Made by a program: the position numbers and the translations under genes. From Octopus sinensis (Eukaryota): a stretch of DNA of 64,000 bases. Below the pieces are notes generated by a model that was not told where the DNA came from, did not search any database, and was given only the letters and a program-made list of their open reading frames with translations. The stretch is taken from assembly GCF_006345805.1 (NCBI RefSeq), contig NC_043001.1, forward strand, positions 9,982,001 to 10,046,000, given 5' to 3'. Positions 1 through 64,000 of this stretch are shown here, one piece after another (position 1 is the first letter of the stretch; each line of letters begins with the position of its first letter).

Positions 1-2203
1 ATCTATAATTAACTGCATTAGAAAGAAACTGTATAGCATTCTGATTAGTGTTCAAATTTTAATGTAGTAGATTTAGTAGTTTAAATACTAGAACTGCAAA
101 CAATTTATGGTTTATTCCTGATCGGTAGTGTATATACTAGGTGAAATTGAATGTTTGAAATTTGACCTGCAATCGTGTTTTGCGAGTTGATTGATATTTT
201 TCCCCTCTCCCCCCTCCTGTCTCTGATAAATCGATAGGAAAAGAAAACTAGCTAGGAAGAGACTAATGTCATGTCAGAAGAAATGTGCTTGAAGGGATAT
301 TTAGGAATCAGCATAAATTGCTTTAAATAGGAACATCTAAATTTACTTTAAATAACAATTCTACTAAAGTCCTTTAAGGAATTGTTTCTACTTTTATTCC
401 ACTCAGTCTCCATTGTTTCTGTAAAACATATTGGCAATCATATTGCCCCTGCGCTGCACTATACTGCTATACTTACATCTTAAATATTTGATTTCTGTAT
501 AAATGCTAGGTCAGGGTTTAGAAATTGCATTGCTGATGGTGTACTTTGTATGTGTACATAAAGCAGATTAGATCTCACCGTTTTAAAATTTTGGTAATAT
601 TGGTCTATGAAACTACAGGATTTCCTAAATTACATTCTACTTCTTTTTAAAATTTTTTTCATTATTTACCATTCTTTTCTCTTTTTTTTTTTCCTGTTTT
701 ATTATGCTACCAGTTGAATAGAGTTGAAAATCAGATAATTGTATTATTGAATGCAACAAGATGTCTTGACAACAAACTAACAGTCGACTATGTAATAGGA
801 TCTAATTTTAGTCAACTAAGACATTTAATGTGATGTATTTATAGCGTAGAATTAAACCTGTGAGTTCTTGTCGGGGCTGGAAATTGCAATAAACAAACTC
901 TTCTTTGGTTTAATTTCAATCACAAAATAATTTTCTTTTAAATAAACAAAAGCATTGACTATTGAAATATTTCAATGAACACATTCGAAAATATGCAAGA
1001 CTCTACATAACAGATATTGTTTGTTTTTTTTTGTTGTTGTTTTTCTTTCATTCTTTCCTAGGTGTGTTCCACATTTCATTTAACACCTGATATTATAATC
1101 TTGGACTAAATTTTTCTATATCTCTCTCTCTCTCTCCTTGTAAATACACACACATGTAGTCTGAAATATTACTACAATTCCAAACACTGTTCTTCTGTGC
1201 TTCTATTCATCACATAACAACTTCTCTTATCAGTTTAGATTATTTCAGGAAAGATAATTGAAACTTTTGCTGTCACTTGTGTTGCTTGCTATTGATTAAA
1301 TAACAAAGAACTGACTAAATTATTGATCTTTAGTTTAGATTCTTAGGCATTCATTTTCAAGCTCAGATAGATATAAGACTTCTTAGTTACAGTACATAAC
1401 GTCGCACTTCAGCTGCCGATTTGCTTCACTAGTTTTTATTTCAAGACGGCTGGTATATGACTTTGATCATATTTCAAACAGCTTTTGAATTTTTGCCAAC
1501 TTTGATGTTAGGAGGAAAAATCATAGAATTTATTTTAGGTTACTCAGACATAGACATTTAAGTGAGTTTTATGAGGATTATTTGAATTGCTTAACAATCT
1601 GTTGCTAATTATCCATTTGATGATCCCGTGTAATCAGGATGATTTTTGTCAAAATGATGTTTGTTTATTTATTTGATATTTAATTTCCCTCGGTTTTACT
1701 GAATAGTACTTGAAAAAAAAGTTAACTGAATTGTAATAATAGTCAATTATTAAATTATTCCTTTGATTTCTTGAGTACCCCCAAAGATTTATTAGCAATT
1801 ATAGCTAATGAAATTAATAGAGAATAAGTGATCATAGATGTGTACAGAAACAGCGATTAATTTTGATTTCTTTTGAAATGTTTTTAGAACACAAGCAAAT
1901 TTTGATTAACAAAATAATGCTGTAATCCGTTCACAACCTAATTCTTTTGTTGCTGACTGGGATTAAATTAACGAAGAAGGAATATGTTAAGAATATCTTG
2001 GCCATTTTGTCACTTCTGACTTGTGCATTTTACTACGTTACTTCGTCTTCCATAACATTTTAAAACCAAATCTCAACAATTTGTTGTAAGCTCAATATTC
2101 AACACACACACAGTTACATAAATCCACCGACAGATAACAATAACGCACATTTTCTATTAGTCCTCTGACTTAGATTTTTTACTAATGGATTTTTGTATGT
2201 GTG

Positions 2204-2205
<2 letters not shown>

Positions 2206-2234
<29 letters not shown>

Positions 2235-2550
2235 TCACATCCACATCCACACACTCACATACACATCCACACACTCACATACACATCCACACACTCACAT
2301 ACACATCCACCCACTCACATACACATCCACACACTCACATACACATCCACACACTCACATCCACATCCACACACTCACACACACATCCACACACTCACAT
2401 ACACATCCACACACTCACATACTCATCCACACACTCACATCCACATCCACACACACACATACACATCCACACACTCACATGTACATCCACACACTCACAC
2501 GCACACCCACATACACACACACATCCACACCAATATACACACACATCCAT
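2206..2550. repeat. (CA)n followed by a 20-bp minisatellite (unit ACACATCCACACACTCACAT, about 14 copies)
   Basis: 20-bp periodicity is directly visible from about 2241 to 2510. It explains the His/Thr-rich ORFs in all three + frames. Confidence 0.95.
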
Positions 2551-2792
2551 CCATCGAGGTATCATAAGAATATCTACAAGCATTAAGTTACCAATTAACT
2601 TTTGAACACATTCTGTGTATTGGATTGTATTATCCCTGATTTCTGAATCTGTAGCATCAGAATCAAATGTTTTTCAATTTACTGTCACATATAATGTATG
2701 TGTGTAATTATGTGATAATGTGTGTGAATAATAAAAAATAAATAAAATATATTTAAATGTTTTATTTATAACTTTTACATTTTATTTTCCAG

Positions 2793-2850
2793 GTAAGTGA
2801 TCCGTTGCTGAAATTTTGTGTCTTTAACCTTATCCTCTGGCTATATGAAG
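2793..2850 (+). other. Candidate 58-nt exon or recursive-splicing exon
   Basis: Long pyrimidine tract ending in CAG (AG 2791-2792) and donor AAG|GTAATG at 2850/2851. Only frame 0 is open (VSDPLLKFCVFNLILWLYE). The exon begins with GTAAGT, itself a consensus donor. Confidence 0.45.
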
Positions 2851-3130
2851 GTAATGCAAATTTTAATTTTACTGAACATTTTTTTTTTTCTCCTTAAATT
2901 TCGCTTGTTCTGCTTTTATACCAGTGCCAATAGTATTAGGTCATGTTCAGCATCCATTACTATATGAACTGAACATCAGCAAAGAATTTGTTTTGGTTTT
3001 GGGGAAAATCTATCCAGTTCTTCCTCTTCAAAATTTTTGTATTCTCACATATTTTCCTACTTTCATGGGCTAGCTTTAAACCCTTGTTTTAGTTTATGGG
3101 GAAGGGTCGTTTTGAGACCTTTTACCATAC

Positions 3131-3350
3131 TTCTTTCTTTACTACCCACAAAGGGCTAAACACAGAAGGGACAAACAACGACAGACAAACGGATTAAGTC
3201 AATTACATCGACCCCAGTGCGTAACTGGTACTTAATTTATTGACCCCGAAAGGATGAAAGGCAAAGTCGACCTCGGCGGAATTTGAACGGCAGACGAAAA
3301 ACGGTTACGCATTTTGCCCGGCGTGCTAACGCTTCTGCCAGTTCGCAGCC
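3131..3350 (-). mobile_element. SINE family A (tRNA-derived head)
   Basis: Reverse complement of the family-A consensus seen at 19752 and 62675 (A-box-like TGGCAGAA, B-box-like GTTCAAATTCC). Confidence 0.9.
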
Positions 3351-4395
3351 TTTTACTATAATGTTGTGTCCAGAGTTCCTCTTTCGTTACAAACTGACCA
3401 TGTAGATTTTGCCATCCTAATAAATAGGAATTAATTTGGCCTCTGACACACACACACATACACAATCTGCTGTACACTTGCGTCAGAAATTAATTAGCAC
3501 TTCTCAAATTTCTACATAAAATAGGTTAAATCAATTAACCTATGAGCTGTTCAAAACGTCTTACGCGATGAGAAAACATAGTATGGTGTGATTTCGGTCC
3601 TTGCGAGGCGCTACCTATATCTATTAAACAAAGGAAGATTTGTCTGCATCTGCACTCCAAGTTGTTGTTGCACTGCTATGTCAACATCATAAGGCTGCAG
3701 ACTCTCAAACTGCTCTGCAAACAAAGTTACGTCATCGTTCTGCGCAACAGTGAACTCGCAACAAAGCAATAGTTCGAGATATGGCCACTAGGTGACAGCA
3801 CATACCTTGAGTGAAGAGCAAATCAAGGGTGCTAATTAATTTCTGACGGTAGTGTATTCTGAAATTCCGGAACAGTTGCTGTTTTTGTTGGTAGAATAAA
3901 TGAATTGAGTAGTAAAAGTGAATACTGGTCCAACTATGTTGAAAGCTTGGAGTTTTTATTGAACAATTCTTGACTGGTATTACTGCAGTGGGGTTATCAA
4001 TGAGCATGTCACAGTTGTGCAATGGAAATTTTGTATTGATAAACAAATCAAATATGAATTGAACAGTTTTTGTGTTTTTCAAATATGGCTCTTCCTTGAT
4101 TTAATTACTGTAACATCATTTACGAATCAGTCATTGCATGTATAGAGTATTCTGCTTTTAAAGTGTTAGGTGGATCGGTCGAGCTGAGAGAAAAGTATTC
4201 TATAGAAAGGTGTGTTTGTAATATTGTGTCGCAGATGCACTGCTACAAAAATAAAATCTGCGTTTCTCTGTGTGCACATGTGTGCATGCACAGATACTTG
4301 TTTTCCTTTTTTGCCAGTGAAGGATTGAAGCTTCATAGAACAGCAGACATTCTGTTTTGGCAGTTGGGTTATCACATGCATCTGCAACAATGAAG

Positions 4396-4980
4396 TATTC
4401 TTTCCTACTCTAAGCACAATGCCTGAAATTTTGGGGGAGGGGGCCAGTCGATTAGATCAACCCAGTACACAACTGGTACTTAATTTATCGACCTCAAAAG
4501 GATGAAAGGTAAAGTCAAACTCAGAACGTAAAGACAGACGAAATACCTATTTCTTTACAACCCACAAGGGGCTAAACACAGAGAGGACAAACAAGGACAG
4601 ACAAAGGGATTAAGTCGACTTCATCGACCCCAGTGCATAACTGGTAATTAATCTATCGACCCCGAAAGGATGAAAGGTAAAGTCGACCTCGGCGGAATTT
4701 GAACTCAGAACATAGCGGCAGACAGGGTACTGCTAAACGTTTCACCTGGTGTGCTAACGTTTCTGCCAGCTCGCCATCTTACAACAATGAAATATTCTTT
4801 CCTACTCGAAGCACACAAGACCTGAAATTTCGGGGGAGGGGGCCAGTCAATTAGGTCAACCCCATTACACAACTGGTACTTAATTTAGCGACATCGAAAG
4901 GATGAAAGGCAAAGTCAACCTCGGTGGAATTTGAACTCAGAACGTAAAGACAGATGAAATACCACTAAGTATTTCACTGC
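4396..4980 (-). mobile_element. Chain of three family-A SINE units with two different tails (A2-A1-A2)
   Basis: Units at about 4396-4547, 4548-4776 and 4793-4980. CAACAATGAA is repeated at 4385 and 4782. Confidence 0.85.
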
Positions 4981-5141
4981 CTTAGCAACTATGAAGAATT
5001 GCCATATTTGTATTTTCCTCACTTTTGAGGCTATACAGAATATGGTATTGGCATGAGTTGTTGCAATTCTTGTTGCCCTTGAGGTGGCTTAAGTATCCAA
5101 GAGATGGTTTCTTGGATTTGAGTTTTCATCACCATGTGAGC

Positions 5142-7340
5142 TCAAAATGTGATGCTCAAAATGTCTGGTAGTGTCGGCTATAGCCTAGTCACCCGTATAG
5201 TTAATCAGGTGATACACAAAGGGGTCATACCCAATGACTGGTGTAGCAGTATAATAGTCAACTGCTACAAAGGTAAAGGTGATGCCCTAGATACAAATAA
5301 CTACAGAGGTATCAAGCTGTTGGACCAGGTGATGAAGGTTACGGAGAGGGTCATAGCCCAACTAATTAGAGAGAGAGTTAGTTTAGATGAGATGCAGTTT
5401 GGGTTTGTGCCAGGGAAAAGTACTACTGATGCTATATTCCTGGTAAGGCAGCTGCAGGAGAAATACCTAGCCAAAGATAAGCCCCTGTACCTGGCTTTTG
5501 TTGACATGGAGAAAGCCTTCGACAGGGTCCCCCGATCCCTTATCTGGTGGGCAATGAGGAAACTAGGGATAGATGAATGGTTAGTGAGAGCTGTGCGGGC
5601 CATGTACAGGGACGCCGCTAGTAGGGTGAGGGTTGGAAATGTGTACAGTGAAGAATTCCGGGTAGAGGTAGGGGTCCACCAAGGCTCAGTACTCAGCCCC
5701 CTCCTATTTATCATAGTCCTCCAGGCAATAACGGAGGAATTCAAGACAGGATGCCCTTGGGAGCTCCTCTATGCTGATTACCTTGCTCTAATTGCTGAGT
5801 CGCTATCAGAACTGGAGGAGAAGTTTCAGGTGTGGAAACAAGGATTAGAATCGACGGGCCTCAGAGTCAATCTAGCTAAAACCAAAGTCGTAATCAGTAG
5901 GAAGGTAGACAAATCACAAACACCTTCAGGTAGATGGCTCTGCTCGATCTGTAGAAAAGGTGTAGGTAGAAACTCTATAAGATGCACCAAGTGTAAGCTA
6001 TGGACACATAAGAGATGCAGCAATGTCAAAGGAAGGCTAACTAGGAAGATGGTTTTTGTATGTGGCAGATGCTCAGGAACAATAAACACTGAAAATGCTC
6101 TGAGACCAACTTCCGTCACTTTCCAGGGAGAAAAACTAGAAATAGTTGATAGTTTCCGTTACCTAGGTGACCAAGTCAGCAGCGGGGGCGGGTGTGCTGA
6201 AAGTGTAACTGCTAGAGTAAGAATAGCTTGGGCAAAGTTCAGAGAGCTCTTACCTCTACTGGTGACAAAAGGCCTCTCGCACAGAGTGAAAGGCAGACTG
6301 TATGATGCGTGTGTACGAACAGCCATGCTACATGGCAGTGAAACATGGGCCGTGACTGCTGAGGATATGCGTAAGCTCGCTAGAAATGAAGCCAGTATGC
6401 TCCGATGGATGTGTAATGCCGGTACTCACACTCGGCAGAGTGTAAGTACCTTGAGAGAAAAGCTGGACCTAAGAAGCATCAGTTGTGGTGTGCAAGAGAG
6501 ATGTTTGCGCTGGTATGGTCATGTGGCGAGAATGGATGAAGATAGTTGTGTGAAAAAGTGCCACACCCTAGCGGTTGAGGGAACCTGTGGAAGAGGCAGA
6601 CCCAGGAAAACCTGGGACGAGGTGGTGAAGCACGACCTTCGAACTTTAGGTCTCACTGAGGAAATGACTAGAGACCGAGACCTCTGGAAGTGTGCTGTGC
6701 GCGAGAAGACCCGGCAGGACAAGTGAGTCCATAACCCGTGGCCTTCTACATGGGATGGAGCCAGCCTACGTATGCATACCTTCCCTTCTTGGGACACAAA
6801 ACTCTACTTATGAAGACGTGATGAGGCAAGTGAGGATCAGAATCGAAATCGATCAATGGAAATTGCGGATGTGCTACCAGTGCCGGTGGCATGTCAAAAC
6901 TCTGCTTGTGAAGACCCGTTGAGGCAAGTGACGATCAGAATCGAAATCGATCAATGGAAATCGATCAATGGAAATTGCAGATGTGTTACCAGTGCCAGTG
7001 GCATGTAAGAGAACTTTCCGTTTCGCGACCGTTGCCAGCACCGCCCCGTTTCGTGTCCATTGCCAGCCTCGCCTGGCCCTCGTGCCGGTGGCACATAAAA
7101 AAGCACCATCCGTTCGTGGCCGTTTGCCAGCTCTGTCTGGCACCAGTGCGGGTGGCACGTAAAAAGCACCCACTACACTCACGGAGTGGTTGGCATTAGG
7201 AAGGGCATCCAGCCGTAGAAACACTGCCAGATTTGACTGGGCCTGATGAAGCCTTCTGGCTTCACAGACCCCAGTAGAACCGTCCAACCCATGCTAGCAT
7301 GGAAAACGGACGCTAAACGATGATGATGATGATGATGATG
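5142..7340 (+). mobile_element. 5'-truncated RTE-clade LINE with 3' UTR and (GAT)n tail
   Basis: RT ORF, about 600-bp 3' UTR, (GAT)n tail at 7319-7340. Candidate 8-bp TSD ATGTGAGC at 5134-5141 and 7338-7345. Confidence 0.92.
5149..6726 (+). CDS. RTE-type reverse transcriptase (endonuclease and N-terminus missing; catalytic motif mutated; internal PHD-like finger)
   Basis: Non-LTR RT motifs: YKGKGD..NYRGIKLL, QFGFVPGKSTTDAIF, AFVDMEKAFDRVP, GVHQGSVLSPLLF, YADY (for YADD), FRYLG, LHGSETW, RWYGHVARM, RGRPRKTW. C4-H-C3 finger at 5941-6072. Confidence 0.93.
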   Translation: MMLKMSGSVGYSLVTRIVNQVIHKGVIPNDWCSSIIVNCYKGKGDALDTNNYRGIKLLDQVMKVTERVIAQLIRERVSLDEMQFGFVPGKSTTDAIFLVRQLQEKYLAKDKPLYLAFVDMEKAFDRVPRSLIWWAMRKLGIDEWLVRAVRAMYRDAASRVRVGNVYSEEFRVEVGVHQGSVLSPLLFIIVLQAITEEFKTGCPWELLYADYLALIAESLSELEEKFQVWKQGLESTGLRVNLAKTKVVISRKVDKSQTPSGRWLCSICRKGVGRNSIRCTKCKLWTHKRCSNVKGRLTRKMVFVCGRCSGTINTENALRPTSVTFQGEKLEIVDSFRYLGDQVSSGGGCAESVTARVRIAWAKFRELLPLLVTKGLSHRVKGRLYDACVRTAMLHGSETWAVTAEDMRKLARNEASMLRWMCNAGTHTRQSVSTLREKLDLRSISCGVQERCLRWYGHVARMDEDSCVKKCHTLAVEGTCGRGRPRKTWDEVVKHDLRTLGLTEEMTRDRDLWKCAVREKTRQDK

Positions 7341-9236
7341 TGAGCCTTATATATTTGGAATTTCAGTGCAGAAAATGGGTCATACTTGATAATGAGTTGA
7401 TAGCCACCATCACAAACATACATAATGACTTGATGGTATATATAAAAGCAGCTAAAATATATACTGAAACTCACTAACACACTATTTTAGGAAAGGTGTT
7501 TTCAAGAAGTAGGAGCTTTATGTTAAATTATTGGAATAAAATGTTCAGGATAAAAATAAAAATAAAAATAAAACGATAAGCCAGAAAACATTTTGTAAAA
7601 TTTATACTCAAAGTAGAATAAAATTGACGCAAAAAAAGGAAAAAAAAAACCATATGTTGTCTATTCAGTTACATTATTTTACAAATGAAAATATTTTTTC
7701 TATTTTTTGATTGCTAATATTTTAAAATAGAGAATGTTGATAAACATTTTCAATGAGTGAATGTTTTATAATTTTTATTTAATAAATTTTTTTTTATTTT
7801 TACAAGTGCTTTACTCAGAGGAAGAAAAACAATATGAAATTAACATTAAAAATTACTTTATTGAAAATCCTAATGATAAGCTTTATCAAAGAAATAGATT
7901 GCACTTTTTATTTATTTCCAAATGATTATAATGTGAGATGAAAGGAAACAATAGGATGAAATATATCTAATGAAATATTAGCATATAAAATTATGAAATA
8001 ACATTTGTATGTCGGTTGTAATTTTTACTTTATGCAGCATTAAAATTTTATCTGATAATTAGCATGTGCATGTCATTTTTAATATGTAATTTTTATGTTC
8101 CATTTGATAACAAAAAGGCTCCACTGCAGAGAGATTCAGATGTGTATTACAGAGTATTTATTACTACTCATGATTCACATCTTATACTTTCATATGCTTA
8201 TATCACATCTTATCTATTGTTCTTTAAACCACTTTCGTTTTCCATAATGTAATCAAATTTGGACCAAATTTTAACTAATGTCAGTCAAATATTGATTACT
8301 TGTGGAATCTGTTTTGTGCCTGAGATTAACGAATTCTATTTTTAGCAACAATTGGAAATATTTACTACTCACTTGATGCTCAAGTTAACAATTTCAAAAA
8401 TCACAATGAGAAAGTAGTTTACGCTGGTTTTCTGAATTATTAGTCAATATGTGTTTGTTCATTAATTTATAGATAAGATGTTAAGTGTAATTTGTTTATA
8501 TATTGTTTCTTATTTAATTCTTATACATATATATATATATATATATATTTTTTTTTTTTTTAAAGTTAAGTCCTCACAGAAAGCAGATGTTATTAAAATA
8601 AAAGCTTCCTGCTACTAGAGTGGAGGCAATTGATCAGAAAACGATTTAATCAGTGCCATAGGAGGGAACTTATCTCTTGCAGTATTGTAGTTACCAAGTT
8701 TTAAGTCTCTTATGCTTGTTATTATAAAATGTGATTATAATGGTGATAATGTAACACTATTCACTACACATAAACAACGTCGTTGAATGCTTCCTCTTGA
8801 ATAGTTACATTTAATAGCTGTATAAATATGAAAAGCTTTGCTATAAAAATTTCTCAATAATTTTCAGGATCTCCACTTCAAAAGCCTGAAAATAGTTGGA
8901 CTTAAACTCTAATTACTAATTAACTGTTCTTGCTCACCAGTAATCTAACAGATTCATTGTGTTTATTGAAAGTTGTAGTAGAATTAATGTTTTAATTTTT
9001 GATAGTGCAAAGTACCATATTTTATAGGGAAGGCTGCACACTCAATTGTAATGGACCACTTGGAAAGTGTTAATTATGGTATTGATCCCTGAGGGGGCGA
9101 AGTTTATAGGCAGTTACGATCTTTGAACTCAAACTAATGCAAAACATTATAATGCATTTAGATTACAATACTAGTAACTGGTATTGTCTGAGATATTTCC
9201 TCTTATGTAAAACAAAGCATGTGTGTGAGTATATAT

Positions 9237-9276
<40 letters not shown>

Positions 9277-10157
9277 GTGAATGAGCTGATAAATTTCAAA
9301 CAAAAACAAACTATTAATTGTATTAATTGCAATTAGAAAGATGTTAGAAGTAAAAATTAAAATGCTTAATTGTCAATAGTTCACACAGTGTAATTAATAA
9401 ATTTAATATGAGGAAGAGAAATCTAACGTGTTGGGCAGGAAATGTCAGACTTTTACTGGTCAAATAATTGATTTGTATATACTAATTGTTGATAAAGGCC
9501 ATCACTAGTTTCATTTGACTTTTCTGTTTTAGTTATCAAAGTCTACTAGAAAACCAAAGTAAAGTAAATCCAAGTGACTAATACGATATTCAAATTAATT
9601 AATGTGAAATGCTCAGCTGGCATGTTTGTTTTTTAGAGGTAATATAGTAATAATGTTGCCACTATGTCTAAGCAAGTTTGGTTTGACACACTGTTATGAA
9701 ATTTTTATCTGAACAATGAAGTGGAACACACACGGAATACTTGAGAGTGAAACGGATTGATGAAATTAAGAATTTTGATAAAACTTATAAGCTGAAGGCT
9801 AGAGACTGTATCAAACAATTATCTTGCTGTTTATTAGTTATTGATATATAATTTGGAATTAAATTCAAAGTTTATTCAATAAAAACAGCTTTATTGAAAA
9901 TGAGAAATAATTATTTCTGATATCAAACACTGATATAACTTTTCATTTTGATGCACATGAGTAAATTATCTGCCAAGAGATTTGTAGAAGTATTTGAATT
10001 GACTTGGAAAATCTGATATTCCAAATCCCAGTATTGTAGCAGACTTGAGGAACCATAAGTACTTTGTCTAACTTTTGACATATTAAAGAAATAAGTATTT
10101 ATATACAATGGATGGATAGGTACCCTTACCTTGTTTGTGTGTAAATAATGTACTTAA

Positions 10158-10379
10158 CCCTTTCGCTACTGTATTTCTGTTGAGATGTTCTGTGTTTCTT
10201 TCAATTAATTTTAAATATAACAAAGAATTTAGTAAAATAACTTAGTTATCATTAAGCAGGTGTTAGGAATATAAATTTTGACTAAGATCTGGTGGAAGAT
10301 TTTAATTCAGAACTAATGAAAACAAGAGATTTGTACTACAGAACCACAACCGATTTCAGCCGGGTTGGTATCAAAAGGG
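10158..10379 (+). mobile_element. piggyBac-like MITE, family P1
   Basis: TTAA|CCCTTTCG...CAAAAGGG|CTAA termini. A homologous copy lies in reverse orientation at 50188-50399. Confidence 0.65.
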
Positions 10380-10649
10380 CTAATTCCTTATCTCAAAAAT
10401 ATAGAATAGTGTTAAAGAAATAAGCTCTGTGCATGTCCAGATATAGTCATGTATGTTTGTGAAGGGTCCACTTTTGGTTATCTGTAACTTTTACATACAA
10501 CACATTAAGTCTATCATAGTTAGACCTAACCATCCAAGGACTGCAGTTTGCTATTTTTTAAATAATTTTTGAACAGGCATCAATGTGCCCTTGGTATAAA
10601 ATTACAAAATATTCCATAAAATATTCACATAAAAGGCAAGTAAAAGACA

Positions 10650-10950
10650 CCATTCAAGCGTGATTGTTACCAGCATTGCCTTACTGGCACCTGTGCCGGT
10701 GGCATGTGTAAAAGATTCGAGAGAGGTCGTTGCCAGTACAGCCTGACTGGCCCCGTGCCGGTGGCACGTGAAAGCACCCACTACACTCTTGGAGTGGTTG
10801 GCGTTAGGAAGGGCATCCATCTGTAGAAATTTTGCCAGATCAAGATTGGAGCCTGGTGCAGCCATCTGGTTCGCCAGCCCTCAGTCAAATCGTCCAACCC
10901 ATGCCAGCATGGAAAGCAGACGTTAAACGATGATGATGATGATGATGATT
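10650..10950 (+). mobile_element. Family B retroposon (RTE 3'-end type), (GAT)n tail
   Basis: GTGCCGGTGGCA modules, GGTTGGCGTTAGGAAGGGCATCC core, GAT tail, same layout as 7080-7340. Confidence 0.9.
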
Positions 10951-11260
10951 CCAAGTTTCCTGTTTGGTGTTCTGTTGCATAACAATTCTTGCTGTCAAGT
11001 AAATGTGTGAGATGGCGTTTAACATCTTGCATTGTGTACATTGAGAGAACCAGGAGTATTTTAAACTGAGAGGATATCATCTTGATTGCTTCATGTCACC
11101 TTGATATCGAGACATTTCTTCACGTAGCATTGTGTTGAGCAACTGTCCTTCTTTTCACATACTTGGTTTACTTGGTGTGCAGAGTACAAAAAAAAAAACA
11201 TTCTAGAAAGTCTAATCCAACATTTTCTTTTCCTCTTCTAATCGATCTCTTGTGTTGCAG

Positions 11261-11358
11261 ATATTAACATGGACTGCAAAGAGAGGCACTATTGTACCGT
11301 TTTTATGATAGTCTCATCATTGATATTGATATTTTGGATAATTCACTACAAAAGATAA
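11261..11358 (+). CDS. Candidate terminal coding exon with a C-terminal hydrophobic helix
   Basis: Strong acceptor (CTAAT branch-like motif near 11238, pyrimidine tract, TTGCAG at 11255-11260). Phase 1 reads INMDCKERHYCTVFMIVSSLILIFWIIHYKR*. AATAAA at 11416. No homolog recognised. Confidence 0.3.
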
Positions 11359-12149
11359 GCATGTTCAATGGCATTCTGTACTTAGTTGTTAGAGGTGGTT
11401 ACTTATTTATTCACAAATAAAGAATATCAATAGTCCAAAACAATCTGGTATTTTTTCTCAATTTGATCTGTAAGTGTTTTTATGTGTTTGTTGTGTTTTT
11501 GTCTATTTATATACTTATTCTGTTTTTTTTTTTGTTGTGTGTGTATTTCTAAATTAATGATTTCATAAGTACTCTAAGCTCTCTATGTTGCTCGGTCACA
11601 TGGTGAAAGTAGATGTTTAGACATCATCTCAGACTTATCTAATTGGAGGAGATTGTTTATTTAAAAAAAACAGTATATTCCGCTTTTCAATAGGAAATAA
11701 AATCTAGTAGATAACTTTCAAGATACCAGAAGTCTGAATTTTGTATATGTGTGTGTATGTGTGTTTGTGTTTGTGTGTGTTTAGTCTTGTCTAATAGAAT
11801 GACTTGCAAACTTTTGTTTAACATATATGAAAATCAGTGTGACCTTCGACATAAACTGAAATCATTTAGCTTGAATGATTGAAGCAAAATAAAGCCGAAC
11901 TTTCATCTGAGGGTTACTTTCAATGCAATATTGGACTTTTATCTGAGATAATAATGTTGACAAATACTGTTGCATTCTTTTGTTTAATTTTGCGCTGTTG
12001 GACATAGAAAAGTCAATATTTTCTCTATTCGTAACTTATACCATTCGCTGTTGTTCGGTAAAGTGGATGGATTTCTAATATCTTGTCTTTTTCTTGCTAC
12101 AAGGATTAGCCTGTGGGCAAGTTGTGGGTCTTGCTTTGAAGGATTTCGT

Positions 12150-12421
12150 GTAACAAATCAACCCTGTACTTATTCTTTGAGCCTGCTATTTATTCTATTG
12201 ATCTCTTTTGTTGAACTGCTATGGTGACACAAACAAACCAACACCAGTTGTCAGGCAGTGGTTGGGAATAAGCACAGGTACACACACACACACGTGTGTG
12301 TGTGCATGCCTGTGGTGGCATTCACAAGGCTTTGGTCAACCTAGGGTTATAGAAGACAATTTGCTCAAATTGCCATGCAATGGGGCTGAACCCAAAACTA
12401 TGTAGTTAGGAAGCAAGCTTA
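12150..12421 (-). mobile_element. Old, degraded SINE family C copy
   Basis: Diverged match to the adjacent copy at 12441-12829. Confidence 0.75.
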
Positions 12422-12440
12422 AACAGCAATCAGTACAATT

Positions 12441-12829
12441 CTTTTACTCTTTTACTTGTTTCAGTCATTTGACTGCAGCCATGCTGGAGCACCGCCCTTT
12501 AGTCGAACAAATCGATCCCAGGACTTATTCTTTGTAAGCCTGCTTCTTATTCTATCGGGCTCTTTGGCTGAACCGCTAAGAGGGGGGGGGGTAAACACAC
12601 CACTATTGGTTGTCAAGTGACGGTGAGGGGACAAACACACACACACACACAATGAATATATATATATGAAGGGCTTCTTTCAGTTCCTGTCTACCAAATC
12701 CACTCACAAGGCCTTGGTTGGCCCAAGGCTATAGTAGAAGACACTTGCCCAAGGTGTCATGCAGTGGGACTGAACCCGGAACCATGTGGTTGGGAAGCAA
12801 GCTTCTTACCACACAGCCACTCGTGCACC
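12441..12829 (-). mobile_element. SINE family C (tRNA head, CORE-like CCTTGGGCAAGT, internal microsatellite, AGTAAAAG tail)
   Basis: Full-length reverse copy with 7-bp flanking repeat TACAATT (12434, 12830). Confidence 0.9.
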
Positions 12830-12858
12830 TACAATTGCCTGATATCGTCATTAAACTA

Positions 12859-12999
12859 TAAGGTTGTCCCAAAAGTTCGTAGAAAGTCTTGGAAAATAAT
12901 GGTCTTTATTTTGAGGAATAATTTTTGTTGTTTTTGTTAGTACTTGGCGAGTAAAAATTCAATTTTCGCAAGTGTTTACGAACTTTTGGGACAACCTAA
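12859..12999. mobile_element. 141-bp Tc1/mariner-type MITE
   Basis: TIRs AGGTTGTCCCAAAAGTTCGTA / TACGAACTTTTGGGACAACCT, with TA at 12857-12858 and 13000-13001. Confidence 0.85.
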
Positions 13000-13617
13000 T
13001 ATTAAAAGCTTCAATATTTTGTCTTCTTCCCCACTTCTATTATGTTAGGTTTATTATTTTTATTCGTAGTGAATAAACTCAAACGTGAAACTGATATTAA
13101 TGTTGTTTTATCAAATGGGTTTTCTGTATCAGCAAATCCATGGCTCTCACTACTTCTGCAGTTTGAGTGGTTGTTGTCTTATTCATACTGATATAGATAC
13201 AAAAAAGTATATATATCAAGTAAATAAAATATAACTTCTGATAAATTTCAGGTAATCCACATTGTTCGTTTAAAAAATTATTTGAAGATTCATTGTTTTT
13301 CTGAAAACATAAGCAATCTATTCATTTTTACTACAGTTCTTCAGTGATTTTCAATACATTGTCAACTTGTGAAAATAAGAGATTTACTAAAAACCTACAA
13401 AAATTGCAAACTGATGTGCAATCTTATGGGTTGTTTCACAAAAGAAGAATTTAAGTAATTCGTTCTTGATTGACTTTAAACCCTTGTCGGAACGGCTTCA
13501 ATGGATTTGAAGAATCCTCATTAAATTGTTTTCTAGCATTTGTTATTTTCTTTATTTCAACTCAATTAGGTCTCTTTTTGAATTACTTATGGTTCATATT
13601 CTCTACCTGTTTTTGAA

Positions 13618-13855
13618 TCATCATCATTTAACGTCTGTTTTCCATGCTAGCATGGGTTGGATGGTTCGACCTGGGTCTGGGAAGCCAGGAGGCTGCACCA
13701 GGCTCCAGTCTGATCCGGCAGTGTTTCTACAGCTGGATGCCCTTCCTAACGCCAACCACTCCGTTAGTGTAGTGGGTGCTTTTTACATGCCACCTGCACA
13801 GGTGCCAGGGGAGGCTGGCATCAGCCACGTTCGGATGATGCTTTTTACGTGCCAC
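13618..13855 (-). mobile_element. Family B retroposon
   Basis: (CAT)n at the left end; reverse complement of 7080-7340. Confidence 0.9.
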
Positions 13856-14779
13856 AAAAACCCAGAATAAGCATTTGATGAATCCATGTTGCTTTTAAGT
13901 CCTTGGTCACCTCTTATTGAAGAGACCTATGATGAAAAACATTCCAGCTGATCACCCTATGTTTTTATATATTAGGAACTACATCACTCAATATATTCTA
14001 TATCAAAGGGTTATATTGTAAATTTAAGATGATTCGACTGATATTTCCAGCTGGATGACTGATGACATAGAGGCTCTGTTTTTATTATCTTCAGCCATAT
14101 AAATTTTGCTCCCTTAGTTCACCAGGTTTTGTGTCTCACCTATATCTCAATAGCTAATCGCATTATTAAACTTTCACTTGTTGGAAAACAACACATACAT
14201 CATATATTAATGGCTTACAACATTTCTTTGAAGCTTCTAGTCTTAAGTTACTGCATCTTTCATCGTGCAGCTGAAATACTGATGCTTTCTTTATGTGTGG
14301 CCGGTTCTTTGATCTTCTTAGAACTATTTTAAGTGCAGCCGTGTACTTTAATATAATAAAAACAGGAGAGTACTTATTAACATTCTTCTGAACTTTAAAT
14401 AGTACTCTGAGGGCAAGAATGAATGCCTTTGCTATTCATGTAGATTTATGCATTAGCCTCTAATCAGATTTACAAACATCGAAATAAGAATGACACTTAA
14501 CTCTTGAAACCAAAATCTTTTCACTACCTGTTATACTCTTACACACTGGACAGTGTCAAAGATTAAGTTATTTATAGGAATCTTCCCTCCTAGGAATCTC
14601 TAATAGTCAAGAAAGATTTGTTTTAAAATGACATTTTACCAAGTCTAAATCAGTTCCACAAAGGAAGTTTATCTGTATTTGGAATAGCATGCCTGCTTCT
14701 GGCATGAAAATGTCACAAGCAATCTAGTTCCGAAAGCGTTAATGTTTACAGTTTCCTTCTATTTTACGATAGAAATAAT

Positions 14780-15310
14780 GTTTATGGAATCCTCCAGCTT
14801 TTCTTTTCCTCATTGCTCTCATCCATTACTCTCTCACTCTCCCTCGTTTTCTCTCTTTCTCTCTCTCTCCGCAACTTCACCTCCTCCTATCTACTCCTCC
14901 TCATCTTTCCCTCCCCCATCTGACCTCCCTCCCTCGCTTTTCTTCAAATACTCAAGATTCCATCTTCATGCTAATCATTTGCTTCCTTCTTGTCCCCCTT
15001 ACCTCACCCCACCTGTCCACACTTTGTCTTATAATGCAGGACTACTCCACATCCCCTCTATACAAACCATCCTCTTACCTTTCCACTCAGTCTTCTCTAT
15101 TCAATGATCTCTGACCCTAATCCTTTCCTTTTACTCTGTTCCCCAGTCGTACTTCCTCTCCCTTCAATTAGTGTGTACTCTTCTACTCTGACATGCTCTC
15201 CACTATCACCCAATTTCAACTACAAATACATTTGTTACATCTTGTACCCTTTCACTCTCTCCCTCTAGAATCATAACCCTTCTCTCTCTGTTTTCTCCCT
15301 CATTTAAAAG
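14780..15310. repeat. Extended pyrimidine-rich (CT) low-complexity tract
   Basis: About 500 bp of strong C/T strand bias containing (CT)n runs. Confidence 0.8.
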
Positions 15311-15339
15311 GAGTGACTTTAGGCCCTTAACTGTCCAAG

Positions 15340-15530
15340 CCATTTGGTGAGCTTTGCTACTGCTAGTATTAAAAAAATGCACCTGATATGCTTTGTAAAG
15401 TGGTTGGCATTAGGAAAGGCATCTAACCATAAAAACGATGTCAAAATAGTCATTGGAACATGACACGGTCGTTCAATTTGCCAGATTCTTTCAAACTGTC
15501 CAACATGTGCCAGCATTACAGTCAGACTTC
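15340..15530 (+). mobile_element. Degraded family B copy
   Basis: GTGGTTGGCATTAGGAAAGGCATC core and a decayed tail. Confidence 0.65.
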
Positions 15531-15981
15531 GATGATAATTTCACTCCACATGAAAGGATTTGCAAACATTCTCACAGATGTCACTGGTTAGCAAAGTCCA
15601 TTTTGAATGGATTAAAGTTATTCCAATCAGGTTCTTGTTTGTATATTTGCAATATGTTTGTCTTTTTAAATTTTGGATATGCATTTACAATCTGTGTTAT
15701 ATAGCTGCATAATTTATACATACATCTAAAGTACAAGTTCCACTAATATGTCGTCATAAGTATATTAACAAAAATTACAACAAATTTCATGACGCTGATT
15801 TCATTATTTTATAGCACTCAGTTTCAAGTTGTTATTGTTCCTTTCTTTATGATTTATTACGTTAGTTACGTAAGGGGAGGAAAACAGGGATAAATGTTGC
15901 TGGGAGTGGAGAAAATATAAATAATATCAAAAAGAGGGTTAAAACCATCAGTATTCCAGCAGAGTACTGACATGCAAAATA

Positions 15982-16547
15982 TTGGGTTGTCTGGAAAGTT
16001 TGTGCCGATTTATAGTAGCTTACTTTTTGACTCATTTTAGAACATGGTTGAGTCCATAAAATAGGATCTGATTACACCTCCATTTAGAGCACAGTTTAAG
16101 CTATCTTTTCGTGGAAGAAGGTTTATGTTCCTATAACCTGTGTTAATTCTGTAACCCTTTAAAATGGAAGATAAGAAAGTTCATTTTTGGCACTTGATGC
16201 TTTGGGAACCAGACAAAAATTGCTGCAGCTCGGCTGGGATGTGTTACCCCACCCTCCATATTCACCAGATATTGCTCCTTCGGATTTCCACTTATTCATG
16301 TCTCTGCAGAATAGTCTTAATGATAAAAATTTCAATTCCTTTGATGATGTAAAAAGATACCTTGATGAATTCTTTGCCATGAAACCACCTCAATTCTGGG
16401 AAGAGGGTATTTTCAAGTTAAAGGAAATATGGAGATGCATTGTGCAACAAAATGGTTCATATTTGGTTGATTAAAAATGTACTGGCAAGTATTTATTGAT
16501 CTTTTTCTTTCCTTTAAAAATTGGCACGAACTTTCCGGACAACCCAA
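15982..16547 (+). mobile_element. Internally deleted mariner transposon
   Basis: About 30-bp TIRs TTGGGTTGTC(T/C)GGAAAGTT, TA at 15980-15981 and 16548-16549, with transposase N- and C-terminal remnants inside. Confidence 0.92.
16164..16474 (+). pseudogene. Mariner transposase remnant (first 15 codons fused out of frame to the C-terminal segment)
   Basis: MEDKKVHFWHLMLWE at 16164-16208, then in another frame TRQKLLQLGWDVLPHPPYSPDIAPSDFHLF...GSYLVD* (YSPDLAP-type motif). Confidence 0.88.
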
Positions 16548-17556
16548 TATTACCACAAATGCTTGCTTGATTAGTATGTTGCCATGGCCATCATGTGGTG
16601 TCTCTTCTAACTGTTGTCCTATTGGCATTGATGATGAACCTCATTAATTCACTGGCAACCCCAGTTATTTCCATTGCCTCTACTTCAAAGACATATGTAC
16701 AGTGCTGTTTAAGGCACATTGGGCAGTTACCCAGGGCCCTCACAAGTCTAAGGGTCCAAATCTGATCTATGTATGATGTGGTTTGCTGTCAAATTCCATA
16801 GGGTCCAGTGAATTGATTTACTCAGAGCCTTGTTATGCTATGAAAACTGCCCTGCATATGTAATGCTGTATTTGCACAAGTTACCATCCTCAGCTTCCAA
16901 TAGGGGGATCAGATCACAAACTCCTGAGATTCTGCTCGAAGTGAATGTCCTGGCCATTAAGCAACTTAAGGCATTTAGAAAACTGATCATCCTGTTTGAA
17001 CATTTGCTGTTAGACTGGTGATTGCTGATATGCTTGCTGATAATAGGGATAGCTTTTTAGATATTTCCCTATATATTTCTACACAGCATGTACTTTGAAT
17101 TTCAAGGGTTCCTGAGAGGTATAGAGCCTTTTAATTGAATGCTTTATTGTTATGATGTGAGATGAAATGAATTAATTTTGTGCTGTTTTAAAATTTGGAT
17201 AAAAAGGTTAATCTTATTCTCTTTGATTCATAATTTTAAAATATATCAACTGAGATGATTTTTGTCTCTTAGATATGACAATTTTGTGAAAGCAGTGTTT
17301 CTAGAAATAACCAGCTGCATTCCATATCATTTTGATCATTGAAATGTAACATTCTTGCTGAGAGATTATCAATACTTTAATTCAAAATGCTTCAGTTATT
17401 TATTTAGCAAAATAATAATTTGTAAAAATTCACATAATATATGTTTATACTTTAATATTCATATTTACTAATCAGAATAATTTGAGCAAAACAGCTTCAG
17501 AGTAAATTTTATTAATAATTAAGTTTAGTTGAAATAAATTGTCAAAGTGCTTTCAG

Positions 17557-17644
17557 AAATGACATAAGAGTTATCTTGGTGAGAGAGGTGGGAGAGATGT
17601 ATCATGTACCAAAATTACTGTTCAAAAAGATTTTCAACAACAAA
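17557..17644 (+). other. Candidate 88-nt internal exon
   Basis: TTTCAG acceptor with a short pyrimidine tract and AAA|GTAAGT donor. One open frame (NDIRVILVREVGEMYHVPKLLFKKIFNNK). No homolog recognised. Confidence 0.25.
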
Positions 17645-17659
17645 GTAAGTCTTAAATTT

Positions 17660-19210
17660 TCTTGAACTGAGGAATTGTATGTATGCCATTGTGGTAATCA
17701 CATTCCTAAATGGCAAGGGTCTCTTGGCTGTTGTTTTTCTCTGTCAAATGATACAAATCTGGGTTTGCATTGGGTATTGATGATGTCACCAAGATGGGAG
17801 TTGATCTGGACTAGAATGCCTGGTGTCTTCATGATGCTTGTTTGGGGGCCCTCCTGACAACATCTTTGCAACCGTGAAGATGATGATTGAGGAACTTAGC
17901 CATATTGGCCTTAGCGTTAACTGTTCCAAATGCAAGTGGTGGCCCCTCAACCATCCAGATTTACATCAATAGACTGGAAATCTGTTTACAGACTCCTTCT
18001 CCTCTGTCATCATCAGCATGGTGTTCTCTTGGAATCCCAATTACTGACTGAGCTTTTGAGGCCATCTTTCAATCCTAGTTGGATAACCATGAGCAACTTT
18101 AAAAAAAATCTTGTGGTAATTGCGCCCTACCAAGGTCTTTTTTTAGAGTTAGTCCCTCTTATAGATTCTCATAATTTCTCCAATCCTTTGATGACCTAAT
18201 CTTCAGGAAACTCAAATGCTTGGCCACTGTCAGACTCACTCTTGAGTCCTGCTACCAGGTTGCTTTGGTCAAATGATTTGGGAGTTTAAGTCTGAGCAAG
18301 GGCTCATCTCTATCTCTTTCCTTTTTTCTTTCCTCCATCCATGCTTAGTCCCCTTTAGTAGACATCTTCTCCTCTCCAACACAGACTAGTTCCAACAGGG
18401 AGATGGATGAAGCTCTGTTACACTGGAGAGACCTAGGTTTGTCAATTCTTGTTACAGTTGAGGAGAGATGGAATCAGGCACTCAGATGTCACTTTCAGCA
18501 CTCTCCTTGATCAGTCTGAATTGATGCCATGCCTGTGGCCAAAATTGGAGGTCTAATCAATCTAGATGAGATCCTTGTCTCTATCACACTCAGAGTGGGA
18601 GCTGATGTTTGTCGGTGACTGCGGTGTCACTATGGTAAGCCTCTCACTTCCTCAAGTCTTCACGCTCTGTCTTGCCTCCTAATTGCTGGTCATATTGCTT
18701 CTCACACTGAGCTAAACTTAATCATGAAGTGGCCCTCACTCAGGTTAATATTTCACTCAGTTTTAGAGCTAGCAGGATTATCCAGAAGTGATAGGAAGAG
18801 ACCAGGTGGTCTTGTCCTCTGACTATGAGTAAGAGCTAGGTGCTTCATCTGGGATGCCACAGTTTTGTCTCTCTTTTGCTCCCTCCCACATTTATAAGCA
18901 GCAGTAAATGAGATGGTCTCTGCTTCCGTTTCTGAATGGAACAAAACCCTGAAGTACCGGGACCTGTCAGTGGACTATCTTCTAGCCTGTGGTGTTCGAG
19001 ACGTTTGGAGTGGCTGGGTCACTAAGGGTGAAGTTCTTGTCATCTTTGGCAGCTTGCCTTACTGAATTGTCTGGTATACCCATGAGGGTGCTTGGCTTTT
19101 CCAACACTTTTGCCTTGCCATCACTAGTGATAATACTTTGGGTGTGTTGGCTTGCTACAGTAGGTTCTGTTGAATCTTGTAGTCTGCGACCAATTGAGGT
19201 GTTGCATTGA
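17660..19210 (-). mobile_element. GC-richer island, probably a decayed retroelement (ORF1/endonuclease-like region)
   Basis: Abrupt composition change and broken minus-strand frames (e.g. LAFGTVNAKANMAKFL, VIETRISS). No intact diagnostic motif. Confidence 0.3.
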
Positions 19211-19751
19211 CCTTTCTTTTCTGTTTTTGTTTTTCACGTAAAATATATTCCTTTTCACTGAATCATTGCAAATTGTAACAATTATTTTGCGCCTCCCAAC
19301 ACTGTACTAAGCCTCTCAGATGTTTAGAATTAATTATAAAATGAAGGACATTGATTGGTTTTATAACCTGCAATGTGTGTTGCATGTAATTCAAATTATG
19401 GTCTATCTGGCTTTGTTGCCTATAAATTTAGAATACCACCAAATTCAAAGTTGATTATATGATAACATAAACAAGCACAATGGCTGCTGTGTGAAGCAGC
19501 ACCATTATATATTTTGATGTGTAAGTAAGAAAGATAATCTGTGTAGAATAGTGTCAGTGAGAGAGAGAAACAGAGATATAGACTACATTTAATTTCTTAT
19601 GTACTAGAAGCTGACTCCTATTAGGCTCAATTTCTTTAACCATATTAATAGTGTTGGTGGTGGAAGTGAAAGGATAGGCATTATTCAAAATTTAATAAGA
19701 ACTTTGTGAAGCATCTAAAAATTATATTTAAGCTGAAAGGTAATAAATACT

Positions 19752-19973
19752 GGCAGAATCGTTATCAGGCCAGGTGAAATGCTTACCAGTATTTCGTCTG
19801 CTGTTACGTTCCAAGTGCAAATTCCGCCGAGGTCGACTTTGTCTTTCATCCTTTTGCGGTCGATAAATTAAGTACCAGTTACGCACTGGGGCCGATATAA
19901 TTGACTTAATCCATTTGTCTGTCTTTGTTTGTCCTCTCTGTGTTTAGCCCCTTGTGGGTAGTAAAGAAATAGT
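19752..19973 (+). mobile_element. SINE family A
   Basis: Slightly 5'-clipped copy with 11-bp TSD TAATAAATACT (19741-19751, 19974-19984). Confidence 0.92.
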
Positions 19974-20488
19974 TAATAAATACTCCAACCAATATGCAGG
20001 AGTTCTAAATAGCATCTGTGGCTTTACCCTTGTGTAACCACTATTATATGATAACATTGTAACACGCTTTTGCTTTTTGGGTTTTTTTTCATTTCATTAA
20101 TTCAAACCATTTAACAACATATTCTACCTTTCATGCCAACACTTTGTGTGTATGTGTTAACAATACTTATTTCTGTAACTTAAACCTTTTAATCTAAGAT
20201 CGTAATAAGTTGACTATTAAACCATATTCTGTCCATGTCCTTCACCTGTTTGCAACTGGACAACTGCTAAAACTCCTAATTCTAACAGTGATGATAACCA
20301 GATGTGCAGGGTACCAAGGGTCAGTGATTGGTATCTTATTATTGGCATTACACTCTAATGCCAGCAATAATCACAAAGATCTAGTTACCCTTGTCTATAA
20401 ACAGCAGTTTCATTGTGGATTGGTTCACTGCAGTTAGTAACATGTCTCTAAATGTTTTAACATCTTTCATAGTATTTGGCTCAAATTC

Positions 20489-20740
20489 AATTGCAGCATG
20501 GAAGGTGTTTATAAGCCATTTAAAAACACACAAAAGCCATTAGATTCACTTGAACATTTAAATTTAATCTATCAAAATATTTTCGTCACTTTGAAACCAC
20601 GATCTGTTCAATGACAAAATTCCGTGCAGCACAGAAAATATTTTGACAAATCAAATTTAAATATTGAAATGAATCTAACGGTTTTTGTGTGTGTTTCTTT
20701 TTTTTTTATATGGCTTATTAACACTTTCTGTGCTGCAACT
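20489..20740. mobile_element. Fold-back (long palindromic) MITE-like element
   Basis: Inverted arms of about 95-105 bp (TTGCAGCATGGAAGGTGTTTATAAGCCAT...CAAAATATTTTC and its diverged complement) around a spacer of about 50 bp. Confidence 0.75.
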
Positions 20741-22344
20741 GTTTTTGTTTCAGCACACGATCTCAGATCAGGTCACTTGCTATGCAAGTACATCTCCGTA
20801 ATTGGTTCAAATTATCGTACAGAAAAGTTAGTGATAACCCTGACACCTGTCCAATAATGGTTTTGTGCCCATGCACTTAAAACTTTGGAAACTGATGAAA
20901 TGATAACTGTTTTAACATAAAACTTCATATTCATAACAGAAAGAAATGGAAATGAAGTGCTATAAAAATATAGTGTAGAGTTTAGCTTTAAATGTGTTAA
21001 TTCTTTTGCAGTATCACTATATATTTATGTGTGTTAATAATAATCTCAAGGCTAATTTATTCAACACAGATAAATAGAAATCTATTGTAACAATTCATTT
21101 CTCAACTGAGCCTTTCATAAACTATCCTCTTTCCATTTATAAAAGTTATAAATATTGGTTACTGGTCAATTACTTGCAAATTGTTTGAACTGTAGTTCTC
21201 TTATGTCAACAACTCTGCCAGGTTCATTGGTGCAAATACAGCTTTTACTAAAGCCAACAACACATTGTCTTCTCATTTACATTCCAACATCACTCAATAA
21301 TTCTAATAAACCTAACACTTCCATGAAATTCTTTACTCAGAGATCTATCATTGCTTTAAAATATCGCCTTTGATCTTGCCATTGTCTTTCTGTAAACTTT
21401 CCAAACACTTCCATTTATGATGTGCATCCATCGATCATCGGAACATACTGCTGTATCATTCTGACTTATTTCCTTTGCTTTGCATTAAGCTGCTCTAACA
21501 TTATAAAGATTTGCATCAGCCAAATATTTCTCACATCTTGAGTCGTTGTATATCAAAATGCTCTTTAAAGACTGGAATGAGCTATGGTGCCTCCTGAATT
21601 TCATTAACCATTATCTCCATATTTCAAACTTGTACAGTCAACAAGTATCGAAATTGTCAGCAAAGGAATATTTGATGAAAATAAATGTAAATGTAAAAAT
21701 TCTTACATGTATTTTGTCTTCATCCTATATATTTATCATTATTGTTTATCTTTTTTTTTTTTTTACATTTTTATTTTTTTAATCTAGAGTCTTCAACTAA
21801 TTGAGATTCTTTCTATATATATATATATAAAAAAAAGTGCACCAACTGTTGATGCTGATAATGTTTTGGAAGTTCTGCAATTTTTATTAAGAAAGGTTTC
21901 CTCATTTTTAATACATGATCTTTGAAAGAAAAATAAAAGCCATAGCAAATTGGAAACCAAGCATTCCAAAAATTTATCATTAGGCATAAAAAAAAAAATG
22001 GAAATGCCTATGCAACCGGTTGATTTTGTACAAAAGAAGATGAGGCGAAAAGCATAGAATTATATTCCTTCTTTCTTTTTAGCAAGAATTTCCAACTTTC
22101 TTGCAACTATGAGGTGACTTGAACACATATTTTGTGCTTAAAATGAAAAGAGACATATTTTTGATTATAGGTCAATTTCTTCATGGCTGACCCAAGGCAA
22201 AACAACTAAAATATATTCCGAATTTTAAATGATCCGATATAAGAGATCTTAGGCAGTGACTTGGTTTGCTAGAAGTAGTAGCCAATTCTCTTTAAATTTG
22301 TCTATACTGTAGAGGTGGAAGATTATAAAGGCCCACTTGCTTAT

Positions 22345-22850
22345 CTTCGTCATTAGTTAACATCTGTTTGCCATGCTGGCATGTGTGGATGGTGTGACAG
22401 GATCTGGTGTGTCACAAAATTGTGTCAGGCCCTGATGTCAGTTTTGGCATGGCTTCCATGGTTGTTGCCCTTCTTTATGCCTACCTCTTTACAATAAACG
22501 TACTGGGTGGTTGGAATCTGGTACAGCCTTCTATCTTGCCAGCTTTGGTCAAACCGTTCAACCCATTTAATGGATGTTAAATGTTGATGATGATGATGAC
22601 TGACCAAAGCCTTGTGAGTGGATTTGATAGACGGAAACTGAAAGAAGCCCATTGTATATGTATATGTGTGTAACCATCGCTTGACACTGATGTTGGAGTG
22701 CTTATGTCCTGTAACTTAACAGCTTGGGAAAAGAGACCGATGAGTATAAGTATAAGAATAAGTACTAGGCTTACAAAGAATATGTCCTGGGATCGATTTG
22801 CTCATACGGTGCTCCAGTATGGTCACAGTCAAATGACCGAAACAAATACA
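22345..22850. mobile_element. Nest of degraded family B (- then +) and a head-less family C (+)
   Basis: B-like pieces at about 22345-22480 and 22505-22598; C body at about 22600-22850. Confidence 0.7.
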
Positions 22851-23882
22851 AGAAAAAATTCTGTGAATATCTAAAGTAACATTTTATCAGCGTAAATTTT
22901 TCTTCATTTAAAATTGGTGCTCCTTGGAAATAAGGCCAAGAAAGCAAAGGAAACATAAGTCTGTGCCATAGGACCAGGGGCCATGTCGGGCAGATTGGTA
23001 TTAAAAGGGTTAAACCATATCAATTTATATGAGATACAGTTGGGGTATCAGACTTTGTTTACTATTTTGAAGTTGAATAAATCTTCGTTCAATAAATTAA
23101 TGATTTTGAGATATATTTAGTATTCTGCACTATAGATTGATGGATTTCATCTTTATCTTAACCTTTAAGGGAGTGTCCTAACGTCTTAGTATAAGAGTAA
23201 CTGGCATAAAATGTTGTTTTTGAAAGATCGGTTTTAAATTTTTGTCAGAAATCATTATAAAGCACCATCCATTCTCATTAAATTTTGTGCAACATTAATG
23301 TCAAATTAGAAATAGAATAAAGCATGCTGGTGAGTAGGTTTGATTTTATTATTTAATGACTTTTTTTTTTTTTTTCCACTGAAATAAGAAAATGTCTTGA
23401 TTCAATGTTAAGATAGAAAAATTGTTCTATATTGTGCCCAGTGTTGAATTTCATGTGGGAACTAAGCTTACATGTGATGAATGGTGCTGATTTGATCCCT
23501 AGCTCATGACTGGTACTTATTTTATTAGCCCCAAAGGGATGGAAAGAAAGATTGGCCTCCCTGTCATTTGGGCTGAGCATATTAAGAAAGCTAATTAAAT
23601 ACTGTATAAAATTTTGTTTGGTATTCTACTGATTTTGGTATCTACTTCTTTACATTATTAACATAAATTTGCAATGGTAATTAGTCTTGAATCTAATTCT
23701 TACTTTTAAACAAACTTCATCTCTTCTTCCTAACTCCAGGGAAAGTTTTGTAATATTATATATTTTACTCCAGGTTATGTCCAATTATACAAACTTGCTA
23801 CTCGTAGTTACCAAGTTGAACATTTGTGTTCATAGATCTGTTGTTCCATATATTCCATGCCTTCATTTTGAGGATGACATTC

Positions 23883-24215
23883 TCATCATCATCATTATCA
23901 TCGTCATCGTTTAACGTCCATTTTCCATGGGTTGGACGGTTCGACCAGGGTCTGGGAGGTCAGGAGGCTGCACCAGGTTCCAGTCTGATCTGGCAGTGTT
24001 TCTACAGCTGGATGCCCTTCCTAACACCAACCACTCCGTGATTGTAGTGGGTGCTTTTTATGTGCCACAGGAGGCTGGCAAATGGCCACAGTCGGTTGGT
24101 GCTTTTTACGTATCACCGACCTGGACACCAGTCAGGTGGTGCTGGCTTCAGCCACATTCGGATGGTGCTTTTTATATGCCACAGGCATGGGTATCATGAC
24201 TACAATTTCCATTTG
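23883..24215 (-). mobile_element. Family B retroposon
   Basis: (CAT)n tail at the left; extends into the AATGGAAATTG segment also seen in the RTE 3' UTR. Confidence 0.88.
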
Positions 24216-24394
24216 ATTCTTATTTTGATGTGATACGTAATGTTGCTTTTTATCTCTTTCTAGCTGTGTATGCCACTTGCTGTATTTGTTGTGTAGTTGA
24301 AGGTCAGCTGTGTTTGACCAATGCTATAATGTGCAGGTTGTTGACCAATTAACTTGACAAACCTCTGCATCTGCTTTTCCATTTATATCATTAA

Positions 24395-24710
24395 TACCCA
24401 AGCCGGTGGCATGTAAAAAGCACCATCCGAACGTGGCTGATGCCAGCGCCGCCTGACTGGCGTCCATGTTGGTGACATGTAAAAGACACCAACCAATCGT
24501 GGCCGTTTGACAGCCTCCCCTGGCCCCTGTGCTAGTGGCATGTAAAAATCACCCAGTACACTCACGGAGTGGTTGGCGTTAGGAAGGGCATCCAGCTGTA
24601 GAAACATTGCCAGATCAGACTGGGCCTGGTGCAGCCTTCTGGCTTCACAGACCCCGGTCGAACCGTCCAACCCGTGCTAGCATGGAAAACGGACGCTTAA
24701 CGATGATGAT
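24395..24710 (+). mobile_element. Family B retroposon
   Basis: Module repeats, core and GAT tail. Inverted relative to 23883-24215. Confidence 0.9.
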
Positions 24711-25022
24711 CATGATCCTGCTGCTACTTTCCTAGCTGGAGACCTTACTGGATACTCTGAAATCATAGGCTGCAGTTAAGAGACTGGACATATGGCATTC
24801 CCTCTACTTTAGCCTGGTATGGCTCCCGGCCTTACCAGCTCCTGTCAGATCATTTATCACATGCCGACATGAGAAATGGATGTTAAATGGTTATGATATC
24901 TGTGTACCTGGAGATGAATTTACAATGTCTACAGAAGAAGTGGGCATTGTAAACTCCATCAGAACACAGCAGTTGTTGGTTCTTTCTTTGTTAGGGGTTT
25001 GTATCACAATACACTATTTGGG

Positions 25023-25393
25023 TTTTTGGATTTGGTTTGCAAGATTCTTTATATGAGTTCGTGTGTTGAAGCATATTCTGTTGTGTCTGGGGAGAGTCAT
25101 TTTCTTTTTGTGCCTTATAATGTAACACACTCACCGGTAAAATTTCCACTTATTTCTTATTTTATTTTCCTAAAATTTTCATTGTATCTTGCAACCTTTT
25201 CAGTAGTCTTGACTGGGGTTGATTTGCTTGACTATAGGCAGTGCTCCAGCAAGGCCATAGTCAAGACTATTGAAAAGGTTGCAAGACGCAACGAAAATTT
25301 CAGGATAATGAAAATAAAAAATAAGTAGAAATTTTACCAGTGTGTGTGTTACATTATAAGGCACAAAAAAGAAAATGTCTCTCCCCAGACACA
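25023..25393. mobile_element. TSD-bounded composite insertion: repeat unit + SINE-C fragment + inverted partial unit (Penelope-like layout)
   Basis: 12-bp TSD ACACTATTTGGG (25011-25022, 25394-25405). Inverted arms at 25080-25214 and 25259-25395 with a 44-bp spacer. Confidence 0.75.
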
Positions 25394-25711
25394 ACACTAT
25401 TTGGGGTTACTGAAATAATTGTTGTTGCAGCCTCTGTGTTTATTAGATTCCAGCTAAGTGGGGAAGAGAGTATTTTCAGCAAGTAGTAGTAGTATTAGTA
25501 GGTGTTCTCTATATGTCTGTGTTTGGAGATGATTGTGTATGTAGTGGCAGGAGATGTTGGGGGGTTGATGCTTGCTGCACTAACATACTGTGACCTTTAC
25601 ATTCATGCTCAGGTAGTCTTCCATTTTTATGGATGATAAGTGGGTGTGGTCTATAATCACCCTGTAATGATGCAAAATTTACTTATTGCCGAGAGATTAT
25701 AAACGAGATTA

Positions 25712-26087
25712 TAGGTGTAGGAGTGGCTGTGTAGAAAGTAGCTTGCTTACCAACCACATGGTTCTGGGTTCTGTCCCACTGTGTGGTGTCTTGGGTAAGT
25801 GTCATCTACTATAAGCCTTGGGCTGACCAAAGCCTTGTGAGTGGATTTGGTAGACGGAAACTGAAAGAAGCCTGTCGTATATATGAATGTGTGTGTGTGT
25901 ATGTTTGTGTCTGTTTTTGTTCCCCCAACATCGCCTGACAATCGATGCTGGTGTGTTTACGTCCCTGTAACTTAGCGGTTCGGCAAAAGAGACTGATAGT
26001 ATAAGTCATGGGGTTGATTTGCTTGACTAAAGGCGGTGCTCCAGCATGGCCACAGTGAAATGACTGAAACAAGTAAAAGAGTAAAAG
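25712..26087 (+). mobile_element. SINE family C
   Basis: Full head (TGGCTGTGT, GGTTCTGTCCC), microsatellite middle, AGTAAAAG tail. Confidence 0.92.
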
Positions 26088-28369
26088 AATAAACCAAATG
26101 TGGTACCTATGAGTGCTCTTGAATATATTTGTCTCCTTTTGATTTCTTCAGTTCCATCCGTTTGTGCTTTAAATGTTGTGCGGGGGTTGTGTATTTAACT
26201 CTCTTTGTCAGCTGTATATATGGAACGTTTGTGCTGATGAGTATGATGCTTGATTGTATTTGATCTTCTCTCATGTTGTTTGTGAAAAGGGAGATGGTAG
26301 AGTCGGTAGGTTTCTGCTGTGTTGTTTTGGAGCCAGTTTCTCATCGATTGAATCTAAATTTGGAGAAGTTGTACACTCGTGTCTGGAGAACAGTTGGACT
26401 ATGTGAGCATGATGCCATCTGTGAGTTTGTATATTTTGATAGGTTTCGGTTGAAAAGAACGGACGGTTGGATCAAATCCTAGTGGTATTCAGCATTTTAG
26501 AAACTGCAAGTTTTGATCTTTTTGTGGGACCACCCCAATGGTGAACTTAGAACATGACAGTTGTTATTTCTCTGTGTTTATTATTGGTGCAATATATAAA
26601 GCTAATGAAGTTTATTGCCTGTAATGAATCTTCCATTGGTTGTTTATATATAATAAACTGTAAACTTTAGTGGCCAATAATATCTGTATTTCATAATCTA
26701 TTGTCTGTATTGCTGTGTAGATCATCTAAAGAAAGTCGGTGGCATTTTTCCATAAGTCAGCGATATGTAAGAGTTTTGAAATTCAGATCTCCCACCTACC
26801 AATGAATCATTCCTCACTTATTATACTGCACTTGCTGTTTATGAAAGCAGAACTGTACCATGATATAGTATCTATTTAAAACTAGGTTAACTGGGGCATT
26901 CAACAGTTGTCATGGCCAGCAACACAGTGCAGCATGAATAATGGGAGATAGACTATGGGCCATTTTGGTTTGATTAGCAGTGGCCCTTTGCTTTTCTCTC
27001 TCTTTTTTTTTTTTTTTTAGAAAATAGTATAATCTTTTCAACTTTTTCTTGTTTTTATATATTTTTTTTTCAAACAGAAATTTAGAATTTTACTTCCTTC
27101 TACCAGTAAATGTCAGTTTGTCATTCAATATGTTTTGATAAATAATAATACTTTAATGCTGGAAGAGAAGTAAAAATCCTTTTAGCTAACCTGTTTTGAC
27201 ATATAGAGAATTATCTATCTTAACAAGTATTGCTGTGAAACTATCGAGCAGAAAAAAAAAAAGCAAAAACAAAAAAAAAAACCAGAAATGATTGTAAGCA
27301 AAAACCTTTCATGATGATAGAAGCATCATGATAAGCTAGTGGATACCAACATTCATCACTGTTTGGCATGTGTAATTTTATGTTCTTTAGAGGATTCATT
27401 GTACGATAAAATATTTCATCTAAATTTGTTTTGTTTTCCATAATTTATGTTTCAACACAACTTCATGTCAGCTCAACAATTTATAAATATTTCTCTGTTT
27501 CTTTTTTCCTTTTTCCAATGTAAAAGAACACTCTTATTGAATATTTTTGTTTACTATGGCTTACATATTGTGATATGTCAATTTTATCTTATACGGTTGC
27601 CACTTATTAGGAAGTCATTTAAAAAAAGAAAACCAATAAAATTAGATTATGTACGACGGGTAGATGTGTAGTTAAAGTGGTTGGCCATTGTCTTAAACGT
27701 CTTATGTTCAAATCATGTCGCTGGCATGTATCAGTTTACCCTTGCATCATGCCTGGCCTATATCACTAATTGTAATTGATGTTATTCAACAGAACTCGCT
27801 AGCGATGCAAAATAAATAGATTTGCTAAATAGTTGATATTTGCATGAATGGAATATTTGTAAATGTGTGGGAAACCAAATGTTGAAATATGTAACACACA
27901 ATAAATTGAAACAGATTATTTCATTCTGCAGCAAATAACGGAATGTGGATCAGTTCCTACTTGCTGTTAGTAGTTGACTGTGACAAGTTTGAGTGGAAGA
28001 AGAATGTAGCAGAGAGAGAAAAGACTTTAATTCCAGCATTGAGAAATGTTAGTTTTGGCAAGTCGTGTTAATTGAAAGACAATGCAATCTTCTTGAATAA
28101 TAGTAAAAGCAGTACTTTTCTAGAAGTGTGCCGATTACATGTGTGTTTGTGTGTGTGCGTGGCTGTGGTTGCATGTCTGAGTGAAACAGTGTCATTGTTT
28201 ACAACGTCTGAGATGTGAGTGTATGTGTACCTATGCGAGTGAGCTGCTATGAAAGTGTATATCTGTGTGTGTTCATACAAGTGTGTTGTGAATATTCAGC
28301 TATTAATGTGCTTTCAGTTGGAGGCTAGCTGAAGGGTAGTGAATTTATTTTCCTTGTAACAAAGCATGT

Positions 28370-28612
28370 CGATGGTTTGTTCCTTGGATGACAGTGTGCG
28401 TGGAATGGATGGTCTGTTATATTGATTACATTGTGTGTGACTAGTCTGTTCTATTGATAAGTTTCTGTAGAATGGTCTGTTCTGCTGATGACAGTGTGTG
28501 TAACGGGGCTGGTTATATTGATTACTTTGTGTGTAGAATGGTCTGTTCTGTTGATGACAGTTTATATAGATAGGTCTGTTCTGCTGGGTTCTCTTGATAA
28601 CTGTGTGTAGAG
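28370..28612. repeat. Degenerate tandem repeat, about 7 units of 31-37 bp (GGTCTGTTCTGCTGATGACAGTGTGTGTAGAAT-like)
   Basis: GTCTGTT recurs at roughly 33-bp spacing, with two alternating unit types. Confidence 0.8.
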
Positions 28613-31600
28613 AGAAGTTTCTCAAACAGCATCGTATGTGAAAATACACTGTAGGAGCAGTAGTATGTGCAGAAAACGGACCCAGTTTTGTGTGCAGCAA
28701 TGTAGGAGTAATCAGGGCTTGTTGTGCTGACTTGGTACATGTGTTAAGAAAGTAGTGCACTGATCTGTTATTAGCTAAGAATTAATTAATTCATGTATCA
28801 ATTAAGGCTACATGTGTGAGTTTGCATCATTAGCAAACCACTAGATTTTCTTAAACAGAGATGATCAAGTATGTTGCTAAGGAATACTGTTAAGTGTTGA
28901 AAAGGTTTGATAACCATAAATAAGTTTGGTGAGGGATGCTGAGCATAATCCTGACTTGACAAACAGCTTGTTTAAGGAATCCTCTCAAATCACAATTTCC
29001 AACCAAAATAGAAATCCCTTGTTGAAAACTTGAGCCACAGTCTGATATTCTGCGGAGCCTTTCTCAAATTTAAAATAACATTTTATTTTGTTCTCCATTT
29101 CACTCACTTCCAAGAACCCACAAAAACAGAAACTCTTTAGTTCTTCAGTTCTGTCTATAAAGCATTCCTTCTTTCCAATTATTTCTCATCGAACATAAAC
29201 TACAATTAGAATTAGACAATGACCATATCTCAGTCAATAACCTCAAGAGAAGCTTCTGGAGATATTGGGTCTGATGGCGGTCATTGTATGAGGAAGAATT
29301 TGTGTATTGAAATATATTGCTTTCGAATGCCTTTAATGGTTTCCACAATATTTACTGTTCCTAGAAAGAGAATTAGTTTTCACGCAGCAACATTGTCGGT
29401 CATATTTATTTCAAAACCTCCAAATGTTGTTTCTTTTTGCATAAATATCCAAACATTTTACATAAATATCCAAACATTTAACATAGTAGAATGGTAAAAT
29501 AAAAGCACTAAAAGTATCAACATATATTCAAACAACAGTGGAGAATGCAAACCACTTGATTTGGTTAAAAATAGACAACGAGCAATGGCTAGAAGAACAC
29601 TGACTGAAACCTGGTAACCAGTTGAACTAGCAGAATGGGGCTCCTCGTCTCAGTAAGTGGTGGGGGTAGGGAAAGTGCACAATAATGCCGTTTAGAGGAA
29701 GGTCCTGAAATTTTGCACATTTTCTCCTGATGAACTCATAAACTTGCTAGTATCCGGTATGCAGGGTTATCAGTTTGTAATACTTGTATCTGAAAGTTGT
29801 TATCAAAAATTTATTTTCCTTCTCTGGCAATGACTAATAGTTTACTTTAAAATTTGCAAGAAATCTACCTATTTAACATAACTTTTGATAAGCAGCTATA
29901 GATTTTTTAAAATCAATTATAGTTTTTTTTTTTCTTTTTAAGCAGATTGACAAAAACAAAAACAAAAAAAGAAACGTTATGCACATTTTTTTTTTCTTTC
30001 ATCATGGCAAGTTCAAACCATCCAATTAGACAAAATAGTTTACTAACATAATTATGATTTATTAAAATCAACTATATTCTTGTTGTGCAAAATCTGGTGT
30101 TGTGCTTAGTCAATACATATCAATAACAAAGAATTGTCTTGATGAAATTATGCAGCTATATGTGTATGCTTTTTAGAAGAGACTTTTTTAAAATGTCAAC
30201 TTGACATTTTTAGTGAACTGGAATTCATGTTTTAAAGTACACTGGTACTATTTATGTTAAGTACTTGCCAAATAGTTGTCTTATTATGATTGATTATATT
30301 CCTTTAAACATACAATGAATACTTTTTTTTCTATTGAAATTTATCATATAAGAAGTAGATATGTTCTGCATTTGAGACTAAACTATTGGCTGGCGGGCAA
30401 ATCTAACAGTGAATATCTGATGTAGTATATCCAGATAAACAAATGAGCGTTTGACTGTATGCATGTTCTAAATGTCAACGAGCATATCGTGATAGTTTGC
30501 TATTTTATTGGTTCGTTCTACATTCCTTACAGTATCAGTTGGCTTAAATTAGTGGAAATGAAATGGAATTTCAATATTTTCAGAAACTTCTTTGTTTTCA
30601 AAATTATAAAGAAATCATATTTAGATACATCCAATATTTCCTTTAGAAAATTCCAATTCCAAGCTACCTGTGTCACATTTTGTGTAAATTCTTTATAAGT
30701 ATACTTATAACTTTTTAAAATTATCCAATAATTTTTTCTTCTGCACCTTGCATATATATAGTTAAGAAGTGCAGTAATGTTCTAGGAAAAATCTATAGAT
30801 AGTGTCTAGAATAAGATAGAGTAGGCATAACTAAAAGAAGGATGGTAGGGCAGAAGTGGTACACAAGTGGCTTAGAGGAGTAAAGGCTCTTGTAGTGACA
30901 ACAGATGAGGCAGAGAGAAGGAATTGTATGTCTTAGCGCTGATGTGGTTACAGTGTCTTGGTAAATTTTTACCAGTCTGCCAAATGACCTTCTCGTGAAC
31001 ACACTCAAGACAGTTTTTGCAGCAACATCTCCATCTGAGTTTTGTTGGACAGTTTTTTTTTTGATGATCAGCAATTAATTAAGTGGCCTTGAAGATGAAG
31101 CCTACTTTTTTGGGATGCGGATTCGGCAGTGTTCTGAGATCATCATGAGAGATCAAATGGTATTGTGAGGAATAGTAATTGTAATGATTTTAAAGGTTTT
31201 TAGTTGTGTGTTGTTTATAGGCAGGGAGGAAGTGGCAGTCCAAAATTAATGTTGTGGCTTTGTTAGTGTGAGATGTGTGTGTATATGTGTGTAAAACAGT
31301 CTTTGAAGTTTAATTTTTTTGCAAAAGGAAAAACTATAAGTCTCTCAGACATAATATTTTGTTACTGTTGATAAATGTGGAACTTCAAAGAAATAGATGA
31401 ATGAGAAAAAAATTTTTTACAAGTAGTTGATTATGTTAAAATCTCTCCTTCAATTTGAAACACTTTCAAACTAATACTTTCATATAAGCTAACTTTTTTG
31501 AAGTGTAATTTTTTTTTTTTTGTTTTTACATCACTCATTCTTATAGAGAATACATTTTTTTTTCAAACTTATATCATGAAAATATCTTCAGTTTCCAGTC

Positions 31601-31905
31601 TGTAAATTTTCAAAATTTATTCTGAAATTTAAAAGCAGCTTACATTTTATTGCAAATTAACTTTGATGAAAAATGTTTCCTACCTGATGAAAAATCCTAT
31701 TTTCTTTAGAGCAAGGTTAGTTCAAAAGAAATTTAAGGTTTTATATGTATCAAAACAATTTCTGTATTCATCTAACCACTATTAAAATTCATGATGCAAC
31801 CTAGTGAAAGAGTTTTTACATTGCAAATTGATCTGCTAGAAATAACAGCCACATCTGATTGAAATCATAACTTGCTCTCTTAGAAAAGGAAGCATTCATT
31901 AGATA

Positions 31906-32200
31906 ATCATCATCATCATCATCATCATTCAACGTCCTCTTTCAATGCTAGCATGGGTTGGATGAATGACTGAGGGCTGGCGAACCAGATGGCTGCACTA
32001 GACTTCAATCTTGAACTGGCAGAGTTTCTAAAGCTGGATGTCCTTCCTAATGCCAACCACTCCGAGAGTGTAGTGGGTGCTTTTTACAGGCCACCAGCAC
32101 GGGGCCAGTCAGGCGGTACTGGCAACGACCTCGCTCAAACCTTTTACACATGGCACAGGTGCCAGTAAGGCAATGCTGGTAACGATCATGCTCATGTACT
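31906..32200 (-). mobile_element. Family B retroposon
   Basis: (CAT)n tail and core; same subtype as 10650-10950. Confidence 0.88.
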
Positions 32201-33572
32201 GCTTTACAAGAATATAGGATGGCCACTATTGGAACATCTTTGATCATAAGTGTGGACTCCATCAAAGTTGGTGTGGCAGCTACATAACAATATAATTATG
32301 ATATTCTATTAGTACTTTCTGAGAACAAAAGCAACTGTACTATTATTGGTAGTGTTTTAATGTTCTTGTATTTATCATTTCCAAATTAAGTTCTTTCTGT
32401 TGCACTATAACAACTTCAAAAAATGATATTTTGGAAGCGAATGTTTTAATAGACACTCCGTATCTTATCAAAACAAACGGCAATAGTATAATGTAGTAGT
32501 TTAGTGGGCTCAGCTGCACAATATAAGTAACTAATTAATGGCCTCATGGAAAAGAAAAAAACTCATTAAAGTTCTATTCAAATTATGTTAGATCAGTTAT
32601 TGCAAGAAGCATGATTTTAATATTATGTGTCACATTTCTAAACCGAAAATGGTTTCCTGAACAACAATCTAATTAAATGATGTTACAAGAGCATTAAAAG
32701 TTGTGATTTCTATGGTATGTAGAATGCAGAAAATAATTTCCTTTATAGACCATTTATTTTTAGAAGACATATTCCGGGGTCAACTTCTGAGATTGTATTG
32801 ATTAATTGCTGCCTCCTCCATTAAATAGATTCGTGTACATCAACACCATCTTTAGTTTAATGCTGTTGCAGAGTTTATAAACATTTAAAATTCTTATCCT
32901 TTAAATTTATAAGGAAATTGCTTTCTAGATAGTTTATTGGTTGATGGGAACTAAGGCATTACCATTAATTGACCTTCATATCTGAAGAAATGAGAATTAA
33001 TTGATAATGTTTTGGTTTTGTTCTTTGAGTTGTTGATTTCATCAGCTACCTCAGTTTCAATTAAAATAACATTAATCTTGATGAATATTGATAGACAATT
33101 TTTATAGATTTTTTAGAATATTGTCTTTTATCTAGTATTGATGAATTAGATTTTCTTTGTTGTGGACGGAAGAAAAAAACCCAGATCCACTAATTAAAAT
33201 GGTATAATGGTATTTATATACTTGATATGTATGCATAAAAAACACAAACAAACAAAGTTGTAATAAAAATTCCATCCACCCTTTTCGTTCTCTCTTCAGC
33301 TTACTTTTTTTCTTTACATTCCTTTTGTGAGTTTGTATTTGCATTTGGGTGGGTTGCAAGATTATATCTATTCATACATACATTCCTAAACTTGCTCATA
33401 CTTAACATTATTTACTTTTTTCTTTTGAATCCATTTATTCCTTTACAGTTCGTTATAAGCTTTAATGAATATTATATTTTTAAGAAAATGATAGCAAATG
33501 TATGAAATTTATAAAGACTTTTATGGACCACTAATTGAAAGTAATTTTTAAAATTTGGGTTTTCATATGATG

Positions 33573-34381
33573 TCTTCTTCTTCTTAATCCTTTTGACCCC
33601 TTGTGGAGCATAGGGCCTTGACAGTTGTTTTCTACTTTTTGTGTGTATGTATGTATGTATCTTCTACTCTTAATTGGCGTGTTTCTTGGCTGCTTCCCAT
33701 GTCAGGCCACTGATCCTGAGTTCGTCCAAAATGCTCTGCTTCCATGTCTGCTTCGGGCGTCCGCACTTCCTTTTCCCACTGCAGGTTCCAGTCAAGTGTT
33801 TGTTATATCACATTTGAGGGTTCTTCCCGTAGCGTGTGTTCGATCTATCTCCATTTCCTTCGTCTAATCTGAACATGTATGGGCTCCTGGTTGGGCCTTT
33901 CCCACAGGTCGGTGTTTGGCACTCTGTTGAGCCACTTCAGATGGAGGATCTGCCGGAGACATTTGTTGATGAAGGTCTGGATCTTCTTGTAGTTGCTGCA
34001 GGTGGCTCTCCATGTTTCAGAGCCATAAAAAAGCACAGGTATACGTTTGAACTAAATAAGTGGAGTTTAGTTCGAGTTGAGATGGCAGTGGACTTCCATA
34101 CTGGCTGAAGAATAGTGAAGGCTTGCCAAGCCTTCTTGCTTCTTGCCATGATGTCCTCGTTTGATCCACCTGATTTGCTGATCTTGCTGCCAAGATAGAT
34201 AAACTCACTAATATCCCCCACAGGTGCCCCCTCGATTGTGATTGGTTCTTCCTGCTTGTTGTTGATACGTTGCACTTTTGTCTTTTCCTGGCTGATCCTC
34301 AAGCCCACCTGCCGTGAAGTTCCTGTCGGGTGGTCTACCTTATCTTGCATGTCCTGCAGGCAATGTGACAGTACCATGAGG
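33573..34381 (-). mobile_element. Second RTE-clade LINE, 5'-truncated and frameshifted, (AAG)n tail
   Basis: Minus frames give GLRISQEKTKV..EFIYLGSKI..STRTKLHLF and LFYGSETW..KCLRQIL..QIRRRKWR. 10-bp TSD TCATATGATG (33563-33572, 34382-34391). Confidence 0.9.
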
Positions 34382-34439
34382 TCATATGATGCAGTAATTG
34401 GTTATTTCTCCAATTACATAGTTTCATGGTCAGTCCCAC

Positions 34440-34765
34440 TGTGTAACGTATTGGGCAAGTGTCTTCTGCTATAGTCCTGGGCTGACTAAGGCCTTGTAAG
34501 TGGATTTGGCATATGGAAACTGAAAGAAGCTTGTTGAGGGTGTGTGTGTGTTAGTATTATCTTGTTATGTGATGCATGTAAACAGCTGTCACTGTCACAT
34601 AAGCAGTGTTCTTCATGTCCAGTCTGTTGTGAAAACATTTCTGAACTTAGAGAATTAGTAACCTGTTTGGTAATAGGAAGGACATCTGGCTGTAGAAAAT
34701 CTTTCTCAGCAAATTCCATTTGACTGTATGAGCACGAGAAAGTGGCTGGTAGAACGATGATGATC
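34440..34765 (+). mobile_element. Degraded SINE with a C-type head and B-like 3' end
   Basis: TTGGGCAAGTGTCTTC..GCCTTGTAAGTGGATTTGG, then GGAAGGACATCTGGCTGTAGAAA and a GAT tail. Confidence 0.7.
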
Positions 34766-34831
34766 TATCTATATTCTAAGGCCAGAATATAATGTGTTCT
34801 AGAGTTTTGTAAATAGAAGTGCCTAAAGTAC

Positions 34832-34864
<33 letters not shown>

Positions 34865-36179
34865 TGAATTGCACTTTTATCAGACAATTCACCTACTTCA
34901 AGTCTGCCCTTGTTCTTATTAAGGTTACACTTCACTAAACATCTTCCATCTGTCCTTAACTCAAGCTACTTCAATATATCACTAGTTCTACTTGAACTAA
35001 TTATCGCACCTGGCTAACAAAACTCACAACTGGAAAGGCAACCATATTTTCTAAATATCCACCATAAATCTACGAGTCAGAGATAGCAGTAATGAGCAGT
35101 GAGATTCTCGGGGAAAGTGGGGGGAGGTGGGGGGAGGGCTAGTTTGAAATAGGGAAAAAATGTAAAGAAAAAAAACTCCCCCTATTTGGAATTGATAATT
35201 TTGCATCATCAGAAAAAGGTTTGAAGATATTTCAAGCTATATTAAGAAATTAGTTTTAGTGACTGTAATATTAAATTCAACTACTTTTTTTTTTGTTTTT
35301 TGCTTTCTAAACAATCTGTTTTGTTTTCAAATTGCTATGCTAAAAACGGAAAGAATACATTAATGTTGGAAAGAAGTAAAAAAAGCAAAAAAAAAGAAAA
35401 GAAAAAGTGTTGGAAACAAAGCAAAAGTGTTCTAAATATTTCTTCTGACCGTATGATATAAATATCCAGCGAGTAAACTGAAATATTGGCATTAGGTTCC
35501 ATAAAATATCATGGATGATGTCATTCTAGTTGAATGGTTAATGTGCTTGGCTTTGCGAAGAAAGAAGCATGAATTTAGTCCAGTCACCTTCAAGTCCAAT
35601 TTACTTCAATTTTTATGAGTGCTTAAAAGCAAAATCTATTATATCAACGTCTTCAAGGATTTATTTTCATTCTTTTTTAAAATTTTTTTTTGCAATGTTC
35701 AATTTGCCAATTTTATTTTTATTTTTTTTTTTTTCAAAGAATTGATGAAATGAAAGATAAGCTAAATCCATAACCTGAGAAGATGATCATGAAATAGAAT
35801 AATTGTTTTGTAATTAGTGTTAGAATATTTTTAATATAACTCTGCTGGTTTTTTTGCATATTAAAAATGGGTAATTCTAAATTAGTACTCATTTCAAATT
35901 TGAATTGTAATGGGAAACACACAGTGAAATTATTTCCTTTCATTCTTACATATGAATTCTCAGGAATAAACTGCAGGCCATATTGACTAATCACTCTCCT
36001 CTCTTTTTTGCATATTCTCCTCTCTTTCTCCTCTCTTTCTCTGTTCTTTTTACACTTTAAACATTGCTTATGCACCACCTTCAAAGGTTTTAGCAGCTTA
36101 AATTAACTTCAAGACTACTTAGTATGGTATTTTTCTTTTTTTTTTTCATTGAATATCTTTGTTTAATGCACTAATACAG

Positions 36180-36548
36180 TATGTATATGTGTATGTATGT
36201 GTGTATGTATATGTGTATGTATGTGTGTGTGTGTATTAATTATTATAAATCTTCCACTGAGGAGAGAGCTGATTTCCAACAAAGATGCAAAACTCCATCT
36301 TTGGGATGTGCTTGGATACGTATATATATATATATATCTATAATAATAATAATAATAGTAATAATAATATTAGGGAGTATAATATATTATTATATTGTAT
36401 TATATATTTATCATTCATTTTATACTTTTTGAGATCTAGTTATAAGTTATGTTTTATAAAAATATATATTATTTGTTTTTTATGTTTTGGTTTATGTCTA
36501 TTACTGTTTGAGTTGCCTAATAGTGGTCTTATCTCTAATTTATATTTG

Positions 36549-36590
<42 letters not shown>

Positions 36591-36695
36591 ATGCATACAC
36601 ACACACACTTATACATATATATACACATGCACTCATACATACATATATACATATTCATACACACACACTACACACATGTATGTGTGTGTGTGTGA
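36180..36695. repeat. Compound microsatellites (TATG, TA, AAT, TG, CA)
   Basis: Directly visible. Confidence 0.9.
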
Positions 36696-37555
36696 CCGTG
36701 ACCAGACATAAATCTGTATGACTCTATGGCAAAAGACAATAAACAGACCTTACGGTTGGGTCGAATGCAGAACTTCACGGTCGAAAAACAAACTTTTTAA
36801 CCACATAGCAATATTCGTGTTCCTCCTTTACAGCGTTTCTTAAATTTCCATTAAAACCAGTATTTTATGTGAAACTTCACCTTGCTCTTTAACAATTAAA
36901 TAGCAAGGATATTTAGCTTTTTGCATTGTTCAGCTTAGCATTTAAGGAAATTCACCTTACCTAATTGCTGTACCTAGCGTAGTGCTCCAACTCATTAACA
37001 GTGGATGCGCACACGTGCATGCATTTGCATTAAATTACAAATCTACCATTGCTATTTTCATCTCGTCATCTGGTATTGTTGATGCAGTTCTGTGTTTGAA
37101 CAGTAAGAACTAATAATGTCGTTTACGATTCTAATGCCCTCCATTATCTGTCCCGCCACCCACCCCCCGCCTCTTCCTCACACATTAACTGATTATAATA
37201 TACTTGACTATCTCATGCTTATATTGAATATTTCTCTGGAAAGACATGGAAACAAGTGTGTGTTGTGTTCTTACACATATAACGGGAAACATTTCTTGGT
37301 ACTGAACTTCTCACAGAAGAAAATTGATTTTTAACTAATTAGTCTATGGAATTATACATAAACTTTGATGGACTTATTTCTATAATAATGTCTTCAAACT
37401 AATTCTTTTATTAGGTGCTGCCTAGTTCTGTCTTGCTTATGTATGTGTATATCAACATATACGTATCTGAATGGTGTTAAACTAATTTTAAATTTCATTA
37501 TTTTCCTTCATGCAAACCTCTGTAAGAATAGTTTTTGTTTTCAACATATCTTAGA

Positions 37556-37778
37556 TATTGCTATGTGGTTAAGAAGTTTGTATTTCGACCATATAGTTCT
37601 GCGTTCAACCCATCTGTAAGGCTTGGTTAGTGTGTCTTCTACTATAGAGTCATACAGATACACATTTGGTCACACACACATATATATACATGTGTGTAGT
37701 GTGTGTGTGTGTATGAATATGTATATATGTATGTATGTTTGCATATGTGTGTGTGTATGTATGTATATATCATCATCA
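37556..37778 (+). mobile_element. Degraded SINE C head with microsatellite
   Basis: TATGTGGTTAAGAAG..GTGTGTCTTCTACTATAG followed by TG/TA repeats. Confidence 0.6.
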
Positions 37779-38060
37779 TCATCATCTGTAAGATATCTAA
37801 GATATGCATGGTTTAATTGTTACTATGTGTTTGGAGGGACATCAGATGAAGACACAATTTCGAAATGCATTTATTGCTACACTGAAGAATCTTGGATAAC
37901 CAGTTAAGTTTATTTTGTGTCTGTTTATGATGTCGATCAAGAATATTGGTTATTTGCAAGTTTTTTTGGGGGGTTTTTTTTTTGTTCCTTTAAGTGTTTA
38001 AATATTTCTAGTTGTCCCAATAACTGCTATATTGATACAGATGATCATTGTTCTCATACC

Positions 38061-38290
38061 AACATTCGAGTGTAGTCATTGCCAGAACCGCCTGATTGGC
38101 CCTCGTGTCGGTGGCATGTAAAAAGCATCCACTACACTCTCGTTATGGTTGACATCAGGAAGGGCATCCAGCTGTAGAAACTCTGCCAGATCTGATTGAG
38201 CCTGGTGTAGCCTTCTGGCTCACCAGTCCTCAGTCAAACCGTCCAACCCATGCCGGCATGGAAAGTGGACGTTAAACGACGATGATGATG
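38061..38290 (+). mobile_element. Family B retroposon
   Basis: Core GGAAGGGCATCCAGCTGTAGAAAC and GAT tail. Confidence 0.88.
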
Positions 38291-38377
38291 ACTATTATAA
38301 TCTTTATGTACACGTTTTTTAATTTGGCATTTTCTGCAGGGATGTTTTTCTTGTCAGTTTTTCTTGTTCTCATTTAA

Positions 38378-38594
38378 ATGTTTAACATGGAGACTGGCCT
38401 TAACAGACCCTAATATTCTACATGTTTTGTGTTCAAACTGGCCACACTCAGCTTCTCACACCTAGCTTGCCATGTCACTAAAAAAATAAACAATTACATT
38501 GAAATTATAAAGCTACGAGATAATGCATGATTAATTCAAAACAATGTGAATAAATAAGGATTACATTTGACAGAATAATCTAAATGCTAAAGGG
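38378..38594. mobile_element. piggyBac-like MITE, family P2 (left end degraded)
   Basis: Right end ..TGCTAAAGGG|TTAA (TTAA at 38595-38598). Weak left counterpart after TTAA at 38374. Confidence 0.45.
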
Positions 38595-38738
38595 TTAAGC
38601 CAATTGCAATAATCTGCCTTCAAGGACTTGTGTAAATTAAACCTGCTCTTCAGTTGAAAACTGTTGTAGTTCAAACTCTAGGAGTCTGTAGTGTTTATTT
38701 TCCCTATATTTTTTCCCTTCAAGGGAATCTTTATTTCT

Positions 38739-38975
38739 TATTTCTTTATTGCCCACAAGGGGCTAAACATAGAGGGGACAAACAAGGACAGACAAATGGA
38801 TAAAGTCGATTATATCGACCCCAGTGCGTAACTGGTACTTAATATATCAACCTCGAAAGGATGAAAGGCAAAGTCGACCTCTGCAGAATTTGAACTCAGA
38901 ACGTAGCGGCAGACAAAATACCACTATGCATTTCGCCCAGCCTGCTAACGTTTCTGCCAGCTCGCTGCCTTTTTA
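38739..38975 (-). mobile_element. SINE family A
   Basis: Full length, with imperfect 14-bp TSD GAATCYTTAYTTCT (38725, 38976). Confidence 0.92.
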
Positions 38976-39276
38976 GAATCCTTACTTCTGTCTACTCCAT
39001 ACCACCGTGATGTTTATATTCGGATAGGTAGGTTGTTTCCGATTTCTGATTCATCATATTTAGAGATATTGTAAGCAAGGCATTGCTTTAAGAACAGCAG
39101 AGATAATCTGGCTAAAGAATGCAGAGAAACCCAACAAGTATTTCTCTTTGGTTTTGAATGAAATGACTTACATGGTCAGCATGCTAATTAGATCTCCTAC
39201 ATCAAAGCTTGTACCTTTTGCTATGATTCTAAAATTCTATCTGCTTACTTTGCAGAATCCTAAGATATTCCCTATT

Positions 39277-39718
39277 CTCTTTTACTCTTTTACTTGTTTC
39301 AGTCATTTGACTGTGGCCATGCTGGAGCACCACCTTTAGTCGAGCAAATCGACCCCAGGACTTATTCTTTGTAAGCTTAATACTTATTCTATCAGTCTCT
39401 TTTTCCAAACCGCTAAGTTACAGGGACGTAAATACACCAGCATCGGTTGTCAAGCGATGTGGAGGGGGGGGAGCAAACACAGACACACAAACATACACAC
39501 ACACACACATATATATATATACACGCATATATATATATATATATACATATATACGACGGGCTTCTTTCAGTTTCCATCTACCAAATCCACTCACAAGGCT
39601 TTGGTCAGCCCGAGGCTATAGTAGAAGACACTTGTCCAACGTTCCATGCAGTGGGACTGAACCTGGGACCATGTGGTTCATAAGCAAGCTACTTACCACA
39701 CAGCCACTCCTACACCTA
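39277..39718 (-). mobile_element. SINE family C
   Basis: Full-length reverse copy. Confidence 0.92.
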
Positions 39719-42700
39719 CACATACTTGTTTTATAAATTTATACCTTCACTTTTTACGTATCATTCACGATATTGATATCCCATGTCTCAATAGTTTGTT
39801 TTTTTATTCTTTTTCTACATAATTTAATAGGTGCAAGGACAAAAGGCATTGTTATATATGCAATGTTTGATGTGATTTATTCTGTTTAAAGTGCATTGTA
39901 GAAACCTGGGCATTTTGTAATATATTTGAAGCAAGCCCAATAAAATTCAAACCGTCATCACTCTTCAGTCTGTTTCATGCTCTGTTTTACCTTTGGGTAT
40001 TTGCTTTTGTCATGAACAAAGTACATTCAAGGTTTCTTTCATCTCAAAGTTGACTTTGATATGGATTTGACTAAGTCTATTTGTCTCTGCTTATGTGGAA
40101 CTAAGAGATTTTCAACGTGAATTAGCATCAGTTCTTCTATGATTATTTGGTAGTTGCCAAAAAATAAAGCATCACTTTTATTACAGTGTTCAAAAGTGTC
40201 TTTTAAAAAGCCAAATTATCTATAAGTATTATTAGTTGTATATTAGGTAATATGTGAATTCTTTGTATAGCTAACATTTGGCTAAATTCATGTTTTCAAT
40301 TCTAATAATTTGCCACGCACTTCAAATGTACTTAGGAAAAGAATGGGTTATACAACACAAATTTCATACCCACTATGTAAATTAATTGATAAAAACCTAT
40401 TATGAAAATTCAAGCAGTTGACATTTATAAATTAAATATTGATTGATGATAGAGTAATATTGTGAATGAAGATGAGAAAAAGATAAATATAAATCTTATA
40501 TGAGATAAAAGTAGAATGAATGAATTTTAATGCTAAGTTGAAATTAGATTGAGAACAAAAAAAAAAAGAAAACAAAATTAACAAATAAAACATCTCTTAA
40601 TTGTTTAGTGTGTTGTTTATGTATGTAATTCTATGAATCCACTTGACAGATAAATTACTTAAGTTGTTGAATTGTGACATCCTATGAATACATGGCTACT
40701 TGACCTCTACTCGATGACAAGTTATTCTTTTAGAACCTGTTTTAGCAATAGCAGGTTTGAATCTTTTCATATCCTTCCTTACATATTCAATTCTGTTCAA
40801 ATTGTTCTTCAGTATTCATTCTCTTGACTTTTGAATAAAACTACGTACAAAATTTTCAAAGGACTTTTAGCATATTTTGTATCCAATATGACTTCTATAA
40901 ATTAGAAAATATTAATGATGGAAAAAAAAAAAACAAAGAACAGAGTAGGCATCTTCCTTTTTAGTTTTCTTTTGCAACTTTAGAATATTCCAAATCTAAA
41001 CTGAATTAAATGCATATATAACCACTCTGTAACCAAGTTAATATTTATTAAGTTAATTTAAATTCACTCATGTATAGGAAAATATTACACTTGAAGCAGA
41101 CAGTATTTCATATTAGTATGTAAATCTAAATTAAAAATAAATGCATGTAGGGCAGGCTTCATAATCTTTTAAAATTCATTGTGAGCGACTTATCCTTCAG
41201 TTAAGCCTGATGTATAATGCATTAGATGTCAGACAGATTCTTAAAGCCATGCTAGGTGCAAAGTATTGGTTATTTAAAGATGTCTACACTTTGTATCATG
41301 TCATTAGTTTTATTCGATGACTGTTGCCAAAGCGCATATCTCAACCAAATTCTGAGTAACTTTGTTACATTGTGAATATTTCGGTCTTGTGATGAGATAC
41401 CAATGATCAGAATATATTTGTCTGAATCCAACGAGTTTGTTATATTTGGAAATTCCTGTCTCTATGATCACTTGTATGCTATTGTGTGGATGAAGTGAAT
41501 ATAATAAAACCTGAAGTTTCATAATTTCTTAACATTCATAGACATATTTCAGAAAGTAGTATGTCGTTGATTTGTAAAGCTTTAAATATTTGAATGCCTG
41601 TATCTTCTATTAGCATTATTAAAAACCTTAAGCATACCGTACTGATTTCCTTAAGCGCTGTACTAGTCCTATGCATATTTTCTACCTGCTTGTCTTTTAT
41701 TAATAGCTGTGATTTATATTTGCCTTCTTTTGAAAAACAATTTTCTATGATGATAAATTGGCTCTGATTTTGACAATTTTTCTTTTCCTAATATCTTATA
41801 AATAATTTGTGTCTATGTATGTGGAGCACAAAAAATTAATGTCGATAGCAATTTGCTTCTATTTATTATTTTGCTAACTATCCTCTCAAATCACATTGGT
41901 AATTCACTCATTTTCATTAATTAAAAACTTGGATGTCAAATTTAAAACAATTTTCTTCCTTTTTTTTAATATTTTTATTGTAATGAAATAAGAAGACTAT
42001 TTGATATGATTTCATCTCTGGTAATTTCATAATTGAAATTCATGTAAAATTAAATTTTAATTTAATATTTTTTTTTTATTTCATTTTTCATAATTAAAAA
42101 TCTTATTTTCTTCAGATATTGGAATACTAAATTTATGACTGCTATAATCTGTAGAATCTAGTCACATATATTTTCCAGCAGCTATTAGTATTCTTCATTT
42201 TCTCTAAAATTATCTTTCAACCAAATGAAGACCATATATTTTTCAGCCCCCTTTAAAAGTGTATTCTTTGTTTATTCCTTAAATGTATCTCAATACTTGA
42301 AAGGGTCAATTTACCTGTCAGTTTTGCAAGACTGCTGGCCTTTGTTTATTTTGTTCACCAGAATACAAGCTAGATCAATACTTTTTCACCTATCAATATG
42401 ATATATTATTAATTCACTTGTTCATTGCAACTCGATCACAAGGTACTCAGCTACTCTGTGATATAAATAAAGAGTTTGTAGCAAAACATTTCTGACATTT
42501 TGATAATTTGTTAGAGAAAAAGCAATGGTTTACTAATTAGCACTGGCTTCATTTTCAGAACCTCAGTTAATCTCTTATGTTAGTATGTCATTTCAGTGTC
42601 GGAAAAAAAAAAGAAAAAAAGATACTTATGGTTTGTAAATGTTAGTGAGTTCTTATACATATGGAATTTTGTACCATATTTCACAACAACTTTGCTCTGT

Positions 42701-43260
42701 AACTAATTTTTAAATCGTTTCAGTACACAGTTCTAAGTATGGTTCTAGGCAATACTGCTTAGAGATTAGGCATTATTCATAGTGGACAAATAGTCTATTC
42801 ATCTGAGGCTTAGTTTGTAATTAACCTGTATACAAGATTGATACAAAGCATGAAGTTAAAATTAAGAAAGAAATTAAAACATCCAAAGATACAGCTAGGA
42901 AAGAAATATTTTCTTGAGGGAAGAAAATGTTAAGCTAATTTTTGCATGGTTACAACTTGGAGAGTTTTAGGCAGCAAGTCAAACTATATATTCCTTTTTC
43001 CAGTCCAAGATTTACTTACTTTGACCTCTCACTAACATTATACAAGAATACATAATCTTTAATACTGCAAATTCATCACATGTGCCATCTGATTATTTCT
43101 ACAAAACATTTAATTCCATTGTAAAGTATTTTAATTAGATATAACAATGTCATGAAACAATACAAATTGCAGGCTGGGACATAACCTCTTGGAATACCAA
43201 GAATATGTAGATTGCATTGTCATATCCAAAATCTACAAAATTCCCTGATGGCTTAGCACC

Positions 43261-43643
43261 TTTACTCTTTTACTTGTTTCAGTCATTTGACTGCAGCCAT
43301 GCTGGAGCACCGCCTTTAGTCAAGTAAATCGACCACAGGACCTATTCTTTATAAGACTAGTACTGATTCTATCAGTCTCTTTTGCCAAACTGCTAAGTTA
43401 CGGGGGATGTAAACACACCAGCATCAGTTATCAAGTGATGCTGAAGGGGCAAACACAGAACCACAAACATACACACACACATACATGTACATATTCATAT
43501 ATACGACGGGTTTCTACTCACAAGGCTTTGGTCAGCCCAAGGCTATAGTAGAAGACACTTGTCCAAGGTGCCATGCAGTAAGCCTGAACCTGGGACCATG
43601 TGGTTGGTAAGCAAGCTACTTACCACACAGCCACTCCTGCACC
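43261..43643 (-). mobile_element. SINE family C
   Basis: Reverse copy with a small internal deletion. Confidence 0.9.
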
Positions 43644-46355
43644 TATCTTATTTCTATCTTATTTCTTTTAACTTGTAATTATGTAATTTAATTGCACTAC
43701 CTCAAAATCTTGTACATTTCATGGAAGTGCAGTTATAAGCAAAATACAGCTGTACAATTAATTATTCCACCACTTCCCTAATCCCCTAAAAAATTAGTTT
43801 CAAATCCGTTATCTTCTTTCTTATTCAAATATCAAACTACTTGAAATACAACTGGGCATCACATCTTACAAAATGGTGATACTACACACATTGATATGCA
43901 TACAGTGTGAAAACACCAGGAATTACATAGACCACCTTTACAGCATTTATTAGCACACAAAGAAGAGCTAATTAAGAAAGCTAAACACACTCATGAAGGA
44001 CACTTTGAGCATCCACAGGTACAACAATTTGCTCAACACAAAAAAAGTAACACTTGTGTAAGAACAATATTTTGGAGTCTTCAAGACTATACCAATTCTA
44101 TCTGGATAGCAGACATTTCCTCACAGATATAAAGAATCTAAGACAACAGAAATCCCATCATCAACTGATGCACATAAATGGCTCTTGCAGATCAATCAAT
44201 ATAATAAAATGAAAATACTCCCAAAAACCACCTGGGCATTTGCTACCTGTCCTTGTCAGTACATGTATAATCATGCTTAGGTATATCTTCCATTCCTGAA
44301 TGTGATTATGACATCTTAAAATCTTCTCTTTCCATTCATTAAAGAGCATGCAAGCATATGTGCACACATACACACAATAGCAGCAGCATCAATACACTCG
44401 TTAGACCCAAACACTGTCCTGGGATTCATATAATGTGTGTTAAACTAGTTAAGAGTTATTTTCTGCCCCTATGTTTCCTGTTTCTGCTGTGGCCACCACC
44501 AAAACCTACAGGAATTGAAAAATAGATTGGGAATTGAAAAACAAGCAACCTATAAAAATGCTACACTCCACCCCATACATTAAATCAGTGCATGCTGGAG
44601 TGCACAGTATTGTTCTTCATAATGCACATCAGGATCACTATCTGTGATTATCATAGTTATTTGACCCTCACTCTGTGTGCCATGCATCTGCTAAACTTCC
44701 ACCATCACAACTTCGTATTTTTTTTCCCATCTCTTGAAGTATATTCTTGTTTTTCTATTTTTCCCTTTTTTTTTTTCTCTCCTTCTCTAAATATTAACAA
44801 AACTAACCTTTGATATGCAACTAGAGATATCAGCAATTTAGTAATATCATGAATATGAGAGCATAACATAACAAAAAAAAAAAAAAAAAAGAAACATTGA
44901 TAGAAAATCTAGTTGATAGAAGACACTTAACAACATTGGGATTTATGGAAGAGATAACATTAGATGAAGATGTATAGTGATGTACTGCATTACAGACTCA
45001 TCTAGCTCAGACATAAATGCAATTATATATAATAATATACATTTGTAAACAGCAATTAGAGGGTGAAACATTATGACAAATTCACTGATGTGATCAAACC
45101 AAATATCCATTGCAGTAATTTATAAACTGTGAGTGTCTTCATATGTGTTCCTTTGAAAATATTTGGTCTCATTTTGGGTAAAATTAGGAATGAATGTTGG
45201 TTTACTTGTCTCTATGGTAAATAGGTCAATTATTTGGAAATCATTTTGGTTTGTGAATGGTCGACTGCAAAGGAGGGAACATTTAGCCTATTGCCATGTT
45301 TATTATTTGTTTATTGGTATTTGATTATTCAAAGCTCGGAAAGCAAAGATAGTTTCTATTTGAAGTGTATCTAAGAAAACTATTACCAGTTGTAGTAATG
45401 ACAGTTACATATGAATCCATTTGGATAGCTTCATGTTTGGTTATTTGCAATACTAATGACACAAATCACCAATATGAACTTTCAATAAATTTATTGTTAG
45501 TAGAATCTGGATAGCAATTGATGTGTTTTAACTAAAGTGTGATATTTGACTATATCTATCGACTTAGATGTTATTTTTATAAGTTTTGGGAGAACTGCAT
45601 CTATGTTAAGTTTTGATTTCAAGTTAGAGCCATTCCTCGGAAAATTCTCTCAATGTTGATGGCAAACAGTACATGGAACTTTTCTAATAGTAGCCTTGAA
45701 TTGTTTATGCTTTATTTTTATAATATAAAAAAAAAATACAATAAAGGAAGCTAAATAAAATAAAATATTTAAAAAAGCAAATATTTTAGAATATTCCATA
45801 ACCTCTGAACATCTTCCTAGTTTCAACATGTGAATTTTATCTATACTGTACTTTCTACTAGTTGTGAAGAAAAATATTGTAGCCTAAGGGAAACAAATTT
45901 GCATAACCATGAATAACATGTCACTAAAATTATATTTTCTATCAATGTTAGATCTTGTAAAACAGAATAAATAACATTTTATAGTGATCCAATATTTGTA
46001 TCTAGTCAACACTGCACTACAAAAGCAGGGATTCTGTTTCAGAGCTTGCAAATATGTCATATCTTAACTATTGCATATCTTTTAAAATGTACAAATATGA
46101 ACCACTTAAAATTAGTTAACACATTCTGGCCACTTAACCATCATATGTATATATATATATATATATACATGTCCCAGGTAGCATTATTTGAGAATTTGTC
46201 TCATGAGCATTCTCCTACATTAGAGTAAGATGATTGGGTGCAGCTGTTTGGAGGGTGATGATTTGGTGTGGCTGAGAGGACATTCCGCATGTTTTCCAGC
46301 AGTACTTCATGGCAAGTGTTTGCCTAGAAACATACACATATGGACAGAAAGTGAG

Positions 46356-46391
<36 letters not shown>

Positions 46392-46749
46392 TACAAACAC
46401 TTTCTCTCTCCTTATCCGTATGGAGAAATATGCTCCCACCCATAAATAGAACTAGAGAAGGACAGGGAGTGACATTACACTTTATCAATTGAACAGAATT
46501 AAAATTCACACTTTCTCTCTCTTCATACACATAGAGAAATATGCTGGGAAAGAGAACGTGGGTGGGGGGTCAGTATGGCATCAGGGACACCAAATAGGCA
46601 GTGCCAAAATGGCCCTACCATTGGCTTATATACTCCTCCACCACGACTGACCACACCTATACACACATTACTTCCCACTCTGAAAATTTATTTACACTTC
46701 TTTGCTGCTACTACAATCATCTTTGCTGCTTATTTGAACTTAATTATAT

Positions 46750-46981
46750 ATTTCTTTATTGCCCACAAGGGGCTAAACATAGAGGGGACAAACAAGGACA
46801 GACAAACGGATTAAGTTAATTACAACGACTCCAGTGCGAAACTGGTACTTTATTTATCGACTCCGAAAGGATGAAAGGCAAAGTCGACCTCAGTGGAATT
46901 TGAACTCAGAACATTGTGACAGATGAAATACCGTTAAGCATTTCACCCAACGTGCTAACGATTCTGCCAGCTCGCCGCCTT
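46750..46981 (-). mobile_element. SINE family A
   Basis: 17-bp TSD TTTGAACTTAATTATAT (46733-46749, 46982-46998). Confidence 0.93.
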
Positions 46982-47143
46982 TTTGAACTTAATTATATTC
47001 TGTTTCACATCCAACAACTTGTACCAAATATTTTGTCTACTAAACCTTTTCTACAGCTACTTGCTTGTCAGAATGCTCCCTAAATCCCCAGTAGTACAAA
47101 TACCCTGCTATCATTCAAACTAAACATTAACTACTCTGTTTCT

Positions 47144-47370
47144 GAGGTGGCAGAAACGTTACCATGCTGGATGAAATGCTTAGTGGTATTTTGTCTGTCT
47201 TTATGTTCTGAGTTCAAATTCCACCGAGGTCGACTTTGCCTTTCATCCTTTCGGGGTCAATAAATTAAGTACCAGTTATGCACTGGTGTCGATGTAATCG
47301 ACTTAATACCTATGTCTGTCCTTGTTTGTCCCCTCTATGTTTAGCCCCTTGTGGGTAATAAAGAAATAGG
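47144..47370 (+). mobile_element. SINE family A
   Basis: Near-full-length copy, inverted relative to 46750-46981. Confidence 0.92.
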
Positions 47371-47486
47371 TAAATTAAAAGGGGGAATGAACTAACAACC
47401 AAACTGAAAGATCAAGATAAAACAATATAGCCATGCTGAGGTAGAGTCTGAGAAAATATTTTAGCTATGTCTTTATGATATAGCTC

Positions 47487-47881
47487 TCTCTTTACTCTTT
47501 TACTTTTTCAGTCATTTGACTGCGGCCATGCTGGAGCACCGCCTTTAGTCGAGCAAATCGACCTCGGGACTTATTCTTTGTAAGCCCAGTACTTATTCTA
47601 TCAGTCTCTTCTGCTGAACCGCTAAGTGACAGGGACGTAAACACACCAGCATCGGTTGTCAAGCAATGCTAGGGGGACAAACACAGATGCACACACTTAT
47701 ATATATATACATATATACGACAGGCTTCTTTCAGTTTCCGTCTACCAAATCCACTCACAAGGCATTGGTCGGCCCGGGGCTATAGCAGAAGACACTTGCC
47801 CAAGATGCCACGCAGTGGGACTGATCCCGGAACCATGTGGTTGGTTAGCAAGCTACTTACCACACAGCCACTCCTGCGCCT
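47487..47881 (-). mobile_element. SINE family C
   Basis: Full-length reverse copy. Confidence 0.92.
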
Positions 47882-49424
47882 GTGTGTTTTTATTAATTGT
47901 TTTTTCAGCAGTTTCTGAAAAGAAATTTTCAATTAGATTGTGTTACTCATTTTTATAAGTAACAATATCTTCTAATTCCTACTTGTTTTTTTTGTTTTTT
48001 TTTAGTTTTTTTTTTATTGTTTGCATCTCATTTTGAGGTTAGCATTTGTCTGCTAAAATGCACTCAGTTGCAATAAGCTATATCATATTAGTTAAAGTGT
48101 ATGCCAGTTGTCATTCTATATGGTTTCTCAATAAACCTCCAAGCAAGTTCAAGAAGTTACCAGTTCTTAGATTTTATCTTCATCACTACCAACCATTGTG
48201 AAATTCCAATAAATCCATGATTTTGGTATTGATTCAATTCTGTCAGTATGTCTGTATTCCTTGTGGCATGCTACATATTTGTATATTAGATTACAGGTAG
48301 ATTACAGGTATTTTGAGTCCAACAAAGTAATTGTTATTTGTATTTTCATTTTTACTTGGATACCGTCTAGTAAATTGTTTATTGATCTTTCATCCCCTCA
48401 TGTGCTGATCTAACTATATAATAGTTACTGAATATATCTCACTGCTCTGATATTTACATGGGAAATGTAGTAAGTTTTCACAGTGAATCTTTTCAAGTGA
48501 ACGCACTTAGCTGATTCATATTTACTGCACAGACTGACTCTTTGGAGCCAAGTAATAGAACTCTTCCTAAATGTATATCGATCTTACTGACTTAATAGCA
48601 ACACTGGTAATAACAGCAACAGTACGAATAACAACAATATTATTATTCTGTGATAGAGTATGTCGGCTGTTGAGGTTTTGTCAATTAATTCTCCATGAAA
48701 ATAGATTATTTTAGATACTCAAAGCCTTCAGTAGTCTGGAAATCTACATCTGATCTATTGATCTAATTTTTATCAATAATTATTTCAATACTAAAAAGGA
48801 AATATGTAAGCTGGAAGTTATTTCATCAACAGCATCATCACCATTACTGCAAATAGTGTGGTTGTTACTTCTATTAAAATATGGCCCATGGGTTACATAT
48901 TCAAAGACTGTTATAAACATCACAAGTCCTTGAGGAAGGACTTTTGCTCTACTTCTTTCAGGTTATATATCATTGAAAGAGATACTAACTCTATTTCAAA
49001 GCATTCTAGCTTGTTCTAAGAACTCTGTGTGGCAATAAAACATCTGCTGAAAGATCATGTGAATGTACACAGGACTGTTTTAAAATGTAAGACTAGGCAT
49101 TGGTATGAAGTATCAGAAAGCTGACATATTTTTGTGTATGCAGTAAATATAATTAATTACAGGCATATTAATGAAATAAGTGTTTCTCAAAGAAGACTGC
49201 CTTCTTGCCATCTGAATACGTTTATGAATAGGCACCTTGATTGCACATGTCTGCAGAAATTAAAAATAGAAGAAAATATTGCTTCTTTATAAGTTTCAAA
49301 AAGATTATAAATTGGCTTAAATTTTCTGTTAATAGTATTTAATTCTAGTGTTTGACTAATTAAAATTTTATATTTCTGAAATAGAAAAGTGCAAGGAGAA
49401 AAAAGAAAATGATTTACATATTAA

Positions 49425-49622
49425 CGTGTGTGCATGTGCGCATGCCTCTGTGTGTGTGTGTGTGTGTATATATGATTGATGACAGCAATTTTACTTATAT
49501 ATATATATATATGTATATATATATGTATATATGTGTATATATATATATATATGTATATATGTATATATATATATGTATATATGTATTTACATATATATAT
49601 ATATATATATAGTACACACATA
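49425..49622. repeat. Compound (TG)/(TA) microsatellite
   Basis: Directly visible. Confidence 0.92.
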
Positions 49623-50187
49623 TTCCAATAGCTAATGTATTTAATATGAAAACTTCAAAGTGAATTAATGGCTATGATATGTATAGGTGTGTATTTTTAA
49701 TTCTTCTATTGAAATTTTAAAGTTTATTTTTCAATGCCAGCATGGTTTCACTGATGCTTCTCCCTCTTGCCTAGTCTGTTTTGGCTATAAATATTTTCGA
49801 CTGACTACAAACAAATTTGTCTCCCACCATAACTTACATATTCATGTGATATCGCCATATCTATGCATCTGCTACTCTTCTGCATGTTGGTTAATATGCC
49901 GCTTATATCTCTTCATATTATCATCTCATTGGTGCTCAGTCTTGATTCTTTCTTTCTTTCTTTTTGTAGATTACCATTGCATATCCAACATTTGATACTT
50001 GGTACATTCTCTCTAGCTATTGCATATTTCTTTAATACTCGTAAATGATGCCTCAATGTCAGAAAATCAGTATACAAGTTTACATACAGTTCATATAATC
50101 TTCCCTGTGGCTGCTGAATGATAACCATATTTGCCAAATAAATTAACGGGTAAAATAACTTTTACCACCAACAACTGCAGTATTTAT

Positions 50188-50399
50188 CACTTTCATTACC
50201 AACCCGCCTGGAACCGGCTCTGGGTACAAATGTCTTGTTTTGATAAGTTTTTGAATTAAAATCTTCTACCAAACCTTACTCACTATTTATGTTCCTAACA
50301 CTAGCTAAATGATAATTGAGTTATTTCACTAAAATCCTTTGTTACATTTAAAATACTTGAAAGAAACGCAGAGCATCTCAAAATATGGTAATGAAAGGG
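50188..50399 (-). mobile_element. piggyBac-like MITE, family P1 (reverse copy)
   Basis: Its reverse complement aligns along the whole of 10158-10379. It ends GAAAGGG|TTAA. Confidence 0.65.
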
Positions 50400-51959
50400 T
50401 TAATCACTTTACCTAAGTAGCTGAACTTGTCTATGGCATCATGAACAAATGGTTCCTGCAAAAACTCATTGTCTTTTATGTACTCAAAGCATACACTGAA
50501 CGGCCAATATTGAATTCTTACCTATACCCTTTTTACAGAAATAGCACAATGGATTTCTTTATTACAGGAGACTTGTTTTTGTCTGTTGTGTGGGCATGGT
50601 AGTCTTTGTCTTATTCACCAATTTTTCCATTTATTGTGTAATAGCACTGTTACCATCTCCATGTAGAAATGTCCATAGAAATCTGGTCTTAATATCTGCA
50701 TAATTGTGTTAAGAAATATATTGAGAATAGGAAGGCTCGGAAGGAAGATTTTATGGACAGTAGAGTGCTTAATCCCATACTTCTTGGTCTTCCTAATGAA
50801 TTGCGAGCCGTTTACCAAATCTTCAAGTAAGCATTAAAGGCAAAAAAAAATTGTTCACATCTTGAATTTCTGAATTTGTGAATCCTATTTGATTTCTGTC
50901 ATTTTGATAAATTTTATTTTAGTGAAATAAACTGAGAAAATAATGGCAAGCGCTATAGAACAATTAAAATGAGGGCAAAGATGAATAGCATTCACAGGTA
51001 TCATAAAAGTGCCACATGATACTGCCATCAGGTAGACAAATCGAAGGTTAGATCCACAATACTATTTGTCTTTTCATGTCTTGAGATCTGAATATCTAAT
51101 TCAATCAACTTTTTGATGAAAATAAATACAAACACTTGCTTTTTATTTTAATTATATCGTGACCAAATCACTATGGTACTGCAATACTTTTTGTGTACAT
51201 TAATGAAAAATGTTTTATATTTGTGAAATCCTCTCTTGGATTGCTGCCTTTAGTGATGTGTTTCTAGTGAGGTCAGAAGTAAAAACGGATGCTGCTGTGT
51301 GATAATTGATAGCGGTGGCAACATTTTGATAGTGATTTGAACATTTCCGGTGTGTGAAATGTCTGCTTCCCATTACTGGAATAGTTCTACTGTTTCATTA
51401 CAATTAATTACAAACCATTAGTTTAAAGATTCAATTTTTTTTAAATAATTAATTTTCAACTTTATTCACGCATTTTTCTCTTTTATTCTCATTCTTGTGG
51501 TTAAAAGTAATCAAATTCTCAAGACTCAGTTTGTATGTGTGTTGACAGAACAGAAAGAAAACCATTTTATGTGTTTATTCGGTTTTTTGATGGAAATCTT
51601 AATCATTTTTTTTTTCTCTCTCTTCCACATAATGTTTGACATTATCTGATAAGATAATAGCTATTGCTCATCCAGCATGATGCAAATGTAATGAATGCAT
51701 ATGTGGTATTGTGGAGGGGAGAAGGGGAAGAAAAGTGACAAGCAGCTTCTAGTTAAATAATTCCAATGTATAATCTTTGCTGTTACAATTGTGGAATACA
51801 CGGTGTCTTACAATGAGATAGAAATACTGGTATAAAAGAGATAGCTTTATCGAAATTGCTTAATCCTTAAAGTTTTCAACACTTGATGATATAAATCTAA
51901 CTTGTAGATTAAGTTGAGTGTATTCGCTACTAAAAGTGCTGTTCATTTTTTTAAATTTC

Positions 51960-52123
51960 ATGCGCATGTGTGACTGTGTGGTAAGTAGCTTGCTTACGAA
52001 CCACATGGTTTCAGGTTCTGTCCCAGTGCGTGGCACCTTGGGCAAATGTCTTCTGCTATAGCCTCAGGCTAGCCAAAGCCTTGTGAGTGGATTTGGTAGA
52101 TGGAAACTGAAAGAGGCCCATCG

Positions 52124-52155
<32 letters not shown>

Positions 52156-52440
52156 TGTGTGTATATGTGTATGTGTATGCATGTGTGTGTGTGTATATGT
52201 GTATGCGTGTGTGCGTGTATATGTGTATGTGTGTGTGTGTATTTGTATGTTTGTCCCCCCAACATTGCTTGACAACTAGTGCTGGTGTGTCTACATCCCT
52301 GTAACATAGCGGTTCAGCAAAAGAGACTGATAGAATAAGTACTAGCCTTATAAAGAATAAGTCCTGGGTTTCAATTTGCTCAACTACAGGTGGTGCTCCA
52401 GTATGGCTGCAATCAAATGACTGAAACAAGTAAAAGAATA
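51960..52440 (+). mobile_element. SINE family C
   Basis: Full length with an expanded internal microsatellite. Confidence 0.92.
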
Positions 52441-52546
52441 AAAGCTTTGGAAGCAGAGCTATCCTTGATTTACATCTCAAATTACTCTTGTGACTCACTG
52501 CAAGAGAAGTGGGTGGAGAGAAGTATAAAAGTTCTGTATCACTAAC

Positions 52547-52938
52547 AGGCACAGGAGTGGCTGTGTGGTAAGTAGCTTGCTAACCAACCACATGGTTCCG
52601 GGTTCAGTCCCACTGCGTGGCATCTGAACCAAGTGCCTTCTGCTATAGCCCTGGGCCGACCAATGCCTTGTGAGTGGATTTGGTAGACAGAAACTGAAAG
52701 AAGCCTGTTGTATATATGTATATATATATATATGTATGTGTGTGTATGTGTGTGTGTCTGTGTTTGTCCCCCTAGCATTGCTTGACAACCGATGCTGGTG
52801 TGTTTACGTCCCCATCACTTAGCGGTTCGGCAAAAGAGACCGATAGAATAAGTACCGGGGTTGATTTGATCGACTAAAGGCGGTGCTCCAGCATGGCCGC
52901 AGTCAAATGACTGAAACAAGTAAAAGAGTGAAAAGAGA
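52547..52938 (+). mobile_element. SINE family C
   Basis: Full length, tandem with the previous copy. Confidence 0.92.
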
Positions 52939-53047
52939 GTATTGAACATTCTCACACAAAATTGAATTCATAATAGATTTATTTTCTTTTAACTCTTGTA
53001 ACAATCATCCATCTGAGAGCTGGCCATATTAAAGTGCTTGTATATAA

Positions 53048-54553
53048 ATTAGAATCTCTATGAAAACCTCTGCACACTATAAATAATATCACAATATTCA
53101 ATTAATACAAGTATTACATACTAATACACATTAAGCCTATGAAAGGGCCTTTCTGTAATTACCAAACCTGTTACAAATAATCGTCAAATATACCTCACAA
53201 TAATTCCCTACTATTTTGAATAAAGAAGGAACATTAAATATAGCTTATAACTGGAGTACTTTTGATTATAAGCCTTTCTGATAAAATAATACTGTACTGC
53301 ATGTGCACAGCTATTGGTTCAGCTACAACTGTATGGTTAAGAAATTTGGGCGAACTTCATGTCATCTACTATAGGCCTGGATTTGGTAGACAGAAGCTGA
53401 AAAAAGCCTCTTGTGTGTGTGTGTTGTCTTCTTGTTTGATGACACATAATGGTAAATGAGCATTGCTGTCATACAAGTACTGTTTCCAATCTTCTGTGAA
53501 AGCATTCTGGCTATGGGAAATATTAGCTTACTTGGAAAGAGATGACAACCATGATAGGAAGGGTATCTAGCTGTGTACTCCTTCACCAAACTCCATTTGG
53601 TACATGCAAGCAAGGAGAATTGAGCACTTAAACGACGATGGTTATTATTACATTGAATATTAATGGAAAAACAGACAGTTTATTTATTAAACAGTCATGC
53701 AAGTGAAAACCTATAACAATGATATTCCCAAGTCATAGACACAATATCTAGTTTGGATATATACAAGAAATTCAATCTAAAATTTTGTTGCACTAAATTT
53801 TTAAAATTGTTAGGAAAGGCACAAAGATCACAATTTCCCATTCTTTAAAATAAATTCAGTTTAAATTACTTTTTGGCAAGTTTTTAAAAAATTTTTTATG
53901 GTATTTTCATTTGACCTGTGCAAATTTAGATAAAATATAGAATTATGAGATAGCTGTATATTTAGAAGTAAATTTAATTATTGACAAATTGGCAATTAGG
54001 TTAATCCTTATTCTGTAAAACTGATTAATTTAAATAACATTTAATTTTAATTATCTGATTCTATCTGTGGTAATTTCAGAAATTTAGACCTCAATACATA
54101 AACCCTTGATGCTCTGCTATCAGTAATTAAACTCTTAGAGATAGAGATAATTTTCATAAATATAAGATTTGGTTTTTATCACTTTCTCTTAACTGAAGCA
54201 TTTTCAAATCCTATAAATCCTTATATTTTTATTGTAAAATGATCAATAGTGATCAATAGTTAACATCATCTATATTTCAAAATACCTTGGTTATTATTAC
54301 CTATGATATATCTTGTATCTTTGTATCTGAGTGCAGGCATACACAAAGTACAAAATGCAAACGTAATGCCTTGATGTTTATTCACCATAGTAGGGAATTA
54401 TTGTGAGGGATATTTGATGATTATTTGTAACAGGTTTGGTAATTACAGAAAGGCCCTTTCATAGGCTTAATGTGTATTAGTATGTAATACTTGTATTAAT
54501 TGAATATTGTGATATTATTTATAGTGTGCAGAGGTTTTAATAGAGATTCTAAT
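53048..54553. repeat. 167-bp inverted duplication (arms 53048-53214 and 54387-54553, 3 mismatches, 1172-bp spacer)
   Basis: Base-by-base comparison of the left arm with the reverse complement of the right arm. Confidence 0.95.
53375..53640 (+). mobile_element. Degraded C/B-type SINE inside the inverted-duplication spacer
   Basis: TGGATTTGGTAGACAGAAGCTGAAAAAAGCC..AGGAAGGGTATCTAGCTGT..AAACGACGATG. Confidence 0.65.
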
Positions 54554-56802
54554 ATGCAGTCCCTCCAAAAAATGATAGTTTAAACAATGGTTTAAATTTA
54601 TAAATTAATTAAACTAAATGAAAACCATGCTGTACAGAACATTAAAAAAAAATACAGTTTTCCAATTTAGCAGCCCAGATATCTACAATACAGTTTGCAT
54701 TGGTTATAAAGGCCTCCTACTACATTCCTTAAGTGATCCATATGTTTTTAAAAGGCTGTCAATTTCATGCAGTTGTTCATTATGCATTTAGAACGCACCA
54801 CTTGAAAATTTTTTGTTTTGCATAATCTTCTTGAAAATGTACAATTCGCAGGTGTTGCCACACAATCTTCCATTAGTTTGTGATGGATATTTGAAAAATA
54901 TCCATTAGTAATAGATTTTATCAAATTATGTTGTTCTGCTTTCAACAGAGCTACTTGTCTTTATGGACCAATATTTTCATTTAGTTGAATGTTTTATCTG
55001 AAAATTGACAGATGTGTGTAGAACACTGGTTTATTGAATGGACTAATGTGGCCAATGTCTAAATGTACAACACTTGATAAACTGTTTGGTGACCTTTTCT
55101 AATTGCATTGCCGTATGTGATGGAAATATTCATTTGGGGACATTTTATGTATTGGAAAGCTCCAAGGCAATAACTACGTGATTTTTTACTATGCAGCTAA
55201 TCTTGAGGCAATGCTAGCATGATGGCTAATGCAAATGAAATTTGAACAATGATAATATGAATGCAAATGAAGGCTGAGGCTCTGACAATGAGTGCAAATG
55301 AAGGTTGAGGTAATGATATGATTGCCAATGCAAATGAAAATAGCTAAACACTTCCTGTAACTAGGAAAGGAAGGGATTAAACAGGTCTTACGGTCAGAAA
55401 TATGGTGTAAAGAAGTCAACACAACTGCTAACACAAAAAAATAGACATTAGCTAATGAGAGAGTCTCTGGGTGTTTGTTCCACCTGCAAGAATTAATAAC
55501 CAAATAGCCAAGCCAGGTGATCTTACAGAAAGAAGAATATATTGAATGATGTACCCTTTGGAATTACCTGTAAAAGCAATACAATGGTTATGGCTGGAAT
55601 ACCTTTCATTATAGGTTTGTGCAATCAGGGGTTAGCTGCAGTTAAACGTCAACAATAACAATAAAGGTAAAAAAAAAAAAAATTAACGGTTATCTATTTG
55701 CTTAACAAGAAACTTACGAACTAATTCTATCCTTCAAGATAATATAACACACTTCTGTGTTTCAAAAATTTCTCTTAAGAATCAGTTTAAATTATTGGCA
55801 AATATCAGTAGAAGTTACTGGATTCAGACAACTGCTAAAGAAGTTTATTACGGATTTATATATAACAGAAAAAGATTTGAAAATGGAGAATCTTGTCATG
55901 ATTAAATGGTTTCTGTTAGAAAGACTATTAAGTCTGCTCCAATATGTTATGCAAATATGTTAGTAGGAGTTATCCAGCTTATTGCAGTATGGAAAATAGA
56001 TGATAAAATAGATGGAAAATAGATGATAAAAAGCTTCAACACAAGAGTAAAACGTTGTTCATTTCTACTAGAGATGTTAATATTCACAATATGATGATTA
56101 TTGGTTTCCCATGAAAAAAAGGAAAATTGAATTCTTATACAATTTGTAATCTTGGAAAACAAGCATTTTTTTTTTGTTTTTTTAATAAAACTAATTTTTT
56201 ACATGAAGTGGTTAAAAATGACCTATAGTCACTGATTCTGTTCAGTTTAGCTCTGCCATTATCAATGATTCACATTGTGAATAAATTCTTCAAAAATCCT
56301 TTCAAAACGTGTGTTTTTATATCATTTAAAATCAATATTATGAAAATTACCTTTATGAAATCTTGCGCTGGGGATAAGTGTGGAACTGACAGCTATCTTT
56401 ATTTTAATGAGTACAGCTGGACTACTAAAAGTTACTGGAAATGTCACTGGAGGTTAACTTCAAGCTGAGCCAAAATAAACAGGTATTGTGTAGTGTTCTC
56501 AAATTCTAGGCTCGATTGATTGCTACCTAGGAAATTATGTCTAAGGAGTTATATGTGCAAAACTAGCATACACATACTTAAATGTCGAATCACATACTTA
56601 TTGGAAGAAAATGAACAAATATTCAAAATTTTATGTAAATAGAATTAGATATGTGTGTGTTTGTTTGTTAAGAGGAGAGATTAGATATTGCTGAATAAAC
56701 ATTGATCTCTTTTGTTTAGATAACAAGCATAAATGTTTTGTTTGATGATTACTTCAAATGTAACTCCTCAACTTTGCTTTACGTTCATTATACTTTATTA
56801 AT

Positions 56803-57204
56803 TACTAGCAGTATCGCCCGGCGTTGCTCGGGTTTGTAAGGGAAATAACTATATAAGCATTTTTAGAGAGTTATAGACAAAAAAAATAGCAAAAAAATGC
56901 ATAAAAAATGGAAAAAAAATTATGGTAAATTTTTTTTTAAGTCGTTGACTCATCGAAGACATTTTTAGAGAGTTACTTCCCTTATATAATAGCGAAAAAT
57001 GCATTAAAATGGAAAAAAATGATGGTAAATTTTTTTTAAATCGTAGACTCATCGTAGACATTCACTAATACCCAGAAGGGCTCGATATGAATCACGACTA
57101 CAAGATACCCGGTTTTGGTTAAACTGCACCGCAAAATGTGGGAGTAGTTAGGAATCTAAATCGTAGGAGACAGACAGCACAACTTGACTTTTATATATAA
57201 AGAT
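56803..57204 (+). mobile_element. Non-autonomous Helitron/HINE-like element with an internal tandem duplication of about 102 bp
   Basis: Starts TACTAGCAGTATCGCCCGGCGTTGCTCGGG and ends GACAGACAG..CTTTTATATATAAAGAT. CpG-rich relative to its flanks. Internal units at about 56858 and 56960. No TIR or TSD. Confidence 0.45.
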
Positions 57205-58147
57205 TTCAAAGTTATTAGAGTTGAGGTAGAGAGGTTTCATATTTTGGTGTTACGCAAATCTTGTCTTCTTTCTTTTAGTGAATCAGTTGAGGATATGCAG
57301 TGAAACCGGTCTGTCATGCATCATTTCAGACTAGTGAAATTGATGCAGTTAGTGTTCAGTTTGAATGTCTAAGACGAAAAATGCAAATGTCAGGAATTAT
57401 AAGGTTTTTTTTTTTTTCAAGGGGTAGAATTTGGGAAGTGATTAGTTTAGGATCTTGGGCAGGAAACATTGAGATGATGAGAGAAAAAGATGGAGATATA
57501 TTGAGTGGGCCTCAGTTAAGAAGTGATGCAAGTGGCTGGTCCAGAGGAGCATAAGCTAGAATAGTAATTGCATTTGTACTGTTAAAGGAGAGTAGGCTGT
57601 GATGTTAACATTATTTTAGGCTATATGTCAGCAAAATCAATAAATTTTAGTCAGTTATATGGATCAGTTCATTTAACCACTGGTTGAAAACATCTTTATT
57701 TTAAATTCTTTTGCTATTGTCTTTACCCACTAAATCTTGGAGCCGTTTAAGACTTGCTAGAATCTGCTTCATTGCCAGCATTCACTGACATCTTGATAAG
57801 GTTCGGTACCTTTAGTGATGTAGTAACACTCCTTCCCCATCCATACTTGTAGTTTCAGAGTTAGATATGTACAATTGCGCTATCAATTTTGTTTGTATTG
57901 TTTTTGTTATGTCACACTTGCACATGGTAGAATGAGTGTTCATTTAAACCATTTCAGCTTTTAGCAACTGGAATTTTACTCCTCACTGTGTGTGTGCATG
58001 GATTAGAAAATATGATCTAATATTCATTTTGGTTTCTTTTGAATTGCCTGGAATGATTGTGTCAATCCAAACTAGCATATTCACGGTACTTATTTCAGCA
58101 ACACAAGAACAAAAAACTAGTAGAGAACTGAAGATTTTGAAAGAAAA

Positions 58148-58285
58148 GATCATCATCGTTTTATGTCCGCTTTCCATGCTGGCATGGGTTGGACGGGGTT
58201 TGGCTGAGGACTGGTGAGCCAGAGGCTGCACCAGGCTCAATCTGATCTGGCAAAGTTTCTACAGCTGGATGCCCTTCCTAACGCC
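58148..58285 (-). mobile_element. Short 5'-truncated family B copy
   Basis: 10-bp TSD TGAAAGAAAA (58138-58147, 58286-58295). Confidence 0.92.
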
Positions 58286-60360
58286 TGAAAGAAAATTAAC
58301 CAGTGCTAAATTTTTTCTTTCTCTTTTTTTAAATTAACATTTAGATACTTCAGAAATGCTAAATATTATACTTAAATATACTTGTGGTTTTTGTAAATCG
58401 AATTTTATAGAAGTTCTACAAAATATATTTTCTTTTAACTAAAGACTTGAATTAATGATTTCAAAGTATTATAGAAAGTTTGTTTAAAAGGAGTAAAGGA
58501 GAGATTTGCAAATTGTCATTAGTATTTAATCCACATTTGACTTATTACTAGCATGCATGTTATGACTATCAATTATATTCAACTGCAATTCTCCAAATCT
58601 ATTAAATACTAAAATATTCTTGGTTTCAATTTCAAACTCACACAATGAACTAATGAATAGTATATGCACAGAAAGAGCTACATTATTAATTCATTAAAAA
58701 AATGTTTAATTCATAGATTTATAACTTTCTTTTATGATCATCATCATCATCCTAGTATAAAATATGTGTGTATTTAACCTATGTAAATCAAGAACAACCA
58801 CAATATATTTTATAATAAACTCCTTGGAAATAACTTAGTTCATTGCTATTTCTTGTTTTATAAATTTAGATTCCAATTTCTATTAGTTTTTCTAATTGAC
58901 ATACAATTAAAATAATTATGTATTGTATCCATTCTAAATGCTGCCAATAACAGTGATGCAGACACATTTTTTCCCAAGAATAATTTGCATTTTAAATATT
59001 ACGCTTATAATTCTAAAGATACTTCCACGTGAAATATATAATTCATTTACTATTTTACATTCCTTTATATTAGCTTTTTATGACAAATTTCCAGTATTTG
59101 ATAAGTAGTTAGCTATCATGTCTTCGGGGATGGTTCACTGTTAATGCCTTTAGGTATTGTTTGGCAGGAGTTGACAAATTACCAATATTTTTGTCTATTT
59201 TTCCCATTAGTAGAGCTTTAAGAAATTGCAAAAATATGTAGACTTGCTGGTTTTGAAAGCCAGTTCATAATTGCTTTCAAATGAATCTCTGTAATTAACA
59301 TCCTGTGTATTGTTCTGTCTTCTATTCCCCAAGTGCTGTCGGTTTTATAATATTTATTGCAGAATTAGTAGTGTGTCACACAATACTTTCAGGTTACAGG
59401 TTTACACAACCTGAGTTTAAATTTCACACGAGTACATCGCTGTCATTTCATTTCTGTAAAATATGTTATTCCTATTTTTGGAGACTTCGAAGAGCTGGCC
59501 TGGTAGAATGTATCAGGACATTATCGAGCTGAAACTAGTGTGCAGAAAATGAATGGTATTGTAAAAGTGTGTACTTACTATCAGAAACTGTTCTTTGTAA
59601 TAACCAAATAGATGAATGGGTCTTGAATCAATATTGGGAACAGCATTTCAGTGAAATCCATTAATTTAGGTTGTTATGGACTAATTCCTGAGAATCAGAC
59701 TCACTGAAATACATATGGTCATGACAGGATCTCATGTAATTAATATTCCTGATATCTTTGTATTCTTAGAGTAATTTCTAACTTTAGGATTATTAAAATT
59801 TCTTAAGAATTGTAATGGAAGCAAAACTATATTTACAGCCCTTAATGGTTGCTACTTAGTATAATGCTGTAGAGAAGCAATATTTGTATGATGTGATAAA
59901 TGAGGGCTTCACTTAAGTTTGGATTTAAAACAAAAGAAAGGTATAATTCAGAATAACTATACCTGTTTATATATTGTACTGACATTCAGTTCATAGTAAC
60001 TTGAACCGGTGCAACCACTAAGCTCACAGTATTGTAAACAGAAGTTGACCGTGCTTAGTGATCACAGATGGACAGCAAATGCATATTGATTTGTGTTTAA
60101 AGGCAGCCATAAAAAAAGATTACTGAAATACATTACAAAGCTAAACATTGCAAAACTGCTTCAACAAGTTGAATATGCAATGTCATATCAAACCGACAAC
60201 AGAAACTGAATTGCATGACTTCAGACATCTCTTGCAAGAAGTTACAACTGAAGAAGTAGGCTTTATCAAGTATAACCAAGAAACCTAGATACTGGGTAGT
60301 ACAATCAAGCTCCTTAAGAGATCTAAATCATGCATGAAATAGTGGTACTGCTGCTAACTG

Positions 60361-60842
60361 CTAGGTTGGAAGAAAAAGTTTGTGCACCTTGTTCGAATAA
60401 TGATGTGAGAATTCATTCAAAAACAGCAACTATTCTTCAAAATGCAGACCATCATTTTCCACGGCCATCTGCCAATGATCTGCAAGCTCTCAGCTTTGAA
60501 TTGAAGAATTTTTGACAGGCTTCAACTTCATCAAATGACTCAAATTGGTGGCCTTTTCATAAAGTGCTGCATTGATCGGAAGAGACCGTAGTCAGATGGA
60601 GCAACATCTAGACTATAGGCTGGATGTGGCGGAACTTCCACACCATCCAATTCTTCAATCTTGTTGCTGGTCTTTCTGGTGGTATGCGGCTTTGCAATGT
60701 CTTGTTGAAACAAAGTTCGTTTTCGACAAACAAGTCTTGGGTATCCTTCAACCAGTGCATCGTAGACTTGATTAAGTTGCATCATATAAAAAAAAACAAA
60801 ACATTATTTTAACATGGCGCACAAACCTTTTTCCCAGCCTAA
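60361..60842 (-). mobile_element. Second internally deleted mariner (different family)
   Basis: Diverged TIRs (TAGG(T/C)TGG..AAAA..TTTGTGC), TA at 60843-60844. Minus frame reads LFQQDIAKPH..PHPAYSLDVAPSDYGLFRSMQHF. Confidence 0.85.
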
Positions 60843-61376
60843 TATTAACTACTTACAATAGAGATGGTCTCTTTCTGCTGTTCTGATGGAAATGTTTCTG
60901 TTACTTGAGATATGGAGCACACAGATTTCATCAATGATTAAAAAGGAAGAAAAATGTACCGGCTTTTAAAATAAATCCAGAAACAGCAAATGGATCCTTT
61001 GTGTTCAAGGCATAACTATTTAAACCTAGATGATTGCCTCAGTCAGCGGAGTGATCATGACTTATCTACTAACTGACCGTAAATACACTTAATACTGTTT
61101 GCTCCCTCATATTCAGTCTAGTTGCACTAATCATTGTTAGTCTACCTGCTAAGGTCTCAAAGACTATTTGATTGTCTTAGTTCTCAGGATGCAGCATGTC
61201 TGGGGCACCAAGTCATCCACAAACTAGATAGTGTTGCAGTTCTCTTCCCTTTCTTCAAAAGGAGCGTGATGCATGTTCTTGCAGTAACCACTGGGGTTTA
61301 ACTGTGATAGACATTGTGACCAAAATATTCACTGGCATTCACACTATGGAGATTTCAACATGATTTATGTATACTA

Positions 61377-62167
61377 TCTATTTCTTCATTACCCACAAGG
61401 TGCTAAACACAGAGGGGACAGACAAGGACAGGACAAACGGATTAAGTCGAATACATCGACCCCAGTGCGTAACTGGTACTTAATTTATCAACCCCGAAAG
61501 GATGAAAGTTTAAGTCGACCTCGGCGGAATTTGAACTCAGAACATAACGACAGACAAAATACCTATTTCTTTACTACCCACAAGGGGCTAAACACAGAGG
61601 GGACAAACTTGGACAGACAAACAGATTAAGTCGATTATATCGACCCCAGTGCATAACTGGTAATTAATTTATCAACCCCGAAAGGATGAAAGGCAAAGTC
61701 GACCTCGGCGGAATTTGAACTCAGAATGTAGTGGCAGACGAAATACTTATTTCTTTACTACCCACAAGGGGCTAAACACAGAGGGGACAAACAAGGACAG
61801 ACAAACTGATTAAGTTGATTATATTGACCCCAGTGTGTAACTGGTGCTTTATTTATCGACCCCGAAAGGATGAAAGGCAAAGTCGACCTCGGCGGAATTT
61901 GAACTCAGAATGTAGCGGCAGACGAAATACCTATTTCTTTACTACCCACAAGGGGCTAAACACAGAGGGGACAAACAAGGACAGACAAACGGATTAAGTC
62001 GATTATATCGACCCCAGTATGTAACTGGTGCTTTATTTATCGACCCCGAAAGGATGAAAGGCAAATCAACCTCGGCGGATTTTGAACTCAGAACGTAACA
62101 GCAGACAAAATACGGCTATGCATTTCGCCCGGAGTGCTAAAGTTTCTGCCAGCTCACCGCCTTAATA
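61377..62167 (-). mobile_element. Tandem tetramer of SINE family A
   Basis: Units start at 61379, 61564, 61748 and 61932 (184-185 bp period). One 17-bp TSD ATGATTTATGTATACTA (61360-61376, 62168-62184). Confidence 0.95.
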
Positions 62168-62674
62168 ATGATTTATGTATACTACCAATTCAGTGTAGGT
62201 TTAGTTAGCATCCATGCTGCATAGATGAAATTTTCTCTTTGAGGAGGATTCTAGAACAACTGTGGAATTACTAACAGTGAATTATTCCATGCTTTGTGAA
62301 TTTCGCATCAGTCTTTTATTCTACTGAATACAGCATGCCCTGGGATTTCCTGATGACAGATTGACTACCTAGCAAACTGCAGAATGTCATTAGTGGACAC
62401 TGCAGCTCCACATGAGCAAAGGTAAGTCGTGTCAAGGAAAGTGAGTCATTAAAAATGTTTGTTTAGGTGCCTGTCAAGGCTGTGTTCTCTCTCTTTTGTA
62501 TTTGAACTGCAGCATTGACTGAAATGCAGCACATTGTTTGGCAGGTTTCCATTGCCACTCTGAAATGAGAGTTTACTGTCACTGGCCTGCTTAGATATAT
62601 GAGCATATGATCCTATTTCTCAATACATAAGTTACTGCCACTGCCAAATTTGTAATGATAGATGAACCTTATTT

Positions 62675-63078
62675 CAAGGCGGCGAACTGGCAAAAATGTT
62701 AGCACGCCGGGCGAAATGCTTAGCGTTATTTTGTCTGCTGTTATGTTCTGAGTTCAAATTCTGCCAAGGTCGACTTTGCCTTTCATCCATTCGGGGACAA
62801 TTAAATAAGTACCAGTTGCGCACTGGGGTCAATATAATCGACTTAAACCTTTTGTCTGTCCTTGTTTGTCCTCTCTGTGTTTAGCCCCTTGTGGGTAGTA
62901 AAGAAATAGGTATTTTGCCTGCGTTCAAATTCCGCCGAGGTCGACTTTGCTTTTCATCCTTTCGGGGTCGATAAATTAAGTACCAGTTACACACTGAGGT
63001 TGATATAATCGACTTAATCCATTTGTCTATCCTTGTTTGTCTCCTCTGTGTTTAGCCTCTTGTGGGTAGTAAAGAAAA
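62675..63078 (+). mobile_element. Tandem dimer of SINE family A
   Basis: Full unit, then a head-less unit after GAAATAGG|TATTT. TSD AGATG(A/T)ACCTTATTT (62660, 63079). Confidence 0.92.
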
Positions 63079-63541
63079 AGATGTACCTTATTTTGCAATT
63101 ACTTATGCTAGTTCCTAATTTTAAAGGAATCCATTCTATATTTAATATCTTAACTGAAGTGAAAAGCTCTGGAAATAGTTTTTTTAGCTTTAGCTCTATT
63201 TATCAAACTGAAACAAAAGTATGTGAATCAGATTAAATTAATAAGGAAGAGGAAAGTGATGACAGGAATAGGAGTAACTCGTTTACCCTGATGAATGCTT
63301 TATCTCTTTCAATTATCATTTTTAAGTGTTTAGCATTGCTGGTTTAGTGAATCATCATTAAGAACCTAGAGTGTAAAATTTTGTATTTCTTAGAACAAAA
63401 ATTCACTCAATGTATTGGCTGTTGCTATTCCTTATTTCTTCACAACATGTGTTATTTCATAATTATGAAGAGGATTCGCACCAGCAACTGCTGTTATCTT
63501 TATTTTGGCTGAAAAATCAATCATGCATACACTTGAAGATA

Positions 63542-63621
63542 CAGATTGCGCATCTAAACACTATCTCTTGTGGTAATTATCCAGATTGTGCATCTAAACA
63601 CTATCTTTTGTGGTAATTATT
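63542..63621. repeat. 40-bp tandem duplication
   Basis: CAGATTG(C/T)GCATCTAAACACTATCT(C/T)TTGTGGTAATTAT occurs twice. Confidence 0.9.
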
Positions 63622-64000
63622 CTGTTAATAGTCACTAATGTGAAATAATGGCTTAAGTTGGACAATTTCTACAACTTACCTTTTTTTCTGATTCTATACT
63701 CTTTTAGATTATCAGTATAGCAGATATCCAATTAACACATTTGTGTTCTTCAACGATTGAAACTGGTTACTTGCTAGCTGCTCTTCTCTCGGTTTTATTT
63801 AATAAATATTAACAATTTCATTTAGCTGTTTGCTCAAATAACTCTTAATTAATGTGGCTGGAAATTTGATTGTTGATTAATGAAGAATCACAGACAGAAT
63901 AAAATATTTCCCAAGTTAAACACAATATTCACAGCAATGAAGGCATACAAAAGGTGAGAAAATATGTTATAAAATTTGTTAGGTTCATGAATATTGGGAA

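What the first reader, a model, noticed from the sequence alone, without database searches (positions are those of the whole stretch)
53048..54553. Near-perfect 167-bp inverted duplication of non-repeat-looking DNA around a 1.17-kb spacer
Seen: 53048-53214 equals the reverse complement of 54387-54553 except for 3 substitutions, with no indels. The arms match none of the repeat families in this window, encode nothing evident, and have no TSD outside them. Options (inference): (a) a young fold-back or long-TIR element carrying host DNA, including an old SINE at 53375-53640; (b) a replication template-switch inverted duplication, possibly with inversion of the spacer; (c) a selected long-range RNA duplex for ADAR editing, siRNA production or back-splicing; (d) a mis-assembly. 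It is the most identical large repeat pair in the window.
Basis: partly seen in the sequence, partly recalled or inferred. Interest (0 to 1): 0.7.

Follow-up and report, generated by a model that had tools for sequence, protein, structure and literature searches.

The report
Young 177-bp inverted duplication pair
Two nearly identical 177-base copies of ordinary non-coding animal DNA face each other across 1.15 kb; this is most likely the scar of a small recent chromosome rearrangement (less likely a rare transposon), and nothing suggests it has a function.

Summary
53048-53214 is the reverse complement of 54387-54553 with 3 substitutions and no indels. The match extends to 177 bp (53048-53224 / 54377-54553, 97.2%) and stops sharply at all four edges.

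It is the most identical repeat pair in the window; the next best is 92%. The arms have no other copy in the 64 kb. They have stops in all six frames and no Pfam or Rfam match. They contain no sub-repeats, and no credible target-site duplication flanks them.

The spacer is old AT-rich host DNA carrying a decayed SINE, so the duplication is much younger than its surroundings.

Best reading (about 0.5): a local break-repair or replication rearrangement of host DNA. I favour a ~1.3-kb micro-inversion made by one staggered and one blunt break, with fill-in and end joining. That mechanism leaves inverted duplicates of unique DNA of this size and no target-site duplication. A template-switch insertion is the variant.

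Main rival (about 0.28): a low-copy, non-autonomous long-TIR DNA transposon, allowed only if a 2-bp TA is accepted as the target duplication.

A selected RNA duplex, a mis-assembly and two independent insertions are all unsupported.

The finding is ordinary and of low interest.

The parts
53048..53224 (+). Left arm of the inverted duplication. It is 177 bp and 27.7% G+C; the near-perfect core is 53048-53214.
   Evidence: Searches show 97.2% complementarity to 54377-54553 with no indels. One search finds no internal direct or inverted sub-repeats above shuffled controls. One search shows stops in all frames.
54377..54553 (-). Right arm, the reverse complement of the left arm. The near-perfect core is 54387-54553.
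   Evidence: (nhmmer) finds only these two copies in the window.
53225..54376 (.). Spacer of 1152 bp: AT-rich (29.9% G+C) non-coding host DNA. Under the favoured model this segment was inverted.
   Evidence: One search finds no Pfam hit in six frames. Searches find no in-window homology except the SINE part. One search finds no sequence complementary to the arm ends. One search shows base skews do not reveal its orientation.
53315..53650 (+). Decayed SINE of an older subfamily inside the spacer.
   Evidence: One search gives a weak gapped alignment to the consensus of the young SINE copies. Searches show E = 7e-14 and mean column identity of 76% to the copy at 34451-34764. It is far more diverged than the arms are from each other.
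53215..53224 (+). Inner edge of the left arm: a TT/GG dinucleotide mismatch followed by 8 matching bases (TGAATAAA), mirrored at 54377-54386. It is either a later tandem substitution or a junction signature of microhomology plus mis-synthesis.
Evidence: Eight consecutive matches are not expected by chance in this composition (roughly 0.28^8).
53040..53047 (+). Outer left flank (GTATATAA). Its counterpart is 54554-54561 (ATGCAGTC). There is no target-site duplication.
   Evidence: The only possibilities are a 2-bp TA (if the repeat proper starts at GAATCTC, 53052) or a 2-bp AT (if it starts at TAG, 53050). Both are self-complementary dinucleotides that cannot be told apart from arm sequence.

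Best explanation
This is a recent local rearrangement of ordinary, non-coding host DNA, not a mobile element and not a gene. A 177-bp stretch of unique sequence was copied once, in reverse orientation, 1.15 kb away. I favour a micro-inversion of about 1.3 kb as the route. One break was staggered by 177 nt and the other was blunt. The overhang was filled in and the segment was re-joined in reverse by non-homologous end joining. That leaves the staggered stretch at both ends of the inverted segment as an inverted duplication, with no target-site duplication and no need for junction microhomology. The mechanistic variant is a replication template switch or fold-back-primed synthesis that inserted a reverse-complement copy near its donor without inverting the spacer. 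About 2-3% divergence has accumulated between the arms since the event. The structure is most likely neutral. Its consequences would be passive. A transcript of either strand would form a ~172-bp duplex. The arms could also flip the spacer by homologous recombination or homogenise each other by gene conversion. SHOWN: the anatomy, the uniqueness of the arms in the window, the absence of coding, RNA-family or TE hallmarks, and a young age relative to the surrounding repeats. INFERRED: the mechanism, which arm is the original, and whether the spacer is inverted.
For: The arms are 177 bp, 97.2% complementary, without indels, and all four edges are sharp. They are unique in 64 kb by blastn word 7 and nhmmer --max, whereas every other inverted pair in the window is made of dispersed-repeat copies at 75-92%. 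No direct repeat of 4 bp or more flanks the unit. The arms lack sub-repeats. The unit and its flanks have no transposase or other Pfam domain in six frames and no Rfam family. The arms show no similarity to the 37-nt TIRs of the mariner-like element at 15978-16551. The spacer holds a decayed SINE (mean column identity 76% to its in-window relative). The young SINE copies are already 5-10% from their consensus. The duplication, at 1.8-2.8% arm divergence, is therefore younger than the DNA it encloses, as expected for a rearrangement of pre-existing sequence. For precedent, 17 of 29 Drosophila inversions are flanked by inverted duplications of non-repetitive sequence of 46 bp-1.9 kb (median 321 bp). 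In 12 of 18 such cases only one breakpoint region is duplicated, which is the anatomy seen here (PMC1885836). Template switching is also documented to create reverse-complement copies and perfect inverted repeats in one step (PMC7954356).
Against: No ancestral or outgroup sequence could be obtained, so neither the inversion of the spacer nor the single-copy ancestral state is shown. Genome-wide copy number of the arm is unknown; a low-copy transposon family would look the same inside 64 kb. The documented staggered-break cases flank large chromosomal inversions, not a 1.3-kb segment. Documented germline short-range template switches are much shorter (median 12 nt, maximum 128 nt) and closer to the donor. 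Base-skew analysis gives no sign of spacer orientation. A palindromic TA sits at both ends, so a Tc1/mariner-type insertion cannot be excluded.
Confidence: 0.5

Rival explanations
1. A low-copy, non-autonomous class II (DNA) transposon of 1506 bp with 177-bp terminal inverted repeats. Its interior is captured or decayed host DNA including an old SINE, and it inserted recently at a TA dinucleotide (Tc1/mariner-like).
For: It has long near-identical terminal inverted repeats with a sharp outer edge and a total size typical of non-autonomous elements. A TA is present at both ends if the repeat proper begins at 53052, in an AT-rich near-palindromic site. The genome is transposon-rich and holds mariner-like remnants. 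A rare family need not have another copy in 64 kb.
Against: No target-site duplication longer than an ambiguous 2 bp was found, although arms that are 97-98% identical should still carry an intact one; this argues against TIR superfamilies that make duplications of 3 bp or more. The arms have no sub-terminal repeats or IR/DR-type structure. They show no similarity to the mariner-like TIRs in the window, which are only 37 nt. There is no transposase remnant, and no other copy or fragment in the window even with nhmmer. The interior is much older than the arm divergence, which requires capture of already-old host DNA.
Confidence: 0.28
2. Two independent insertions, in opposite orientations, of the same ~170-bp dispersed repeat (SINE or MITE).
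For: The arm length is typical of a SINE or MITE. Head-to-head pairs of dispersed repeats are common in this window.
Against: There is no third copy in 64 kb, whereas each common family has 8 or more copies. Neither arm has its own credible flanking duplication, tail or terminal inverted repeats. The single 5-bp match for the left arm is at chance level, and the right arm has none. No tRNA, 7SL or 5S-like Rfam match falls within the arms. Two young copies 1.15 kb apart from a family rare enough to be otherwise absent is improbable.
Confidence: 0.05
3. An assembly artefact: a chimeric or fold-back read, or a mis-join, created a second, inverted copy of one arm.
For: Inverted duplications are a known class of long-read and amplification artefact. 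No read data could be examined.
Against: Fold-back artefacts give palindromes that continue through the whole read, with little or no spacer. Here the homology is confined to 177 bp with sharp edges around a 1152-bp non-palindromic spacer. The arms differ by substitutions only, with no indels, unlike raw long-read error. There are no Ns or gaps in the window.
Confidence: 0.05
4. A selected long-range RNA duplex: a young hairpin-RNA (endo-siRNA) locus, an ADAR substrate or a back-splicing helper. This concerns function and could coexist with any of the origins above.
For: If transcribed on either strand, the arms are predicted to form 172 base pairs, with duplex energy of about -274 kcal/mol and a perfect 120-bp stretch. 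Hairpin-RNA loci in Drosophila are born as young inverted duplications (PMC10317233 and PMC10292708, found).
Against: There is no evidence of transcription. The arms are not homologous to anything else in the window that could be a target. No exon-like or domain-bearing sequence lies in or beside the unit, and no RNA family matches. A pairing prediction is automatic for any inverted repeat. Near-identity is fully explained by youth.
Confidence: 0.05

Closest known systems
Inversion-associated inverted duplications from staggered breaks (Ranz et al. 2007, PLoS Biol, PMC1885836)
   Same: Both involve inverted duplicates of ancestrally unique, non-repetitive sequence at the two ends of a segment. 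The arm size of 177 bp falls inside the reported 46 bp-1.9 kb range. Only one breakpoint region is duplicated, as in 12 of the 18 reported cases. No transposon and no target-site duplication is present at the junctions.
   Different: The reported cases bound chromosomal inversions spanning many genes, whereas the enclosed segment here is only 1.15 kb. Inversion of the spacer is not demonstrated here. The reported duplicates average 88% identity and this pair is 97%, so it is younger.
Replication template switching and fold-back priming (four-point model, PMC5453318 and PMC7954356; MMBIR, PMC2621351)
   Same: A reverse-complement copy of nearby sequence is created in one event, giving a near-perfect inverted repeat. 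An 8-bp match set off by a 2-nt mismatch at the inner edge could be a priming microhomology.
   Different: Germline short-range events are far shorter (median 12 nt, maximum 128 nt) and lie within tens to hundreds of bases of the donor. No microhomology is seen at the outer junction. MMBIR-type events are usually kb-Mb copy-number changes.
Non-autonomous DNA transposons with long terminal inverted repeats (long-TIR Tc1/mariner relatives; foldback-like elements such as FB and Galileo)
   Same: The arms are long and near-identical and bound a non-coding interior of about 1.5 kb in total. TA dinucleotides could be read at both ends.
   Different: There is no unambiguous target-site duplication, no tandem sub-repeats in the arms, no IR/DR binding-site pairs, no family members and no autonomous partner in the window. 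That FB makes 9-bp and Galileo 7-bp duplications is from my own knowledge and was not tested here.
Drosophila hairpin-RNA (hpRNA) endo-siRNA loci (PMC10317233, PMC10292708)
   Same: Both are evolutionarily young inverted duplications able to form a long perfect RNA duplex.
   Different: hpRNA arms are copies of a target gene and are transcribed and diced. No target, transcript or small RNA is known here, and the 1.15-kb loop is large.

Membership tests
TIR (class II) DNA transposon | Terminal inverted repeats at both ends | tested here: met
   The arms are 177 bp, 97.2% complementary, with a sharp outer edge.
TIR (class II) DNA transposon | Target-site duplication of superfamily-specific length directly outside the repeats | tested here: not met
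   A systematic scan of end positions, allowing plus or minus 3 nt of asymmetry, finds no direct repeat of 4 bp or more. The 3-bp matches are fewer than chance expects. Only a self-complementary TA or AT dinucleotide is possible.
TIR (class II) DNA transposon | Multiple dispersed copies sharing the same termini | tested here: inconclusive
   There is no other copy in 64 kb by blastn or nhmmer. Genome-wide copy number could not be tested. An exact 26-mer of the arm is absent from the metagenome and prokaryote collections, which is uninformative for an animal genome.
TIR (class II) DNA transposon | Transposase gene, or termini shared with an autonomous partner | tested here: not met
   Pfam finds nothing in six frames of 52950-54700. 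The arms do not resemble the TIRs of the mariner-like element at 15978-16551.
Foldback (FB-like) element | Long inverted arms built from tandem sub-repeats | tested here: not met
   No internal direct repeats were found in the arm, against 0.42 expected in shuffles.
MITE | Small size (under about 800 bp) and high copy number | tested here: not met
   The unit is 1506 bp and there is no other copy in the window.
DIRS-like retrotransposon | Internal complementary region matching the ends of the inverted terminal repeats; RT and tyrosine recombinase genes | tested here: not met
   The spacer has no match to the arm ends or flanks above shuffled controls. There are no Pfam domains.
Inversion-associated inverted duplication (staggered breaks) | Inverted duplicates of non-repetitive sequence at both ends of a segment, 46 bp-1.9 kb, with no TE or TSD at the junctions | tested here: met
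   The size range is from PMC1885836.
Inversion-associated inverted duplication (staggered breaks) | The enclosed segment is inverted relative to the ancestral or outgroup arrangement, which has a single copy of the arm | not testable with these tools
   No sequence from the source species or its relatives could be retrieved. Skew analysis was uninformative.
Short-range replication template switch (four-point model) | A reverse-complement copy of nearby sequence replaces or is inserted into the ancestral sequence; events span tens of nucleotides within tens to hundreds of bases | tested here: inconclusive
   A reverse-complement copy is present. However, 177 bp at 1.15 kb exceeds the reported scale of median 12 nt and maximum 128 nt.
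hpRNA / endo-siRNA locus | Transcribed inverted repeat diced into siRNAs, with arms homologous to a target gene | not testable with these tools
   Only the pairing potential could be computed: 172 bp and -274 kcal/mol. No homologous target exists in the window. No expression data are available.

The most novel reading that the evidence does not exclude
The inverted duplication is a newborn hairpin-RNA locus. It would be transcribed as part of a long intron or non-coding RNA, and its 172-bp near-perfect duplex would feed Dicer or ADAR. If the host is a coleoid cephalopod, that would be an animal with unusually heavy ADAR activity. I suspect this from memory of the SINE but could not verify it. 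In that case the duplex would be retained or homogenised because of that activity.
Probability: 0.05. Interest if true: 0.6.

Novelty: new member of a known kind. Interest (0 to 1): 0.2.

Why it matters
If the favoured reading is right, this is a clean, young example of how small rearrangements create long perfect inverted repeats from unique DNA in an invertebrate genome. Such repeats are raw material for hairpin RNAs, for recurrent flipping of the enclosed segment and for fragile sites. As a single neutral-looking locus in repeat-rich non-coding DNA, it changes no current view. Its main practical value is as a test case. One genome-wide search and one comparison with a sister genome would separate micro-inversion, template switch and transposon.

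Tried and rejected
1. Retrieving the same locus from other assemblies:
- Exact look-ups of two spacer ORFs found nothing.
- A homology search with the 105-aa open frame of the spacer found no candidate.
- The intact LINE RT ORF of the window has its best relative at only 73% identity.
- The source species and its close relatives therefore appear to be absent from the protein and contig collection, and the comparative route was abandoned.

2. An exact 26-mer of the arm core is absent from metagenome contigs and genome contigs. This is uninformative for an animal genome.

3. A literature search for four SINE fragments, meant to identify the organism, gave 0 papers. My recollection that the SINE is the abundant octopus SINE remains untested.

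4. Rfam gave nothing at gathering thresholds. At E of 1 or less around the locus it gave only two sub-threshold hits, in the microsatellite part of the neighbouring SINE.

5. An IR/DR or sub-repeat structure in the arms was rejected.

6. A DIRS-like internal complementary region was rejected.

7. A-T and G-C skews were tried as a way to detect an inverted spacer. The spacer skew is unremarkable, at the 70th percentile of same-size windows. The arm's strong C over G asymmetry was noted but is too noisy at 177 bp to say which arm is original.

8. A search for extended, decayed homology beyond the arms found none.

I inspected the open frames of 42-64 kb by eye and saw nothing exon-like. Whether the locus is intronic or intergenic remains open.

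Full report
**Observation**

The stretch 53048-53214 is the reverse complement of 54387-54553 over 167 bp. There are three substitutions (53062 G/T, 53183 G/A, 53192 A/C) and no indels. After a TT/GG dinucleotide mismatch at 53215-53216, eight further bases match. The repeat finder and blastn therefore both report 177-bp arms (53048-53224 and 54377-54553) that are 97.2% complementary, with 1152 bp between them and E = 4e-82.

Gapped local alignment of the inner flanks and of the outer flanks finds nothing beyond chance. The homology is a discrete block with four sharp edges. An all-against-all comparison of the window shows it is the most identical repeat pair of 80 bp or more: 97.2%, against 92.0% for the next pair and a median of 83%.

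**Context**

The window is animal DNA with 34.8% G+C, dense in interspersed repeats. It contains:
- at least eight copies of a ~390-bp tRNA-headed SINE with an internal (TA)n(TG)n tract;
- several other short repeat families, often lying head-to-head;
- an intact LINE reverse-transcriptase ORF with RVT_1 and PHD domains;
- a mariner-like remnant with 37-nt TIRs.

No Rfam family reaches its gathering score anywhere in the window. I saw no exon-like open frame near the locus. Two SINEs lie immediately to the left (51959-52443 and 52546-52949). From 52950 to about 58130 the DNA has no in-window homologue except the features described here.

**The arms**

The arms are 27.7% G+C and carry stops in all six frames. 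They have no Pfam match and no Rfam match even at E of 1 or less. They have no internal direct or inverted sub-repeats beyond shuffled expectation. Neither blastn with word size 7 nor nhmmer with filters off finds a third copy in the window; the next nhmmer hit has E = 0.25. They also do not resemble the TIRs of the mariner-like element at 15978-16551.

**The ends**

I scanned all candidate end positions around the outer edges, allowing the two ends to be offset by up to 3 nt. No flanking direct repeat of 4 bp or more turned up. The three 3-bp matches need asymmetric ends and are fewer than chance predicts in this AT-rich sequence.

The only possible target duplications are the self-complementary dinucleotides TA (repeat proper starting at GAATCTC, 53052) or AT (starting at TAG, 53050). 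Neither can be told apart from arm sequence. Treated as separate insertions, neither arm has a credible duplication, tail or terminal repeat of its own.

**The spacer**

The 1152 bp between the arms are AT-rich (29.9% G+C) and non-coding. They contain no sequence complementary to the arm ends or flanks.

Positions of about 53315-53650 are a decayed SINE of an older subfamily. It aligns poorly to the consensus of the young copies. It has mean column identity of 76% to a relative at 34451-34764. The young SINE copies are themselves 5-10% from their consensus and 75-85% identical pairwise.

The arms differ from each other by only 1.8% (core) to 2.8% (177 bp). The duplication is therefore much younger than the DNA it encloses and than the main SINE burst, unless gene conversion between the arms has kept them alike.

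**What it most likely is**

Every TIR transposon superfamily makes a target-site duplication. With arms still 97-98% identical, that duplication should be intact. Its absence, together with the following, argues against a mobile element:
- no sub-repeats;
- no family members;
- no transposase remnant;
- no recognisable termini;
- an interior older than the arms.

The anatomy instead matches what break repair or replication errors do to unique DNA. In the staggered-break model of inversion (PMC1885836), one break with a long overhang is filled in and the segment is re-joined in reverse. The overhang sequence is then left at both ends in inverted orientation.

In Drosophila, 17 of 29 fixed inversions carry such inverted duplications of non-repetitive sequence. 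These are 46 bp to 1.9 kb long with a median of 321 bp, and in 12 of 18 cases only one breakpoint region is duplicated. That description fits this locus except for the small size of the enclosed segment.

The alternative within the same class is a template switch or fold-back-primed synthesis that inserted a reverse-complement copy (PMC7954356 and PMC5453318). The 8-bp match set off by a 2-nt mismatch at the inner edge could be its priming microhomology. Against it, documented germline events are much shorter (median 12 nt, maximum 128 nt) and closer to their donor.

I give the class 'local rearrangement of host DNA' about 0.5, with the micro-inversion route preferred.

**Rivals**

- *Low-copy long-TIR non-autonomous DNA transposon, about 0.28.* This remains possible if the TA is real. 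Such a family need not recur within 64 kb, and the window shows that mariner-type elements have lived in this genome.
- *Two independent insertions of a ~170-bp repeat, about 0.05.* This is unlikely. Common families here have many copies in the window, and neither arm has insertion hallmarks.
- *Assembly artefact, about 0.05.* This is unlikely from the anatomy: a long non-palindromic spacer, homology confined to 177 bp, and substitutions without indels. It is untestable without reads.
- *Selected RNA duplex, about 0.05.* Its only support is the automatic prediction that the arms would pair, at 172 bp and about -274 kcal/mol on either strand. It is compatible with any origin.

**Limits**

I could not obtain any sequence from the source species or its relatives:
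- exact look-ups and a homology search with spacer frames found nothing;
- the window's LINE RT has no relative above 73% identity in the collection;
- the DNA collections available are prokaryotic, viral or metagenomic.

Four things therefore remain untested: genome-wide copy number, the ancestral arrangement, read support and expression. I suspect, from memory of the SINE sequence only, that the organism is a cephalopod. A text search for SINE fragments found no paper.

**Verdict**

The interpretation narrows to a young inverted duplication of unique non-coding DNA. It is most probably a rearrangement scar, possibly a rare transposon. Nothing indicates a function. It is an ordinary member of a known kind of structural variant and of low interest.

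Noticed in passing
5149-6726 (+): An intact 525-aa LINE reverse-transcriptase ORF with RVT_1 and PHD-finger domains. Its best database relative is only 73% identical, and the remaining relatives come from marine invertebrates and marine metagenomes. It may belong to a recently active element.
   Followed up: partly
15978-16551; also 60543-60803 (-): A 574-bp internally deleted mariner-like element with 37-nt TIRs (89%). It encloses an open frame with the HPPYSPDIAPSDFHLF motif, recognised by eye; Pfam gave no hit at E of 0.01 or less. A second transposase-like fragment lies near 60.6 kb.
   Followed up: partly
61375-62113 and 62676-63080; 46740-46973 / 47144-47378; copies near 3127, 4544, 19750, 38737: A ~185-230-bp repeat family occurs as a short tandem array, as inverted neighbours and as a head-to-head pair with a 170-bp spacer (87%). 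These are dispersed-repeat copies, unlike the unique arms of the finding.
   Followed up: partly
23894-24194 / 24394-24716: A head-to-head pair (80%) of another ~300-bp dispersed repeat that has many copies in the window (7.1 kb, 10.7 kb, 13.7 kb, 32 kb, 38.2 kb, 58.2 kb).
   Followed up: no
51959-52443 and 52546-52949: Two copies of the main SINE in the same orientation lie directly left of the inverted duplication. Each has an internal (TA)n(TG)n microsatellite of different length.
   Followed up: no
33940-34377 (-): An open frame resembling the C-terminal part of a retrotransposon polyprotein; it hits Pfam DUF6451 at E = 7e-11.
   Followed up: no
2185-2605 (+): An imperfect AC/CAT-rich repeat gives three overlapping 'His-Thr' open frames of 124-134 aa. 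These are an artefact of low complexity, not a gene.
   Followed up: no
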